Virus record (IMG/VR): IMGVR_UViG_3300027336_000062
DNA from: an uncultured virus (IMG/VR IMGVR_UViG_3300027336_000062)
Lineage: Duplodnaviria; Heunggongvirae; Uroviricota; Caudoviricetes
DNA: 64,000 bases
Direction: 5' to 3' (one strand)
The notes beneath the pieces were generated by a model, which was not told where the DNA came from, did not search any database, and saw nothing but the letters and a program-made list of their open reading frames with translations. This document shows, one piece after another, positions 1-64,000 of the stretch. The translations under genes and the position numbers were made by a program. Within the stretch, counting starts at the first letter, position 1. Every line of letters begins with the position of its first letter.

Positions 1-52
1 GCGTGTCTTTGATCAGCTGCTTGGTGCGCGGATCATGTTGAAGCTGTTCCAT
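1..52 (-). CDS. 5' part of a hypothetical protein (MEQLQHDPRTKQLIKDT...), runs off the window edge
   Basis: ATG at 52 with GAG-containing RBS, directly downstream of the helicase; truncated by the window. Confidence 0.55.
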   Translation of the reverse strand, partial: MEQLQHDPRTKQLIKDT

Positions 53-70
53 GGTTTTCTCATTGAGGTT

Positions 71-1318
71 TTAGACCAGATCTCCGGTGAGGAAGACTTG
101 GGTACGTGCACGGCTGACGCCGACATAAAGCATTCGTGCAATTTGATCTCCTGAGTTGCAGCGACGGATGTCGTCGAGATCTACGAACACACGATCGAAC
201 GTGGAGCCTTGTGCCTTGTTGATGGTGCAGGCATAGGCAGCACGAAGATCGATCCACTGGGATTCCATTTCAGAGACGGCACCGAAGTTGTCTTGAGCAC
301 GCATCTTCTTAATGCCTGCGTTCCACTCCTGAAGACTCTTGGGGTGGAACAGCCAGATGCCGTCGATGCACATCATGTTGCCGGGCACTTCGTATCGAAC
401 CGAAGGGCTTTCGATAGCAGTGATCTGGACCATCTGATCGGTCTTGATCGAGCTACGACCGACGGTGACAAACGAGTTGCAAACTGCGTAATCGTCAACC
501 TGAAAGTCAGGATCTCCCTTTACATGGTTCCGGACGAAGTGGTTGTAGTTGATGACGCACTTGTTGGTCCAGGCCAGGATTTTGGAGTCCTGGTAACGCC
601 AGTCAGGCCGTGTGAACTCAGCCTTGATGGCTTCGTTGAACGCATCCCGCTGCAGGTACTGAACGTGGTGCCCATCAGGTGTGAAGCTGAAGAACTCACC
701 TGTGTTGACCGTGTGGCGGAACTTGGTGGAAAGGTCAACGATTGGATTGCCTTCAGCCTGTCGAACCACGGTGGTCAGTGCAGCACCTGAGAAGTTGGCA
801 TCGAACACTGGTGTTCCGGTTGCCTTCACAGGTGTGAGCTGAGCCGGATCACCGATGAACACGACCTTGCAGTTTCGAGTCATCTTGAAGATGAAGCTCA
901 GCAGCTGCTTGTCCACGTAACTGGCTTCGTCAATGAACAGGAGGTAGTTCTCCTTCTGGTCAGTGGTACGAGGCACCAGGGTAGTGGTGTTGGTTCGATA
1001 GTCGGTGCTGACCCGCAGGCCCAGGAACGAGTGGATCGTCACTGCACCTTGGCCAGTGATGCTGCCCAGGTTCTCTGCAGCCTTGTTGGTGGTTGCAGTC
1101 AGAGCAACTTCGTATTCCTTGTGCTCTGGGTTGATCAGCCTGGCGGTCTTGTTGAAGCCAGGCATGCGATCAATGAGCGTGCGAACCAGAGTGGACTTGC
1201 CACAACCCGAATATCCACGGAGTACAAACACCGTTTCAATGGGGTCCATCAGAAAGTTGTGGAAGGATTCCAGTGCGTTCTGCTGGTCTTCGGTGAGTGT
1301 GATTTCTTGGGTGGTCAT
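71..1318 (-). CDS. Superfamily 1 (Dda/RecD-like) DNA helicase
   Basis: Walker A GYSGCGKS, Walker B IDEAS, GDPAQL, VRQ, YACTINKAQGSTF and LYVGVSRAR helicase motifs. Confidence 0.92.
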   Translation of the reverse strand: MTTQEITLTEDQQNALESFHNFLMDPIETVFVLRGYSGCGKSTLVRTLIDRMPGFNKTARLINPEHKEYEVALTATTNKAAENLGSITGQGAVTIHSFLGLRVSTDYRTNTTTLVPRTTDQKENYLLFIDEASYVDKQLLSFIFKMTRNCKVVFIGDPAQLTPVKATGTPVFDANFSGAALTTVVRQAEGNPIVDLSTKFRHTVNTGEFFSFTPDGHHVQYLQRDAFNEAIKAEFTRPDWRYQDSKILAWTNKCVINYNHFVRNHVKGDPDFQVDDYAVCNSFVTVGRSSIKTDQMVQITAIESPSVRYEVPGNMMCIDGIWLFHPKSLQEWNAGIKKMRAQDNFGAVSEMESQWIDLRAAYACTINKAQGSTFDRVFVDLDDIRRCNSGDQIARMLYVGVSRARTQVFLTGDLV

Positions 1319-1644
1319 TAGGCAGCCATGAGTTCTTCGTCTTCCTTGTTGAGCTCGTCGACAGTGATACCCAGCAGTGCTGCGATCTTGATGTCTTCGT
1401 ACTCTTTGCGGGAGAGGATTCGAGTTTTGAAATAGTTCGATTGAAAGCCAGTAATTGTCTTGGCTTTGCTGTATGGCTCATCAAGCAATTCAGCATTCTT
1501 CAGGCAAGCAACAAATCTCAAGCCTTCGTCATACGGCAGGACGATGCTTTTGTTGTAATCAAAATCGATGGCCAGAAAGTTTTCTTTAGGCGTCCTGTTG
1601 TATAGCTCTGCACGAGCTTGTGCTACAGCTTTTTTCTTGTCCAT
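1318..1644 (-). CDS. Hypothetical protein (108 aa)
   Basis: Abuts both neighbours in the - strand operon. Confidence 0.7.
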   Translation of the reverse strand: MDKKKAVAQARAELYNRTPKENFLAIDFDYNKSIVLPYDEGLRFVACLKNAELLDEPYSKAKTITGFQSNYFKTRILSRKEYEDIKIAALLGITVDELNKEDEELMAA

Positions 1645-2766
1645 TTAGACCTCGTAATGAATGACCTTGCCGAATGGGGCTTGGAACTTGGGGTTATCGT
1701 GGATCAACCACAGTGTCTTGGCTTTGGTTTCAGGGCCGTAGAAGTGGAAGTAACCATCCGTGAACACCAGCAGCAGCTGAGGCTTGTTGGTATCAGCCCA
1801 CTCCAATACTGGCTCGATGCGAGTACCACCACGGCCGGTGAAACTAACGTGCATCAGATCTTGCATGCTGTGCACCTTGTCCACCGATTTGAGCTCGGTG
1901 TCGAACTGAATGATCGTGATGGTTTCTGGCTTCATCATCTTCATGATGGAAGCTGTCTCCGACACGAAGCGGTTGAATTCCTCATCAGACACTGAGCCTG
2001 ATGTGTCCACTGCAACAGCGATGTTGATGAGGTTTTCACCAAACAACCGTGGCATGTGGAACTGAGGAAAGAACCTGCGATTGGGACGCTTGAAGCTGTA
2101 ATCGTTCTTGGCGAACGTCTGCAGGTACTTCTGGAGGATGCGATTCCAGGGCAGCTTAGGATTCAGCAACCGGTTTAGGAAGATCTCGATCTCACCAGGG
2201 ATGCTGCCTGGCTTGTCACCAGCCATCTTGGATTGGATCGATGCTCGAACCAGGATGTCTTGGATCTCATTGGCCAGGGCTTCAGCAGCTGCAGGAGAGG
2301 GATCATCCGGAGCCTGGAGGTCTTCTCCGAAGCCGGGCATGGGTTGATCGCTAGGATGAGTCGGCAGCAGGCTGTAGACCTCTTCAGTAGACAGCTGCTT
2401 GTACTGATCATCAGCCAGACCATCCTTGGGCATCTTGAAGCCACGCTCGAGTAACTGCAGGTTGATCACATGGTCAGCTGCCATGTTGAACTTGCGGTGA
2501 TCACGATCGCCTTTGCGTTCCATGTGCAGGTACGCACAGTGCATGGCCTCATGCAGGATCAGGAACACTCGCTCTTCATGGCTCAAGGACATGAAGAATT
2601 GCGGGTTGTACATGATCTTTTTGCCGTTGGTTGCAGCAGTGGAAACCTTGTCGCTGAACTCGTGAATCAGGCTGAAAGCGAGGGTGGTAAAGAAGGCCGA
2701 GTCAGGCTTGCCCATCAAGGCGATCTTTGCCTTGTTCAAGGCGATTTCATGAGGTGTTTGTTCCAT
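1645..2766 (-). CDS. Metallopeptidase-like (HExxH) + VWA-domain protein (N4 gp25-like)
   Basis: LILHEAMHCAYLH and N.A.DHVIN in the N-terminal part; MIDAS-like VAVDTSGS, GRGGT and VFTDG in the C-terminal part; start MEQTPHE chosen. Confidence 0.88.
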   Translation of the reverse strand: MEQTPHEIALNKAKIALMGKPDSAFFTTLAFSLIHEFSDKVSTAATNGKKIMYNPQFFMSLSHEERVFLILHEAMHCAYLHMERKGDRDHRKFNMAADHVINLQLLERGFKMPKDGLADDQYKQLSTEEVYSLLPTHPSDQPMPGFGEDLQAPDDPSPAAAEALANEIQDILVRASIQSKMAGDKPGSIPGEIEIFLNRLLNPKLPWNRILQKYLQTFAKNDYSFKRPNRRFFPQFHMPRLFGENLINIAVAVDTSGSVSDEEFNRFVSETASIMKMMKPETITIIQFDTELKSVDKVHSMQDLMHVSFTGRGGTRIEPVLEWADTNKPQLLLVFTDGYFHFYGPETKAKTLWLIHDNPKFQAPFGKVIHYEV

Positions 2767-2804
2767 AGGGTCTCTGATTGAAATAGAGCCTCTATGGGCT
2801 CTGG

Positions 2805-3254
2805 TTACGTTGGGTCGATCAATTTTCTGGCTTGATAAAGCTTTCCATATTTTTCTTGGTTTTCCCAATCAAGATTGGTAACTTCGTCGTAGTGCTCCAG
2901 GATGTAATCACGAAGCTCTTCAGGCTTATCAATGCGGTCCATCAAATACCCGAGATCGGGATTTTTACCGCTATCGTAAACAGTCTTTTCGATTGCTTCA
3001 CCAAGTGAAGTAAACCGAAGACTTTCAGTGCCGGCTCCGTAATCACCTCCGCTTTCCCACCGACTGTCATAGGCAATGCCTGCAGCTCTGAGTTCGAAAA
3101 GAAAACCAAGATTGCCGTAATTGATTTCGGGAAACCCAAAATGAGCAAGTTGATCGTCTAGCCAGTCTTCTTCAGGGTCAAAAGGGAAATGGCTTGCGGC
3201 TTCTCTTTCCTGGGTTTTTAAGACACTCAGTGTGACGTAGGTACGGTCTCCCAT
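2805..3254 (-). CDS. Hypothetical protein
   Basis: ORF starting MGDRTYV inserted between the AAA ATPase and VWA genes; lower GC. Confidence 0.7.
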   Translation of the reverse strand: MGDRTYVTLSVLKTQEREAASHFPFDPEEDWLDDQLAHFGFPEINYGNLGFLFELRAAGIAYDSRWESGGDYGAGTESLRFTSLGEAIEKTVYDSGKNPDLGYLMDRIDKPEELRDYILEHYDEVTNLDWENQEKYGKLYQARKLIDPT

Positions 3255-3255
3255 A

Positions 3256-3441
3256 TCACTTGATCTGCTCTTGCAGCTCGGCAATCACTGCGTAGTAATA
3301 ATCAACCATGCGCTGGTGATAGTGCATGGCAGCTATTTCTTTGATCAGCTGGCGCTTGTTTTCTTCAAGGTCAGTTACTGCGATTTCTTTGGCTGTTGGC
3401 TTTGAGAATAAAGCATTGTTGAGTTTTTGAATGACATTCAT
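3256..3441 (-). CDS. Hypothetical protein (61 aa)
   Basis: Short ORF in operon, abuts the next gene. Confidence 0.6.
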   Translation of the reverse strand: MNVIQKLNNALFSKPTAKEIAVTDLEENKRQLIKEIAAMHYHQRMVDYYYAVIAELQEQIK

Positions 3442-3492
3442 AAAAGAAAAAGTTACCGGATTAGGGTGGCTTTGGTTTGGTTGAAACGTAGA

Positions 3493-4506
3493 TCAGAACA
3501 GGCTTGCAGCTGATTCGGAGATCCATTTTTGCACCGCTGCGTGAGACATCATGGCTTTGTTACGGCGGATGGTTTCTCGCATCGTCACCACCTGGAACTC
3601 CACCGGCAGGCGTTGGATGAACTCCATCAGCTTGCTGAAGTTGTCTGGGGTGGCGTTGTGTGCGATCGAGCCAGTCAAAGCAAACAGAATCGAAGGCTCT
3701 GTGGGGACACGGATTTCCTTTGGATTCAGGATGATCTGAGCGGGTGTCGGCAGATCGTTGTAGATCTTCATGAAGGTGGTGAACTCTCGAGCCACACCTT
3801 CTGAGAGCGTGCCAGCCAGCATGGCCAGACGCTGCTTGTCACCGTCCTGGGTCACACCCATCACACGGTTGGCAAATTCCCAGGTGCGTGGGCACGCATA
3901 GGTCTTGTCGGTGTGATCAGGGGTGAAGGTGTAGAGCTGACCGGGCTTGAACTTGATGTACGAAGTGATCCGGTGATCAATGTTGTTCTGCTCAGCCCAC
4001 TCGACCCACTCGTTGGAATCGACCACGAGCTCCAGGTGCACCAGGCGAGACTGCAGTGCAGTGCTCATGGGCTGCACGATGGCGTTGTCTGTCTCCAGAT
4101 TGCCAGCAGCCACGATGGCCACGTTCTTGTGCAGATGGTGGCTACCCACCATGCGATCCAGGATCAGCTTGTAGGCCGCTGCCTGGATGGCTGGAGGTGC
4201 ACTGGTGGCTTCGTCCAGGAACAGCAGCCAGCCGCTGTAGCCTGCAGGGATCGGATCACCTTCGATGGGAAAGTGAGCCATGGGCACGTAGTCAGCCTTC
4301 TTGCCGGCAACCGTGGGAAAACCAGCCAGGTCAGTGGGATCACACTGGCTCAGGCGAAGGTCAATGACCTTCAGGTTGTAGTCCTCAGCGATCTTGTAAA
4401 TGATTTGGGACTTGCCGCAGCCAGGACTGCCCACCAGCATGGGGACGAGCTTGGCACGGATGTAGGAAGCCAGCATGGGGATGGCTTGAGAGATTTTGAC
4501 TTGCAT
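3493..4506 (-). CDS. MoxR-like AAA+ ATPase (N4 gp24-like)
   Basis: GSPGCGKS, LFLDE, AAGN, ALQSRL and CPRTWE motifs; partner of the VWA protein. Confidence 0.9.
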   Translation of the reverse strand: MQVKISQAIPMLASYIRAKLVPMLVGSPGCGKSQIIYKIAEDYNLKVIDLRLSQCDPTDLAGFPTVAGKKADYVPMAHFPIEGDPIPAGYSGWLLFLDEATSAPPAIQAAAYKLILDRMVGSHHLHKNVAIVAAGNLETDNAIVQPMSTALQSRLVHLELVVDSNEWVEWAEQNNIDHRITSYIKFKPGQLYTFTPDHTDKTYACPRTWEFANRVMGVTQDGDKQRLAMLAGTLSEGVAREFTTFMKIYNDLPTPAQIILNPKEIRVPTEPSILFALTGSIAHNATPDNFSKLMEFIQRLPVEFQVVTMRETIRRNKAMMSHAAVQKWISESAASLF

Positions 4507-4509
4507 GAA

Positions 4510-4920
4510 TTACCACCAGGAATCGTAAATGACTGCTTTACCTTCGGAGAAGGCAGTGCGGGATTTGTTGACGAAATCGAGAACTGATTCTTTGTCGTCG
4601 TCATCGAACAAATCGTCACTCCCAAAGAAAAAACCCTGCGTTGCAGGCAGGGCTTTGAGCGATGCCAAAGATTCAAGGACATCAATGTCCTCAGGCATCA
4701 GCCTCACAGTGTTGCAGTTGAAGCTGAGTGATTTGCCCCCCTTTTTGTCGTAGAGCGAATTCATCCAGCCATGGAGATGGTTGAACTTGCGCCAATAGGC
4801 GAATTCACGATCCAGGTTGGCAACAGCATGACTGCCGTCTTCGTTGTAGATCTTGATGTCCACCTGTTGATCGCCAACGCTATCGGCGTCACAGGTGTAG
4901 GCGTACATGTCGAGGCCCAT
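4510..4920 (-). CDS. Conserved phage hypothetical protein
   Basis: MGLDMY...YWRKFNHLHGW...GFFFG...YDSWW pattern recognisable from many phage proteins. Confidence 0.75.
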   Translation of the reverse strand: MGLDMYAYTCDADSVGDQQVDIKIYNEDGSHAVANLDREFAYWRKFNHLHGWMNSLYDKKGGKSLSFNCNTVRLMPEDIDVLESLASLKALPATQGFFFGSDDLFDDDDKESVLDFVNKSRTAFSEGKAVIYDSWW

Positions 4921-4929
4921 GGCAGTTCC

Positions 4930-5118
4930 TTATTGGTTGAGTTGCTTGAGTAGCGTGTTGTGATAGGTCATCAGCAGACTGAACATTTCGTTCTTGTCTG
5001 TGATGGGAAGTTTTGATTCAGAGAAGTCGACAACCTCTTGAAGGGAGCCCAGTGTAGGAAACAGGCCCATATGAACCGCACGGAGTGGCGGTTGTTGATT
5101 ACTTGCTTGCTTGGACAT
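4930..5118 (-). CDS. Hypothetical protein (62 aa)
   Basis: In-operon ORF ending LMTYHNTLLKQL. Confidence 0.65.
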   Translation of the reverse strand: MSKQASNQQPPLRAVHMGLFPTLGSLQEVVDFSESKLPITDKNEMFSLLMTYHNTLLKQLNQ

Positions 5119-5401
5119 TGGTTTGTTGTTGCTTCTTGCCGAAGATTGATTTGAAGAACCCGGATACTTTGTCCATCAAAGTGGGTTCAACCATGGTGAT
5201 AGGAAGTTCAACTTGCTGTGTGTACAGCGGAACTGCTTTGGGTTTCTTAACGGGTGCAACACCCATTTCAACCAGAACACGATTGATTGTTCTGCGTGAG
5301 ACTTTGTAATCAGCAGCCAGGTCTTTGACCTTTACCTTCATGAAGGTGTACTGGTGAACGATTACGTGCTTCTGAATCTCGGTGATGATCTTGACTGTCA
5401 T
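5099..5401 (-). CDS. Putative HTH DNA-binding protein
   Basis: VKDLAADYKVSRRTINRVL helix-turn-helix-like segment; AAGGA RBS. Confidence 0.7.
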   Translation of the reverse strand: MTVKIITEIQKHVIVHQYTFMKVKVKDLAADYKVSRRTINRVLVEMGVAPVKKPKAVPLYTQQVELPITMVEPTLMDKVSGFFKSIFGKKQQQTNVQASK

Positions 5402-5523
5402 GATTGATCCTTTTTAAAGACTTGTCTGATGGTCCATCGAGCGTCGATTCTGTTGGCAAACCATTTGAATAGCTTGCGACAGTCGTCTTGCAATAGACCG
5501 GGTGGATGGCCTGTAGTTCTCAC
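5398..5523 (-). CDS. Small hypothetical protein (41 aa, not in the ORF track)
   Basis: GTG..TGA ORF MRTTGHPPGLLQDDCRKLFKWFANRIDARW..., coupled by 4-nt overlaps (GTGA, ATGA) to both neighbours. Confidence 0.6.
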   Translation of the reverse strand: MRTTGHPPGLLQDDCRKLFKWFANRIDARWTIRQVFKKDQS

Positions 5524-5717
5524 AGGAGTCGACTGCTTCTGACGAGGCGGCATTGCTCTCTCATTTCAGTGGTGTAGTCGGGATGGAACTCAGCGACGCT
5601 GCAGTCGAGTGGCTTTTCCTTGGATGCCTGGTACTGGAAGATGTAGGTAATCATAAGCACTTGGCCGATGAGGACGGCTACAAGCAACCATTCAGGTAGT
5701 TGTTTGGGGAGCTTCAT
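5520..5717 (-). CDS. Small membrane-anchored hypothetical protein
   Basis: N-terminal hydrophobic helix, then DCSVAEFHPD...C; strong AAGGAG RBS. Confidence 0.7.
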   Translation of the reverse strand: MKLPKQLPEWLLVAVLIGQVLMITYIFQYQASKEKPLDCSVAEFHPDYTTEMREQCRLVRSSRLL

Positions 5718-6427
5718 GTGTTCTTCTCCTTGATTGCATAGTCGTGGAATATCGCCCCCTTGCTTGCGTCACCAACCTTGCAGGACTTAACCCAGACATT
5801 CTTCCCAGTCTTTAGCCTTCTCAGGTGGCCTCTACGCTCATGCAAGCGGGGTGATGCGTGTGTGCCCCCTTTGGACTCTTGGCGGGGCTTAGATGGCTCA
5901 ATCCACACCGTTGTCCAGTCGTAGGTTGGCAGCTTGCCTTGCTGTATCTTCCGGCGGTTTGTAAAGGTGTCACGCACTGTTGGGATGTGCGCCTCAATAC
6001 GTCTGTCCATCGCACCGTACCAAGCGCCAATTTGAGCCAGCATCAGTTCTGCCAGCTCCTTGTCCACTGGCTCGTCATCGCTGACAGACCCGTATCGAAT
6101 GTTGTCATCCTCAATGAAGTAAAACATGGCAGGGATCGGCATCAATCGAGTCCCGGTTGGCCCCTTCCACATTGACACCGTGATGCCTTCGTCTGGATCA
6201 TCTCCAGCCACCATCATCAAGACGGTGTAGCTCGGGTGATGGCTTGTCTTCCCCTGCCAAACAACAAAGCATTTGTCAAAAGGTGGTCGGTGTGTCATCA
6301 CCGGGTCAAGGTCTGCCCGTTGCTTGTCAGTGAACGCACCAGACAGGTCAAACCATTTGATGTCTACGATGTCCACGCCAGCATCAGCCATCAGCTTCAT
6401 AGAGTCACGAACAAGTTGCGTTGTCAT
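5714..6427 (-). CDS. Conserved phage hypothetical protein
   Basis: C-terminal GTHASPRLHERRGHLRRL..G..VWV motif; AAGGAG RBS. Confidence 0.75.
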   Translation of the reverse strand: MTTQLVRDSMKLMADAGVDIVDIKWFDLSGAFTDKQRADLDPVMTHRPPFDKCFVVWQGKTSHHPSYTVLMMVAGDDPDEGITVSMWKGPTGTRLMPIPAMFYFIEDDNIRYGSVSDDEPVDKELAELMLAQIGAWYGAMDRRIEAHIPTVRDTFTNRRKIQQGKLPTYDWTTVWIEPSKPRQESKGGTHASPRLHERRGHLRRLKTGKNVWVKSCKVGDASKGAIFHDYAIKEKNT

Positions 6428-6723
6428 GTGTTGCTCCTTGCTCGGATGGCGGCGGCGTGTCCTGCGCGAGTCTCGGCGTAGTGTCCTTGTTCAACTACCT
6501 TCGCACACGACTCACGCTCTTGTGCCAGCGCATCTGTGAGGATGTTGACCTGTCGCTCCATTGCTTCCATCTCTGCTGGCCATGAATTGCGCTCGTCAGC
6601 ACGAACAAGCTCGGCAAAACGTTCAAGCTCTTCCTGTGTCACCGTCCAAAAACCATTGCGGAAGGCAGGCTCAGTGCCGGGAGTCTCAAATGCTTGACCC
6701 GCCATTTCAATTACGGTCTTCAT
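6424..6723 (-). CDS. Hypothetical protein (99 aa)
   Basis: LERFAELVRADER...ERESCAK...AAAIRAR; AAGGAG RBS, ATGA overlaps. Confidence 0.72.
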   Translation of the reverse strand: MKTVIEMAGQAFETPGTEPAFRNGFWTVTQEELERFAELVRADERNSWPAEMEAMERQVNILTDALAQERESCAKVVEQGHYAETRAGHAAAIRARSNT

Positions 6724-7076
6724 GTGTTCTTCTCCTTGAGTTTGGCTTCAATGAACTCAATAAATTCTGCTGAGGTCATATGGCTATATCGAATCTCGTG
6801 TTTTTCCTCATCAGTCAGCCTAACCCATGTGCCCTGTGCTGGCTGCTCTGCCAGTGCTGCACGATCACGCCATGCTGCCCAGAGCTGGCGGGTGTGCATG
6901 GTGTGGTAGTTGACTTCGCCATTGCGCTCTGTTGCATGGACGTAAGTTTTTCCGTCCCAGTCGCCATGCACCATCCAGCAGTGGCCCTTCATCCAGGCTT
7001 CGAACAGCAGACGTTCTGTTTCAGTTGGTTCAGCGCCTTTGGCTCCCATTTCATGAGCTTGGTCAAGTGTCGTCAT
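6720..7076 (-). CDS. Hypothetical protein (118 aa)
   Basis: Ends WVRLTDEE...IEAKLKEKNT; first gene after the RNAP II terminator. Confidence 0.7.
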   Translation of the reverse strand: MTTLDQAHEMGAKGAEPTETERLLFEAWMKGHCWMVHGDWDGKTYVHATERNGEVNYHTMHTRQLWAAWRDRAALAEQPAQGTWVRLTDEEKHEIRYSHMTSAEFIEFIEAKLKEKNT

Positions 7077-7195
7077 TTGGTTTCTTTCTGAAGGTACTTA
7101 GACCCTCGGCATCACATAGTCAAAAATCAAAATTCCGACAAGTCAGAATATCGGTATTAGTTCTGAGAGAAGTCTTGGAGAACTTCTCTACTGAC

Positions 7196-7231
7196 AAAAA
7201 AATGTGGACCCATCCTTTCGGATGAGCCCAC
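7196..7231 (-). terminator. Rho-independent terminator after RNAP II subunit 2
   Basis: On -: GTGGGCTCATCC-GAAA-GGATGGGTCCAC followed by a T run. Confidence 0.75.
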
Positions 7232-7275
7232 GATTCCCAATTCACGAAGCGTCCGTAGGACGCCTAACCCAGCTT

Positions 7276-8520
7276 TCAGCAGAGTCCGTATGCAGACTCC
7301 CTGATCTTGCCACCCAAGGTCTGGGACAACTTAGGGAACATTCCTGGCTTGCCATGGAGTTGGCTCAACAGGTCGTCCAGAAGGTAGCTGTCAGCCAGGT
7401 CAGCCAGGATCTCCTTGTACTGCCAGCGAACCCAATTGATGTTGTTGGGGTGTGCCTTGAACTCGTCATGGATGGTGACAAGCTCGAAGGGCTGGTACTG
7501 GAGCATCCCGTTGATGATCCGAGCGAGGTGCTCGAGGTGCTGTTGGCTCAGCTTCTGGAGGTTCTCTGGCGTGAGGTGAGGCATGATCACAACATCCGGG
7601 ACAGTACTTCTCTCGTACTGCTGGACGTAGTACCCGGCCTTACCATAGGGCATGGAGACTTCTCTCTTGGCTCCCATGATGCGTTCGAGCATCTCGATCT
7701 CGATCCACGCTGCTGCCTGTTCTGCGATCTCCCGATCGTAGTTGCAGCGACGGTGCATGCTCCTCAGCACATAGGCATCGACACTGTGGGTGACGTTGGC
7801 TGCGTTGGACAGGCCAGACTTCGAGCCCTGGTTTTCGTAGAACTCGTAGCTGAAGGTGGCATGGTCCAGCTCATCCACTTCGATGCGTGCCTCGACCTTC
7901 TTCATGACCTTGATGCGAGCATCGAAGCCGTCAGGCATCACCCAGGCATGCTGTAGGGCATAGGGTTGCCAGCTGGCCAGGAGATCCTGGAGCAGCTCCC
8001 AAGCACCTGGTGCAATGATCTGAGCCGCCTCGTAGAACGCAGCCAGCTCTGGAGTCTCGTCACCGAACAGGTTCTTGGGCTCTGCCTTGGAGCCGTAGAA
8101 GCTGGTCATCAGGGCCTGCTTGGCATCCTTGCGGTCTACGACTAGGTTGCCACCCAGGATGCCATTCATGACCTCTGTGCAGGTCGTATAGGCATCGGCT
8201 CGGACATTGGGATCAACCAAGCCTGTAGCCGTGGCACCAGCCTCGCAGCCGGTGAGCACGGACATCATTTGAATGCCTGAGCAAGTGCCATCCACACCGA
8301 CCAGATGGCCAGTAGGGATGCCTTGCTGTGCTTTCCTGATGGCTTGAACAGCCTTCTGATACAGCGGACCGGTGTCGGCCGACTGAGACATGTACTCCAG
8401 ATCATCGAGATGTTCTGTGGTCCATGCCATGCGCTCTTCGAAGGTCAGCTTGTCCAGTCCGTACTGGGTAGCCGCATCGATGAGTAGGTATTGATAGCCG
8501 CTATAAAACTGCATACCCAT
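7276..8520 (-). CDS. RNA polymerase II subunit 2 (N4 gp16-like, T7-type catalytic half)
   Basis: Motif A VDGTCSGIQ, motif B RKDAKQALMTSFYG, ANVTHSVDA, motif C TIHDEF. Confidence 0.95.
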   Translation of the reverse strand: MGMQFYSGYQYLLIDAATQYGLDKLTFEERMAWTTEHLDDLEYMSQSADTGPLYQKAVQAIRKAQQGIPTGHLVGVDGTCSGIQMMSVLTGCEAGATATGLVDPNVRADAYTTCTEVMNGILGGNLVVDRKDAKQALMTSFYGSKAEPKNLFGDETPELAAFYEAAQIIAPGAWELLQDLLASWQPYALQHAWVMPDGFDARIKVMKKVEARIEVDELDHATFSYEFYENQGSKSGLSNAANVTHSVDAYVLRSMHRRCNYDREIAEQAAAWIEIEMLERIMGAKREVSMPYGKAGYYVQQYERSTVPDVVIMPHLTPENLQKLSQQHLEHLARIINGMLQYQPFELVTIHDEFKAHPNNINWVRWQYKEILADLADSYLLDDLLSQLHGKPGMFPKLSQTLGGKIRESAYGLC

Positions 8521-8547
8521 GATGGGCTCCTTTGTTGGTTGGTTTAG

Positions 8548-8766
8548 TTAAGGCACATCAAGTACGAGTAGATGTGCACGGAAGGCAGTCGGAAAGAATT
8601 CTGGCTTGGCTTCTTTTAAACGGCCGTTGAGCATGATTCCCCATGTAGGAGAGTCAAGGAACGCACCCATATCAAGGCAGTAGTAGCCCTGATATTGGGT
8701 GAGATCATCTTCGTCATTGGCTTGTACAAAGGTGCCTTGTCGATACAGGTAGTACCTGGATTTCAT
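8548..8766 (-). CDS. Hypothetical protein (72 aa)
   Basis: ORF between the RNAP II subunits, ATGA-coupled. Confidence 0.6.
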   Translation of the reverse strand: MKSRYYLYRQGTFVQANDEDDLTQYQGYYCLDMGAFLDSPTWGIMLNGRLKEAKPEFFPTAFRAHLLVLDVP

Positions 8767-8975
8767 GAGACCCCCAATAGAAGTAAGGCAAGCTGAAATT
8801 CTTTTGGAATGTCTTCAAAATTTCTAGGACTCCATGAACCGTCAGGGTGGACGTAATTCAAATTCCAGTCTTCTTCTGTGGAATAGACAAAGACACGAAA
8901 GTACTTGTTTTTTATGGCCGGATCTTCCCAGTCAGGCACTTCTATGAGCTGTTGGTTGTGCCACACGTAGATCAT
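8763..8975 (-). CDS. Hypothetical protein (70 aa)
   Basis: ORF between the RNAP II subunits, ATGA-coupled. Confidence 0.6.
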   Translation of the reverse strand: MIYVWHNQQLIEVPDWEDPAIKNKYFRVFVYSTEEDWNLNYVHPDGSWSPRNFEDIPKEFQLALLLLGVS

Positions 8976-9877
8976 GGAGCACCCGTCACGATCTCTTCAT
9001 TGGCCAGCTCGAGCTGTGCTTTCTTGAAGGCAGTACCCTGAGTTGTGATGTGATAGCCCATGGCATAGATCCGGCCGCGTTTATCCACCTTGTGAGTGAG
9101 ATAGAACTTGTTGCCTTGCTGTGCCATCAGACTATAGAACTCATAGCTCTGACGCTTGAATGCGTTCCACTGATCCGTCTGTTCCTGGTCCTTGAGCTCG
9201 AAGGTAGGCTCTTCCTCAACGGTGCTGAGGAAGTCTGTATCGAGCTTCAATGCCACCTTGTTCATCAGGTTGAGGACATCTAGGCAGATGTCTCCGTCAT
9301 GATGGTTGCCGGTGCCAAGGATCAAAGAATCATTGTGAGTCAGGTAGCCTGAGCTGTAGTTGTGGGTCAACTCCAGTGGTTCACATACCATGGGTGGCAG
9401 GTACTGAGAGTTCTCGATGAAGTTGATGAGGGTCTCAGGAAGAGGTATCCGAGAGACCACCATCAGACTGGCCATCTTGTCCTCTTTGCTGATGTCGAAG
9501 GCATCTGTTAGACAGAGCACTGCCATTAACTCAGCCACCGTGGTGATGGCTTCTGTTCTGTCAGAGAACTGAAGTCGTGATGCAACCTGAGCTGATACCG
9601 AGGTAAACAGTTCAGGCTTCTGCGAGTACGCAATACCTACGAAGATGTCCATGACTAGGGCCTGAACATCCAGGTTCTCAAGCTGGGCAATCCTCTTCAT
9701 CTTGGATTCGTAGTACTGGCCAGCTTTGTACTTCTCGACCAGCTCGACACCTTGAATCAGCTTGGCTTGCATCTCAGGATGACCTTCGATAGCTGTTCTG
9801 ATCTTGGCGTCGATGTGCTTGCGGTTGTATCTCTGCTCGTTCATCTCCTGGAGAACGATCTGTCTCATGGTTTCCAT
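8972..9877 (-). CDS. RNA polymerase II subunit 1 (N4 gp15-like)
   Basis: YLPPMVCEP, DxRGR motif (DKRGRIYAMGYHITTQG); GGAGG RBS; upstream of subunit 2. Confidence 0.93.
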   Translation of the reverse strand: METMRQIVLQEMNEQRYNRKHIDAKIRTAIEGHPEMQAKLIQGVELVEKYKAGQYYESKMKRIAQLENLDVQALVMDIFVGIAYSQKPELFTSVSAQVASRLQFSDRTEAITTVAELMAVLCLTDAFDISKEDKMASLMVVSRIPLPETLINFIENSQYLPPMVCEPLELTHNYSSGYLTHNDSLILGTGNHHDGDICLDVLNLMNKVALKLDTDFLSTVEEEPTFELKDQEQTDQWNAFKRQSYEFYSLMAQQGNKFYLTHKVDKRGRIYAMGYHITTQGTAFKKAQLELANEEIVTGAP

Positions 9878-9887
9878 TGATGTCCTC

Positions 9888-10259
9888 CTAGGGGTTGTAT
9901 TTGATGAGGTGCACTGGCTTCTTCAGCTGGTGCATGTAGTCGACCATGTGCTTGGTGCCATTAGACTGGCCATCCCAGAAGGCCAAGAGACCATCTGAGA
10001 AGTTGCCCATCTGGGTATTCCTGATGAACCCGGCACGTTTGCCCAGGCCATCCCAGTTGGCTGGGAACTTGTAGAGCTTGATCTTGTGCTCGGTAGCAAA
10101 CTGAACAGCGAGTGCATCTGCACCCCGTGCCATGCCTGAGACGATGCTCAAGGCCTTGTCCTGGAACTCCAGGTCTGACATTGCGTACAGCACACGGGTC
10201 AAGAGCTCGTAGTCTGCGAAGCCTCTGCTCCCAGCCACGATCAGTTTGAATTCGTTCAT
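9888..10259 (-). CDS. SLOG-superfamily (DUF2493/YspA-like) protein
   Basis: IVAGSR, IVSGMARGAD, ANW...AGFIRN..M, AFWDGQSNGTKHM. Confidence 0.8.
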   Translation of the reverse strand: MNEFKLIVAGSRGFADYELLTRVLYAMSDLEFQDKALSIVSGMARGADALAVQFATEHKIKLYKFPANWDGLGKRAGFIRNTQMGNFSDGLLAFWDGQSNGTKHMVDYMHQLKKPVHLIKYNP

Positions 10260-10286
10260 TGGTTTCTCCATGTTCTGGCAACAGCG

Positions 10287-10306
10287 CCAGCCCATGGCCG
10301 GAGGCC
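10287..10306 (-). promoter_or_regulatory. Virion-RNAP hairpin promoter
   Basis: Template (+) strand CCAGCCCAT-GGCC-GGA-GGCC; matches the other copies. Confidence 0.7.
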
Positions 10307-10346
10307 GAGACATGCTGTTGACTGTCTTGGCTGCGGTAGGTGTGAG

Positions 10347-10381
10347 AAAAAAACACCACCACTCCCGAAGGAGTGATGGTT
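10347..10381 (-). terminator. Rho-independent terminator after gp2
   Basis: On -: ACCATCACTCC-TTCG-GGAGTGGTGGTG followed by a T run. Confidence 0.8.
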
Positions 10382-10392
10382 TGGGGCTGGGA

Positions 10393-10665
10393 TCAGTCCA
10401 GTGCGAAGCCCGAGGTATCAGCAGGCAGCGCCGACTGGTACTCGATCTCCAGCTTGCTGAGGATCTGAGCAGCGCGGCTCGGATCTTCGTTCAGCCAGGC
10501 GAGCAGTGCCTTCTCGTTGCCTTTGCTCTCTTTGAGAGGGATAGCACCGAGTTTCTTGCGGCCACCATTCTTGGCAGGCAAGTAGAAGTTGAGGAAGCCC
10601 TGTGCCTTCCAGTTGTCGTTGGAAGGCGTAGCAGAGGCGTTGGTAACAGCTTGTTGAAAGGCCAT
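10393..10665 (-). CDS. ssDNA-binding RNAP II coactivator (N4 gp2/Drc-like)
   Basis: WKAQGFLNFYLP...RKKLGAIPL pattern; early position upstream of RNAP II; GGAG RBS. Confidence 0.8.
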   Translation of the reverse strand: MAFQQAVTNASATPSNDNWKAQGFLNFYLPAKNGGRKKLGAIPLKESKGNEKALLAWLNEDPSRAAQILSKLEIEYQSALPADTSGFALD

Positions 10666-10703
10666 GAGAAAACTCCAGTAAGAAAGGATTGAGGCAGGAT
10701 TTG

Positions 10704-10724
10704 CCAGTCCATGGGCGGAGCCCA
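10704..10724 (-). promoter_or_regulatory. Virion-RNAP hairpin promoter
   Basis: CCAGTCCA-TGGGC-GGA-GCCCA on the template strand, upstream of gp2. Confidence 0.75.
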
Positions 10725-10831
10725 AGAACCGGACAAGCAGTTGACCCCAAGAGTCGAAGAGCCGGCGAGGCTACCCGACAAGCTTGGGTGTTGTGAACTG
10801 TGAGGGTTCAGTGAATGGAAGAGTGGTGATT

Positions 10832-10984
10832 TCAACCACGCCAGGCGAGGAGCACACCAATACCTGCGAAGACCGCAAGTGTGGCCACAACGTAAAGAGC
10901 GTCTTTGAGAAGTTCTGTACGAGCAGCCTTGGCTTCATCAGCTGGGCTGTAGGTGTATGTGGAAGAGGTGTTGAGACGGGTCAT
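10832..10984 (-). CDS. Small early protein with C-terminal TM helix (50 aa, not in the ORF track)
   Basis: MTRLNTSS...ALYVVATLAVFAGIGVLLAWRG; AAAGAAAG leader. Confidence 0.55.
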   Translation of the reverse strand: MTRLNTSSTYTYSPADEAKAARTELLKDALYVVATLAVFAGIGVLLAWRG

Positions 10985-11002
10985 TAGAGATCTTTCTTTG
11001 GT

Positions 11003-11230
11003 TTAAGCATGCGCGTGCACATGCCAATGAGTTTGGTTGAAATGAGATACAGGGTAGAAGACCGCACGAAGGCCATGAGCAAGGAGAGCAGAGGTTGCAA
11101 TGAGCGCGGCATCATGGTCATAGGCCTTGTAAGTTATCTGTAAGGGAGTTGCTTCGAGCACCTTGTCGATGTGATCTTCAAGGTAGTAGGAGATGTGAAG
11201 AGGTGGATAGGTGGGATGAATCGAGGCCAT
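11003..11230 (-). CDS. Hypothetical early protein
   Basis: Tightly packed - strand early ORF. Confidence 0.55.
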   Translation of the reverse strand: MASIHPTYPPLHISYYLEDHIDKVLEATPLQITYKAYDHDAALIATSALLAHGLRAVFYPVSHFNQTHWHVHAHA

Positions 11231-11232
11231 GA

Positions 11233-11421
11233 TCAAATACTTTTGTAAATGGTTGAAAGGACAGTGTGGATTGGAAGGCTTTCGTCTTCCCCTTTTTCAA
11301 TAAGAAGAGCGCGGATAGCACTAGAGTAGTTACACACCTCATAGAAGGCTTTGTACTCTTCTTCAGTCTCAAAGGTGAAGGTGAAGCTGATTGGTGAGAA
11401 AGGTGGTTTTGTGACCAGCAT
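11233..11421 (-). CDS. Hypothetical early protein (62 aa)
   Basis: AGGAG RBS; FSPISFTFTFETEEE. Confidence 0.65.
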   Translation of the reverse strand: MLVTKPPFSPISFTFTFETEEEYKAFYEVCNYSSAIRALLIEKGEDESLPIHTVLSTIYKSI

Positions 11422-11424
11422 GGT

Positions 11425-11556
11425 TTACTCCTGGTTTGGTTGAATGCAGTCCAGCCGAACGTATTCAGCAATGACTGTGGAAGGCACCAGACGCAGCAGA
11501 CGAGCAGCTTCCAGTGGTGATAGCCCAGCCCGATAGGCTAGGTAGATGTTGGACAT
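11425..11556 (-). CDS. Small early protein, possible HTH (43 aa)
   Basis: MSNIYLAYRAGLSPLEAARLLRLVPSTVIAEY; downstream of a hairpin promoter. Confidence 0.5.
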   Translation of the reverse strand: MSNIYLAYRAGLSPLEAARLLRLVPSTVIAEYVRLDCIQPNQE

Positions 11557-11613
11557 TTGATGGGGAGAAGGTTTCATAGATGTCTCCGATGTAGAACAGG
11601 ACAGCTGTTCTTT

Positions 11614-11634
11614 CCATCCCATGCGCGGAGCGCA
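11614..11634 (-). promoter_or_regulatory. Virion-RNAP hairpin promoter
   Basis: CCATCCCA-TGCGC-GGA-GCGCA. Confidence 0.75.
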
Positions 11635-11762
11635 ACATATCGGTGATGTATCGGTTTGGGTTGTGACTTGGATGGAGGTAATGGGATGGAGGTTTGCAGT
11701 GATCTGATACCCAGATGCACGTAATCACTATTACCCTGAGCTGAGTTGGTACTCAGTCCAGC

Positions 11763-11784
11763 CTCACACATGCGAGGAGCGCAT
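11763..11784 (-). promoter_or_regulatory. Variant or degenerate virion-RNAP hairpin promoter
   Basis: C-ATGCG-A-GGA-G-CGCAT; loop-closing C-G replaced by an A.G mismatch. Confidence 0.45.
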
Positions 11785-11836
11785 CTCTTTCTACTTGGTA
11801 ATCTGACTATCTCTGATGTGTAAATGTGTAATGTGT

Positions 11837-11862
11837 AAAGACCTAAGCTCCCCGAAGGGAGC
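11837..11862 (-). terminator. Terminator-like hairpin after gp1
   Basis: On -: GCTCCC-TTCG-GGGAGC then TTAGGTCTTT. Confidence 0.6.
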
Positions 11863-11868
11863 GAAGGT

Positions 11869-12084
11869 TTACTTGGTGACAGCAGTGAGTTGTTTCTCGG
11901 TGACTCGTTGTTCTTTGAGCATGAGATTCATCTTTGCTTGACGTTGGATGCGAGCTTCGTCTGCGAAGGCACCGGCTGATTCTTCTGCCCAGGTGGACAG
12001 GTGAACAGCAGCATTGGCAGTCTTCTCGAGTGCGATGAAGTAGGAAGTGATAGCGGCGAACAGTTGCTTGAACATTGCGAACAT
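11869..12084 (-). CDS. First early gene (gp1 position of N4-like phages)
   Basis: AAGGAG RBS; first ORF after the outermost hairpin promoter. Confidence 0.75.
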   Translation of the reverse strand: MFAMFKQLFAAITSYFIALEKTANAAVHLSTWAEESAGAFADEARIQRQAKMNLMLKEQRVTEKQLTAVTK

Positions 12085-12122
12085 GATGGAGACTCCTTGA
12101 GGTTAATGGATGGGGTACGTAC

Positions 12123-12142
12123 CCAATACATGCGCGGAGCGC
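12123..12142 (-). promoter_or_regulatory. Outermost virion-RNAP hairpin promoter
   Basis: CCAATACAT-GCGC-GGA-GCGC, next to a G10 tract. Confidence 0.75.
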
Positions 12143-12271
12143 TAATGGGGGGGGGGTAGTTGGAGAAATCAGCCCAGGGGCTGATAGTCCTACCTTCGTA
12201 CCCCTCTGCAAAAAATCCCAAAACCCCACTGCCTATTTTTTAAGCAGTATTTTCTGTACAATCCGACCCAT

Positions 12272-12356
12272 GGATGCGTAGACCCGTAAGGAGCGGGAGC
12301 TGCCTGTAAAGCAGTTGTCTATGGCCCACTTGGCTCGATACCAAGAGCATCCACCA
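12272..12356 (+). tRNA. tRNA-Tyr(GTA)
   Basis: Acceptor GGATGC/GCATCC + A73 + encoded CCA; D stem CCCG/CGGG; anticodon arm GCTGC-CTGTAAA-GCAGT; long variable arm; T arm CTTGG-CTCGATA-CCAAG. Confidence 0.85.
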
Positions 12357-12481
12357 ATTCCCCAGTAAATGTGAAGGGATTGGTTTCTCCATAAAATGCG
12401 GCTTGTCCGCTCCCCCCACCCCCGGTTCCCATGGCTTCGCCCCTTTTATATATAAGGGTTCGACTCTTGTAAGTTTTATGT

Positions 12482-12507
12482 AAGGCTCCTTTATAGGGGC
12501 CTTTTTT
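12482..12507 (+). terminator. Rho-independent terminator downstream of the tRNA
   Basis: AAGGCTCCT-TTAT-AGGGGCC-TTTTTT. Confidence 0.7.
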
Positions 12508-12559
12508 ATTTGGTTCTACTATACTCAGCCTATACGCTAACTAAAAGGAAGAAGGCTGT

Positions 12560-12949
12560 GTGAAGAAGCAAAGCTTTAAGTGGTTGGACAGAAGGATCTC
12601 TGCTCCTGGGCCTCATCTTTGTCTATGCCTTTCAGAAGCTGAGTACAAGAAGGCCATGAAACATCTGAAGATCGAAGACTCCCCACGATGGATTTCTAAT
12701 GACCATGCCAATGCCACCGCTCATAACATTTTCTCAAGCAGAGGATTGGTTTGCGTCGTGTGCTTGGGTGATTGCTCTGGCCGCAATGCTATTGAGATCG
12801 CTGGGCTGTTGATCCATGAAGCGGTACACGCATGGCAAGAGTGGTGCGATTACTATGGGGAAAAGAATCCAGGAAGTGAGCAAGAGGCGTATGCCGTTCA
12901 AAGCATTGCTCAAGAACTATTGGCTGAGTACGCAAGGAGAATTTCATGA
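12560..12949 (+). CDS. Hypothetical protein with HExxH motif
   Basis: LIHEAVHAW...EQEAY; AAGGAAG RBS with GTG start. Confidence 0.7.
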   Translation: MKKQSFKWLDRRISAPGPHLCLCLSEAEYKKAMKHLKIEDSPRWISNDHANATAHNIFSSRGLVCVVCLGDCSGRNAIEIAGLLIHEAVHAWQEWCDYYGEKNPGSEQEAYAVQSIAQELLAEYARRIS

Positions 12950-13638
12950 GTGCATTGACTATTGACCAGTTCAAACAGGCTCTTCCTGACAAGGTGAAGA
13001 AGAGCATCAACCAGGAGTTGATTGACCAGATCAATACGACTCTTTCTGATCCCGAGATGTTTGAGAGTTACAGGGAGAACCTGCTGAGCTACACCAAGGT
13101 GATGGCTGATGGCCGGTTCAAGGTGGATTCGTATGTCCAGGCCGTGAAGTACGTGAGCCACAAGCTGATGGGGTGCACGAACATCGAGGCTTACACGAAG
13201 ACCTTTCCTGACAAGTACGCCCGGTTCGTGGCTCAGGGTGTTCAGGCCAAGGACATTGCCAGCTATGTGACGGCGTACAACAAATCCAAGCTCGTGAACC
13301 TGATCTTTGAGCAGACGCTAATTCCCAGCTATGTGCTGAACCAGGATCTGTACCAGAGGGCGCTGAATGTGCAGGCCGATCTGATGGTGAACAGTGGGAG
13401 CGACAAGGTGCGGTGTGATGCCGCCAACAGTCTGCTGACCCATTTGAAGATGCCCGAGACCCAAAAGGTGGAGCTCGAGATCGGGGTCAAAGAGGATTCC
13501 AGTATTTCTCAACTGCGGCAGGCCACTTTGGAATTGGCTCGTCAGCAGAGGCTTGCGCTTGAGGCCGGTGCGATGAATGCACAGGAGGTGGCTCACGCAA
13601 GAATCGTCATTGATGTAGATGCACAAGAGGTGACTTGA
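12946..13638 (+). CDS. N4 gp69-like protein (candidate terminase small subunit)
   Basis: LT..QFK.ALP..K, AVKYVSHKLMG and SDKVRCDAANSLLTHL; upstream of terL. Confidence 0.8.
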   Translation: MSALTIDQFKQALPDKVKKSINQELIDQINTTLSDPEMFESYRENLLSYTKVMADGRFKVDSYVQAVKYVSHKLMGCTNIEAYTKTFPDKYARFVAQGVQAKDIASYVTAYNKSKLVNLIFEQTLIPSYVLNQDLYQRALNVQADLMVNSGSDKVRCDAANSLLTHLKMPETQKVELEIGVKEDSSISQLRQATLELARQQRLALEAGAMNAQEVAHARIVIDVDAQEVT

Positions 13639-13847
13639 TGAACAACTTTGAGATTGGTTGCTACAGCGCCTTGTGCGCTTCTGTCATTGGTGGTTTTTGG
13701 GGAGTAGTCATTGCCCTCATTGATGTCCAATGGGGTGTCTGTATTGGCTTTTCTCTGTTTTTGTTCTGTTACGTGATCCTGTACAACAACGCCAGGTATT
13801 CGGACGAAGAAATGGATGAGCATGAAAAGAGATTCAATGACGTTTGA
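13635..13847 (+). CDS. Small two-TM membrane protein
   Basis: Two hydrophobic segments and an acidic tail; GAGG RBS. Confidence 0.55.
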   Translation: MMNNFEIGCYSALCASVIGGFWGVVIALIDVQWGVCIGFSLFLFCYVILYNNARYSDEEMDEHEKRFNDV

Positions 13848-15450
13848 TCCTGTAGCAGAAGCACTGGCTCCGTGGAAGGTTGAGGATTATCTCAACGCCA
13901 CGGATTACCAGCTCAATCCGAACTATGTGCCGAGTGAGTTTGCACTGGAGTTCGTGACGTTCATCAAGCTGGTCAATGGCCAGCAAGGTGAGGAGCACAA
14001 GACTCCGCTGGTTCACTACAGGATGCTCGACACCCTGACCGAGGGTGGCAAGCGTGTGATCAACCTCTGTCACCGAGGTATTGCCAAGACCACGGTGATG
14101 GGTGAGTACCTGTTCCTGTTCATTGCCACCTATGGAGAGATCCCTGGTTTCGGTAGGTTGGACCTGGCGCTTTATGTGTCCGACTCGATCGAGAACGGTG
14201 TCAAGAACATGCGGAAGAACTTGGAGTTCCGCTGGGACAACAGCGACTTCTTGAAGCAGTACATCCCCGAGATCCGGTTCACCGACATCCGCTGGGAGTT
14301 CAAGAACGCTGACGGCAAGGTGTTTATCGTCAAGGGCTACGGTGCCAAGACCGGTGTCCGGGGTGCCAAGGAAATGGGTAAGCGTCCTCAGCTGGCGGTG
14401 CTCGATGACTTGATCTCCGATGAGGATGCACGGTCGACCACGGTGATTGCTGCGGTGGAGGACACGGTTTACAAGGCAGTCAACTACGCCTTGCACCCGA
14501 CCAAGAACATGATCATCTGGTCTGGCACACCGTTCAATGCGAAGGATCCGCTGTACAAGGCAGTCGAGTCCGGAGCCTGGGCGGTCAACGTCTTCCCAGT
14601 GTGCGAGCAGTTTCCGTGCGAGCGATCGGAGTTCCGTGGCTCATGGCCTGATCGATTCACGTTTGACTACGTGAAGGAGCAGTACGACAACGCTGTGAAG
14701 CTGGGCAAGGTCGAGACGTTCAACCAGGAACTGATGCTGCGAATCATGTCCGAAGAAGACAGAATGATTCAGGACGGCGACATTGGTTGGTACAAAATCG
14801 ACGCTGTGCTGCGGAACAAGAGCAAGTTCAACTTCTACATCACCACTGACTTTGCCACTTCGCTGAAGGACAAAGCCGACTTCTCGGTGATCAGTGTTTG
14901 GGCGTACAACAACGTGGGCGATTGGCTCTGGGTTGATGGAGTCTGCAAGCGCCAGCTCATGGACAAGAATATCGATGCACTCTTCCGACTTGCTCAACTC
15001 TACAAGCCCCAGTCCGTGGGTATTGAGGTTACTGGTCAGCAGGGTGGATTCATCCAATGGATCCAGGGACAAATGTTGGACCGGAACATTTACTTCCCTC
15101 TTGCATCGGAAGGAAATGACAGCAAACCCGGAATCCGACCCAACACCAACAAGATGGTTCGTTTTAACACCGTGGTTCCTTTGTTCAAGGCACGCAAAGT
15201 CTTCTTCCCGATAGAACGGAAGCAGGAAGATACAATGCTGGAAGCCATGAATGAACTGAGCCTGGTTTCTGTTTCTGGCTTCAGAAGTAAGCACGATGAC
15301 TTCCTCGACACGATCTCGATGCTGTCGTCACTTAATCCATGGAAACCATCGGAAGAAGCCCCAATGGTCGAATCAGGAAAAGGTGAGGGAATGTGGGACA
15401 TCGATGTCGATGACTCTCCCATTGACCGAATGGCGTCATACATCGTTTAA
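13837..15450 (+). CDS. terL: Terminase large subunit (N4 gp68-like)
   Basis: CHRGIAKTT ATPase motif, LAVLDD Walker B, GTP, nuclease TTDFA...KADFS and KHDDFLD. Confidence 0.95.
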   Translation: MTFDPVAEALAPWKVEDYLNATDYQLNPNYVPSEFALEFVTFIKLVNGQQGEEHKTPLVHYRMLDTLTEGGKRVINLCHRGIAKTTVMGEYLFLFIATYGEIPGFGRLDLALYVSDSIENGVKNMRKNLEFRWDNSDFLKQYIPEIRFTDIRWEFKNADGKVFIVKGYGAKTGVRGAKEMGKRPQLAVLDDLISDEDARSTTVIAAVEDTVYKAVNYALHPTKNMIIWSGTPFNAKDPLYKAVESGAWAVNVFPVCEQFPCERSEFRGSWPDRFTFDYVKEQYDNAVKLGKVETFNQELMLRIMSEEDRMIQDGDIGWYKIDAVLRNKSKFNFYITTDFATSLKDKADFSVISVWAYNNVGDWLWVDGVCKRQLMDKNIDALFRLAQLYKPQSVGIEVTGQQGGFIQWIQGQMLDRNIYFPLASEGNDSKPGIRPNTNKMVRFNTVVPLFKARKVFFPIERKQEDTMLEAMNELSLVSVSGFRSKHDDFLDTISMLSSLNPWKPSEEAPMVESGKGEGMWDIDVDDSPIDRMASYIV

Positions 15451-15459
15451 GGAATGCCC

Positions 15460-16206
15460 ATGAAACTTCAAGAAGTCTTTGACCAGCTCACGCATGGCGA
15501 GCTATCCCAACTCAGCATCGGCGGCAATGAAGCAGGGGTGATTGCTCCTGCAAACTACAACCGTTTGGTTCCACATGTGAACCTGGGCCTGACGGCGCTG
15601 TACAAGCGATTTCCTCTGAAAGAAGGTCGTTTGATCTTGGAACTGCAGAGTGGTCGAACCACGTACCCGATCCACAGCAACTATGCCGTGAGCAGCCGGA
15701 CTTCCAGAGAGACGGTTCGCTACATCAAGGACAGCACTGCGGCTCCGTTCAAGGATGACATCCACAAGATCGAACGGGTGTACACCAGCCTGGGCCATGA
15801 GTTTGGCTTGAACGATGAGGCCGATCCTTACGGGATGTTCACGCCCAGTGCGGCGGTTCTGCGTGTGCCGGCCGACGTAGCTGCTCAGGTGATTGGTTTG
15901 CCGGATGAGCTGAAGTCTCCCCGTGTGGAGCTGGTCTACCGAGCCAACCATCCTCTGATCATCGCTGATGGTGCAGATCTGGAGCCCGATTCCCTGGAGC
16001 TCGAGTTGCCCTACAGCCACTTGGAGCCTCTCCTGTTCTACATCGCCAGCCGTGTGCACACACCGACCGGCATGACGAACGAGACAAACATGGGGAACAC
16101 CTACTTCGCCAAGTACGAGGCATCGTGCCAGCAGCTGGAGTTGGTCAACCTGCGTGTTGATCAAGGTGGTCAAGCCGACCGCATCTCTCGCAACGGCTGG
16201 GTCTAA
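15460..16206 (+). CDS. N4 gp67-like virion structural (adaptor) protein
   Basis: MKL.EVF..L..GELS, NLGLTALYKRF, LELP....L..YIASR; directly after terL. Confidence 0.8.
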   Translation: MKLQEVFDQLTHGELSQLSIGGNEAGVIAPANYNRLVPHVNLGLTALYKRFPLKEGRLILELQSGRTTYPIHSNYAVSSRTSRETVRYIKDSTAAPFKDDIHKIERVYTSLGHEFGLNDEADPYGMFTPSAAVLRVPADVAAQVIGLPDELKSPRVELVYRANHPLIIADGADLEPDSLELELPYSHLEPLLFYIASRVHTPTGMTNETNMGNTYFAKYEASCQQLELVNLRVDQGGQADRISRNGWV

Positions 16207-16215
16207 GGAGAAACC

Positions 16216-16500
16216 ATGGCCGAGCGTGATCCCCGTCTTGAGCGTGCTGGTGTTTCTGGTTTCAACAAGCCAAAGCGAACGCCTGGCCATCCGACCAAGA
16301 GCCACGTTGTCGTGGCCAAGTCAGGTGTGCAGGTCAAGACGATCCGCTTTGGCCAACAAGGTGTTTCAGGCAGTCCCAAGAAAGATGGGGAGTCTGATTC
16401 CTACCGCAAGCGCCGTGAATCTTTCAAAGCCCGACATGCCAGCAACATTGCCAAAGGCAAAATGAGTGCGGCTTACTGGGCTGACAAAGTGAAGTGGTAA
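16216..16500 (+). CDS. Small basic conserved hypothetical protein
   Basis: NKPKRTP..KSHVV...IRFGQQG...RR.SFKARH...SAAYWA; AAGGAG RBS. Confidence 0.8.
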   Translation: MAERDPRLERAGVSGFNKPKRTPGHPTKSHVVVAKSGVQVKTIRFGQQGVSGSPKKDGESDSYRKRRESFKARHASNIAKGKMSAAYWADKVKW

Positions 16501-16505
16501 AAGAA

Positions 16506-16526
16506 AAGGCCCCTGATTGGGGCCTT
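16506..16526. terminator. Hairpin between convergent genes (probably bidirectional terminator)
   Basis: AAGGCCCC-TGATT-GGGGCCTT with an A-rich left flank. Confidence 0.65.
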
Positions 16527-16529
16527 GGT

Positions 16530-16949
16530 TTATTTTCCGGAAGATCCGAATCCTCCTGATCCACGGTCGGTCTCATCAAGAGAATCGACCAGTTCCAGCG
16601 TCACATCCGCAACCGGAACAATCATGAATTGAAGGATTCGATCTCCAGCTTCCCAGTGAAATGGGATGCCAGACTTGGTTCGTAAGGCAGCTTTCCACTC
16701 GCCGCGATAATCCGAGTCGATGACGCCACAGGTGTTGTTGAGTTCCATTCCGTGCTTGGCTCCGGTACTGGAACGCGGCAGCAAAAGACCGATATGGCCG
16801 GGGGGAACTGCAGCTGCAAACCCTAGTCCGACCATCTGAGTTGCCGCAGTTGCGGTGCCAGCATTGGGCATGAATACATCAAAGGCTCCTGCTTTGTCAG
16901 TTGCCTTTGTTGGCATAATGAATGCCTGATGAAGAGATTGAATGTGCAT
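16530..16949 (-). CDS. dut: dUTPase (trimeric type)
   Basis: AGAFD, PRSS, GVIDSDYRGE, GDRILQ, RGSGGFGSSG. Confidence 0.95.
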   Translation of the reverse strand: MHIQSLHQAFIMPTKATDKAGAFDVFMPNAGTATAATQMVGLGFAAAVPPGHIGLLLPRSSTGAKHGMELNNTCGVIDSDYRGEWKAALRTKSGIPFHWEAGDRILQFMIVPVADVTLELVDSLDETDRGSGGFGSSGK

Positions 16950-17006
16950 TCTGTTGCTCTTTTGAGTTGATGGGGTGTTTACCGCTATTCGGAGAACGAC
17001 TTAATT

Positions 17007-19175
17007 ATGAACCAACTGAACAAGACTTCGGAAGTGGAAACACCCCCACTCACCAATTGGAAAAACGCTCCGACTCTGGCAAACCTGAAACAGGATTTGC
17101 TGGATGCTCAGTCGGTGCACGATGCACAGGAAACCAAAATCAGCGAATGGCTGGACAACCTGAATGTCACAGGTAAAGCCAAGATCCAGACAGCCAAAGG
17201 CAACTCTGCGATCGTTCCTAAGCTGATCCGCAAGCAAGCCGAGTGGCGTTATGCCTCTCTGAGCGAGCCGTTCCTCAGCACCGACGACATCTTCAACGTC
17301 AAGCCTGTGACCTGGGAGGATCGCAATGCGGCTCACCAGAATCAGCTGGTTTTGAACCACCAGTTCAACACGGCGATCGACAAGGTTCGGTTCATTGACG
17401 AGTACGTCCGTGCTGCGGTGGATGAGGGCACGGTGATCGTTCGGGTGGGCTGGGAGTTCATTGAAGAGGAGTACGTTGGCACCTTCCCCAAGGTCGAATT
17501 CAGGGTAAACCCTGAGTTGGCCCCATTGCATGAGCACCTCCACCAGATGATGGAGGAGTCTCCCAGCGAGTACGAAACGGATGTTCCCGAGGAACTGAAG
17601 CAGGCTCACGAGCTGACGATGGAGCAGGGTCAGCCGATCGAGCCAGTGATCATCGGTGAGGTCGAGGAGAAACGGATTCGAACGGTGGCCAATCGGCCGA
17701 CGCTGGAAGTCTGTGACTACCGCAACGTGATCATCGATCCTACCTGCATGGGTGACATCGAGAAGGCTGGCTTCGTGGTTTACAGCTTTGAGTCTTCGCT
17801 TTCCCAGCTGGAGAAGGAAGGCAAGAAGTACAAGAACCTGGACAAAATCAACATCTCGAACAGCTCGATCCTGGGTGTTCCGGACCACCATTCTTCGGAT
17901 GGTTCCAAGACCTTCAACTTCAGCGACGAGCCCCGCAAGAAGTTTGTGGTCTACGAGTACTGGGGCTACTGGGACATCGACGGCACCGGCATCGTCAAGC
18001 CATTTGTTGCCGCCTGGGTAGGGAATACCCTGATCCGTCTGGAAGAGAACCCTTTCCCCGACAAGAAGATCCCGTTTGTTGTCGAGCAGTACCTGCCTGT
18101 GCGCAAAAGCACGTATGGCGAGCCAGATGGCGCTCTGCTGGAAGACAACCAAAAGGTCATTGGTGCGGTCACTCGAGGAATGATCGACATCATGGGTAAG
18201 TCGGCCAATGGCCAGACCGGTATCCGCAAGGACATGCTGGATACGACCAACAAACGCAAGTTCGACAAGGGCCAGGACTACGAGTTCAATGCCAACGTCG
18301 ATCCTCGCCAGGGTGTGTTCATGCACACCTACCCTGAGATCCCTGCATCGGCTCAGTTCATGCTGGGTTTGCAGAATCAGGAAGCCGAATCGCTGACTGG
18401 GGTGAAGTCCTACTCGGCTGGCGTCTCTGGCGCTTCCCTGGGCGATGTGGCTGCAGGCGTTCGTGGTGCTCTGGACGCTGCTTCCAAGCGCGAGCTCGGC
18501 ATCCTGCGCCGGCTGTCGAACGGCATCATCAAGATCGGCCGCAAGATGATCAGCATGAACGCCGAGTTCTTGTCTGAGAAAGAGGTTGTCCGAGTCACCA
18601 ACGACGAATTTGCCGTGGTTCACAAGGACGATCTGCCTGGTCACTTCGATCTGCGCCTGTCGATCTCCACTGCAGAAGAGGACAACAACAAGGCTGAGCA
18701 GTTGGCTTTCCTTCTTCAGACCGTGGGTCCGAATTCAGACCCAGAAATGATGAAGATGATCCTGTCGGACATCGCCAAGCTGCGCAAAATGCCTGATTTG
18801 GCCAAGCGGATCGAGTCGTATCAGCCTCAACCTGACCCATTGGCTCAGGAAGAAGCCCAATTGCGCATCGAATTGCTCAAAGCACAGATTGCCAAAGAGA
18901 ATGCACTCGCAATGCAGCACCAATCTCAGGCTCAACTGGACATGGCCAAGGCTGGAACCGAGCAAGTCAAGCAAGGAAACATCCAATCCGACACCGACAT
19001 CAAGAATCTGGACTTTGTTGAACAGGAATCGGGTGTAAAACAGGAACGGGCCAAGGAATTGCACGGTGAACAGGCCAGAAGCCAAGCTCAATTGAAGCTT
19101 ATGGACCGCCAATTTGCGATAGAAGACCAAGATCGTGATCTTCTCAAAGAGTACTTGCTGAAAAAGAACCAATAA
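17007..19175 (+). CDS. Portal protein (N4 gp59-like)
   Basis: 722 aa; PKLIRKQAEWRY..LSEPF, VDEGTVIVRVGW, EAESLTGVK. Confidence 0.93.
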   Translation: MNQLNKTSEVETPPLTNWKNAPTLANLKQDLLDAQSVHDAQETKISEWLDNLNVTGKAKIQTAKGNSAIVPKLIRKQAEWRYASLSEPFLSTDDIFNVKPVTWEDRNAAHQNQLVLNHQFNTAIDKVRFIDEYVRAAVDEGTVIVRVGWEFIEEEYVGTFPKVEFRVNPELAPLHEHLHQMMEESPSEYETDVPEELKQAHELTMEQGQPIEPVIIGEVEEKRIRTVANRPTLEVCDYRNVIIDPTCMGDIEKAGFVVYSFESSLSQLEKEGKKYKNLDKINISNSSILGVPDHHSSDGSKTFNFSDEPRKKFVVYEYWGYWDIDGTGIVKPFVAAWVGNTLIRLEENPFPDKKIPFVVEQYLPVRKSTYGEPDGALLEDNQKVIGAVTRGMIDIMGKSANGQTGIRKDMLDTTNKRKFDKGQDYEFNANVDPRQGVFMHTYPEIPASAQFMLGLQNQEAESLTGVKSYSAGVSGASLGDVAAGVRGALDAASKRELGILRRLSNGIIKIGRKMISMNAEFLSEKEVVRVTNDEFAVVHKDDLPGHFDLRLSISTAEEDNNKAEQLAFLLQTVGPNSDPEMMKMILSDIAKLRKMPDLAKRIESYQPQPDPLAQEEAQLRIELLKAQIAKENALAMQHQSQAQLDMAKAGTEQVKQGNIQSDTDIKNLDFVEQESGVKQERAKELHGEQARSQAQLKLMDRQFAIEDQDRDLLKEYLLKKNQ

Positions 19176-19248
19176 ATGCTTTACATTACGGGCTTGAAGC
19201 ACTTAGGTGCTTCAAACTCTATTAACTTCAGAAAGCACTGGTAGACCC

Positions 19249-19596
19249 ATGAGTAACGCAACAATCCAAGCGATTGAAGACAACATTCGGCAGGCACGAA
19301 AGATCGTTGAAGTTGGAGAGGCGCTTGAGCGACTCAAGAACAACAAGGATTTCAAGAAGGTCATGATTGAAGGCTACTTCGAACAAGAAGCCATTCGACT
19401 GGTTCACCTGAAATCGGATCAGAACGTCCAAAGCCCTGACATGCAGAAATCGATCAACGCTCAAATCGACGCCATTGGTGCCGTGAGCCAGTATTTCAGC
19501 ACCGTCCTTCACAAAGCCTCGATTGCCCGTAAAGCCATCACTTCGGATGAAGAAGCCCGTGACGAAATCCTCGAAGAGGAGTTGAACAATGGCTGA
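19249..19596 (+). CDS. N4 gp58-like protein
   Basis: ALERL..N.DFKKV..EGYF; synteny after the portal. Confidence 0.8.
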   Translation: MSNATIQAIEDNIRQARKIVEVGEALERLKNNKDFKKVMIEGYFEQEAIRLVHLKSDQNVQSPDMQKSINAQIDAIGAVSQYFSTVLHKASIARKAITSDEEARDEILEEELNNG

Positions 19597-20773
19597 TCCA
19601 ACCACCGAAGCCGTCCAACCCTCCTACCTGGAGATGTCGGACGAGGAGATCATGAACAGCTCTTTCCCTGCAGAAGTTCCTGCAGCGCCAGCTGAAGAAG
19701 TGGTCGATGAAGCTGAAGACGAGCCTGCGGAAACTCCAGCTGCTGAAGCTGAAGCACCCGAGGCGACGGACGCTGACGATGAGGACGCCGGTACGGCGGC
19801 TGAAGAGGAAGCGGACGAAGCCGACGAGAACAAAGAAACACCGGAAGCAGAAGCGGAAGCTCCTGAATCTGATACCAAGAAGAAAACGGAAGAGAAAGCT
19901 GACGAGTCGGAGAAGAAACCTGATGAAGCAGCTGTCGATTTCGAAGCAGAGTACAAGCGTCTTCTGACTCCCTTCAAGGCAAACGGACGAGAGATCGCCG
20001 TCAAGAGCGTCGATGATGCAATTGCCTTGATGCAGATGGGAGCCAACTACAACAAGAAGATGGCTGCTCTGAAACCGAATCTGAAGCTCATGAAGATGTT
20101 GGAAAACAACGGTCTTCTGAGTGAGGATAAGATTGGCTTTTTGATTGACCTGGAAAAGAAAAACCCAGCGGCGATCAACAAGCTGGTCAAGGACAGCGGC
20201 ATCGATCCTATGGATCTTGACGCTGAAAAAGCAAGCGGATATAAGCAGACTGCTTACACTGTTGATGACCGCGAGATTGAGCTGGATACGGTGCTGGATG
20301 AAATCCAGGGAACACCTTCGTACAACCGGACGCTCGAAATTGTTAGCACTAAGTGGGATGCGGCAAGTAAACAGGTAATCGCTGGATCACCTCAACTGCT
20401 GAAAGTCATCAATGGCCATGTTGAAAGTGGTATTTACGACCTGATCAGCAAAGAGATGGAAAGCGAGCGCGTGTTTGGTCGCTTGAATGGTTTGTCAGAC
20501 ATCGAAGCCTATCGGCAAGTCGGTGATGCTCTCAACGCAAAGGGTGCGTTTAACTCGTTGGCTCAGGGTAGCTCCCCGACTCAACAGAAACCAGCTACCC
20601 AGCCTGTTGTGGTCACTCCGAAACCAAAGGTCGAAGACGACAAGCTGAAAGACAAACGGCGAGCTGCAAGCTCCACGAAGCCGGCTGCGCCTGCATCCGT
20701 ACCCAAGGATTTCAACCCCTTGGCTCTGTCGGATGAAGAGTTCACGAAGCTGGTTAACAAACAATTTCTGTAA
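19589..20773 (+). CDS. N4 gp57-like protein (probable scaffold)
   Basis: Acidic N-terminus, PFKANG...LMQMGANY.KKM, terminal LSDEEF; just before the MCP. Confidence 0.85.
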   Translation: MADPTTEAVQPSYLEMSDEEIMNSSFPAEVPAAPAEEVVDEAEDEPAETPAAEAEAPEATDADDEDAGTAAEEEADEADENKETPEAEAEAPESDTKKKTEEKADESEKKPDEAAVDFEAEYKRLLTPFKANGREIAVKSVDDAIALMQMGANYNKKMAALKPNLKLMKMLENNGLLSEDKIGFLIDLEKKNPAAINKLVKDSGIDPMDLDAEKASGYKQTAYTVDDREIELDTVLDEIQGTPSYNRTLEIVSTKWDAASKQVIAGSPQLLKVINGHVESGIYDLISKEMESERVFGRLNGLSDIEAYRQVGDALNAKGAFNSLAQGSSPTQQKPATQPVVVTPKPKVEDDKLKDKRRAASSTKPAAPASVPKDFNPLALSDEEFTKLVNKQFL

Positions 20774-20791
20774 ACACGAAGGATCACTACC

Positions 20792-21955
20792 ATGTCCATG
20801 CAATACAAAAACCCTCCTACCACCGCTTCGAGCGCTGGTCCTCAAATCAACACCCAGTACTACGAAAAGAAGGCCCTCATTGAGGCCCAAAAAGAGCAGT
20901 ACTTCACCCAGCTGGCTGACGTTGCTTCCATGCCCAAGAACATGGGCAAGAAGATCAAGCGTTACCACTACCTGCCTCTGCTCGATGACGCCAACATCAA
21001 CGACCAGGGTATCGACGCTTCGGGCGCAACCATCGCCAACGGTAACCTCTATGGTTCCAGCAAAGACATCGGCACCATCAGCGGCAAGATGCCTGCTCTG
21101 AGCGAGACCGGTGGTCGCGTAAACCGTGTTGGTTTCAAGCGTAAAGAGATCGAAGGCACTCTGGAGAAGTTTGGCTTCTTCGACGAGTACACCCAAGAGT
21201 CTTTGGACTTCGACACCGACGCGGATCTGATGATGCACATCAACCGCGAGATGATCATGGGTGCCAACGAGATCACCGAAGACGCTCTGCAGATCGACTT
21301 GCTGAACGCCGCTGGTGTGATCAAGTACGCCGGTAACGCTACGTCGAACGCCACCATCGGTGCCGACGACATCGTGACCTACAGCGATCTGATGCGCTTG
21401 TCGATTGACCTCGACAACAACCGCACTCCCAAGCACACCAAGGTGATCACTGGTTCGCGCATGGTCGACACCAAGACCATTCCTTCCGCCCGTGTTGCCT
21501 ACATCGGCTCTGAGTTGCTGCCTACCTTCAAAGCCATGAAGGATCTGCACAACAACGCCGCCTTCATCAGCGTTGAGAAGTACGCCGCTGGCGGTACGAC
21601 TCTGGTTGGTGAAGTTGGTTCTGTCGATCAGTTCCGCCTGGTGGTGGTGCCTGAGATGATGAAGTGGGCCGGTGCTGGTGTGGCTGACGCTACCAACGCC
21701 ACCTACGAAACCAACGGTCTGTGCGATGTGTTCCCGATCCTCGTGGTTGGTGACGAGTCGTTCACTACCATCGGTTTCCAAACCGATGGCAAGAGCGTGA
21801 AGTTCAAGATCACCCACAAGGCTCCTGGCGAGGCTACTGCCGACCGCACTGATCCTTACGGTGAGACCGGCTTCATGTCGATCAAGTGGTACTACGGTTT
21901 CATGGCTCTGCGTCCTGAGCGCATCGCCTTGATCAAGACCGCTGCCAAGCTGTAA
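20792..21955 (+). CDS. Major capsid protein (N4 gp56-like)
   Basis: YF.QLAD...[52 protein letters not shown]; strong codon bias. Confidence 0.96.
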
Positions 21956-21968
21956 TCAGCAAACGAGT

Positions 21969-21994
21969 GGGGATGATCTGAAAGGGTCATCCCC
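21969..21994 (+). terminator. Hairpin (terminator or stabiliser) after the MCP
   Basis: GGGGATGATCT-GAAA-GGGTCATCCCC; weak U tail. Confidence 0.6.
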
Positions 21995-22018
21995 CTTCCC
22001 ATAAACCAAGGAACCGCA

Positions 22019-22576
22019 ATGTCATCCGATACCGACGAAATCCTGACTCAAGACGAGTTGACCACCCTCAAAGCCCGTGCAGATCTGCTCGGCATCACCT
22101 ATCACCCCTCGATTGGATTGGAGAAACTCCGTGAAAAAATCAATGCCGCAACCTCCGATGAAGTCCCCCAAGCCAATGCCGGCCAAGCCAGCCCCCAAGA
22201 AGAAAATGTGAATCAGAAGCGTGCACGCCTGAAGAAGGAAGCCCTCGAGCTGGTGCGTATTCGTGTGACTTGCATGAATCCGGCCAAAGCTGAGTGGGAA
22301 GGTGAGATCTTCACCGTTGGCAACTCTGCCATTGGTTCCGTCACCAAGTACGTGCCGTTCAACGCCGATGCTGGTTGGCATGTGCCCCGCATCATCTACC
22401 AACAGCTTGCTGAGCGTCAGTGCCAGATCTTCACTACGGTGACTGATTCCCGTGGCAACAAGAGCCGCAAAGGCAAGCTGATCCGTGAGTTCGCAATCGA
22501 AGTGATGCCTCCTCTGACTCCAGAGGAATTGCGTGATCTGGCTCAACGCCAGGCCATGGCCAAAGCCATCGATTAA
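22019..22576 (+). CDS. N4 gp55-like protein
   Basis: LKARADLLGI.YHP.IGLEKL, LVRIRVTCMNP.K, LPPLT.EEL..LA..Q-type end. Confidence 0.85.
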   Translation: MSSDTDEILTQDELTTLKARADLLGITYHPSIGLEKLREKINAATSDEVPQANAGQASPQEENVNQKRARLKKEALELVRIRVTCMNPAKAEWEGEIFTVGNSAIGSVTKYVPFNADAGWHVPRIIYQQLAERQCQIFTTVTDSRGNKSRKGKLIREFAIEVMPPLTPEELRDLAQRQAMAKAID

Positions 22577-22601
22577 GTAGCACCCAAGCCTGGATAGACC
22601 T

Positions 22602-23543
22602 ATGACCACTATTGCAGTAACAGACCTGACCGCAGCCACCCTCGAAGGTACGGGTGTCTTTGATGTTCTGATGCGAGCCAACAAGGCTCACCTTGAAGCC
22701 GAGTTCAACAAGAACCGCATCAAGGGTGCAGAGTACGCCACGGTCTATCTGGGCTCATTGACCCAAGTGATGCAGACTGCTCTGCAGTTCCTACTCACCA
22801 AAGAGAAGACCGATCTCGAAGCCCAGCTGCTTGAAAAGCAGATCCTGTTGGCTCAGAAACAGATCGACAAAGCCACCGCTGAACTGACTCAGATCGCTGC
22901 ACAGACCGAGCTGATCAATCAGCAGAAGGCGAACCTCATTGCCGAAGCAGCCAACATCCCCAAGCAAGGTTTGGTGTTGGATGCTCAGAAACTTCAGATC
23001 ACCCAGCAGACAACCAACCTGCTGGCCGAGAGCCTGAACATCCCCAAGCAGGGTTTGCTGATCGACGCCAACAAGGCACAGGTCACTCAGCAGACCGAGA
23101 ACCTGGTCTCCACCAAGCTCCAGGTCGAAGCCCAGACGCTGCTGATCAACCAGCAGAAGGCCAATGCCATTATCGAAGGCACTGTGCTGGTGGCTCAGGA
23201 ATGCAAGCTGCGTGCTGAGTTCGATCTCATCACAAGCAACACCGTCAAGTCGTCTCAAGAAACTGCGTTGCTGACCCAGAAGGTAGTCACTGAGCGTGCT
23301 CAGGTCACTGCCATGGGCGTGGATGACAACAGCGTGGTCGGTAAGCAGAAGCTGCTCTACCAGGCCCAGACCGATGGCTTCAAGCGAGACGCGGAACAGA
23401 AAGCCGCCAAGCTGATGATCGACACCTGGAACGTGAGACGCACCACAGACTCTGACAACACATCTGCAACCAGCACCAACAAGTTGAGCGATGTGGATGT
23501 CGGTTCTGCAGTCGCCAAGATGTTGGCAGGTGTAGGGGTCTAA
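22602..23543 (+). CDS. N4 gp54-like virion structural protein
   Basis: GTGVFD.LM, RI.GAEYA.VY, internal coiled-coil repeats (NIPKQG x2), GKQK.LY..Q...F.RDAE.KAAK. Confidence 0.85.
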   Translation: MTTIAVTDLTAATLEGTGVFDVLMRANKAHLEAEFNKNRIKGAEYATVYLGSLTQVMQTALQFLLTKEKTDLEAQLLEKQILLAQKQIDKATAELTQIAAQTELINQQKANLIAEAANIPKQGLVLDAQKLQITQQTTNLLAESLNIPKQGLLIDANKAQVTQQTENLVSTKLQVEAQTLLINQQKANAIIEGTVLVAQECKLRAEFDLITSNTVKSSQETALLTQKVVTERAQVTAMGVDDNSVVGKQKLLYQAQTDGFKRDAEQKAAKLMIDTWNVRRTTDSDNTSATSTNKLSDVDVGSAVAKMLAGVGV

Positions 23544-23560
23544 GCCAACACCAAGCCAAC

Positions 23561-23586
23561 AGGGGAGCCTAGTGCTCCCCTTTTTC
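23561..23586 (+). terminator. Rho-independent terminator
   Basis: AGGGGAGC-CTAGT-GCTCCCCT-TTTT. Confidence 0.8.
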
Positions 23587-23608
23587 ATATCAGGAGTCAG
23601 GACACAAC

Positions 23609-25813
23609 ATGGGACTTTTCAGTAGCAAATATGTGACCCAGGTTGGTACGTCTGTGACTCGGGTCATGGAAGACGACGCGCTTCCAAACGCCATCAAGAC
23701 AGGTTCTCTTAAAGCGTTCTTCAGAGAAGGTGAGCTGACCGAGTACGTGATGGAAGAGCTGGCATCCAGCATTGGTGTTCGTGCCGAGCGGATGTACGAC
23801 TACGCAGAGAACCACTACGTCCATGGTTTGCCTTCAGGCGAGATCTACTCAGCAACCCAGGGCAGGGCACAGGTAGAGGCCATCATCGAAGCTGCAGAGG
23901 GTCAGCAAGTTCTGATGAAGTACTCCAACTTCGGGCCACCCAACACCTTGCACATCGGCTGGATGAAGCTCATCAGCCAGTACGGCTACAACACCGTCAC
24001 CAATGAGCTGGCTACGTTGTCTGCTCAAAAGGGCAAGACCGTCTACCTGGAAGACATGGTGGTCGTGGTTCCAGAGAGTCAATTCGACACGCTGGAATCG
24101 AGTGCTCTTGAGCTCTGGGGTACGTCACCTACGGCCGGCTACACGCCCAAACGAACGCTGAACATCAATGGCTTGGGTGAGCGATCGGTCTTCTCCCCAA
24201 TCGTCAAAAGCGCGACTGCTATCGAAGTGCAGCTCAAGGTGACGTATGTGTGGGAAACCACTCCCAACAATTTCAGCACCGAATCGCTGACCATTTCGAT
24301 TGCTGAATACGATCCTGCGGTTGACTACTTCCATGCAAAGTACGAAGTGAACGGTCAGCCCAAATACTGGATCTACGAGAACGACACCGGCACCTATCCA
24401 ACCTTGGATGCAGTGTTCACTGAACAACCTGCTGTGTCTGGCTCGTATTTCCCGTTTGCCTACTTCCGGTACAACAAGCAGTCGGTGATCCAGGACAAGA
24501 CAACCGATGCCTACAAGACCTCGAAGAAGATGGTCGAGTACATCGGAATGGACTACGACATGATGGCTGAGACCATCAACGAGAACCCTGACATCGCTGA
24601 TGTCGAGCAAGCCATGCTGGTCATGGCAGTGCCTGCAGTCTCCACCGACAAGATCGAGTGCCAATACCTGTTCGATTACTTCGACACCCTGCATTACGAC
24701 ATGGATGGTGGAACGTCTGCTGCCGTTTCGAATGTTGGTTCAAGGGTTTTCAGGAGAGCTTCTGAAAGCCGGTCGATTGTCATCAAGGACAAGCAGTTCA
24801 AGATGGCGCTTCAGAACACCGGCATCTACAAGCGCTTGGTAGCCGGGACGATTGGTTCTGTCGGCACCTGCACCAGTGCCTATGTAACGACATCGGAAGA
24901 AAGAGAAGTCGTTGATCAAGAGACTGGTCTTGTGTCTTCGGTGTCGGTGCCAAACAAACGGCATGTCTACAAGAAGCAGATTGCACCTGGCTTGTGTGAA
25001 GAGATCACGGTCACAGATCTGAGGATGGTGTACTGGATCTTTGGTGAGTACACGACCACGGGTGATGAGAACGACGACATTCTCCTGATCCCGATCGACA
25101 GGACTATTTCAAGACGTTATCCGATGGGAGAACGTGAGCATTTGTATGCTCGGTCATTGCACTTCGTTTTCAACAGCCGGGTGGTCACGAAGGTCAAGTG
25201 GTATCAGACCGGTGTGTTCAAAGCCATCCTGATCATCGCTGCAGCGATCATGTCGCTGTATGACGGTGGCTGGACTCTGGCAACGATTCTTACGACGGCA
25301 GGTATCCAGGCATTGATTGTCACCATCATCGTGACGATGGTTGTTGGTGAGATCTTTGCAACTGTCTTTAAGCTGTTTGTCAAAGTCTTTGGTGCTGACG
25401 TTGCAATGGTGCTGGCCATTGTTGCCGTGCTGTATGGCGGCTACCAGATGATTCAGCATGGCTCGATCGCTGGTGCACCGTTTGCATCTGAGTTGTTGAT
25501 GCTGTCTTCTGGTTTATCTCAAGCAGCACTGAGCGCCAAGATGAATGATCTGATGGGCGAAGCAGAAGCCTTTCGTTTGCTGGCTGAAGAAAAAACTGAA
25601 TTGTTGGATAAAGCAGAAGATCTGCTGGACAACACTTCGTTTCTAAGTCCATTTGTGATCTTTGGCGAGAAGCCAGAAGACTTTTATAATCGGACTGTGC
25701 ATTCCGGTAACATCGGAATAGTGGGTATCAATGCAATCTCCTATTACGTGGACATCGCACTCACCCTTCCCAAATTGAATGACACGTTAGGAGAAGAAAT
25801 CTATGCCACCTAA
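23609..25813 (+). CDS. N4 gp53-like protein
   Basis: MGLFS start, KVKWYQTG.F followed by several hydrophobic helices, terminal LTLP; synteny. Confidence 0.82.
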   Translation: MGLFSSKYVTQVGTSVTRVMEDDALPNAIKTGSLKAFFREGELTEYVMEELASSIGVRAERMYDYAENHYVHGLPSGEIYSATQGRAQVEAIIEAAEGQQVLMKYSNFGPPNTLHIGWMKLISQYGYNTVTNELATLSAQKGKTVYLEDMVVVVPESQFDTLESSALELWGTSPTAGYTPKRTLNINGLGERSVFSPIVKSATAIEVQLKVTYVWETTPNNFSTESLTISIAEYDPAVDYFHAKYEVNGQPKYWIYENDTGTYPTLDAVFTEQPAVSGSYFPFAYFRYNKQSVIQDKTTDAYKTSKKMVEYIGMDYDMMAETINENPDIADVEQAMLVMAVPAVSTDKIECQYLFDYFDTLHYDMDGGTSAAVSNVGSRVFRRASESRSIVIKDKQFKMALQNTGIYKRLVAGTIGSVGTCTSAYVTTSEEREVVDQETGLVSSVSVPNKRHVYKKQIAPGLCEEITVTDLRMVYWIFGEYTTTGDENDDILLIPIDRTISRRYPMGEREHLYARSLHFVFNSRVVTKVKWYQTGVFKAILIIAAAIMSLYDGGWTLATILTTAGIQALIVTIIVTMVVGEIFATVFKLFVKVFGADVAMVLAIVAVLYGGYQMIQHGSIAGAPFASELLMLSSGLSQAALSAKMNDLMGEAEAFRLLAEEKTELLDKAEDLLDNTSFLSPFVIFGEKPEDFYNRTVHSGNIGIVGINAISYYVDIALTLPKLNDTLGEEIYAT

Positions 25814-26375
25814 TTACATGAGCATGTCTGGCTATGGCCAGGGCTATCAACCTTTGGCCCCATTTGCCTTGACGCAACCTCAAGCGCTTCCTTTGACCCA
25901 ACCAGGTGGCTTTCCCAGCTGGATGCCTGAGCCTGTTGCACCCGTTCAGCGGTCTTTTGCTACCGCTGCAGCAGTTGCTCCGGCGTTTAACTACGAGACG
26001 GACATGGCTGGCTTGATGCCTACGTCAACGCCTTTGGGTGGTACTGATCTGAGCAACGCTCAAATACTGCAGTCTGTAAATGCTCCCGGAAGCGGAAGCA
26101 TGTGGGACAGGTTCTTTAACACTCGAGACCAACAGGGTTGGGGTGGACTGGCTTTGCAGGGTGCCTCGTCTTTGGCCAACCTGTACATGGGCATGAAGCA
26201 GTACGGCCTTGCCAAAGATCAGTTGGCCTTCCAGAAGGACTCGTTCAACAAGCAGTACGACGCCAACAAGTCTTTGACTAACTCCCGGCTGGAAGATCGT
26301 CAAGCACGCCGTGTGCTTGAAAATCCAAACGCTACGGGCGTGGCTGACTACATGGCAAAGTGGGGAGTCAAGTAA
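25803..26375 (+). CDS. N4 gp52-like small ejection/virion protein
   Basis: GLA..GASSLANLY.GMKQYGLAKDQL...TNSRLEDRQ.RR; synteny. Confidence 0.78.
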   Translation: MPPNYMSMSGYGQGYQPLAPFALTQPQALPLTQPGGFPSWMPEPVAPVQRSFATAAAVAPAFNYETDMAGLMPTSTPLGGTDLSNAQILQSVNAPGSGSMWDRFFNTRDQQGWGGLALQGASSLANLYMGMKQYGLAKDQLAFQKDSFNKQYDANKSLTNSRLEDRQARRVLENPNATGVADYMAKWGVK

Positions 26376-27652
26376 TGGCCCAACCCATCACATGGCAGAC
26401 CATCAACGCACCCAGCTTCGGTGAAGCCAACCGCCTTATGGGCTTGGCCCAGCAGTCGATTCTGGGTGCTTTTGATAATGGCAAGACTGCGTTGGCAGAT
26501 GCACAGGCCTTTGACAAAGAGCTGTGGAAGCGTCAGGACCAGCAAGCAACCCAAGATGTTCTGGGCAAAATCTATCAGGCTCAGACCGTTGATCAGATGA
26601 ATGCCTTGAACCAGTCAGGAGTACTGGATCAAGCAACTGCTGCCAATGGTGCTGTGATTGATCGTGCTGCTGTCAACGCTATCCGAGACGGCCGACCTGA
26701 ATTGCTTCAGACCCGTGCAAAGCAAGCAGGTGAGTTTACCGACTGGACCACGACCCGTGAGCAACGTCCAATCGTCAACGGGATCATGACGGACATCTAC
26801 AGCGGAAAGACAGATCAAGCGCAAGCAGCGCTTGCTGCCAATCCCAACCTGATGAATGCACCGGAGATCCAAAAGGCCCTGACTGACTACAAGCGAAAGC
26901 TTGTGACCCAAGGTTATGAAGACACCCGATTTACGTGGGACGACCAGGCTCAAAAGTGGAAAGCCGCTGACGCTGCACAGAAAGAGGTCATGCGTCCGTT
27001 TGAACCACTGAAAGCACAAAGTGAGCTGGATACAGCCGCACAACAACGTGAAGCGTCAAAGGCTCAAGCAGATCTGGCAAGAGCTCAAGCAAATAAGATT
27101 GATGCAGACGCCAAAGCAGCTGCCAATGCCAACACACCTGGAAGCCTGATCGATTCCCGCTACAAAGAGCTGGTTGCCAACGGGCCATGGGACAAAGGCA
27201 CGCTCGATACTGCAGAAGGCAAGAACGCTTTTCTGGACGGGCTCAAAAAAATGGGCCTGCCCTCTGCTGCAGTCGATGACGTTGTTGCTCAGGTATACAA
27301 GTACTACGGCAAAGGTGCTGTAGTTGGCTTTGATGAAAAAGGCCAGCCGATCCGTGCACCTCTGGGTGTATCGACTGCGTTGCAAGCAGTGGGTGAGGCT
27401 GGTAGCAACACAATGGTTGACAGTCTCTTTGGCTGGAGTCGTCGGGGCGATCAGACTGCCAATGCGTTGGACAAGATGTTTGGTGTCTACTCGACTGGCG
27501 AAAAGAACCCTGGATGGCAAGCCACGAAGGACAACGAACTGATCCAGAAGATGCAGGCCACTCTTGCCTTGCGCAATCAGCGTGAAAAAGTGCTGGCTAC
27601 TCCTCCTGAGCAAGTCAATTACAACGGCAAGAACCCAAAAAAGCAGAAGTGA
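26375..27652 (+). CDS. N4 gp51-position ejection protein (0-frame product, 425 aa)
   Basis: MAQPITWQTI start, Ala/Gln-rich, no Cys; between gp52 and vRNAP; TAATG coupling. Confidence 0.78.
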   Translation: MAQPITWQTINAPSFGEANRLMGLAQQSILGAFDNGKTALADAQAFDKELWKRQDQQATQDVLGKIYQAQTVDQMNALNQSGVLDQATAANGAVIDRAAVNAIRDGRPELLQTRAKQAGEFTDWTTTREQRPIVNGIMTDIYSGKTDQAQAALAANPNLMNAPEIQKALTDYKRKLVTQGYEDTRFTWDDQAQKWKAADAAQKEVMRPFEPLKAQSELDTAAQQREASKAQADLARAQANKIDADAKAAANANTPGSLIDSRYKELVANGPWDKGTLDTAEGKNAFLDGLKKMGLPSAAVDDVVAQVYKYYGKGAVVGFDEKGQPIRAPLGVSTALQAVGEAGSNTMVDSLFGWSRRGDQTANALDKMFGVYSTGEKNPGWQATKDNELIQKMQATLALRNQREKVLATPPEQVNYNGKNPKKQK

Positions 27653-27696
27653 CGGCACAACCACCGGCCCCAGTTGAGTCTGGGGCGGTGCCGTCA
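27637..27696 (+). promoter_or_regulatory. Candidate -1 programmed ribosomal frameshift signal
   Basis: A_AAA_AAG in the correct phase (27637-27643), 6-nt spacer, stem TGACGGCAC/GTGCCGTCA enclosing GCCCCAG-TTGAGT-CTGGGGC. Confidence 0.7.
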
Positions 27697-28368
27697 ACTC
27701 AGGTGAACGGTGCTCCTGCGCCCATCAAGCCAATTGCACAGACACCAGAAGGCACCTTTGTTACTTCGAAGGGTGCTCCTGTCAAAGCCAATGCCACGTT
27801 GGCAATCGATGGTTCAAGCGGTGCTCCAGTCGGTGTGACTCGGAACCTTCAAGTTCCGAAGGAACTGAGCAACGGCAAGCCAACCACCTTGGTTCAAGCC
27901 GATCCGAAGAACCTGAAGAGTGGTGATGCGTTCAAAGCCACGATGACTTGGGTCAAAGACGGAGACACGCTGGATCTGTCGAATGGTGTGGTTTGCCGAG
28001 TCAATGGCATCGATGCTCCAGAGACAGCCAAGCCCAATAAAGGTCAGCCTGCTCAGGCGTACTCCGCTGAAGCAACAAAGACACTTGAGCAAATGGTTCG
28101 AAACAAGGAACTGACAATTCGCATTGTTGAACCCCCAAGCGGCAAGAACTACGATCGTGCCTCTTGCATCATTGAAGTCGAAGGCAAAGACGTTAACGTC
28201 GCCATGCTTCAACAGGGAGCTGCTTGGTTCTGGGGTTCGTTTGTCAAAGACTCGTTTCAGTACCAGAAAATGCAGGCTGCAGAATCGAAAGCGAAAAAGA
28301 ACAAGGTTGGTTTGTGGAAAGATCCAAATCCGGTCTTTCCAAACACTTTTCAACGACAATACCGGTAA
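27649..28368 (+). CDS. Staphylococcal nuclease (thermonuclease) domain; probably the -1 frame extension of the upstream gene
   Basis: VKDGDTL, RVNGIDAPE, YDR, VNVAML..G.AW, AK..KVGLW motifs; Pro/Ala-rich linker in front; no clear RBS. Confidence 0.88.
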   Translation: MTAQPPAPVESGAVPSTQVNGAPAPIKPIAQTPEGTFVTSKGAPVKANATLAIDGSSGAPVGVTRNLQVPKELSNGKPTTLVQADPKNLKSGDAFKATMTWVKDGDTLDLSNGVVCRVNGIDAPETAKPNKGQPAQAYSAEATKTLEQMVRNKELTIRIVEPPSGKNYDRASCIIEVEGKDVNVAMLQQGAAWFWGSFVKDSFQYQKMQAAESKAKKNKVGLWKDPNPVFPNTFQRQYR

Positions 28369-28380
28369 CGGTACACATCA

Positions 28381-28411
28381 AGAAAGCCGGGGTAACTCCC
28401 GGCTTTTTCTT
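28381..28411 (+). terminator. Rho-independent terminator
   Basis: AAAGCCGGG-GTAACT-CCCGGCTTT-TTCTTT. Confidence 0.75.
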
Positions 28412-28446
28412 TAGAATAGTCGCAATCCCCCAGACAGAAAGTCAAT

Positions 28447-31400
28447 ATGGCTGAATTCGACCTCAATAGCTATTTCTCCAAGCGCCAACAACTGTTTGGG
28501 CAAGACAAGGTAGATGCTTTGCAGAAGGCATCTGCAGAGAAAGTTCAAGCTCTCCAAGAAAGCCGAGCCCGAGATCAGGCTTACCTAAACAGCCCTCAAG
28601 CACAGATTGATCGAGCTGTTGCGGAAGGCCGTACCTGGGGCGAGTTTGGTCAAGACGTTGGTTTGTCTGCCATTCAAGGCGTTGATGCCTTGGCCAAGTT
28701 GCCGGCAATGGTCTACGACAAAGCCACGGAAGGAAACTTCTATGGCACCGAGACTCAGAAGATCAGTGCGATGTCCGATGAGCGTGAAAAGCTCAAGTCG
28801 GCATTTGCACAGGCCAACAACAAGCAAAAAGCTGATGCGGCCAAAGCTGCTGGTGAAGCAGCCAAAGAGTACTTTGGTGACGGTGCCCTTGGAACTGGTG
28901 CACAGGTTGCTGCCGAGTTCGGTAGTGCTTTCTGGGAAGCTGCCAAGGATCCAGGCAGCATTCCTGAGTTCTTGGCTCAACAAGCTGCTCAGCTGGGCGT
29001 CATGGGCAAGGTTGGCCGAGCATCGGAGCTCGCAGCTAAAGCTGCTGTCAAAGCAGCTCCAGTCCTTGCGGCTACAAAGGCTGGCCAAGCCGCAGTGAAC
29101 CGTGTCGGTACGGCCGGTGCAGTAGGCACTGGTGCTGTGCTTCAGGGCACAGACGTTGGTTCGGACACCATGACTCGCCTCATGGAGCTTCCACAGGCAG
29201 TCTGGGATCAAAACCCTCAGTACAAAGTCCGAGCCTCTGAAATCGGTGCGGATGCTGCCAAGCAGGAGATTGCATCTCGTTTGGCTTCGGAAGCTACGGT
29301 GCAAGGTGCTGCGACTTCGTTGCTGTCCGCTGCCTTGCCTGGCGGTTCGTCTGTTGAGAAGGCCCTGGTCGGCAAGTCTCTGGGAGGCTTCAAAGCTGTT
29401 CCCAAAGCCTTTGTCGGAGAGTCGGGTCAGGAAGGTATCGAAGAGGGTACTGGCAAGTTCTTTGGCAATGCCGGGGTCAAGCAGATCGACCCAACTCAGT
29501 CACTGTCTGAGGATGTGGGTGCTGCAGCTGGCCAAGGCGCTTACATGGGTGGCTTGCTAGGTGCTGGTATCAGCGGTGTGCAGACAGCCGGAAACGCTGC
29601 TGCCATTGCTGCCGCTGAACGTGCGGCCAAGGTTCAGGAGGAAGTGGCCAAGAAGCAGGATCTGAGCGCTGCAATTGCCTCAGGTGATGTCTCGGCTTAC
29701 CTGGATCCCAAGAGCCCTTCCTTTGCCCCTGAGAAGGCCGTGCAAGGACTGTTTGGCAACAGCCAAAAGGAAGACACGACACCGGAAGCCAAACAGACCA
29801 ACTTCGTCAAAGCCGAATCGATCGTTGCTGACCTAAAGAGCGAACGAGAAAAGCTTCGGCTTGAGCTTGATTGGACCAATCCAGACAAGCTTCAAGCGCG
29901 TCTTGATGCTGGCAGGGACGGCTTCAGTCCTGAGCTTATTGCAGCGACAGAAGAAGCTATTGCAACGCTTCGTGCTACTCCTGCTGATCCGAATGAGGTT
30001 GCAGCGCTTGAAGCCAAAGCAAAAAGCATGGATCGAAAGATCCAGCTGTCCGAAACCATTCTCAAAGACTTCAACAGGGAAGGCCAAAACCAGCAAGTTG
30101 ATGTTGAGGCTGAAGTAGCCAAGCTGAAGGACGCTGATCCTGTGGTGTCACAGGGTGCGGCCGACAACATCATCAACCTGTCCATGAAGTCCCCAGAGCT
30201 CGTGGATCGAAAGCTGGCTGCATCACTGGTCAGAGACACCACGAACAACCTGACGGACTCTCAGAGGGATTACCTGCGTGCGTTCTCCGAGGCTCGAGTT
30301 GCTGAAAACACCCTGAAGACCATGGGTGACGTTTCCAAAGAGATCTTCTTTGGATCGGCCAAAGACAAGCAAGGAATCAAGTACACCGGTCTGGCCGAGT
30401 ACCGAGCCAATGTAGCTGTGACGCTGGCTGCTGGAAACCAGAAGTCTGCTGACCGTGAACTGGGTTTGCTGACCAATTTTGAAACAAGCCATCAAGCCAA
30501 AGCAAAAGCTGCTTCTGAGGCCTATGCAGCATTCCTGAAAGATGGAATCGAACGTCGTGTCGTCAGAAACAAAGACGGCAGTTGGAAAGTTGAACAGGGT
30601 TTGTTTGAAAGCCCTGCTGCTCGTGTTGAAAACGGTGGCATGGATATTAAGGAGAATTCTCCAAAGATCGTCGCTGAAACTAAAACAGAAGCAGATGCAA
30701 TTTCCAAGACTGCTGCCGAATTGAAGGCTGCTTATGCAGTAAAGTTTGGTTCAGGTAATACCGGTGGAGCCAGTAATGTCCAGAACGTACCGCAAGCACT
30801 CGAAGGAATTCAAAGCGCCGAAACGCAGCTTCGATCCGAAGCCTCGACGCAAGATGGAGCCGCTGAAGGAACTGCAGCTACCGGAGGAGGAGCCGCTGCC
30901 GACGTTCAAGCCGATGCAACAGCTGGAACTGATGCTGTAGCTCCTGCAGCTGACGTTGCTCAGGAGGCTCCGTCCTCTGCTGCGAGCACTGACAACACTG
31001 CGACAGCTCCTTCAGTTGAAGGTCAACTGCAGTCTGGTGAACAGGCTACAACGACCCCTTCTGCAACCGTTCCAGATCCTGCTGTTCAGGCCGAGCCTGC
31101 TCAAAAAGCGGAACAAGAGGTCGCTGCAAAGGAGTCTGGAAAGCTCTTCGCCAACCATCAAGCATCCCCGGAGGGGACTCCTCTCAGCCAGCGCCTGAAC
31201 GCGATTGCAGACTTCTTCACCCAGAGTGCTGGACGTGAAGATGTGGGATCACAGCGTCCATTGGTTGCAGTCAAGAACCTGCTGAGCAAGCTAATCTCGA
31301 AAGAGGTCAGCCCTGCAGATTTTCTCAAGAGCACCGATCCTCTGACTGCTCGTCAAGACAGTGTTCTGTCTTTGTTCCAGAAAGCTGCTCAACGGTGGGA

Positions 31401-34400
31401 TCCCATCATTCGTACTGGTTTGAAACGCCAGGCCAATCCTGCTTTCAACTACAAGCATTTGATGACGTACTTCCAGTTTGAGAACTCGGAAGATGGAAAG
31501 TTGGATGTCGATGAGAATTTGAAGACTGCCATGTCTGCAGCCGTCTTTCAATTTATTGCTGACAACGCAAACGGCAAGGGCTACTCGACACCGGAGCAGA
31601 TCAACAAGTTTTTGGGAAACCCTGAAGGCTCTGAGATTGACCCGAAAGTTTGGGGATTGATTGGCCAAGGCATTCCTCAAGCTTCAATGATTGAGGAATT
31701 GGGAAACAGCATCTATGACATGCTTGGTTTTAGGCCAAGTCTACAGGCACCCAAGGATTTCGAGCCCCGATTAAAATCAGTGCTGGGTACGCAAGCGCTT
31801 CGTCTGATGCTTAGCACTCCTGGTTTGCTCAAACGCAAGACAGTCAATGCAGAAGACCTGTCGTTCAGTGAAAAGACAACCACCAAGAGCGAGAACACCC
31901 AGTTGTTTTTCTACACCTTTGTGCGTGACGAAAAAACAAAAGAGCTGAATGCCTTTGCAAAGCGTGTAGTGGATACGAACAAAGGAACTGGGACGCTCCT
32001 GAACAAGCTGTTTGGTGTCGAAAGCTCGATCACTTTCCCTTCGCTGACTCCTGGTGCTTACGATCAGAAGAAAGCCGCCAACAGTCAGATGGGTGTGCCG
32101 GTTGAGCTGTATGACGCATTGAAACATTCCAGCGAGCTTCCCTACGAAGTGCATCAAGGGATGTGGAACCTCTACAGCAAGCTGGGCTACGAATGGTTCA
32201 GTAAAGTCATTGGTTTGCCGGAAGGCGATGTTGATACTGTGCACATCTCACAGCGTCCAGCTCATGAAGCCAAGACAGACAACACGTTTAGAGTCATCGA
32301 CAACTTCATTACGTTTGTTGAAGATGTGCTGAGTCCTTCAGAGAATGGCGTAGATACACTGTTCTACTTTGTGCCTGCAGCATGGAAAAACCAACGCTCT
32401 GGTCTGACATCTAATGGGGTCAACCCCAACGCGCATAAGCAGCATCGCTACTTGGTGACTCAGACAGCTTGGAAGAACAAGGTTGATCTGACCAACCCCG
32501 ATGCAGTGAACAAGCTGTATTTCCATCTAGGTGAAGCACTTGGTTTGAAAGGCACCGACCAGCAAATCATCGAGCTCTTGAACGGCGTCGATGGTCAGGG
32601 AGGTTTGCGTCAAGAGCCTGCATTCCAAGCAGCACTAGCTGCAATGGAAAAAGCCCGTCAAGGCGAAGAGCTGACTGATGCGGACAAGGCCGCAATAGTT
32701 GACGGCCAAGACATGCAAGGCTTGAACGCCATGCTGGCCATGCTCGAGGTCACTATTGCTGAGCGAGATGGCTTGGATTCAGTTGAGGTTCAACTACCAG
32801 CAGGTGTGGATGGTGTCAGTAACGGAGTGATCAAAGGCCACTTGATTCTTGGAGCAGCCAACTCGTCGGACGAGATGCTTAAGGTAATGAATCAAGGGGG
32901 CATCTACGAGGTGGGTAGTGCTTATTCTGACTTTGCCCAATGGCATGACCAGCCTGGCAACCTCGATGTGTACGAGCGAGCCACGGCCGAAATGAACGAT
33001 CGTATGGCCAACATGGTCGAGTACATGCCTGAAGTCGTGAATGCGTTGTGGGCAGTGACCCGTCCTTTAATGGATGGCGACAAAGTTACTTCAGACGGCC
33101 GTAAGTTTGCCAAGGGCGTTGTGCCTCCAATCATCTTTGGATCGTCGTTTGAGAATGCCGTCATGCGACTGCAAGAGAACTTTGCCGAGAGCGTTCTCAA
33201 TGGCTTCACGAAATATGCCAATAAACCCGCAGAGCTAGATGCGTATGTCAAGGCGCTCAACACTCTGATTGCTGAAGGCGATCTTAGTGCTCCTTTGATT
33301 CCAGAAGGTAAGGACGGTGAGTACCACTTGAAGCGCAACTTGCTGCCGGCTCAGAACTCTGCCATTGCCTCGGTCTTTGACCAGACCTTGGGTATGTCGA
33401 TGCAGGATGCGGTTGAAACTACCTATGGCCCATTGCGTCGTCAGCAAACTGCGTTGATCGATACAGCCAACCTGACGTTCAATTTGTACAACGCTGTGCT
33501 GGATGGTGAGCGTGAAGCTGCCTTGCAAAATGAAGACGTAGAAAAAAACAAAGTCGGAGAGCCAATTCACGACATCACTAAAGAAGCTGATGGTCAGATC
33601 AAGAAAAAGCTGAAAGGCATCTTGCCTGTCATTCACAGCTTGATGTCAAAGCGTGATGGCCGAATCGGTACTGGCATGCTGATGTCACGATCCAGACTGG
33701 TTGAGCGAGACAGTCCTTTGTACAAGAACGAAGTGCAATTTGGCATTCCGGTGCCGGGAGTCGTCAGTACGATTACATGGAAACCTGTTTCCAGCATCAA
33801 CAGTACTTCTCGGGTTACTGGAGACGTTGTTCCTGGTGCTGCCATGGGAACGATGGTTGTCCACTCGACTGACAGCGCTGATTCTCACAATGTTCAGATG
33901 AAGCACAGCACGTTGAACAACCACGATGAATTGGTGACTGGCGTTAATGACATTGGTTCAGTGGCTCAGGACTTGAACAAGGCGTTTTTCCAGACTTCAC
34001 TGGAATACTCCCCTCTTGAAGAGGTGTATCACTCGTTGCGTCGTACCGTTGAAGGCATGGCTAGACTAACCAAATCCGAAGGCGGTTTGTCGATCCAAGC
34101 CCAAGACAACCTGGTGGACATGCTTGCAAAGAAAGCCTGGGCAATGCGATCAGGAAACGATGTGCCGAGTATTGGCAGCGTTCTGGTCATGCTGCTCAAA
34201 GACGCTAAGGTCATTGCGTTTCAGGCTGACAACATTCGTCTGGAAACCTTGAGCAAGATTGCCACGGTGAATCAGTTTGCTTACGAGGGTCAAGGCTATG
34301 TTGTTACTGATGCTGACCGAGCAAAAGCGTTGAAGATGAAAGCTGAGCTGACACCTGAAGTACCCGCTTCTGTGGTGGCTCTTGCAACTGAACTCACTGA

Positions 34401-37400
34401 TTCATTGAAGGCGGCTGAGCAACGTCGGATCAAACGCCTGTCGGATGCAAAGAAAGCCAAAAAGGCTCAAGTTCAACAAGTTCTTGCTGAGGCTGAATTT
34501 GACTTGTCTGCAGTAGAAGAACAAGCCCCTGCCTTTAGTCCGTTTGGCTTGTTTGGAAAACCAAGAGTCGAGAGCGACAAGGACTTGGTGAAATTCTTCA
34601 AGTCCAATCCTGCAGCTACAGCGCAGCAAGTCATCGATCTTCTTAGTGCACAAGGTCGTCTTAGTCCAGTAAATCAAAAACTGCTCATGCTGGTGAGCAA
34701 AGTTGTAAGTCCTGATTTGGCAATTAATTTGATTACTAAGGAGACTGATAAAAATGGAGTTCTGGAAGAACCAACTCAACCGTCTCGTGCTTGGTTTGTA
34801 TCGAAGGGGGACCAGCAAGCAATCTATGTGCTGAGCACAGAGTTTGTGAATTCTGGTTTGACGGCCGAGTCCTTGCTGCACGAACTGATCCACGCTGCGG
34901 TAGCTCAAGTTATTCAGAACCCTACTGGTGATGCAGCTGCTCTGGTTGCTGAGCTGGAAGCTTTGAGAGTCAAAGCCCAGGAGTTTGCTAAGCAAAACGG
35001 CTTGACTCAGTACACAGCAGCATTGGCCGATGTACAAGAGTTTGTGGCTTGGGGCATGAGCAATCTTGGTTTGCAGCGTGATGTGCTGACCAAGATTACG
35101 ATGGCATCGAAGACTGGCAGCAACCGGTTGGTTACCGGCATGCAGAAATTTATTTCTGCACTGACGGGTCTTCTGTTTGAGAAGCCCGATGCAAACCTCG
35201 ACAACGGCCTGTCGGTGCTAGTGTCGAACGTCTCCGGTCTGTTCTACCAGGCATCTCAAAGCAAGCCAAAAACTGGCGACCTGAGTCTGTCCATGGCAGC
35301 AATGAATGCCGTGAATTCATACACGACGTTGGAAATCCACAACGCATTGGATAGCGGCTCCGTAAGCCCCCTGTTTCAGTCTCAGCTGGCCAATCTCCTC
35401 ACCGGCATCGTTGACGCGCTCCACGGCCCGTTTGGTGCGTTTGCGCAGGCATTGCGTGAGACCGAAGCCAAGACGCCGGTCGATGCTTGGGCCAAGGCCA
35501 AGGAACTGGGTGCTGCTCCCTTTGGTTCGAGCGTGCTCAGCCACATGGCAGCAAGCGAGCAGGAAGCCTTTGCCATCGAGCAGGTTGAGGCTACGGTCAA
35601 AGCAGCCTTGGATGGTAAGGGCGCACAGGCCACAACTCAGTACCGCGAGCTCTACAACCTATACACAGAAATAGAAAACAAGTTCAGCAAGGACGGTTCG
35701 GACTTCTTCAAGGGTGACTGGGCCATGGCCACACCTTCGGAGAAAGCTCATGCCAAGAGCCAGTATGACTTTGTGTTCAATCTGAAGAGTGACAAGAGCG
35801 GTCGTTCGGACTACTTGGCTCGTTTTGCTGCTTTAGGTTTGGCCCATCAAGGGTTCAACCAGATGCTTCAGGTGGCAACGGAAGGCAACGTCAAAAAGGT
35901 TCGTGGACAAGAATCGTTTGAGCAACGCCTGCGTCGCTGGTTCTCCAACGTGTTGGGAATGTTCCGTGAGCGTGTGACCAAGACTTACGCCGGTCAGTTT
36001 GCAGACAACAAGCTGCAGAGTCTGGTTGGGCAGCTGGTGGACATCGAAGCTAAGAAGCGCTCGTTGCTGCAAGCCAAGAAAGGTTTGATCAACACCGACA
36101 TGGTGGAAGACGGTGCTCGGGCAGTGACTGAAGGCATCCGGACCAAGATCGCTCAAGCGGCCGACTCGGAGTTTCTGCGTAAGCAGAAGAACACGGCAGT
36201 GCAGGTGGTTCGCAGTGCAGTAAGCACGGTCACTAACGATCGTACCGAGAAGTACATCGAGGGCATGCAGAAGTTCTACGAGCGCAACGTCCAGTCTCAG
36301 GGCAGCGTGTTTGTCAGTCTTCTGAAGGAACTTACTGGCCACAAGGAAAAGCTGCAAGCGGCGTTTCGTGCCGTGAAAAAGTTCGAAGGTGATCGTCAGG
36401 ATCAGATTGCTGGCTGGGCCAAGGATGCTCGCAAGGCATTCAGCAAGAAGCTTTCAAAGGACAGCAGCGCCAGCATCACTTCAGTAGTGATGCGGACTGG
36501 CTTGCATTACCTGACCGACACAATGTCGTTGGCTGAAATTGAGCGCCTGGTCGACAACCCGGTTGCTCAGAACCGGGCCATTGCTGAACTGGAAGCCAAG
36601 CTGGGCCACATGAAAGCCGAGTACGTTACTCAGATCAAAGGACTGGGCTACTACAAGGCAACGGAGCTGGTGACGGTTGAAGTGCTGATGATGAACTCGC
36701 ACTTGATCTCCAAGCTGGCTGGTACGGTTTACGAGAAGCAGATCACTGACGCGCAAGCCAAGGCAGCAGACCCGATCATCAAGCAGCTGGTGTCGCTTTA
36801 TGCACTGAAATACACCTCACGCACTGAGCAAGGTTTGGCCAAGCAGGTGTTCCGTGACGAGAATGCTCGTGGCGGGTCTGTCGGCAACGGCATCGACTTT
36901 GTGATGAGAGCGCAGAAGGCACTGGAAGCAGAAGCCTTCGAGCGTCAGTTCAGGAACAACCCTGCACTGATGATCCATGGCTTCACGCCTGAGATCTTGA
37001 ATCCTCACACTGAGTTTGTGGTGGCAACTGAGGCGGAAGGACAGGCTTTGATCGACTTTGGCTACAAGCAAGGAGCCAAGGTATCCAAGGATGGTGCTGA
37101 TCCGGACCAAAGCCAGAAGTACATCTACGTGCTCAAAGGCGCTGGTTTGGCCCCTCATGTCTCAGGTGCACTGCAGTTCCAGTCGGACACTGCCAAGGGC
37201 ACCAAGGCACATAGTGGCTATCTGAACGTCAACACCCAAGACGGCCTAGAGAACGCACAGACACAAGCCAGGTTTGATCAGAAGCTTGGTTCTAAGATCA
37301 ATACAGACCCCAACTGGGATCCTTCTCAGGAAAAGAAGAACTACACAGCGCCTCTCTACAACGAGAACGGCAAGGTGGTGAACTGGCGTTACATGATGAA

Positions 37401-38853
37401 CAAGCAGACAAAGGATGATCTGCTGCAACGAAACAATAGCTTTGATCGAGTGCTGGGTGTGTTGGGCGGTACGGTGTTCAGCAAGCCCAAGATCAAGGAG
37501 CAGAACCGTGCTGTGCTGGAAGCCTTGAAGGACATTTACAAGGACGACTACGCACTCAATGCCGAGTCGTATGTCGAGGTGGGTCCGAAGAGCAACGATC
37601 CCGAGCTCCGAAGCTTCTGGGAGCGTTTGCCTGACCAGACCAAGGAAGATGTTCGTGCAGTCTGGGGTGGTGACAGCATGAAGGTCACGGCCGACAGCCT
37701 GGATGTGGTGTTTGGTTACCGGAAGCTTTCACTGGCAGATCCGATCCGCCAAAGCCAAAAGAATAAGGCCAAGTTGGAAGCTGGCGGTGCACTGTCTGAG
37801 GCTGACAAGCAAGGGTTGATTGCTCAGAACTTTGTGCTGTCAGTCGAGTGGGCCTTGAGCACCTATGCTCGAATCAAGCTGGGCAAGTCTCAGGATGAAG
37901 CCGAGCGCTATGCCAAGCGAGCTGCAGCTTATTTGACTCGTGGTGAGCGTGCATGGCAGGAGATCGTGCGTGAGATCAAGACGATCTACGTGATCAAGGG
38001 TGTGACCTCGATGATCAACAACAACAAGAGCAACTTGACTCAGTTGTTGGCTTCAGGGGTGACGCTGAAAGCGATCCGTGAGCACATGCCTGATGCTTTG
38101 AAGAGTGCCATGGCCTACCAAGCTGACAGCGATGAGCTGCGTGAGCTGGAGAACCTGCTTGAGACCGGCTACACCCAAGGCAACGAGGCAGAGATTGAAC
38201 GCAGGATTGTTCGCTTGCGAAATGAGATTGCAATCAACCCAGCACGAGAGTTGATTGAAGCTGGCTTGATGCCTTCTATTGTGGAAGACGTTGGTGAAGC
38301 GGACGATCCGTTTTCGTACAAGACGGAGTTTGCACAGAAGACAGAACGCTTTACAGACAAGCTGAACCCGAAGGTCAAAGAGGCAGCGAAGTTTGTCTAC
38401 ATGACCCGAGACGGCAAGCTGTATAAGGCGTTGCACCAGGCCACACAGGTGAGTGACTTCGTGGCTCGATACGTGATGTACCAACACCTGATCAGCCGGG
38501 AGCAGAACCCGTTAAGCAAGGCAGCAGCAATTCAAGAAGCTGCTGATGCGTTCGTGAATTACGACATAGCCATGCACCGGAACATTCAGTTCTTGGATGA
38601 CATGGGGTTCATGATGTTCACGAAGTACTTCTTGCGGATGCAAAAGGTGCTGTTAAAGATAGGTCGTGAGAATCCTGCAAGAGTGTTGGCTTTGGCAGCA
38701 GCAGACAACTATCTGGACTTAGGATCCATCGTTCTGGACAGCTCAGCATTGGCCAAGATCGGCAACAACCCGTTTGGTATTGGTGCTCTTGGCTTCCCAG
38801 GTGCACTGGATGACCTGGCTACGGTGAAGGCAGCAATGGCCTTGGTGAAGTAA
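28447..38853 (+). CDS. Virion-encapsidated RNA polymerase (N4 gp50-like, 3468 aa)
   Basis: Size; no Cys seen on reading; motif A VDGVSNG, motif B RKFAKGVVPPIIFG, motif C NNHDEL; HELIH zincin-like motif in the C-terminal part. Confidence 0.96.
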   Translation: MAEFDLNSYFSKRQQLFGQDKVDALQKASAEKVQALQESRARDQAYLNSPQAQIDRAVAEGRTWGEFGQDVGLSAIQGVDALAKLPAMVYDKATEGNFYGTETQKISAMSDEREKLKSAFAQANNKQKADAAKAAGEAAKEYFGDGALGTGAQVAAEFGSAFWEAAKDPGSIPEFLAQQAAQLGVMGKVGRASELAAKAAVKAAPVLAATKAGQAAVNRVGTAGAVGTGAVLQGTDVGSDTMTRLMELPQAVWDQNPQYKVRASEIGADAAKQEIASRLASEATVQGAATSLLSAALPGGSSVEKALVGKSLGGFKAVPKAFVGESGQEGIEEGTGKFFGNAGVKQIDPTQSLSEDVGAAAGQGAYMGGLLGAGISGVQTAGNAAAIAAAERAAKVQEEVAKKQDLSAAIASGDVSAYLDPKSPSFAPEKAVQGLFGNSQKEDTTPEAKQTNFVKAESIVADLKSEREKLRLELDWTNPDKLQARLDAGRDGFSPELIAATEEAIATLRATPADPNEVAALEAKAKSMDRKIQLSETILKDFNREGQNQQVDVEAEVAKLKDADPVVSQGAADNIINLSMKSPELVDRKLAASLVRDTTNNLTDSQRDYLRAFSEARVAENTLKTMGDVSKEIFFGSAKDKQGIKYTGLAEYRANVAVTLAAGNQKSADRELGLLTNFETSHQAKAKAASEAYAAFLKDGIERRVVRNKDGSWKVEQGLFESPAARVENGGMDIKENSPKIVAETKTEADAISKTAAELKAAYAVKFGSGNTGGASNVQNVPQALEGIQSAETQLRSEASTQDGAAEGTAATGGGAAADVQADATAGTDAVAPAADVAQEAPSSAASTDNTATAPSVEGQLQSGEQATTTPSATVPDPAVQAEPAQKAEQEVAAKESGKLFANHQASPEGTPLSQRLNAIADFFTQSAGREDVGSQRPLVAVKNLLSKLISKEVSPADFLKSTDPLTARQDSVLSLFQKAAQRWDPIIRTGLKRQANPAFNYKHLMTYFQFENSEDGKLDVDENLKTAMSAAVFQFIADNANGKGYSTPEQINKFLGNPEGSEIDPKVWGLIGQGIPQASMIEELGNSIYDMLGFRPSLQAPKDFEPRLKSVLGTQALRLMLSTPGLLKRKTVNAEDLSFSEKTTTKSENTQLFFYTFVRDEKTKELNAFAKRVVDTNKGTGTLLNKLFGVESSITFPSLTPGAYDQKKAANSQMGVPVELYDALKHSSELPYEVHQGMWNLYSKLGYEWFSKVIGLPEGDVDTVHISQRPAHEAKTDNTFRVIDNFITFVEDVLSPSENGVDTLFYFVPAAWKNQRSGLTSNGVNPNAHKQHRYLVTQTAWKNKVDLTNPDAVNKLYFHLGEALGLKGTDQQIIELLNGVDGQGGLRQEPAFQAALAAMEKARQGEELTDADKAAIVDGQDMQGLNAMLAMLEVTIAERDGLDSVEVQLPAGVDGVSNGVIKGHLILGAANSSDEMLKVMNQGGIYEVGSAYSDFAQWHDQPGNLDVYERATAEMNDRMANMVEYMPEVVNALWAVTRPLMDGDKVTSDGRKFAKGVVPPIIFGSSFENAVMRLQENFAESVLNGFTKYANKPAELDAYVKALNTLIAEGDLSAPLIPEGKDGEYHLKRNLLPAQNSAIASVFDQTLGMSMQDAVETTYGPLRRQQTALIDTANLTFNLYNAVLDGEREAALQNEDVEKNKVGEPIHDITKEADGQIKKKLKGILPVIHSLMSKRDGRIGTGMLMSRSRLVERDSPLYKNEVQFGIPVPGVVSTITWKPVSSINSTSRVTGDVVPGAAMGTMVVHSTDSADSHNVQMKHSTLNNHDELVTGVNDIGSVAQDLNKAFFQTSLEYSPLEEVYHSLRRTVEGMARLTKSEGGLSIQAQDNLVDMLAKKAWAMRSGNDVPSIGSVLVMLLKDAKVIAFQADNIRLETLSKIATVNQFAYEGQGYVVTDADRAKALKMKAELTPEVPASVVALATELTDSLKAAEQRRIKRLSDAKKAKKAQVQQVLAEAEFDLSAVEEQAPAFSPFGLFGKPRVESDKDLVKFFKSNPAATAQQVIDLLSAQGRLSPVNQKLLMLVSKVVSPDLAINLITKETDKNGVLEEPTQPSRAWFVSKGDQQAIYVLSTEFVNSGLTAESLLHELIHAAVAQVIQNPTGDAAALVAELEALRVKAQEFAKQNGLTQYTAALADVQEFVAWGMSNLGLQRDVLTKITMASKTGSNRLVTGMQKFISALTGLLFEKPDANLDNGLSVLVSNVSGLFYQASQSKPKTGDLSLSMAAMNAVNSYTTLEIHNALDSGSVSPLFQSQLANLLTGIVDALHGPFGAFAQALRETEAKTPVDAWAKAKELGAAPFGSSVLSHMAASEQEAFAIEQVEATVKAALDGKGAQATTQYRELYNLYTEIENKFSKDGSDFFKGDWAMATPSEKAHAKSQYDFVFNLKSDKSGRSDYLARFAALGLAHQGFNQMLQVATEGNVKKVRGQESFEQRLRRWFSNVLGMFRERVTKTYAGQFADNKLQSLVGQLVDIEAKKRSLLQAKKGLINTDMVEDGARAVTEGIRTKIAQAADSEFLRKQKNTAVQVVRSAVSTVTNDRTEKYIEGMQKFYERNVQSQGSVFVSLLKELTGHKEKLQAAFRAVKKFEGDRQDQIAGWAKDARKAFSKKLSKDSSASITSVVMRTGLHYLTDTMSLAEIERLVDNPVAQNRAIAELEAKLGHMKAEYVTQIKGLGYYKATELVTVEVLMMNSHLISKLAGTVYEKQITDAQAKAADPIIKQLVSLYALKYTSRTEQGLAKQVFRDENARGGSVGNGIDFVMRAQKALEAEAFERQFRNNPALMIHGFTPEILNPHTEFVVATEAEGQALIDFGYKQGAKVSKDGADPDQSQKYIYVLKGAGLAPHVSGALQFQSDTAKGTKAHSGYLNVNTQDGLENAQTQARFDQKLGSKINTDPNWDPSQEKKNYTAPLYNENGKVVNWRYMMNKQTKDDLLQRNNSFDRVLGVLGGTVFSKPKIKEQNRAVLEALKDIYKDDYALNAESYVEVGPKSNDPELRSFWERLPDQTKEDVRAVWGGDSMKVTADSLDVVFGYRKLSLADPIRQSQKNKAKLEAGGALSEADKQGLIAQNFVLSVEWALSTYARIKLGKSQDEAERYAKRAAAYLTRGERAWQEIVREIKTIYVIKGVTSMINNNKSNLTQLLASGVTLKAIREHMPDALKSAMAYQADSDELRELENLLETGYTQGNEAEIERRIVRLRNEIAINPARELIEAGLMPSIVEDVGEADDPFSYKTEFAQKTERFTDKLNPKVKEAAKFVYMTRDGKLYKALHQATQVSDFVARYVMYQHLISREQNPLSKAAAIQEAADAFVNYDIAMHRNIQFLDDMGFMMFTKYFLRMQKVLLKIGRENPARVLALAAADNYLDLGSIVLDSSALAKIGNNPFGIGALGFPGALDDLATVKAAMALVK

Positions 38854-38960
38854 CGCTTAAGGGTGGGGACTGCAAAGTCTTCACTCTTAAGAGTCATCCC
38901 TTACGGGGATGAGTCGGTCTGCCGGATTTTATAGCCCTCCTGCAGACACTGCCGGGCTTG

Positions 38961-39266
38961 TTACTTGATGAGGATTTCCTCAAGCTTTCCACCCTTCGCC
39001 AGGTGTGCTTCAACCCATTTGGGTTTACGTCCTCGACCGGACCAGAAGTTGGTGCCGGATTGATACTTCATAGCCACCTTTGCTCGACCAGTAGCAGTGA
39101 CCTTGACTGGCTCACCGAAGTTCAAGTCTCGTACACGAATGCCGTAGAACTTGATCTTTTCGTTGATGTCTTCGATCGCAGCAGATCTTTCTTTTGAAAG
39201 AAGAGCGTCTCTTTCTTTCTGGAGAGTTTCGATCTGTTTTTGCAGATCATCGAGCTTGTTGGCCAT
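38961..39266 (-). CDS. hns: H-NS family nucleoid-associated protein (101 aa)
   Basis: N-terminal coiled coil, KY...WSGRGRKPKW DNA-binding motif; AAGGA RBS before MANKL. Confidence 0.9.
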   Translation of the reverse strand: MANKLDDLQKQIETLQKERDALLSKERSAAIEDINEKIKFYGIRVRDLNFGEPVKVTATGRAKVAMKYQSGTNFWSGRGRKPKWVEAHLAKGGKLEEILIK

Positions 39267-39306
39267 CGGTATTCCTTTCGATTTGGGCGGTTCGTGGAAG
39301 AGGTTT

Positions 39307-39537
39307 TCAAGAGCCTTCTTGGGTTCCTCTTCCTTCGCCTTTTGACGGGCGAGATGGTACTGATTCGTGCTCACAGTATTCCTTGATACAGAGGGCAATG
39401 ATCGCTATGACAGCTGCGCCCAACAGGACTGCTCCTGCTACGGCAACGAGTGCTGAAATGAGCGCACCTCCAACCAATAGTACAGTGAGAACGAGGATTG
39501 CGGCTAGGGTATAGCCAATCCCTTTGAGTACGCCCAT
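39307..39537 (-). CDS. Small membrane protein
   Basis: Long hydrophobic hairpin and a polar tail. Confidence 0.6.
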   Translation of the reverse strand: MGVLKGIGYTLAAILVLTVLLVGGALISALVAVAGAVLLGAAVIAIIALCIKEYCEHESVPSRPSKGEGRGTQEGS

Positions 39538-39549
39538 TCCTACGACCTG

Positions 39550-39885
39550 TTAGTTGAACAGGCTAGTAGGTGTCTTTGCAACAGCAGGTTCGTCCGTAGC
39601 AAACGGAGGTTCTTCAACCGCAGGAGCTTGTTCTTCAGCTGCTTTGGCTTCAGGAGGTGTAGGCACCACAGTCAGGACAGGCTTGACTGCATCTTCAGGG
39701 CTGTCTTCGAAACCAGGAATCGGCTGACCAGCATCTTCGATCGAGATGTCGGCAGTGATGCCAGACTCTTTGCGGCCGGCAGTGAACGAGATGTCCACGG
39801 ACTTGCCGCTCAAGCTGATGCCTTGAGTGGTGATGTACTGCTTCAGTGCAGCAATGATCTCAGTCTGTTTGAGCTGAATTTGCAT
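39550..39885 (-). CDS. Conserved N4-like hypothetical protein
   Basis: MQIQLKQTEI..AL..YI...FTAGR; ends SLF; follows the resolvase. Confidence 0.72.
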   Translation of the reverse strand: MQIQLKQTEIIAALKQYITTQGISLSGKSVDISFTAGRKESGITADISIEDAGQPIPGFEDSPEDAVKPVLTVVPTPPEAKAAEEQAPAVEEPPFATDEPAVAKTPTSLFN

Positions 39886-40483
39886 TGGTTTCTTTCTTGG
39901 TTTGTGCCTTGATGAAAGGCAGCATTTGTTGAAAAGCGTTGCAGGATATGCCCGCATAGATGGCAGCAACAGCATCGGCCATGTGCTCGGCTTTTGCCTC
40001 ACTCACGACGCTTGCACCGTTCTGCTTGTACATGGGCCAATTGGCTTCGGGATGCTTGGCCATGGCCCATCGAATCATGTCTTGCTTTGAGGCTGTCTTG
40101 TTGCCTACAGAAGCAAGCTTTACTTCGTTTGGGGTCACTTCGAAGAAGGGGATACCGTTCGCTCTCAACGCCCCGAGGACGCCCACACAGACTCCATAGG
40201 AAGCCATTGCCCGAGCCGACTGGCTACCGACAGGAACTTCTACAAAGACTGCGTGAGCGCCCTCTGCTGCGGTGACGGCACCTTTGTACAGCTGGAATGC
40301 TGACTCGAGATCGGTGCTGTTCTGACGAACTTGCTTGCCGGTAGGCAGAACAGGATTGGTCAGGTTCAGCAGCTCGATTGTGAGCTTTCTGGTTTCCAGG
40401 TTCAAGGTGCCGACCGCCAGACCCCAGTTACGGAGGCTGGGATCTTGGCCCACAACCTTGATGATGTCAGTGGACTGGCTCAT
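39860..40483 (-). CDS. RuvC-like Holliday junction resolvase
   Basis: VGQDPSLRNWG, VEVP, VTPNEVK, EHMADA acidic motifs. Confidence 0.85.
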   Translation of the reverse strand: MSQSTDIIKVVGQDPSLRNWGLAVGTLNLETRKLTIELLNLTNPVLPTGKQVRQNSTDLESAFQLYKGAVTAAEGAHAVFVEVPVGSQSARAMASYGVCVGVLGALRANGIPFFEVTPNEVKLASVGNKTASKQDMIRWAMAKHPEANWPMYKQNGASVVSEAKAEHMADAVAAIYAGISCNAFQQMLPFIKAQTKKETNANSAQTD

Positions 40484-40748
40484 CAGGTGCTGCGGGTGAA
40501 TCGTCAATCTCCACACCAAAGGGCAGAGTACCCAGCTCCATCAAGGCCAGTGACAGACCCATCAGGAAGCCCTTGTGCAGATCGCCCGACAGGATTTGCG
40601 TGGCTTCGTTGTTGAAGGTGACTTCGACGCCTTCAGGCATGGACAGGAAATGTTCCAGTGTCTTGACCTTGCTTTCATGCCAGCCACTCAACAGCTGGAT
40701 GAACTGGTCAATGTCTGCAACGACTACGGTTTCAGCGTTCTTGTTCAT
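40467..40748 (-). CDS. Hypothetical protein
   Basis: WH..KV...GF.MGL.LAL.ELG.LPF; ATGA-coupled. Confidence 0.72.
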   Translation of the reverse strand: MNKNAETVVVADIDQFIQLLSGWHESKVKTLEHFLSMPEGVEVTFNNEATQILSGDLHKGFLMGLSLALMELGTLPFGVEIDDSPAAPDEPVH

Positions 40749-41032
40749 GCCAACCCCGCTTCAAAGCGACGCTGCTTGAGCAGGTAGCCTTCCAGATCCC
40801 AGAGCTTCTCGAATGCGTTGTCATACGCAATCTTCTCGCCAATGGCTTGGTTGAAGTTGGCTGGGTCAACGCAAGCGCTGGTGCCAACCAAGGTGTAGCC
40901 GTTTTCCAGAGTGATCTGGCAAACGGTTGTAGTGCTGTCAGGCAAGCGTGTGTAGGTAGAGGATTTCACCTTGGCTTGCATGTCGGCAACAGTGATCCGG
41001 TTAGGGATCACGTTCTCTTGGTTCTCAGTCAT
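40745..41032 (-). CDS. Gp49-family protein (N4 gp49/Sf6 gp66-like)
   Basis: TTVC.ITLENGY...G.SACVDPANF...IG.KIA..NA..KLW.LEGYLLK. Confidence 0.88.
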   Translation of the reverse strand: MTENQENVIPNRITVADMQAKVKSSTYTRLPDSTTTVCQITLENGYTLVGTSACVDPANFNQAIGEKIAYDNAFEKLWDLEGYLLKQRRFEAGLA

Positions 41033-41050
41033 GTGATCTTTCTTGACTGA

Positions 41051-41245
41051 TTACTCAGCAGCAGGAGCAGGCTCTTGTGCAACGGGGGCTTCAGCAGGCT
41101 GCAGTTGTGGAGCAGCTTGTTGCTGGATAGCACCGATGAGGCCGGCAACCTTGTCATAGGGCTGAGCGCTCAGAGCACCCAGAATGATGTTGGTCGCCTC
41201 GACGTTCAGCGTCAGAGTGATGGGAGTTTGTGGATTGATTTGCAT
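41051..41245 (-). CDS. Small hypothetical protein
   Basis: ITLTL.VE..N.IL.AL..QPY..VA.LI..IQQQA.PQL; AGGAAAG RBS. Confidence 0.7.
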   Translation of the reverse strand: MQINPQTPITLTLNVEATNIILGALSAQPYDKVAGLIGAIQQQAAPQLQPAEAPVAQEPAPAAE

Positions 41246-41325
41246 TTTCTTTCCTGGTGGTTGATGAAAAAATGAGCCCGTCTGAAGAATGTTCAAAACG
41301 GGCTTGGGCCTACCTCCTGCAGGAG

Positions 41326-42060
41326 TCAAGCAAACAGGCTGGTCGTAGGCTTCTTGGCTGCAGCTGCAGGAGCACCTGCGGCTTTGGGTGCACCAGGCGT
41401 GCCGGAAGCGCCCTTGGCCTTCATCTTCACGGTGCCGCTGTGCTTGGCATCCCAGGTGTCGATGAAACCAGCAGTCTCGGCTTGAGCACGGATCTCGGCA
41501 GTCGTCATGCGATCTTTCGCACGGAACAGCTTGTCGATCTCGTTCTCGTCACGAGTCTCACCAGTGGGCTCGTACACACCGGCATCGTTCTTCTTGGTCT
41601 TGTCGACCGTCTGACGAAGCACGCCGACGATGATTTCCTTGCCCAGCAAGTCCATCAGCATCTCGACCTTGGTCGGCACTTCAGACTTGGCTTCGGCCGA
41701 GTACACGTTGACCACCTTGGTTTCGGTGTCGAGCTCGGAGATCTCCTTGCCGCAAGTCAACAGAGCCAAGCTGTTGGCATGGTTGAAGCCAGGCAGGTAG
41801 AACTTCTCGCCGTCCTTCTCGTAGTAGTTCTTGCCGCCCTTGGCAGTACCGGAGGTCATCCAGAGGGTTTGACGGAGCTCACGACCAGCTTCGGTCTTGA
41901 GGTTCAGCACCAGACCCATGGCACCACCAGCGGACTTGGTGACGTAAGCCAGGGCTACGGTGGATTTGTACAGACCGGAGTCCAGAGGACCGCTGGAGCC
42001 TACCGAGTCTTTTTCTTCGGTGACGGACGCATCGGTCGAAAGGTTTGAGAGCAGAGACAT
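41326..42060 (-). CDS. Single-stranded DNA-binding protein (N4 gp45-like)
   Basis: LDSGLY, SAGGAM, YYEKDG...LPGF, ENEIDK.F, C-terminal SLFA. Confidence 0.88.
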   Translation of the reverse strand: MSLLSNLSTDASVTEEKDSVGSSGPLDSGLYKSTVALAYVTKSAGGAMGLVLNLKTEAGRELRQTLWMTSGTAKGGKNYYEKDGEKFYLPGFNHANSLALLTCGKEISELDTETKVVNVYSAEAKSEVPTKVEMLMDLLGKEIIVGVLRQTVDKTKKNDAGVYEPTGETRDENEIDKLFRAKDRMTTAEIRAQAETAGFIDTWDAKHSGTVKMKAKGASGTPGAPKAAGAPAAAAKKPTTSLFA

Positions 42061-42109
42061 GATGTTTTCTTTCAGGATTGGTTAAAGGTTGGTTTTGGTT
42101 TTACTGTGC

Positions 42110-42835
42110 TCACGCATAGTATTCTTTCAGCCGGTCCAAGACCAACTGGATATTGTTGTCGATAAAAGTCTCCTTTGTATCGAACAACCCGAGTGGACCA
42201 CGAAGACGTTCATTGACCGTCTCTTTGGTGATCTTGGTTTGGAAGACATACTTGAATCCAAGTGCTTCCTCTTCAGGAGTAATGGTCAGCATGTCTGAGC
42301 CATAGTCCTTCAGCGCTTTGAGTGCCACTTTCTTGCTGGCAATGACAACGGTGAAGTAGGACTCCAGACCGTTGTTCTTCAAGGAGCCCTTCACAGGAAC
42401 CTTGGTCTCCATCAGCATCTCCGATTCGTTCAGCGTGTCAGAGGTGTGCGCAGTGAAGATGATTCGCTTGGTAGAGCGAGCCACATACTGCTGCATCAGC
42501 GCTTTGAAGTACTGAGCAAACTGACCCCAGGCCTGCATGCCGTTGCTGGAATTCAGCACGTACAGGCTCTCGTACATGTCGAGCAGGTACGTCAGGGAGT
42601 CGATGATGATGGTGTGGATCTGAGGTTGAGTCTCAGCCCAGTCGAATGCCTCGTTGATCTGAAGCGGATCGGTGACCGTCTTCTGGATGAACTTGGCTCT
42701 GAATGGAAGCCGCTTGCCGGCCTCACAGTTCAGGTACAGAACGCCTTCAGGATCTTTGAGACCCATCAGCGAGGATGATTTGCCGGTGGCTGACTTACCA
42801 CACAGCAGGACCAAATGGTCGTTGGTGTCGGACAT
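42110..42835 (-). CDS. Sak4-like AAA ATPase (N4 gp44-like)
   Basis: GKSATGKS, YLNCEAGK, IIIDSLT, FTAH, RGPLGLF. Confidence 0.88.
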   Translation of the reverse strand: MSDTNDHLVLLCGKSATGKSSSLMGLKDPEGVLYLNCEAGKRLPFRAKFIQKTVTDPLQINEAFDWAETQPQIHTIIIDSLTYLLDMYESLYVLNSSNGMQAWGQFAQYFKALMQQYVARSTKRIIFTAHTSDTLNESEMLMETKVPVKGSLKNNGLESYFTVVIASKKVALKALKDYGSDMLTITPEEEALGFKYVFQTKITKETVNERLRGPLGLFDTKETFIDNNIQLVLDRLKEYYA

Positions 42836-42885
42836 GGTTTTCCTTGTTTGGTTTACCGCAGGAGCGCCGGAGAGCGCTTCCCGAG

Positions 42886-45027
42886 TTAGCGTTTGGAGAT
42901 GGTCTTGGCCACTGTGATCATGATGGTGCTCATGACCTCGGCTTCGTCCAGCTTGTCTGCGATCTTGTTGTTCAGAGTCATGACTCGCTGGCGGATGTTT
43001 TCGAAGTCGAAACCACCATCCAAGAGAATCATTGCGTAGCGCAACAGCATGTTGTTGCGGTTGCCGTCACCGATGTTGTTGATCACCCAGCGCTCCAGGT
43101 TGTCCATGGATTGCTGTGAGTTCATCAGCTCCTTGCGCTCTTCGTTCTTGCTGGTCTTCGGAATGAAGGGCAGGGCGTCGAGCACTTCACCTTCGTTGTA
43201 CTCATAGGTGCCGTCATGAGACAGCCACTTGCGTGCACGTTGGTTGGTTGCTGTGTCCACTTCGAATGGAAGCCACTCGTAGATGTTGGACATGAACTCT
43301 TTGTAGTCCTTGGCATCCATGGCCAACTCGTAGTTGATTGGCAGGATGATGCGGAACCGGTTCTCTTCTTCAGTGTGACGCTTGGTCGTGTAGATCAGGA
43401 ACTTGTAGTTCTTCATCAACAACTTGACCGTGCTCATGCTGACACCGCCGTCAACGTCGATCACCACCAGGTTGAAGCCTGGAATGCAGTTGTCTTCGTT
43501 GCGATAGCCGCCATTCAAGTGGTGCGCCACCCAATGCAAGCCAGGGGCTTGAGTGAGTTGGTGCAGCTTCTCGAAAGGTGCGTGCTCGTTGCGGTAGTCA
43601 GTCGTGATGTCGGTGCTGTAGCTCAACACCATCTTGGAGAGATCAGTCGCTTTCAGCGTCTCGCCCCGAAGGAACTCGATGCCGTCAGAGAAGGACTTCT
43701 TGATGATGATGTTGTTTTTGTAGCCATAGGCAATGGCCAGAGACAGCATCTCCGACTTTTGACCTGTGGCTCCACGGTAGAACGGCAAGTCCTCGACCAG
43801 ATCAGCCTGGGTCACATCACGCTTGCAAGTAGCGATGTACTTGGCCAGCTTGACGTAAGGACGATCACGGGTCAGCAGCTTGTTGAAAGCGTTGCCTGAC
43901 TCCTCGGCCAGCTTGATGGCTTGGTACAGATGCTCCTGGGTCAACTCGGGAGAGTCGTCAATGAAGGCATAGGCACCGGCCAACTTCAGGGCCTTGAAGT
44001 AGCGGTGAGAGATCTCGGCTTTCTTGATCTCCTCGTGCTCTGGGTAGAGCTCGGCTTCACGCTCACACTTCAAGCGGTACTCGATCAACAGCAGACTGGT
44101 TTCCTTGCTGACGATCAGACGCTTGTTGACGTTGATGATGTCGGCCAGCGCTTCCAGCTTGTCCGACAGCTCGTCCAGGTAGGTGTTGCTGTCCTGGTTT
44201 GTCAGTTGGACGTACACCTCTTCAGGTGTCATCTCAGTGGACTTGTTGGACGCTCGGCTGTAACCGAAGAAGCAGCGGCGTGCGTAACCGGTCTCGAGCA
44301 TGGAGTACAGCTCTTCCTCGGTCTTGCTACCGTTGAGCAGTTTGGCTGGGGTGCCAAACAGCATCATGTTGGTTGGAGTGCGGCCAACGATCTCTTCGTT
44401 GCGAACGCTGTCAGCGGTGTTCTTGATCAGCTTCTGCTTGACCAGGCCTACGTCGTACAGCTCCAGGAACGTGTTCAAAATCTCGACGTTGCCAACCAGG
44501 TTGGAACCAATCTCATCGATCTGCAGGTTCATCGAACCCGCATCAGCCATGAGCAGCTTGTGGCGCATCTGCTTGACCGCAGGTGCAGTACCTGAGTCGA
44601 AGCTGAACATCAGCGAGCCAAGGCTGTCGAATTCCTTCTGCACGCGCACCAGCTCTTCATCGGGGTCAGTGCTCTTGCGGTTGGCTCGTTTGAGTGCCAG
44701 CTTTGGCAGGTTGTTTTCAGCCAGGATTGGGAACGTCTCTTCGAGGAAGCGTCCACGGAACTGGTTGATCACCTGGTTCTCCATGATGTTGGTGGAGAAG
44801 CCCTTGCCGGAACCTGATGTGCTCAGGTTCAAGGCATACATGTTCACAGGGATGTCCCCACGATCATGGGTGGCAATCGTGGTTCGCATCATCGAAGCCA
44901 CCAGGCTGAAGTAGTAGCCCACCAGCACACGGAAGAACAACGGGTTGCTGTTCTGGGTCTTGCTGCACAGGATCTGCACCAGTTTTTCTGAGGCTGGGTG
45001 GTACTCCATCTCGTCAAAGGTTTTCAT
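42886..45027 (-). CDS. N4 gp43-like DNA primase/ATPase
   Basis: STSGSGKG, IDEIG, DVDG, YTTKRH, RFRIILP, C-terminal GNRNN PriCT-like motif. Confidence 0.85.
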   Translation of the reverse strand: MKTFDEMEYHPASEKLVQILCSKTQNSNPLFFRVLVGYYFSLVASMMRTTIATHDRGDIPVNMYALNLSTSGSGKGFSTNIMENQVINQFRGRFLEETFPILAENNLPKLALKRANRKSTDPDEELVRVQKEFDSLGSLMFSFDSGTAPAVKQMRHKLLMADAGSMNLQIDEIGSNLVGNVEILNTFLELYDVGLVKQKLIKNTADSVRNEEIVGRTPTNMMLFGTPAKLLNGSKTEEELYSMLETGYARRCFFGYSRASNKSTEMTPEEVYVQLTNQDSNTYLDELSDKLEALADIINVNKRLIVSKETSLLLIEYRLKCEREAELYPEHEEIKKAEISHRYFKALKLAGAYAFIDDSPELTQEHLYQAIKLAEESGNAFNKLLTRDRPYVKLAKYIATCKRDVTQADLVEDLPFYRGATGQKSEMLSLAIAYGYKNNIIIKKSFSDGIEFLRGETLKATDLSKMVLSYSTDITTDYRNEHAPFEKLHQLTQAPGLHWVAHHLNGGYRNEDNCIPGFNLVVIDVDGGVSMSTVKLLMKNYKFLIYTTKRHTEEENRFRIILPINYELAMDAKDYKEFMSNIYEWLPFEVDTATNQRARKWLSHDGTYEYNEGEVLDALPFIPKTSKNEERKELMNSQQSMDNLERWVINNIGDGNRNNMLLRYAMILLDGGFDFENIRQRVMTLNNKIADKLDEAEVMSTIMITVAKTISKR

Positions 45028-45043
45028 GAGTTTCTTTCTTGGT

Positions 45044-46045
45044 TCAAAGGATGAGATCACCCGCTGCAATCAGTTGATCTTTTTGGGTGCACGCTGCAAA
45101 TGCAGGGCAGTACTTGCATGCAGTGACTTGGCCAGGAACCTCTTTGACGATGCCGACGTTGCCGTCTTCTGAAAGACGGATGATTGCGTCTTGCATCGTG
45201 TCGAAGTTCTTGGTGCTGCGAGCAGTCTTGTCAGGGTTCTTGTAGTACTTGAAGACCGGCTCACTGCGCCACAGCTCTGAGTCATCACATTGAGGAATCT
45301 CTTCTTCAGGTGCATCCCAGTACTGTTCGATCAAAGCCAGCTTCTTGCGGATGTAGGCTTCGGTCTCGTTGAGTGACAGCAGATCAAATGACTGCTTGTG
45401 GAACCGACGAGGTGGATAGCCTGGATCGGTTTTGACCATTGCACCTTTCCAGTCGGTGAAGATGTAATGAATGTCCATCTGATCCTGGTGGATCTTCTTG
45501 GGATCAAGCCAGCGGTAGATGCTGCCTTGCAGTGGAAACTTGTCAGCACCGGTTTGGTTCTTGTAGGTGAACACTGAGGTGGACTTGAAGTCCTGCACTC
45601 GGCCTTCACCAATGAAGTCAAACTTGCCGGTGATTTTCCACTTGCCCAGTTGGCGGCTGAGTCGCTGTTCCAGGTAAATTGGAATTGACTCGACGCCATC
45701 GGCTGCAAGGTCTTGCAACTGTTCGTCAGTTGGGTTGATTCGGATCTTGTCGATGACTCGCTGAGGCAAGCCAATGTTTTGCATGGCTTGCTTGTAGTTC
45801 GACATCCACGCACGTTCGATGCCGTCGTGAATGGCAGTACCCATCCGGCTGTTCATCATGTCGGCCAGGTTGACCAGGCCTTCACCTGGAGGAACTCGAG
45901 TCGGCAGAATGATTTGTCGGAGTGGTTTCAGCAGTGTAGTTGCGCTGATGGTATTGGGATCATTGTCATGATCGTAGTGATCGGTGGCCAGGAATACTGC
46001 TAAGGCCAAAGGAACTTCGGATACGTTTGCGTAAATGGCGGACAT
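45044..46045 (-). CDS. PD-(D/E)XK exonuclease-like protein (N4 gp42-like)
   Basis: ISATTLLKP, GTAIH, EQR, GKFD, DFK, Q..IY, C.YC....C. Confidence 0.85.
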   Translation of the reverse strand: MSAIYANVSEVPLALAVFLATDHYDHDNDPNTISATTLLKPLRQIILPTRVPPGEGLVNLADMMNSRMGTAIHDGIERAWMSNYKQAMQNIGLPQRVIDKIRINPTDEQLQDLAADGVESIPIYLEQRLSRQLGKWKITGKFDFIGEGRVQDFKSTSVFTYKNQTGADKFPLQGSIYRWLDPKKIHQDQMDIHYIFTDWKGAMVKTDPGYPPRRFHKQSFDLLSLNETEAYIRKKLALIEQYWDAPEEEIPQCDDSELWRSEPVFKYYKNPDKTARSTKNFDTMQDAIIRLSEDGNVGIVKEVPGQVTACKYCPAFAACTQKDQLIAAGDLIL

Positions 46046-46095
46046 GGTTTGCCTTTGTTGGTTTATCGAAGAAGCGGACGGAGCCGCGTGCTTGC

Positions 46096-46461
46096 TTACG
46101 GGGCAGACTCGTGAAGTTGGATGTAGCGGGTAAGCGTGTCCCGCGCTTCCTTGATGTCTTTGAGAGCTGACTTGCCACCAGTGCGAACACCGGAGAGCAA
46201 CAGCTTCTTGCTGGCATGCTGGATGCAGCCAGATGGGTCTTGGATGTCGAAGAGGTGGTGCACCGCATAGACATCGATCTCTTTGAGATCACCGACTGGC
46301 TTGTAGTACTGAGGATATTTCTGAGCCATGCTTGGCTCATTGGCACTGATAGTCTTGGTTCCGAGTACCGTTTGAAGTTGCAGCTGGCAGTGGTTACAGA
46401 AGTCGGTTCCTTTGGTTGCGTGGTTTTGGCAACCGACCGATCTACAGGTTTCGCGCTCCAT
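46096..46461 (-). CDS. Hypothetical protein
   Basis: N-terminal Cys cluster; Y.QYYK.V...IDVY.V..LF...HA.KKLL..G.R.GGKS..KDI.EA. Confidence 0.75.
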   Translation of the reverse strand: MERETCRSVGCQNHATKGTDFCNHCQLQLQTVLGTKTISANEPSMAQKYPQYYKPVGDLKEIDVYAVHHLFDIQDPSGCIQHASKKLLLSGVRTGGKSALKDIKEARDTLTRYIQLHESAP

Positions 46462-46484
46462 GTTTTTTCCTTTCTTGTAAAGAA

Positions 46485-46511
46485 GAAGAGCCCCAGGATT
46501 TGGGGCTCTTC
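46485..46511 (-). terminator. Terminator-like hairpin after RNR
   Basis: GAAGAGCCCCA-GGATT-TGGGGCTCTTC, followed by TTCTTT on -. Confidence 0.65.
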
Positions 46512-46540
46512 ACATAACCCCCGGAGGGGTCTGACGCTGC

Positions 46541-48481
46541 TTACAGAATCTCGCAGACGCCAGCCGTACAGGCCAGCTCTTTGGTATTCACAGTGGCATC
46601 GTCTTTCTCGAACTGAGCCAGTTGGCTCCAGTCGAGAGCAGGCATGCGTGCCAGCAATGCTTCGTACTCTGCTTTGGTGCATTCGGTGTACGGAGCCTGT
46701 TGGTACGTGTGATCGCTGTGAGGCAGGAAGCTCACACCAGCCAGCTGGTCGAAGTTCTGATACACCCAATCACCCACACCCATCCACTCGTGATCCTTGA
46801 CGTAGACCGTCACGGACACGTTGTGCTCAGTCCATTCGGTCTGCAGCATCAAGTAGTGATCCAGCTGCTCAAGGGCAGTGCGATCGTTTCTGAACACTGC
46901 ATGGCTTGGGCCTTGCACTGGGAAGCTGAAGATGTCTGTGCTGTCTGGCTTCATCACGCAGTCCTCGACTGGGAAGCCCTGTGCACGCATCAGCAATGCG
47001 AGTGGGTCTTTCTTGTCTGCACGGACTGTGCGGATGTAGTACTCAGAGTAGCGAGGGTGAATGCCGGATGCAGAGTCCACCAGTTGGCTGACTGTTCCGC
47101 TTGGCTTCACGGTGGTAATGGCCACCGATTGGTTGATGCCCAGCTTCTCAGCCCATTCCTTGTTGGTGGCAATCGCGGCTTTCTTCATCTGGCGCAACCA
47201 GTCACGCGATGTCTCACTGGTGTGGCTCAGGACTGGGTGATCCATGATGCCGGTCAGTGACACACCCAGCAGACGCTCTTCGATCTGGTTTTCTTTCCAG
47301 ATGTCACGCACGTAGCGGAACTCGGTCAGCAAGGACTGGTAAGTCCCGATGATGGTGGCAACCTGAACCTTGTCGATCAGGTCTTTCAGTGTGTCTTCCT
47401 TGCGGATCACCACTTCAGACAGGTTGCAGACACCAGCGCTGCGAAGCGTGATCTCTGCACAAGGGTTGACACCCACGATCTTGGAAGGATCACGACGGCC
47501 TGAGTCGATGGCTTTTTTAATGGCCGCTTCACGGTTGAAGATGCCACGCTCACCTGACTTGGATTCGATCAGGCTCAGCCATTCCTTCATGAAGAGCTCC
47601 ATGGCTGGACGCTCTGTGTAGGCTGCTGAGTTGTTGGCCAGAGCACGCTGAGGCTCGATTGCCCACCACTGACCGCTCTTGGCGCTACGCATGCGGTCGT
47701 CAGACAGGTTGCTCAGAGAAATCAGAGCACTGCGACGAACACCGCCTACAACCACGATGTCAGCGATCTTGCACACCAGGTCATGGCATTCGATCGATGT
47801 CAGCTTGCGACCGGCTGCACCCTTAAAGGTCTGGACGGCGAACTTGAAGAGATCGATCAGAGGCTGGGGACCACTGGCTCGGCCACCGAAGACCTTGAGC
47901 TTGGCTCCAGCTGGACGAACCAGGCTGGTGTCCCAGTTGGGGATGTAGCCTGCGTAGAGGTAGGTCAGCAGCTCACGGAAAGCTGAAGCCCAACCACGCT
48001 TGCTGTCCTGAACCACAATCGTGTGATCGACTGGAGTCAGGTGATCCACGGTTTGAATGTGCAGCTTGCCTTCTGAATCCATCATTGCTTGAGCACCGAT
48101 GATCGGCAACTTGGCAATGAATTGACGTTCAACAGAGAATCCCATGCCAGTGCCGCACATCAGGATGTACAGGATCTCGTCAAAAGCTCGGGGGTCTTCA
48201 ATTGCGACGAATGCGCAGTTGTAGCCAGCCATTGGATCACGTTCAAGTGCAGGGCCAGCTGTCATCAAGGCACGCATGGAAGGCATGGTGCGCAGACTCA
48301 GAATGCTGTTGAAGATCTGGTCTTTGGGGTAATGAGGAAACTTCTCAGCAAAGTAGTTGACGTACCGTTTGACGGTTTCATCCCAGTTTTCACGGCGCTG
48401 TTCAGCGTCGATCCACCGGGCATACCGACTTTTGTGCACGTATTCTTGAAGCGGGGTAGGGAGTTGGTTTGCTGGTTGCAT
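46541..48481 (-). CDS. nrdJ: Class II (adenosylcobalamin-dependent) ribonucleotide reductase
   Basis: PSMR, YNC, VVVGGVRRSA, NPCAEI, CNL, TVKPSGT, C-terminal ACTAGVCE; no beta subunit in the window. Confidence 0.88.
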   Translation of the reverse strand: MQPANQLPTPLQEYVHKSRYARWIDAEQRRENWDETVKRYVNYFAEKFPHYPKDQIFNSILSLRTMPSMRALMTAGPALERDPMAGYNCAFVAIEDPRAFDEILYILMCGTGMGFSVERQFIAKLPIIGAQAMMDSEGKLHIQTVDHLTPVDHTIVVQDSKRGWASAFRELLTYLYAGYIPNWDTSLVRPAGAKLKVFGGRASGPQPLIDLFKFAVQTFKGAAGRKLTSIECHDLVCKIADIVVVGGVRRSALISLSNLSDDRMRSAKSGQWWAIEPQRALANNSAAYTERPAMELFMKEWLSLIESKSGERGIFNREAAIKKAIDSGRRDPSKIVGVNPCAEITLRSAGVCNLSEVVIRKEDTLKDLIDKVQVATIIGTYQSLLTEFRYVRDIWKENQIEERLLGVSLTGIMDHPVLSHTSETSRDWLRQMKKAAIATNKEWAEKLGINQSVAITTVKPSGTVSQLVDSASGIHPRYSEYYIRTVRADKKDPLALLMRAQGFPVEDCVMKPDSTDIFSFPVQGPSHAVFRNDRTALEQLDHYLMLQTEWTEHNVSVTVYVKDHEWMGVGDWVYQNFDQLAGVSFLPHSDHTYQQAPYTECTKAEYEALLARMPALDWSQLAQFEKDDATVNTKELACTAGVCEIL

Positions 48482-48585
48482 TGGGTCTTTCTGGTTCCTG
48501 GAATGAAAAAGAGCCAAAGTCTCCCCAGGAAAACTGGAAACCTTGGCCCTTTGATTGGGGGATCTAAGTTTACTGGTTTTGGGTC

Positions 48586-49326
48586 TCAGTAGTTACCCTG
48601 AGTCAAAGCCGACCAAGAAACCGGGAATAGAGGTTGAATGATTTGGTTCACTTGTTCAGCCAGATCCTGGATTTCCTTTTGGGCATGGGAATCGGATCGC
48701 TGGTTGTAGAAGTTCGCATAGGCGTACAGGGAGCCTGTCCAGACCCAGTTGACCTCTACCCCTTGGGGCAGCATAAAACGGGCTTGCTCGGGGCATACGC
48801 CGTCGTCAATGGCCTTCTCGTAGCGGCGGATCAGGTGCTCGCAGTCTTCCCGGTACACATGGAGCCACATTTCACTGCGAGGATGCTTGCCGGCACTGCC
48901 TTGTTTCACTGATGCGGCCGACTCCCGGAAGTGATCCGGCAGGTAGAACTGGGGCTTGGTCGAGATGTACCGGCGAGACTCTTCCGACTCTACAAAACCG
49001 ATCTTGTGCTTGAAGCACTGGACTCGGATGGGAATGGGAGCCTGCATCCGGAGAGTGATCTGGGGATGGCCAAACGGCACCCAGTGGCAAGGAATGCTTC
49101 TGAGGTAGGTGGCTTGGCGCTTGACCTCTTCGGTGCTCATGCCTTCGGCACCCAGCTCCTTGATCAGCTTTTCCCAGTCTCCAGAGGCCATGCCTCGAGC
49201 CAGGAACCTGACCAGGTTGTTGTTCTGGGCTTCGGTGAACTTGTCAGCCAGGGTGGCAAAGGATTGCCTGGCGTAATTGGCTACATCCCTGTCTGTCAGG
49301 TAATGATTTTCGTAAACAGCTTTCAT
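48586..49326 (-). CDS. thyX: Flavin-dependent thymidylate synthase
   Basis: HWVPFGH, API.IR.Q.FKH, EESRRY, PEQAR..LPQ, R...HAQKEI. Confidence 0.9.
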   Translation of the reverse strand: MKAVYENHYLTDRDVANYARQSFATLADKFTEAQNNNLVRFLARGMASGDWEKLIKELGAEGMSTEEVKRQATYLRSIPCHWVPFGHPQITLRMQAPIPIRVQCFKHKIGFVESEESRRYISTKPQFYLPDHFRESAASVKQGSAGKHPRSEMWLHVYREDCEHLIRRYEKAIDDGVCPEQARFMLPQGVEVNWVWTGSLYAYANFYNQRSDSHAQKEIQDLAEQVNQIIQPLFPVSWSALTQGNY

Positions 49327-49390
49327 TGGTTCTTTCAGTTGGTTTAAGGGGAATGGAGGATAATCGATCGCATTTATCGGAGATGTCTCT

Positions 49391-52300
49391 ATGACAGCTT
49401 GCTCAACAAATACGTGTGGGGTCGGTGGCTGGGGTGGTCCCCTGCCTGGAGATCCGGACAACAACTCTGTCCTGACGGCAACTCCCGCTTTTGGCGGGAT
49501 TGATGTGTCTTGGTCTTACCCTGCAGTCAATCCTTTTGCAGTGGCTCACACCCTGTTGTTCAGGGGTTTGACCGATGACTTTAATTCTGCTTTGCAGATT
49601 GCCGTGGTATCGGGAAGCCAATACTACGACAAGACAGAAAACAATCAGCTGATCGAGTATTTCTACTGGATCAAGATTGTTTCTGTGAATGGGACTGTGG
49701 GTGAATTGATTGGCCCAGCTTCTGCTGTTGCCAGACCAACCATCGATCAGATGATCGAATTGTTGAGTGGCAGGATCAATGCAGGTGTTTTGGCTCAGGC
49801 TTTGAGAACAGACATCGACCGTATTCAGTTGGTCAGTGCTGAGCTGCAAGCGGAAATTGACAGTCGTGACTTAGCCAACGCTGCAAACAACCAGCTGTTG
49901 GCTGAGATGCAGGCAGAGATCAATGCCAGCTTAGGCATCATCACTGACGAGATCACCGGTCGCCAGGAAGGCGAGTCAGCACTGTTGGCAGAAGTCAATG
50001 CAGCGGCAGCAGCCATCGCTCTGGAGTCTACGACCCGAGCAGCGGCAATCCAGAACGAAGCAGATGCAAGAGCAACGGCTCTTTTGAATGAGGCTTCTGC
50101 CAGGTCTTCTGGTTTGTCTGCTTTGCAGACTCAGATCAACACGCTTCAGGCTGCGTCTTCTGGAGACTTTTCAGAGCTGCTGTCTGTGCTGCAGACAGAG
50201 CAGACAGCACGTATTGCTGGAGATCTTGCTGAATCGACATCCAGAGAGACTCTGGCTGTTCAGTTGCGTGGCGACTATCTAGGAAACAACCCAGCCGAGT
50301 TGTCGACAGGTTTGTTGTTTGCTGAGCGCCAGGCTCGCATCGCGGCAGATGAAGTGGTGGTGAGTTCAATCACTGCGCTGAGTGCCACGGTCAGCACCAA
50401 CGCTGCTGCACTGACTACGGAATCGACTACTCGAGCCAACGCTGATACGGCGCTTTCGAACCAGTTCACTACTCTGAGTGCACAGGTCAACAACGCTACG
50501 ACTGGTCTGCCTGCCACTCGAGCTACGCTGCTGAACAGCTACTACACCAAAACAGCGACCGACTCTGCGATCTCTGCTGCCACATTGAACTTGGTTTCCA
50601 GCACTGGTTTGGCTACGGTTCTGGCCAGCTATCCGACCACAGCTTCGTTGACCCAGAACTACTACACCAAGTCTGCGACCGATGCTGCCATCAGCAGTGC
50701 AACGACAACGCTGACAAGCACCTTCAATACAAGCCTTGGTTTGTATGTGCCAACGGCGACACTGACGAACAACTACTACACGAAGACGGCAACGGATCTG
50801 GCTATCTCGACAGCCTCGACTACGTTGTCTTCCGCGTTTGATGTGAAGCTTGGGCTGTACACGCCGACGGCAACGCTGACGAACCTGTACTACACCAAGA
50901 CTCAGGCCGACAGTGCGATCAGTGCAGCAACCCAGAACCTTGTTTCGACAACTGCTCTGAACACTGCGTTGACGGGCTACACGACAACTGCTGTTCTCAA
51001 CACCAACTACTACACCAAGACTGCTGCAAACAGTGCGATCTCTGCAGCTGTTCAGAACTTGGTTTCGACTACGGCGTTGAACACTGCGCTCAGCAGCTAT
51101 CCAACGACTGCCACGCTGACCACGAACTACTACACCAAGACGGCTGTAGATTCAGCGATCAGCTCTGCGACTCAGAGCCTGGTCTCGAACGCCGGTTTGG
51201 CAACCACGCTGGCTGCGTACCCTACGACAGCGACGCTGACCAACAGCTACTTCACCCAGGCGCAGACCAACTCTGCGATCAGTCTGGCAACCCAGAACCT
51301 GGTGTCGAACACAGGACTGGCTACGACTTTGGGCGGGTATGTCACCAACGCCACGTTGACGACGAACCACTACACAAAGACCCAGACCGATTCTGCGATC
51401 AGCAGTGCGACAACTACCTTGGTGTCGAACGCTGGCTTAAACACAGCCTTGGGTGCGTACACGACAACCTCTGCGCTGCAGACAAACTACTACACCAAGG
51501 CCCAAGCCAACACAGCAATCAGTGCTGCGATCACGACTTCCCAAACAACGCTGAACGGGAACATCGCTTCGGCTCAGTCCACGCTGCAGACCAACATCAA
51601 CACGGTCGATGGCAAGGTCACTTCGATCGGTGCTCGATACACAGCGGTGGTGTCAGCCAACGGTTTGGTTGGTGGCTTCGGGGTCTACAACAACGGCACC
51701 GTGATTCAGGCTGGTTTTGATGTCAATGAGTTCTGGGTAGGCTCAAGCCAATCGAACAAGCGCAAGCCGTTCATCATCAGTGATGGCATCACCTACATCG
51801 ATGACGCTGCGATCAACAAGCTGACCTTCACCAAGCTGCGGGATGAGTCTGGCTCTGTGCTGATCGAGAACGGCAAGATCAAAGCCAACTACTTGCAGGT
51901 TACTTCGATCAGCGGAGGTAACTACACTGGGTACGCTTGGCCTTCCAGCGGCACAGGCTTTCATCTTGGTCCTAGTGGTTTGCTATTGGGCAGGTACTCT
52001 GCAACCGATCCGACCAGCGGGTACTTCCAGTTCGACACCGCCACCAAAGCCATTTACATGAATGGTATGAGTATTGTGAACGGCCAGATTGCTTTCTCTG
52101 GCACGGTGATCAATACCGACAACATCAACAACGAGTCGGTCAACATCTTCAAGTTGGCTCGTGGTGCTGCGCTTCCGGATTACGTACGTACCTACAAAGG
52201 AGGCTCAACTCCTGGAGTGACTGTCAATGGTTGGTTGCCTTTGCAGTTGGATGCAGCAGCTTTGAACAACAAATTAGGTGCGGTTGATTACGACGCCTAT

Positions 52301-52723
52301 CGTATTTTGTTACCTGCAGGCACTTACTTTTACGAGCTGTCAGTCCCAGTAAAGTGTGATGGTAGTGATACCAATGATGCTGCTTACACTGCCATCCTAG
52401 TAAATCCGCCAGGAACATCTGCTGGTTCTACGCAAACTGTGTGCGGTGAGGTAAATGTGGGAGGATGGAAAGACCCTCAGTATGTGTACACATGCTGGGA
52501 GGAATACACCCCAACAAACTTTACTGTCCTCAGTACTGCAGGCGTAAACGTATTAGGTGACTGGCAAACTGGAACTATTTTTGGTGTCGGTCGATTTACA
52601 GTCAACGGGTCGACTTACATTTCTGCTGCTGTAAAAACTACGGACGGCGGTCCTGCACTTCGAGTTGTGGCTCGAAACGGGTATTCGACTACGATTCTTC
52701 GTATCTGGCGTGACGCTACATAA
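49391..52723 (+). CDS. Tail fibre / host-specificity protein 1 (1110 aa)
   Basis: N-terminal FnIII-like segment (YFYWIK.VS.NG), coiled coil, YYTK repeats, DUF1983-like GFG...PFII..G.TYI..A.I, distinct C-terminal domain. Confidence 0.85.
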   Translation: MTACSTNTCGVGGWGGPLPGDPDNNSVLTATPAFGGIDVSWSYPAVNPFAVAHTLLFRGLTDDFNSALQIAVVSGSQYYDKTENNQLIEYFYWIKIVSVNGTVGELIGPASAVARPTIDQMIELLSGRINAGVLAQALRTDIDRIQLVSAELQAEIDSRDLANAANNQLLAEMQAEINASLGIITDEITGRQEGESALLAEVNAAAAAIALESTTRAAAIQNEADARATALLNEASARSSGLSALQTQINTLQAASSGDFSELLSVLQTEQTARIAGDLAESTSRETLAVQLRGDYLGNNPAELSTGLLFAERQARIAADEVVVSSITALSATVSTNAAALTTESTTRANADTALSNQFTTLSAQVNNATTGLPATRATLLNSYYTKTATDSAISAATLNLVSSTGLATVLASYPTTASLTQNYYTKSATDAAISSATTTLTSTFNTSLGLYVPTATLTNNYYTKTATDLAISTASTTLSSAFDVKLGLYTPTATLTNLYYTKTQADSAISAATQNLVSTTALNTALTGYTTTAVLNTNYYTKTAANSAISAAVQNLVSTTALNTALSSYPTTATLTTNYYTKTAVDSAISSATQSLVSNAGLATTLAAYPTTATLTNSYFTQAQTNSAISLATQNLVSNTGLATTLGGYVTNATLTTNHYTKTQTDSAISSATTTLVSNAGLNTALGAYTTTSALQTNYYTKAQANTAISAAITTSQTTLNGNIASAQSTLQTNINTVDGKVTSIGARYTAVVSANGLVGGFGVYNNGTVIQAGFDVNEFWVGSSQSNKRKPFIISDGITYIDDAAINKLTFTKLRDESGSVLIENGKIKANYLQVTSISGGNYTGYAWPSSGTGFHLGPSGLLLGRYSATDPTSGYFQFDTATKAIYMNGMSIVNGQIAFSGTVINTDNINNESVNIFKLARGAALPDYVRTYKGGSTPGVTVNGWLPLQLDAAALNNKLGAVDYDAYRILLPAGTYFYELSVPVKCDGSDTNDAAYTAILVNPPGTSAGSTQTVCGEVNVGGWKDPQYVYTCWEEYTPTNFTVLSTAGVNVLGDWQTGTIFGVGRFTVNGSTYISAAVKTTDGGPALRVVARNGYSTTILRIWRDAT
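50521..51530 (+). repeat. Nine tandem 38-40-aa repeats in tail fibre 1
   Basis: Unit (T)L..NYYTK...(D/N)SAIS.AT..LVS...L.T.L..Y.T.A, spaced 114-120 nt. Confidence 0.9.
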
Positions 52724-52732
52724 GGACTTGCA

Positions 52733-53158
52733 ATGTTTTCAATCTACGATTTGTTTACGGGAGAGATCAAAAGGGTCTCTGAAACAGCCAACCCAAGCCA
52801 CGGAGAAGGCTTTGTTGAGGGGGAATACAGTTCAGCAACGCACTACGTCAAAAAAGGTGTGGTGCTTGAATTGCCTGCAAAGCTTGCCAATGAGCCTGTC
52901 TTTGACTACTTACTAGAACGATGGGTAGAGGTTGCAAACTTGGACACCCGCAGATTGTTGATGCAGCGGGGGAAGCTCTTGTCTGATTCCGACTGGACTC
53001 AGATGCCAGATGTCAATTTGGCAAACAAAGCAGAGTGGGCTGCATACAGGCAAGCCTTGAGAGACATGACGTTGCAGCCTGGCTACCCAGTGAACGTGGT
53101 TTGGCCTGTCAAGCCTGAACCAATAAGGTCTCAGGTCTTTGATGTGGGGAGCATGTAA
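52733..53158 (+). CDS. Tail fibre assembly chaperone
   Basis: R..LL.DSDWTQMPD...W..YRQALRD...QPG.P..V.WP.KP. Confidence 0.88.
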   Translation: MFSIYDLFTGEIKRVSETANPSHGEGFVEGEYSSATHYVKKGVVLELPAKLANEPVFDYLLERWVEVANLDTRRLLMQRGKLLSDSDWTQMPDVNLANKAEWAAYRQALRDMTLQPGYPVNVVWPVKPEPIRSQVFDVGSM

Positions 53159-53628
53159 TGTACTCGTTTGAAAAACAAGACCTGAATGGCTTTGTAATAC
53201 ATAAGTCTTACCAGCAGATGGGTGACAAACACCACAAGAGGTTTGGGGTTGGTGTAACTCCTTTGAACCAAGGCACCTTGAACGTGTATATCCAAGGACA
53301 GTTCAAACTCAAATGTGCTGGCTTTGAGCAAGTGCTCAATGCTGGCCAGACAAGTTTGGAAGTTGCTTTGGAAACTTATCCTGCAGGTCAGGTGTTTGAA
53401 GAAGAGGTGCTGAGTGATACTGGCACCCGCTTTTGCATTGGTTGCAAGCAAAAGGGAACTTGGTACAGAGCCAAGATTGATGTGACACCAGAAACCCCTG
53501 TGACAGGTCCAGGCTTGATGGTGGTTTTGTCTGGGGAAATCGGGGGACAAGGTGTTGGAAGCTGCTTTGTCTTGAATGAAAACGAAGTGGGTATTGGCAC
53601 TGGCACGGTAATTCGCTGCTGGGTATAA
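53158..53628 (+). CDS. Hypothetical protein (beta-rich)
   Basis: TAATG-coupled ORF, 156 aa. Confidence 0.65.
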   Translation: MYSFEKQDLNGFVIHKSYQQMGDKHHKRFGVGVTPLNQGTLNVYIQGQFKLKCAGFEQVLNAGQTSLEVALETYPAGQVFEEEVLSDTGTRFCIGCKQKGTWYRAKIDVTPETPVTGPGLMVVLSGEIGGQGVGSCFVLNENEVGIGTGTVIRCWV

Positions 53629-53739
53629 CCAAGTTTCCTATGGTCTAATACGGACCTATCAACGGATGTCTGACTGAAGCAGGAACTTCCGACACGCAAA
53701 TCTTGGATGCTATGCATCCATAGTCGGAGATCCTGCAAG

Positions 53740-54075
53740 ATGACTGAACGAATCAAGCTGGTTCGAGGCGATACAGCTCCACAAATTCGCCTCACGCTGA
53801 CTGATGAAGTCAGCACCACCCCCATCAATTTAACGGGCGCTACGGTCACTCTGCACTTCCGTGCAGTCGGTGCTGACACCGTGCTGTTCTCCCGTCCGGC
53901 ATTCATCAACCAGGACATTGCTGCCACAGGTGTCTGTGTCATCTCCTGGGAAGAGGATGACTTGGATGTGGAGGCGGGTGATTACGAGGGCGAGATCGAG
54001 ATCGTCAGGGCTGGTGGTGGCCGTGAAACGATCTACGACATCCTCAAGTTCCGAGTGCGAGAAGACTTCGCATGA
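53740..54075 (+). CDS. BppU N-terminal-like structural protein
   Basis: IKLVRGDT.P.I..TLTD...PINLTGATV...G.YEGEIEI...F.VREDF. Confidence 0.75.
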   Translation: MTERIKLVRGDTAPQIRLTLTDEVSTTPINLTGATVTLHFRAVGADTVLFSRPAFINQDIAATGVCVISWEEDDLDVEAGDYEGEIEIVRAGGGRETIYDILKFRVREDFA

Positions 54076-55205
54076 GCTTTCGAGGGGTAGCCAATGCCGT
54101 CCGCGTCGCAGCCGTCAGGCTGAGCGCGGATGTTTCAGTTCGTCCTCTGAGTACCGTTCTGGTAGCTCGAGACGAACGCATTGCTGCCTCTTACACCGCC
54201 AGCAACATCCTGGCTGGGATTGTCCCGGCACACACCCATGCAGCGATTTCCGTATCGGCCGCTCAGCTGGCCTACGACCTGGGCGTCTGGCTGACTCACC
54301 TGAGGTATCAAGACAGCTTTGGTGCCATGGACAAGGCACTGTTCTCGTTCTTCAAGACCAAGACTGAAAACCTGCAGCTGGCTGAGGATGTCACGGCCCA
54401 GTTCTACAAGAACCTCAGTGAAACCCTTGGCTTGACGGACAAGCAGATCTTCTTGGTCTTCAAGAAGCTGGTTGATGAGGCTGGTGTTGAAGAGCTGTAC
54501 CAGATGCGTTTTGCACGCAGCCGCTTTGAGCAGGCTGGTGCCACGGATGCCTATCAGCACATCCTGAACAAACAACCAAAAGAGACTGCCGGTGTACGAG
54601 ATCTCCAAGGGTTTACCCTATACAAAGGCTTCAGTGAAGCCGGAGCAGTAGCTGAGAGCTCGCTCAGGGTTTTCACCAAGAACAACAACGACTTTGCAAG
54701 ATTGCTTGATCAACGACAGAAAAGCTTTTCAAAGTCGCTCAAAGACTTTTTGAATGCTACTGATGACGTTGACGGTGCTGCTTCAATCTTAGATGACCAG
54801 GAAATTCAGTTCATCAAACAGCGTACCGATCTTGGTTCGGTATCTGATTCGTTTGCGTTTGCAATGTCCTACGTCCGTGCCTATGAGGACAGCTACAAAG
54901 CTCTGGACAAGATCATCTTTGGTTTTGGAAAGACGTTGCTCGAGACGAGCAGGTTTTCTGATTCAAAGAGCTTTGTATTCAGCAAGAAGCTGGCTGATTC
55001 ATTTGGTTCAAGGGATGTGTTGGCCAAGGCAATGGCTCGACCTATAACCGATAATGCGCGTGCTGTGGATCTGAAGGCATTTGCCCTCAGTAAAGCACGA
55101 ACGGATGCGGCCACATTGTCCGACAGTGGTTCGTTGAGAAGTCAAGGTTACTGTGATTTCTCTTACTTCTCAGAAGATTACGTCGGCACCTTCAGAACTT
55201 TCTAA
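54072..55205 (+). CDS. Putative tail-associated protein with short periodic repeats
   Basis: Recurrent F.K...(D/E).....D units; ends GYCD.SYF.EDYVG. Confidence 0.65.
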   Translation: MSFRGVANAVRVAAVRLSADVSVRPLSTVLVARDERIAASYTASNILAGIVPAHTHAAISVSAAQLAYDLGVWLTHLRYQDSFGAMDKALFSFFKTKTENLQLAEDVTAQFYKNLSETLGLTDKQIFLVFKKLVDEAGVEELYQMRFARSRFEQAGATDAYQHILNKQPKETAGVRDLQGFTLYKGFSEAGAVAESSLRVFTKNNNDFARLLDQRQKSFSKSLKDFLNATDDVDGAASILDDQEIQFIKQRTDLGSVSDSFAFAMSYVRAYEDSYKALDKIIFGFGKTLLETSRFSDSKSFVFSKKLADSFGSRDVLAKAMARPITDNARAVDLKAFALSKARTDAATLSDSGSLRSQGYCDFSYFSEDYVGTFRTF

Positions 55206-55217
55206 AAGGAAAACATC

Positions 55218-55676
55218 ATGATCAATGACAACCTCAAACTCTCTGGTGCCTTGAGCATCGTTTTGACTGACAAGGACGGCAACGTCAAGGATTCCCGCGA
55301 GGTGAAAAACCTGGTGGTGAATGCTGGCTTGGCCTACATCATCAGCCGCATGGTTGGTACAGCCAAAGCTGTGGTGAGCCACATGGCTCTTGGTGCTGGT
55401 ACGAGTGCTGCAGCGGCTTCTCAGACCGATTTGGTGTCGATGCTGGGCTCCCGTGAGCCATTGGACAGCACCACGATCACAGGCACCAACCTGGAGAAGG
55501 TCCAGTACATCTCGACCTTTGAACCAGGTGATGCCACAGGTGCTGTGACTGAAGCAGGTTTGTTTAACGCTGCTTCGGGTGGCGACATGCTGTGCCGCAC
55601 GGTGTTCCCTGTCGTGAACAAGGCTGCTGACGATCAAATGGCCATCACTTGGACCATCACTCTGAGCGCTATTTAA
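55218..55676 (+). CDS. Putative tail/fibre structural protein
   Basis: KNLVV..G, HMALG.GT, GAVTEAGLFNA...G.ML.R.VF.V.NK...ITW.IT; AAGGA RBS. Confidence 0.75.
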   Translation: MINDNLKLSGALSIVLTDKDGNVKDSREVKNLVVNAGLAYIISRMVGTAKAVVSHMALGAGTSAAAASQTDLVSMLGSREPLDSTTITGTNLEKVQYISTFEPGDATGAVTEAGLFNAASGGDMLCRTVFPVVNKAADDQMAITWTITLSAI

Positions 55677-55688
55677 TAAGGAGCTCAA

Positions 55689-58600
55689 ATGGTGGCGATT
55701 ACTCTTCGCGCCGACCTTACTCGTGGTCTGACTAACGAGGAGATCGACGCCAATATGACAAACCTCAAGGCGGCAGCGGAAGCTGCTGCTTTGACGGCTT
55801 CTTGGGCAGGTGTCACTGGCAAGCCAGCAACGCTGGCTGGCTATGGCATTACTGATGCTCAGCCTGTCGATGCTGATCTGACTGCCATTGCAGCCCTTGC
55901 TGGTACGTCTGGCTTTTTGAAGAAGACTGCCGCCAACACTTGGGCTTTGGATACCAGTACCTATTTGACTGGCATCACATCAGGTCAGGTGACTACGGCT
56001 CTGGGCTTTACCCCGTACAACGCTACGAACCCGAACGGGTACATCACAAGCAGCGCCAGCATCTCCGGCACGTCGGCTGCGGTGAACTACACAGACACTA
56101 GAACGATTTCTCCCTCATCGCATGGAGCAAACAGGCTCACGTTTGGCTTCACAAGCTGGAGCAACAACAACACTTCGCCTTGGGCTGACTACCTGCATCT
56201 GCGCGGCTACACGGACGCCACGGGTGGAAGTGACAACCTGCTGATGTTCCGCAAGGATGGGCTTGGCATTCGCGTATGGCAGCAATCCTTTGGCTCCGCA
56301 ACGGCCTACTCCACGTTTAAAGATGTTGCGTGGACTGATGGCACGAACGCCTCCGGTACGTGGGGTATCAACGTCACCGGCTCGGCGGCCACACTGACCA
56401 CGGGCCGCACTATCGCTATGACTGGCGATGTGACCTACACCAGCGGCAGCTTCAATGGCTCAGCGAACGTCACAGGTACTGCAACGCTGGCAGCATCTGG
56501 GGTCACAGCAGGAACCTACGGCAGCTCGACAAACATTCCTCAGTTGACTGTTGATGCAAAAGGCCGAGTAACTGCGGTTTCCAACGTCGCAGTCAGCATC
56601 CCATCGGGATCGCTGACATTTACTGGAGACGTTACTGGCACGGGCACCACTGGTTCAAGTACAGCCTTGACTCTGGCGAACTCTGGAGTGACCGCAGGAA
56701 CCTACACCAAGGTGACGGTCGATGCCAAAGGCCGGGTGACCACTGGTGCTGCTCTTGCGGCTGGCGATGTGCCCACCCTGAACCAGAGCACCACCGGTAA
56801 TGCAGGGAGCGTTACCAACGGTGTTTACACAACTGGTGAACAAACAATTACTGCCCGCAAGATCTTTTCTACGACCAACAGTGCTATTGCAAGTGCAAGT
56901 GGAGATCTTTCAACCTTAGAAGTACGCTCTACCAGCACCGGGGCGGCTTTTATGGCCTTCCATCGCCCCACTCTTTATGCGGCTTACTTTGGCCTCGACA
57001 GTGACAACGTGTGGAAGGTGGGCGGCTGGTCGATGGGGGCCAACTCTTACCCGATTCTCCACTCCAACAACTACAACACCTACGCACCAACGCTGACAGG
57101 CACAGGTGCATCTGGTACATGGAGCATCAACGTCACCGGAAATGCTGGGTCGGCGACGACTGCTGCGAGAGCAAGCGCAACCACTGTTCCTGCATCAACT
57201 GCTTTTACTAAATGGTTGTTTGCTACCACGAGCACTTCTGGGACTCTGGACTGGAACCACGTATCCAATACAAACCCTGGGGTTGGGGAAACGCTTCTGC
57301 TTGGGACGGCTACTAACGGACCTGGCGGAAGCAATTATTACCACCCATTCAACATTGAGTATTCAGGAATCAGTGGTGTCGGTAACGTCACTCAGATGGC
57401 GGTCGCTTACGGCAACGTCGGCAATGAGTTGTACATGCGTGGCCGATTTGGCGGCACATGGACGGGGTGGTCTCGGTATCTGAATAGCAGCAACTACAAC
57501 TCGTACAGCCCAACTCTTACCGGCACTGGTGCTTCGGGGACTTGGGGTATCTCAGTCAGTGGAAGCGCTGGCTCAGTCTCTGGCGGTGCGGTAAGCGCAA
57601 GCTCCGTTTACAACTCGGGCATGTGGTACACATTCCCGGACGCCAATCGAGACGCCAACAACGCCGTCTGGTCTCCAAGCGCCGTTACTCGTGGCGTGGC
57701 TTACTTCTTTGGCACCGCATCGAGCGTCGGCACAGGTGGCAACTACGCCGGTGTGATGCAGTTCAACCCTTGGATTGGTACAACAGCAAGCACCGGTGAT
57801 GCTTCATATCAACTGGCTTTTGGTAGCACAGCGGCCAACGGCGGGGGCGTGCCTCAACTCAGGATTCGCAAGGGTATCGACACCACCTGGAACAGCTGGT
57901 ACGACCTTCTGACATCGGCCAACTACAGCACCTACGCACTGCCATTGACTGGCGGCGCTCTCAGTGGGGTGCTTACCATCAACAGCACCAGCGATAATCA
58001 GTTGCTGCTCCAGTCTACGGACTCGTGGACTGGTATTGGTTTCAATGACTCGGCTGTTTTAAACACAGAATACATCTGGCACAACGGAACTAATGGTACG
58101 TTTGCGATTGGTGGAGGTGGCGCAAACGTCGCTGGTAAGAAGTTGCACGTTCATGGCGGCATGACAGTTGGAGCAGGATACGCCACAACTGGCAATCCGA
58201 CCAACGGCTTGAACGTCGAAGGTGCGATTCAGCAAGCTGGCAATCAAGTCCTTCACGCTGGCAACCACACAAGCTACAGCCCATCTCTCACTGGTACTGG
58301 TGCAAGCGGGTCTTGGGGCATAAGCGTCACTGGTTCTGCTGCGACACTGACCACAGCTCGCACGATCAACGGCGTGAGCTTCAACGGCAGTGCCAACATC
58401 ACAGTCGCCGATTCGACCAAGCTGCCTCTTGCTGGTGGAACGCTGACAGGCGCTCTCACGATCCAGTCAGCAGCACCGATCCTGAACTTCTTCGAGAGCG
58501 ATCAGACTCTCCCCGCTGGTCGTCGCCGATTTGTGCAGGACGGAAACGCGTTCTCACTGCGCCGGAATACTGCGGCAGGTGGCGATTTTTCCACCGAGGT

Positions 58601-58967
58601 TTACGACCTCAACGTGGATGCCTCCGGGAACTTCACTGCACTCGGCAACGTCACAGCCTACTCCGATGAGCGCCTGAAGCGGGACTGGGCTCCAGTTGCT
58701 TCTGACTTCGTTGCTCGCCTGGCAACCCTCAAGAGCGGAACCTACACCCGTATTGACAGCGGAGAGCGTCAAGCGGGTTCGTCTGCTCAAGACTGGCAGA
58801 AGCTCTTGCCTGAGGTGGTAGCCAGCAAAGACGAAACAGGCATCCTTGGTTTGGCCTATGGCAACGCAGCCCTTGTCTCAGCCATCGAGCTGGCCAAAGA
58901 CAATCTCGAGCTGCGTGCTCGCATCGAGCGCCTCGAAGCTGCACTGAGCAAGCTGATCGGAGACTGA
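55689..58967 (+). CDS. Long tail fibre 2 with C-terminal intramolecular chaperone (peptidase S74)
   Basis: KP.TLAGYGITD, VTVDAKGRVT x2, ARTINGVSFNGSANI, AYSDERLK...AQD...LPE.V...LAY + coiled coil. Confidence 0.9.
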   Translation: MVAITLRADLTRGLTNEEIDANMTNLKAAAEAAALTASWAGVTGKPATLAGYGITDAQPVDADLTAIAALAGTSGFLKKTAANTWALDTSTYLTGITSGQVTTALGFTPYNATNPNGYITSSASISGTSAAVNYTDTRTISPSSHGANRLTFGFTSWSNNNTSPWADYLHLRGYTDATGGSDNLLMFRKDGLGIRVWQQSFGSATAYSTFKDVAWTDGTNASGTWGINVTGSAATLTTGRTIAMTGDVTYTSGSFNGSANVTGTATLAASGVTAGTYGSSTNIPQLTVDAKGRVTAVSNVAVSIPSGSLTFTGDVTGTGTTGSSTALTLANSGVTAGTYTKVTVDAKGRVTTGAALAAGDVPTLNQSTTGNAGSVTNGVYTTGEQTITARKIFSTTNSAIASASGDLSTLEVRSTSTGAAFMAFHRPTLYAAYFGLDSDNVWKVGGWSMGANSYPILHSNNYNTYAPTLTGTGASGTWSINVTGNAGSATTAARASATTVPASTAFTKWLFATTSTSGTLDWNHVSNTNPGVGETLLLGTATNGPGGSNYYHPFNIEYSGISGVGNVTQMAVAYGNVGNELYMRGRFGGTWTGWSRYLNSSNYNSYSPTLTGTGASGTWGISVSGSAGSVSGGAVSASSVYNSGMWYTFPDANRDANNAVWSPSAVTRGVAYFFGTASSVGTGGNYAGVMQFNPWIGTTASTGDASYQLAFGSTAANGGGVPQLRIRKGIDTTWNSWYDLLTSANYSTYALPLTGGALSGVLTINSTSDNQLLLQSTDSWTGIGFNDSAVLNTEYIWHNGTNGTFAIGGGGANVAGKKLHVHGGMTVGAGYATTGNPTNGLNVEGAIQQAGNQVLHAGNHTSYSPSLTGTGASGSWGISVTGSAATLTTARTINGVSFNGSANITVADSTKLPLAGGTLTGALTIQSAAPILNFFESDQTLPAGRRRFVQDGNAFSLRRNTAAGGDFSTEVYDLNVDASGNFTALGNVTAYSDERLKRDWAPVASDFVARLATLKSGTYTRIDSGERQAGSSAQDWQKLLPEVVASKDETGILGLAYGNAALVSAIELAKDNLELRARIERLEAALSKLIGD

Positions 58968-58968
58968 G

Positions 58969-59373
58969 ATGGCACTACCAGCAACAGGTGCCATTTCAAT
59001 GTCTCAGATCAACACTGAGCTTGGCAGGTCTGCAACTGCAGCTCTGAGCATGAACGACGTTCAGTGCCGAAGCCTTGCAGGCAACGGCACCACGATTGCC
59101 TCAGGTGCAAGCTGGAGCCTTGGAACAATTCGTGGTCGGCAGTGGAAAAGGTACAGCTTGGTTAGCACGATCTTTTACTGGGTTGAGTTTGGCTCAGGAG
59201 GCGGTCAAGTTGTATATGACGGCGCAACGCGAGGGTCTTTTGTGGGCGCTGCTCCTTCTAGCTTCACCACTGGTGGCTACACATATTACAGGGGGAATTT
59301 TATGTATACCGAGACTGTAACTGTGGGCTACTACAGCGACACCAACTCTTATTATGAAATCTCTCGAGCTTGA
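58969..59373 (+). CDS. Small fibre-associated protein
   Basis: MALP.TG.ISMS.IN.ELG N-terminus typical of genes following S74 fibres; aromatic/Gly-rich variable end. Confidence 0.7.
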   Translation: MALPATGAISMSQINTELGRSATAALSMNDVQCRSLAGNGTTIASGASWSLGTIRGRQWKRYSLVSTIFYWVEFGSGGGQVVYDGATRGSFVGAAPSSFTTGGYTYYRGNFMYTETVTVGYYSDTNSYYEISRA

Positions 59374-59384
59374 AAGACAAACCA

Positions 59385-59831
59385 ATGATTACAAAGTTCA
59401 ACATCAAAAGTGTCAAAGTCTTCGATAAGATCGGGGATGCGATTAACGTAATTGGCATGGTCGAATGGGTTGTTCGTATTTCAAACGAAGAGACTTCGAT
59501 TCTGGGTATGGGTGAAACATTCATCCCAATTGGTGACCTTACAAACTTCACTGCTGTCGAAGATTTAGACGAGCAAACAGTGATGTCGTGGGTCATTGCC
59601 GCAGAAGGCGGAGATGAGTTTGTTCAGCGACTGATTGATGCACACAGGCCAATGCTTGAGCGCAAAGCCATCGAGTCCAGGATGACCGTCTTAAAGGTTC
59701 CGTTTGCGGGAGCTGATCCAAACAGACAAATCTTCCCAACCGCTTCTTCTGGGACAATCCCGTCGGCAGGTCAAATGGGCTTGCAGGCAATGAACCCAAG
59801 CCGACCAGCCAATACTCTTCAATCAGTTTAA
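59385..59831 (+). CDS. Hypothetical tail-module protein
   Basis: NV...VEW...NF...EDL.E..V..WV pattern shared with 60796-61140. Confidence 0.7.
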   Translation: MITKFNIKSVKVFDKIGDAINVIGMVEWVVRISNEETSILGMGETFIPIGDLTNFTAVEDLDEQTVMSWVIAAEGGDEFVQRLIDAHRPMLERKAIESRMTVLKVPFAGADPNRQIFPTASSGTIPSAGQMGLQAMNPSRPANTLQSV

Positions 59832-59839
59832 GGATTGCC

Positions 59840-60196
59840 ATGACCGCACCAATCATCAACGTAGGCCTTGTATCAAACGTCTTTGTTCGGCAAATGCACT
59901 TTGCTGCAGTGGGCGACTCAGAAGTGGGGCACAAGCATCGCTACGACCACATGACGCTGCTCGCCAAAGGTCAGCTCAGGGTCACCGTCAACGGCCAAGC
60001 AACCGACTACACAGCGCCGATGATGATCTTTATTCGTGCCAACCTGGTGCATGAGCTCGAGTGCCTCTCTGAGAACACGGTGGCTTACTGCATCCACGGA
60101 CTGCGTGATGCCGACAAGTCAGACGACATTGTTTCGCCAGACATGGTTCCTCGTGGTGTTGTACTTCGCTCAATGATTGCTCAGGTCATCGAGTAA
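59840..60196 (+). CDS. Cupin-fold protein
   Basis: GHKHRYDH.T.L.KG.L.V and IFI.A...HEL two-motif cupin signature. Confidence 0.8.
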   Translation: MTAPIINVGLVSNVFVRQMHFAAVGDSEVGHKHRYDHMTLLAKGQLRVTVNGQATDYTAPMMIFIRANLVHELECLSENTVAYCIHGLRDADKSDDIVSPDMVPRGVVLRSMIAQVIE

Positions 60197-60778
60197 ATGA
60201 CTGCGGTTAACCGATTTCATTCCTCAGAGTTTTTTGGGGGCGCACCCATTCCTGACGAATGGGAAGATGCCCGTGCGTTCATGAATTGGTACATGACGAA
60301 CGGAATGCCGTGGATGATTCCATGGGGAGCGGAAGTGATTTGCTCTGACGATGCAACTGCTATTGCTCTGTTTCGTAAGGGACGTTGGCTTGCTGAACTT
60401 TACTTGGTTCATCCGAATCTGCCTGTGCCGGTTCATTCGCATCCAGACGTTGAGTCGATCATCGTGTACTTAGGCGGTGGTGAGCAGGAGCAAGAGGATG
60501 AATTCGGTATGTCCACCAAGTGGGGCGTGATTGCTCCTCTCTTAAAGAGCGGCGAAACCCATGGCGGAAGACCTTTTGGTCAGTCTGCAAAAGGGTATGC
60601 CATGATCAATTTTCAGCACTGGCCCGAAGGCGTTGAAGTAACCTCTGCAGCTGTTCGCTGGCAAGGTGACACAGCCGGCCCAAAACAAGATGCACTGATT
60701 GCCAGGTATTTCCCGGCAGCAGTTCCTGTACCTGGCTTTGCAGATATAACTGCTTGTGCTCCAACTCCAATTCTTTAA
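60197..60778 (+). CDS. Putative cupin-fold protein
   Basis: VPVHSHPDVES..VYLGG...GETHG. Confidence 0.65.
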   Translation: MTAVNRFHSSEFFGGAPIPDEWEDARAFMNWYMTNGMPWMIPWGAEVICSDDATAIALFRKGRWLAELYLVHPNLPVPVHSHPDVESIIVYLGGGEQEQEDEFGMSTKWGVIAPLLKSGETHGGRPFGQSAKGYAMINFQHWPEGVEVTSAAVRWQGDTAGPKQDALIARYFPAAVPVPGFADITACAPTPIL

Positions 60779-60795
60779 CCAACCAAGGAACCACC

Positions 60796-61140
60796 ATGTC
60801 CGCAACCTTTGAAACCAAAATCAATGCCATCCGCACCGGTACCGTGGGCGAGCTCACAAACGTCGTCAAGCGCGTCGAATTCACCGTGAAGGGTACTGAG
60901 CAAGGCCAGAGCTTTGAGCTGCCTCAGAACGTCGATTTGGCCGATCCACAGAGCGAGGCCTTCGTGCCCTTGGCTCAAGTGACTGAAGCCAACGTGGTTC
61001 AGTGGGTGAACGAGAACTTCACCAACATGAGTGCTGTTCAAGAGCATATCCAATACGTGCTGAACCAAGAGGTAGCCAAGGTTGCTCTGGCTGAAGCTCC
61101 TCTTCCTTGGGCTCCAGCTCCTGAGCCTGTTACTCCCTGA
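60796..61140 (+). CDS. Hypothetical tail-module protein
   Basis: NVV..VEF...FVP..QVTE..V..WV...LPW; AAGGA RBS. Confidence 0.75.
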   Translation: MSATFETKINAIRTGTVGELTNVVKRVEFTVKGTEQGQSFELPQNVDLADPQSEAFVPLAQVTEANVVQWVNENFTNMSAVQEHIQYVLNQEVAKVALAEAPLPWAPAPEPVTP

Positions 61141-61159
61141 TCCATAGAAAGCTGTACTC

Positions 61160-61390
61160 ATGGAACAGATGGACGTATCCCACCGGGAGATCTATGACCG
61201 CTTGATAGCGGTCGAAGCAAAGGTCGACAAGATCGACAAGGCCACTACTGATGTGGTGGCTGCATTCGGTGCCGCTCAAGGCGCTTTCGTTGTTCTCGAA
61301 TGGTTCGGCAAGATTGCAAAACCAATCCTTTGGGTTGGCGCATCAATCACCGCGATCGGAGTCATATGGCAAAACATCCGCATTAAGTAA
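61160..61390 (+). CDS. Small membrane protein, possible holin/antiholin
   Basis: Coiled coil then a C-terminal TM segment; start of the lysis cassette. Confidence 0.55.
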   Translation: MEQMDVSHREIYDRLIAVEAKVDKIDKATTDVVAAFGAAQGAFVVLEWFGKIAKPILWVGASITAIGVIWQNIRIK

Positions 61391-61404
61391 GAAAGGGGGT
61401 TTCT

Positions 61405-61887
61405 ATGGAACCCATCACCATGGCCCTGACTGCCATGGCTGCTGTTCAAAAGACAGTATCCATGATCAAGCAGGCATCTAAAACCGCTGATGATGTGAGA
61501 AGTCTTGGCCCCTTGTTGGGCAGGTACTTCGAGCAGAAACATGAAGTCTCCAAGGCGCTGAACCAAGCTAAAAGCAAGGGCGGCTCCAACATGGGCAAGG
61601 CGGTCCAGATTGAACTGGATCTAAAAGCCCAACGTGACTTCGAAGAACAGGTCAAAGGCCTCTTCTTCCCTAACAACATGGATGTCTGGAACTCCATCAT
61701 GGTCCGAGTGGCTGAGATGGACAAGCAGGACAAGATTGATCAGCAGATAGCTCGAGACCGTCAACGTCGAGCCAAGCAGGATCAAGAAGAAATGATAGAG
61801 ATCCTGATCGTTGTCGGTGGCGTCATCGTTATTTTTCTCTTGGTTGGCTTCGGTGCCTACCTCGTTATGTTCGAGATGAAGCGATGA
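61405..61887 (+). CDS. Coiled-coil protein with C-terminal TM helix
   Basis: ILIVVGGVIVIFLLVGFGAYLV terminal helix; GGGGG RBS. Confidence 0.65.
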   Translation: MEPITMALTAMAAVQKTVSMIKQASKTADDVRSLGPLLGRYFEQKHEVSKALNQAKSKGGSNMGKAVQIELDLKAQRDFEEQVKGLFFPNNMDVWNSIMVRVAEMDKQDKIDQQIARDRQRRAKQDQEEMIEILIVVGGVIVIFLLVGFGAYLVMFEMKR

Positions 61888-62099
61888 AATATCTGATCTT
61901 CCTCTGTTTGGGACTCTTCACAGGTTGTGAAGAGCAATACCGCTATTACTGTCAGAACCCAGACAACTTCCATGCAGAACGCTGCCAGAAGCCAAAGTGT
62001 CAATTCACTCAGACTTGTCCGGAGTATCTAGTCGCCCCAGTTTTGGAGAAACAAATTGAACAAACAAGACCTGCCTCTGCGCCAACCCCTGTCCGCTGA
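61884..62099 (+). CDS. Small Cys-rich lipoprotein
   Basis: Signal MKYLIFLCLGLFTG-C; RYYCQNP.N...C..P.C....CP. Confidence 0.72.
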   Translation: MKYLIFLCLGLFTGCEEQYRYYCQNPDNFHAERCQKPKCQFTQTCPEYLVAPVLEKQIEQTRPASAPTPVR

Positions 62100-62589
62100 A
62101 GAGGCGGTCATGATCATGGAGGTCCGAGTATGGGCCTTCGTTGTTGTGGCTGTGACCATCATCTTGTTTGGCATTGTGGTGGCTCTTCTGTACTCCGTGA
62201 CTTTCGTAACGCAGCCGATCAAGTCAATGGCTCCCATTGACCAGGCCTACACGAAGATGCTGAATGACATCGTGCTGCTGATCGTGGGTGGTATTGGTGG
62301 TGTGATTGGTAAGCGTGCTGTATCGACAGCAGCCAAAGCATTCTCACCACAGCCCCCACAGCAGCCGATGTGCCAACCAATGATGGGTGGCTACAACCAG
62401 AACAGTTACGCCCCTCCACAGTCTGCGTATGGCTTGCCATCACAGCCGTTTGGTGCAATGTCTGTCTGGAAGAACCCAGAGCTCGATGAGAGCTGGACAC
62501 CAGGTCCGCCTCCCACGACACCGCCTGAATATCAAGAGCCTGACGAAGACCGCGCAGAGATTGCTGCAGCACGGAAGGAAGAAGAATGA
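62056..62589 (+). CDS. Two-TM membrane protein (holin candidate)
   Basis: GGAG RBS + TTG start; two hydrophobic helices, Pro-rich tail. Confidence 0.6.
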   Translation: MNKQDLPLRQPLSAEEAVMIMEVRVWAFVVVAVTIILFGIVVALLYSVTFVTQPIKSMAPIDQAYTKMLNDIVLLIVGGIGGVIGKRAVSTAAKAFSPQPPQQPMCQPMMGGYNQNSYAPPQSAYGLPSQPFGAMSVWKNPELDESWTPGPPPTTPPEYQEPDEDRAEIAAARKEEE

Positions 62590-63089
62590 ATCCGCTAACC
62601 CTTTACCCAGCGATTGCGCTTGTTGCACTCCTTGCCATAGGTGGCTTCTACAAGTACGGCTACAGCAACGGTTGGGATGATCGGGATACCGAGACTCAAA
62701 TAGAGATTGCTCGCAAGAACGAAGAAGCTCGAGTCAAAGAGCAAGAGATGGCAGCAGTTGTTTCTGCCAAGGAAGCTGAACTTAGAAAGGCCAACGATGT
62801 TGTCAACAAAAAGCAAACTGATCTTAATCGCCTCATTGCTACTGGCAGGGTGCGCCTCCCCGCCGCCAGTTGTCCACAAGCCAGCGTCAATCCCGCCACT
62901 CCCTCAGGAGATCGGGACAAAGCGCCAAGCCAACCTGACCCAGCGACTGACGGACCTTCTGATTCCGAGCGAGAAACCCTCCAGCTTATCGCCCAAATCG
63001 CCGCAGACGGAGACCGGGCAATCAATCAGCTCAACGCCTGCATTGACGCCTACGAAGAAGTAAGGAGAACAGCAAATGCTAACCGCTGA
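62586..63089 (+). CDS. Rz: Inner-membrane spanin (Rz-like)
   Basis: N-terminal TM, coiled coil, G.VRL, L.ACI..Y end; next to the endolysin. Confidence 0.85.
   Translation: MNPLTLYPAIALVALLAIGGFYKYGYSNGWDDRDTETQIEIARKNEEARVKEQEMAAVVSAKEAELRKANDVVNKKQTDLNRLIATGRVRLPAASCPQASVNPATPSGDRDKAPSQPDPATDGPSDSERETLQLIAQIAADGDRAINQLNACIDAYEEVRRTANANR
62797..63063 (+). CDS. Rz1: Outer-membrane spanin lipoprotein (Rz1-like), embedded in Rz
   Basis: AGAAAGG RBS, MLSTKSKLILIASLLLAG-C lipobox, Pro-rich mature part, +1 frame inside Rz. Confidence 0.82.
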   Translation: MLSTKSKLILIASLLLAGCASPPPVVHKPASIPPLPQEIGTKRQANLTQRLTDLLIPSEKPSSLSPKSPQTETGQSISSTPALTPTKK

Positions 63090-63705
63090 ACAATTACAAC
63101 GACTGCACATTGCTCCTCAATGGGCCGATGCACTGAACGCTACCTTTGAGCGGTTCAACATCCTGACGCCTCGTCAGCAAGCAGCCTTCATTGGCCAGTG
63201 TGGCCATGAGAGCGGAAACTTCCGTGTGCTTGAAGAGAACCTCAACTACCGTGCTGCCACGTTGCTGAAACTCTTTCCAAGAACACCAAAGAGAACTTGG
63301 GGATTCACGCCTGAGGAAGCTGCTGCCTACGAGAAGCAGCCGCGCAAGATCGCCAACCGGATCTACGGCAACCGCATGGGCAATCGGGATGAAGCTTCAG
63401 GAGACGGCTACCGGTTCCGAGGTCGTGGCTGCATTCAGCTCACTGGTTCAGCCAACTACTTCCATGCAGGCCAAGCCCTGGGTGTGGACTTCATCATGGA
63501 ACCTGATCTGGTTTCCACGCCTCAGTACGCTGCGTTGACTGCTGGTTGGTTCTGGAACACCCAGAAGCTCAATGCTCTGGCAGAAGCGAGTAACACGCTT
63601 GCACTGACCAAGAAGATCAATGGTGGAACGATTGGGTTGGAAGACCGAATCAAACACACCAACATGGCGCTGGCGCTTCTGGGGCAGCAATCACAGATGG
63701 CTTAA
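63076..63705 (+). CDS. Endolysin, glycoside hydrolase family 19
   Basis: AAFIGQCGHESG, ENLNY, GDG..FRGRG.IQLTG..NY, AGWFW, TKKINGG.IGL.DR. Confidence 0.93.
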   Translation: MLTAEQLQRLHIAPQWADALNATFERFNILTPRQQAAFIGQCGHESGNFRVLEENLNYRAATLLKLFPRTPKRTWGFTPEEAAAYEKQPRKIANRIYGNRMGNRDEASGDGYRFRGRGCIQLTGSANYFHAGQALGVDFIMEPDLVSTPQYAALTAGWFWNTQKLNALAEASNTLALTKKINGGTIGLEDRIKHTNMALALLGQQSQMA

Positions 63706-63878
63706 ATCTCGGATAGAGACAAGCGTCGGAACTTTTCGCTCAGCGTCGCCTCTGATTTGGGAATCAGGGTGACAAGGGAGTTTCTAGGAGGCTGGTTTAA
63801 TACCGGCCTCTTGTACGTCCGGTCTTGGTGATCGATCTTGACCTGAGGCACGTAGTCTTTGCTGAATGGATTGGTCAT
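63702..63878 (-). CDS. Small hypothetical protein (58 aa)
   Basis: MTNPFSKDY...; ATGA-coupled to the upstream ORF, convergent with the endolysin. Confidence 0.5.
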   Translation of the reverse strand: MTNPFSKDYVPQVKIDHQDRTYKRPVLNQPPRNSLVTLIPKSEATLSEKFRRLSLSEI

Positions 63879-64000
63879 GGGATTTGGTTTCCGTGGTACT
63901 TCATGGGTTGAGGGATGAGCTTGTCGGCCGACACAGTAAAGATGTTGCTGAGCCAGGGGTCAGTGGGACTGAACTCCAGGACACGCACCACTGGGCCTGT
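63875..64000 (-). CDS. 3' end of a hypothetical protein (...LIPQPMKYHGNQIP)
   Basis: Open frame from the window edge to TGA at 63875-63877. Confidence 0.45.
   Translation of the reverse strand, partial: TGPVVRVLEFSPTDPWLSNIFTVSADKLIPQPMKYHGNQIP

Follow-up and report, generated by a model that had tools for sequence, protein, structure and literature searches.

A candidate programmed -1 frameshift joining a staphylococcal-type nuclease to the tunnel ejection protein of an N4-like phage

In the window analysed here, a 64,000-nucleotide stretch of DNA from a metagenomic N4-like (Schitoviridae-type) phage from river water, the gene for an ejection protein ends where an open frame for a nuclease begins, shifted by -1. 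Are these two proteins, or do some ribosomes read through the boundary and make one? We consider it likely, from the sequence and its relatives, that the 3' end of the ejection-protein gene is a programmed -1 frameshift cassette of the dnaX/IS3 type that joins the nuclease to the ejection protein. Some copies of the ejection protein would then probably carry an extra enzyme that cuts DNA or RNA.

The tunnel-protein gene and the nuclease frame behind it

All features described here lie on the plus strand. The phage is recognized as N4-like because of its giant virion RNA polymerase (vRNAP) gene (28447 to 38853), whose 3,468-aa product matches phrog_2206 ('virion RNA polymerase') with E 0 over residues 28-3464. 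The tunnel/nuclease region adjoins this gene, and the gene order is that of the cassette in the available text of PMC13434306. At the other end lies a gene from the ORF list for 190 aa (25803 to 26375; phrog_2646, E 1e-23, function unknown), which synteny with the N4 cassette, as far as the available text describes it (PMC13434306), places at the position of N4 gp52 / DEV gp73, a member of the outer-membrane complex. The zero-frame gene between them runs from ATG 26375 to 27652 and encodes 425 aa; its homologues begin MAQPITW. Over its positions 1-380, a profile of 35 tunnel-protein homologues matched DEV gp72 (8vxq_R) at E 3.6e-8; its match to the N4 '66 kDa protein' (11mn_A) reached only E 0.098. 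The DEV gp72 match and the vRNAP gene next door bear out the predicted gp51 position, and sequence similarity makes the product a homologue of DEV gp72 / N4 gp51, the ejection protein of the periplasmic tunnel. According to the available text on these proteins, 12 copies surround the portal, and once ejected they assemble into a 9-10-mer tunnel (PMC11445570, PMC13434306). A tblastn search with the tunnel protein returned just weak N-terminal matches in Pseudomonas phages Littlefix and 98PfluR60PP, and at the DNA level the region matched none of 50,697 phage records.

The -1 frame is open from 27610, and the whole -1 ORF of the ORF list extends from GTG 27649 to TAA 28366-28368. Its translation begins with a Pro/Ala/Ser/Thr-rich linker and a conserved pre-nuclease segment, together about 115 codons (27643 to 27996), in which P..VPK..W..P.T.V is conserved ahead of the nuclease (alignment A2). 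Residues 117-225 (27997 to 28323) form a predicted domain of the staphylococcal-nuclease fold (SNase; PF00565, E 8.7e-19, 68.4 bits against a cut-off of 21). The DGDT, R, D-x-P-E and Y-x-R motifs align residue for residue with S. aureus nuclease 1f2m (E 9e-12) and are invariant in all six aligned relatives (alignment A2). Both the Pfam match and the 1f2m alignment agree with the original prediction of an SNase in the -1 frame. We take the Ca2+-ligand and catalytic residues to be D21, D40, R35, E43 and R87 in S. aureus numbering. No hydrophobic, signal-peptide-like N-terminus was seen in the translation of the -1 ORF, and an AlphaFold2 model from a 6-row alignment was unusable (mean pLDDT 37.8).

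Compared with L002/L006, the -1 ORF has 22 synonymous and six non-synonymous differences (dN/dS 0.078), a value that ruled out a pseudogene. The differences number 28 over the 717 nt of the ORF and 26 over the 249 nt before it, and there are none between 27620 and 27722. By these comparisons, purifying selection acts on the -1 ORF, and it holds across lineages as far apart as 37-41% identity. With the SNase ORF and with L031 as queries, tblastn turned up no Schitoviridae record of this nuclease in the phage collection searched, which therefore holds no cultured example.

Between the nuclease ORF and the vRNAP gene we read by eye a terminator-like GC hairpin followed by a T-run (28388 to 28413). 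A promoter/terminator consensus scan reported no plus-strand site in 26000-28700, and the 28388-28413 hairpin was not among its calls. In nuclease-less relatives such as L007, the same hairpin and T-run stand directly 3' of the tunnel gene.

Slip site, spacer and hairpin

The tunnel gene ends in CCA AAA AAG CAG AAG TGA. Its candidate slippery site (27634 to 27643) consists of two tandem in-phase heptamers, C_CCA_AAA (27634-27640) and A_AAA_AAG (27637-27643), and the latter sits in the zero-frame X_XXY_YYZ phase; gene end and heptamer are both as originally predicted. Across the 25 plus-strand open frames of at least 200 codons within the window (13,072 codons), we counted 16 in-phase heptamers, a single one of which, at 27637, is A_AAA_AAG; its position at the end of the tunnel gene is more than chance. 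A 6-nt spacer follows (CAGAAG, 27644 to 27649), and its last base starts the GTG of the -1 frame (27649-27651). The hairpin opens with the zero-frame UGA (27650 to 27652), which overlaps this GTG as GTGA. Inspection of the sequence revealed no Shine-Dalgarno-like sequence before GTG 27649, consistent with the earlier remark that this ORF has no clear ribosome-binding site, and no dnaX-like upstream Shine-Dalgarno stimulator at the slip site.

The candidate stimulatory hairpin (27650 to 27696), assigned by folding and covariation, has two tiers. In the lower stem, TGACGGCAC (27650-27658) is exactly complementary to GTGCCGTCA (27688-27696), and these arms enclose the upper stem GCCCCAG/CTGGGGC (27667-27673 / 27680-27686). 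ViennaRNA folded a 69-nt segment at -30.5 kcal/mol (z -3.2) with the upper helix and 7-8 of the lower pairs kept, and the hairpin is weaker in wider contexts (z -2.2 at 91 nt). The sequence confirms the perfect 9-bp stem, 6 nt past the heptamer and enclosing a 7-bp GC hairpin, that had been proposed.

The A6 run was compared among assembled contigs. It is the same in the window, itself an IMG/VR assembly, in L002, a related phage from another sample whose junction is identical, and in Logan contigs of two further sequencing runs. The DNA contigs of these runs (X12, 27413-28450; X13, 27541-27773) bridge the A6 without a difference. An assembly slip at A6 was ruled out by this identity in independent assembled contigs. 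None of the RNA contigs (X15, 27645-28000; X17, 27427-27610 and 27708-27903) spans the A-run.

Seven lineages for which DNA is available carry the SNase in the -1 frame: the window with L002, L020, L022, L052, L090, L091 and L177. An in-phase X_XXY_YYZ heptamer stands exactly 6 nt ahead of the TGA in every one of them, as A_AAA_AAG, A_AAA_AAA (four lineages), C_CCA_AAG (L020) or G_GGA_AAA (L177). The codons that precede the A-type sites are CCA, GCA, GCA, GGA and GAA, with A invariably the final base. Of 25 tunnel-gene homologues that lack a -1 nuclease, none has an in-phase heptamer in its last eight codons. Six of the seven lineages have a hairpin of -30 to -44 kcal/mol that starts 3-6 nt past the heptamer; the hairpin of L052 is poor (z -0.76) and that of L091 is marginally better than shuffles (z -1.6 and -1.2). 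In the 7-sequence alignment, 87.4% of cells pair (shuffling gives 72.1%, and 0 of 500 shuffles get as high), the slid controls pair at 54% at most, and seven of the 16 stem pairs have compensatory changes on both sides. Conservation of heptamer, spacer and covarying stem had been proposed as a check on the original prediction, and these homologues answer it positively, with a strong hairpin in six of the seven. The GTG overlapping the TGA is likewise found in all seven, within the 5' arm of the hairpin. Since GTGAC is invariant, the seven lineages share the cassette by descent and not as seven separate inventions, and the nuclease cassette may have had a single origin. For the SNase region, a maximum-likelihood tree of 15 rows (last 190 residues) is star-like with nine of its 12 inner branches open, and therefore the number of frame changes is not countable.

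Frameshifting weighed against other readings

In about ten other lineages, the linker and SNase are fused to the tunnel protein in frame (L009, L019, L031/L032, L092, L093, L094/L095, L096, L097, L173, L176 and P0040); a word-index search for longer fused forms yielded one protein only, P0040. Homology to these fusions extends over both sides of the slip site. Between L022 in its -1 frame and the in-frame L031, the alignment begins at residue 707 (KKSPV), four residues before the GTG, and in L091 the zero frame aligns to L031 residues 570-709 and the -1 frame to residues 741-974. The partial upstream ORF of L091 gave no significant alignment with L022, because the C-terminal halves are mosaic. 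At the position of the slip site, the -1 lineages L022, L090 and L091 have A7 and L052 has A10, and the in-frame L009, L019, L031, L092, L097 and L176 have A9-A11. The original prediction had missed these A9-A11 runs at the same spot in in-frame relatives. The difference between in-frame and -1 relatives is essentially one A in the run. The in-frame relatives retain a stop at the homologous position of their +1 frame, and in those with A9-A11 the -1 frame stops after two to six codons. The Val codon of the junction is kept as GTA in the in-frame L009, L031 and L092, where no start is possible. L052, with its A10 run in the -1 frame, is a weak case among the seven and is 97-99% identical to P0040, which is in frame; therefore, the run length has changed, or an assembly error has occurred, in at least one lineage.

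The proposed dnaX/IS3-type fusion of the gp51-position protein to the nuclease is supported by conservation, covariation and the in-frame fusions, but the proposal had not weighed the GTGA overlap. Re-initiation at this conserved GTG is the chief rival to frameshifting: ribosomes would terminate at the UGA and start again at the overlapping GUG, which the hairpin would mask so as to tie nuclease synthesis to translation of the tunnel protein, to give two proteins, one of them a free 239-aa nuclease outside the virion subunit. The presence of GTGA in all seven -1 lineages, with the GTG inside the 5' arm, fits this reading, and of 22 retrieved cluster representatives of stand-alone length, the gene callers began 10 at Met-Thr and three at Met-Ile. 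What it leaves unexplained is the in-phase heptamer at a fixed 6 nt (7/7 against 0/25 controls) and the switch among four canonical heptamers. The lack of a Shine-Dalgarno sequence at the GTG, the in-frame fused relatives with homology that begins upstream of it, and the Val codon retained as GTA also argue against re-initiation, and the free product would have neither a signal peptide nor an evident part for packaging. We consider this reading unlikely.

The A-run itself raises two further possibilities. An extra A could be added to part of the mRNAs by RNA polymerase slippage. Runs of about nine A are known sites of transcriptional slippage, as in Thermus dnaX, and relatives have long runs (A7, A9-A11 and A10) at the same site; however, efficient slippage needs a longer run than the A6 of the window, than C_CCA_AAG (L020) or than G_GGA_AAA (L177). 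All sites also obey the ribosomal X_XXY_YYZ phase, which RNA polymerase does not need, and a hairpin 3-6 nt downstream is a ribosomal stimulator, so that fusion by this route seems very unlikely. Alternatively, the split may not be programmed at all, the true gene being continuous (A7), or the run varying by DNA slippage, phase variation or assembly error, with the window as an 'off' variant. The in-frame P0040 beside the -1 frame of L052 fits such a scheme, as do the single A that separates in-frame from -1 relatives and the homologous stop that persists in the +1 frame. Against it, the run in the window is just A6 and identical across independent assemblies and L002, and L020 and L177 have no homopolymer beyond 3-4. 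The stop keeps its distance of exactly 6 nt from the heptamer, the hairpin covaries, and purifying selection on the -1 ORF persists at the identities given above. An unprogrammed split is thus highly improbable.

Predicted isoforms and known systems

With programmed -1 frameshifting, most ribosomes would read CCA AAA AAG CAG AAG and stop at the UGA, which gives the 425-aa tunnel subunit as a short isoform. A minority would pause at the hairpin that starts with the UGA, move back by one base on A_AAA_AAG and bypass the stop. These ribosomes would read 241 more codons, for the Pro/Ala-rich flexible linker and the SNase-fold nuclease, and so produce a 664-aa isoform; the lengths calculated from the coordinates, 425 and 664 aa, match the 425 and about 664 aa first predicted. 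The N-terminal part from which the tunnel ring is built is present in the long isoform too, which would therefore enter the virion as a minority subunit and leave it together with the tunnel. Tethered at the inner-membrane end of the tunnel, the nuclease would then lie most likely in the periplasm, since related extensions carry peptidoglycan hydrolases and SNase enzymes are typically extracytoplasmic and Ca2+-dependent. The nuclease may act on nucleic acid of the host, of competing phages or of foreign origin entering the cell. We infer a fixed isoform ratio and, likewise, the delivery of the nuclease and its role.

More tentatively, the boundary between tunnel core and enzymatic cargo may be a recoding switch across the family, in which a -1 slip either adds the cargo or, behind A9-A11, removes cargo that is encoded in frame. 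Every lineage would then make short and long subunits and hold a sub-stoichiometric dose of enzyme in the ejectosome. Single-A indels would flip the two states, as between P0040 and L052, and make the cargo dose evolvable or even phase-variable. We regard this generalization as possible but somewhat doubtful.

The components of the cassette have close counterparts elsewhere. E. coli dnaX makes its tau and gamma isoforms at a set ratio with A_AAA_AAG and a stem-loop that follows after about 6 nt, and these elements recur in the window. Unlike the dnaX slip, which truncates, the one proposed here would add an enzyme domain, and it has no upstream Shine-Dalgarno-like stimulator; the in-frame relatives with A9-A11 runs would act in the dnaX direction. 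In IS3-family elements (IS911 orfA-orfAB), the upstream ORF closes with A_AAA_AAG, its stop lying just beyond in or beside a structure, and the slip fuses a catalytic domain. The window has the same layout, with the stop just 3' and in the structure, but in a virion structural gene of a lytic phage instead of a transposase gene, and with a simple two-tier hairpin. The lambda G/GT tail chaperone and the T7 capsid proteins 10A/10B are structural proteins of which a minority is extended C-terminally by a -1 slip at the 3' end, as predicted here, and the G_GGA_AAN site of L177 resembles the lambda G-T site. Their extensions are structural, whereas those on the ejection protein are a nuclease and, in some relatives, peptidoglycan hydrolases. 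T7 gp16, with its N-terminal lytic transglycosylase, is likewise an ejection protein that brings an enzymatic domain into the cell envelope, but the T7 enzyme sits on every copy of a different ejection protein, with peptidoglycan instead of nucleic acid as its substrate. The nuclease itself resembles that of S. aureus in its PF00565 domain and its conserved Ca2+-binding and catalytic positions, and differs from it in having about 30% identity, no signal peptide and a linker of about 115 residues to a predicted phage ejection protein.

Programmed -1 frameshifting is already known; its proposed tunnel-protein/nuclease instance would be new. Our literature search found no frameshift described in an ejection protein and no description of this arrangement in print, in line with the earlier statement that none was known in Schitoviridae. 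The word 'nuclease' is absent from the available text of the DEV and N4 papers (PMC11445570, PMC13434306), as is 'frameshift' from that of the N4 paper. If the proposed mechanism is true, podovirus ejectosome subunits can bear enzymatic cargo at a dose set by translational recoding, and a nuclease reaches the host envelope at infection, ahead of any phage gene expression. The ejection machinery would thus gain a function unmentioned in the searched text of the DEV and N4 structural papers. For annotation, 'stand-alone' SNase ORFs beside vRNAP genes in N4-like metagenomic phages would become -1 extensions of the tunnel gene.

According to the available text of PMC13434306, the ejection proteins of N4 seem to have no peptidoglycan hydrolase activity, which is left to 'other factors'. 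Unlike N4, some relatives of the window phage carry SLT or glucosaminidase domains plus SNase in the same extension, and we suggest that these extensions are the source of the peptidoglycan-cutting activity of the ejectosome in some Schitoviridae.

Identity of the carrier protein

The 3,468-aa gene at 28447..38853 (plus strand) encodes a virion RNA polymerase (vRNAP; phrog_2206, E 0), and the window is therefore from an N4-like phage. Upstream on the same strand are genes of 734 aa (23609..25813) and 190 aa (25803..26375), the 425-aa tunnel gene (26375..27652, with an alternative GTG start at 26360) and a 239-codon ORF (27649..28368), followed by a hairpin and T-run. A profile of the tunnel protein and 34 homologues matched DEV gp72 (E 3.6e-8), a structurally characterised periplasmic-tunnel ejection protein. 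Excerpts of the N4 structural paper (PMC13434306) describe a conserved cassette in which gp50 is the vRNAP, gp51 the tunnel protein and gp52 the outer-membrane complex. The gp72 match and this gene order beside the vRNAP show that the label gp51-position ejection protein, given to the carrier in the original prediction, is correct.

The homologues of the tunnel protein (26375..27649; P0002-P0039) are mosaics, with about 115 conserved N-terminal residues and middle and C-terminal modules that are exchanged among relatives. The KKQK tail seen in the window ends at least three different C-terminal modules, and many other homologues have different Lys/Arg-rich tails. Immediately 5' of the vRNAP gene, a GC hairpin and T-run are followed by TTTAGAATAG (28388-28425; also in the related loci L007, L009 and L006). 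This element, which may combine a terminator and a promoter-like sequence, is nearly unchanged in relatives with or without the nuclease.

The junction and the nuclease ORF

As predicted, the tunnel gene ends CCA AAA AAG CAG AAG TGA with A_AAA_AAG (27637-27643) in slippage phase, and a 9-nt arm beginning with the TGA (27650-27652) is exactly complementary to 27688-27696. The arms enclose a 7-bp GC helix, and the hairpin folds at -30.5 kcal/mol (z -3.2 for a 69-nt span and -2.2 when more flanking sequence is included). A second in-phase heptamer, C_CCA_AAA, is present at 27634-27640. The window's long plus-strand frames, 13,072 codons in all, hold 16 in-phase heptamers of all types together, and the A_AAA_AAG at the junction is the sole one of its type. 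Signals like this are found in dnaX and IS3/IS911. The A6 is bridged without change by contigs from two additional DNA runs (at the level of contigs rather than reads), and the related phage L002, from another sample, has an identical junction and a tunnel protein 72% identical to that of the window; thus, the A6 is not an assembly slip. A single metatranscriptome contig (run X15) covers the nuclease ORF, with its 5' end at 27645, directly 3' of the A-run. In a second RNA run, the contigs end at 27610 and restart at 27708.

The -1-frame ORF encodes the staphylococcal nuclease (SNase) domain anticipated for it (PF00565, E 8.7e-19), and the S. aureus nuclease aligns with it at the motifs DGDT, R, D-x-P-E and Y-x-R. 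Against L002/L006, 22 differences in this ORF are synonymous and 6 non-synonymous (dN/dS 0.078), which points to a translated and constrained frame. The 103 nt spanning heptamer, spacer and hairpin (27620-27722) have zero differences, whereas 26 fall in the 249 nt 5' of the ORF and 28 within the 717 nt of the ORF; in the flanking sequence 4-10% of positions differ (window vs L006). This pattern argues for extra constraint on the cassette at the nucleotide level.

Three classes of relatives

Relatives come from scans of IMG/VR and metagenome contigs in which the tunnel protein or the nuclease was the query. One scan gave 40 tunnel-gene loci, 35 readable to the stop and five running off the contig. 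The nuclease is absent from 27 of the 35, where the hairpin and vRNAP gene come straight after the tunnel gene. Two exact duplicates (L014, L038) were removed, and in all of the remaining 25 tunnel genes the last 8 codons are free of in-phase heptamers.

Seven lineages encode the nuclease in the -1 frame (window/L002, L020, L022, L052, L090, L091 and L177), and it matches Pfam SNase at E 1e-20 to 8.5e-16. The signal is conserved among them: all seven have an in-phase X_XXY_YYZ heptamer exactly 6 nt 5' of the TGA, and a -1-frame GTG overlapping that stop. The heptamer is A_AAA_AAG in window/L002, A_AAA_AAA in L022, L090, L091 and L052, C_CCA_AAG in L020 and G_GGA_AAA in L177. The codon preceding the A-type heptamers encodes Pro, Ala, Ala, Gly or Glu and always ends in A, so the nucleotide pattern is kept rather than the amino acid. 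In six of the seven, a two-tier hairpin (-30 to -44 kcal/mol) begins 3-6 nt past the heptamer (z -3.2 in the window, -3.1 in L020, -3.25 in L022, -5.0 in L090, -4.3 in L177 and a marginal -1.6 in L091); no convincing hairpin was found in L052 (z -0.76). In a seven-row alignment, 87.4% of the cells of a shared 16-pair structure pair, compared with 72.1% in shuffles (0/500 reach 87.4%), and seven of the 16 pairs have changes on both sides (2/500 shuffles). When the 3' partners were slid by 1-3 columns, at most 54% of cells paired. The stem thus covaries, a feature that the original prediction had proposed to look for in relatives. The cassette is common to the lineages by descent, and in a star-like tree of the SNase region the frame may have changed once or more often.

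In a third class the tunnel protein continues in frame into the same linker and nuclease, which make up its C-terminus: L009 (654 aa), L019 (807 aa), L031/L032 (977 aa), L092, L093, L094/L095, L096, L097, L173, L176 and P0040. Between core and nuclease, L019 (5001-7421) has a Glucosaminidase domain (PF01832, residues 448-563) and L031 (5001-7931), like L032, an SLT domain (PF01464, residues 393-495). N4 ejection proteins themselves seem to lack peptidoglycan hydrolase activity, according to excerpts of PMC13434306.

Homology extends across the slip site. Between the -1 frame of L022 (KKSPVT) and in-frame L031 (KKKSPVS), the alignment begins at L031 residue 707, four residues before the GTG. 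L091 aligns to L031 residues 570-709 in its zero frame and to 741-974 in its -1 frame. Where the window's -1 frame has EVT, L009 has KKKEVT in frame. In relatives, tunnel core and nuclease thus belong to a single protein. The start-like Val codon of the -1 lineages is an internal residue in L009, L031 and L092 (GTA). Six in-frame fusions have A9-A11 at the core/extension boundary with an in-phase A_AAA_AAA (L009 ~6301-6311; L019 aa 413; L031 aa 705; L092 aa 557; L097 aa 525; L176 aa 452). Both alternative frames stop there within 2-6 codons, the +1-frame stop falling where -1 lineages have their zero-frame stop, and these lineages could produce a dnaX-like truncated isoform.

Probable recoding, rival explanations and wider occurrence

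The interpretation of a -1 frameshift fusing ejection protein to nuclease is supported at the level of sequence and comparison by the signal, its phase and spacing, covarying structure, selection and natural fusions, and we consider it probable that the fusion is made by recoding. Termination and re-initiation at the GTGA overlap would suit the conservation of that overlap and the position of the GTG within a hairpin arm, but such coupling is improbable, as it accounts neither for the heptamers, their phase and their spacing nor for the lack of a Shine-Dalgarno sequence or the in-frame fusions of relatives. One lineage does vary in run length (L052 and its in-frame counterpart P0040, 97-99% identical), and in-frame and -1 relatives are essentially one A apart; however, the window's A6 is the same in four independent assemblies, and it is very unlikely to be an artefact or phase variant. 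Where runs are long, transcriptional slippage may play a part, but it would hardly apply to A6, C_CCA_AAG or G_GGA_AAA, and as the source of the fusion it is very unlikely.

Programmed -1 ribosomal frameshifting of the dnaX/IS3 type would yield a tunnel subunit of 425 aa and a longer one of 664 aa with a tethered nuclease. A minority C-terminally extended virion protein follows the logic of lambda G/GT and T7 10A/10B; here, the carrier is the DEV gp72/N4 gp51 tunnel protein and the cargo an SNase. The long form presumably co-assembles with the short form. Excerpts of PMC11445570 and PMC13434306 describe DEV and N4 tunnel proteins as surrounding the portal in 12 copies and forming, once ejected, a 9-10-mer tunnel. 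Ejected together with the tunnel, the nuclease would end at its inner-membrane end. We tentatively favour a periplasmic location because related extensions carry peptidoglycan hydrolases, which must act there, and because SNase enzymes are typically Ca2+-dependent and extracytoplasmic. Threading into the cytoplasm and attack on host nucleic acid is a less likely alternative.

In openly available articles, supplements apart, we found no account of frameshifting or of a nuclease in an ejection protein of Schitoviridae, judging by the matches listed, nor of an N4-like ejection protein with a nuclease or a programmed ribosomal frameshift in a phage ejection protein; among the matches listed, none bears on a virion-associated thermonuclease of a podovirus. 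The text of PMC13434306 contains neither 'nuclease' nor 'frameshift', and in excerpts of PMC13001222 'frameshift' describes a mutation of the host.

Searching 1.84 billion cluster representatives with a profile yielded 152 matches at E <= 1e-30. Among the matches listed (150 of 152) are a mix of 116-450-aa ORFs and 520-1,032-aa fusions, and two proteins of about 2,300 aa. Of 22 stand-alone-length representatives (219-264 aa, the match reaching near the N-terminus), taken as protein sequences alone, 10 begin Met-Thr and three Met-Ile, as expected of a gene caller starting at the GTGA overlap. The window nuclease also matches positions 1078-1244 of phrog_8809, a 2,317-position profile of unknown function, and unrelated IMG/VR phages (L056-L089, e.g. 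L057:600-4547) have SNase domains within 940-1,530-aa proteins; thus, such domains occur in very large phage proteins beyond N4-like phages. An ORF with an acidic EILIDEE-like tail often precedes these large proteins in L056-L089.
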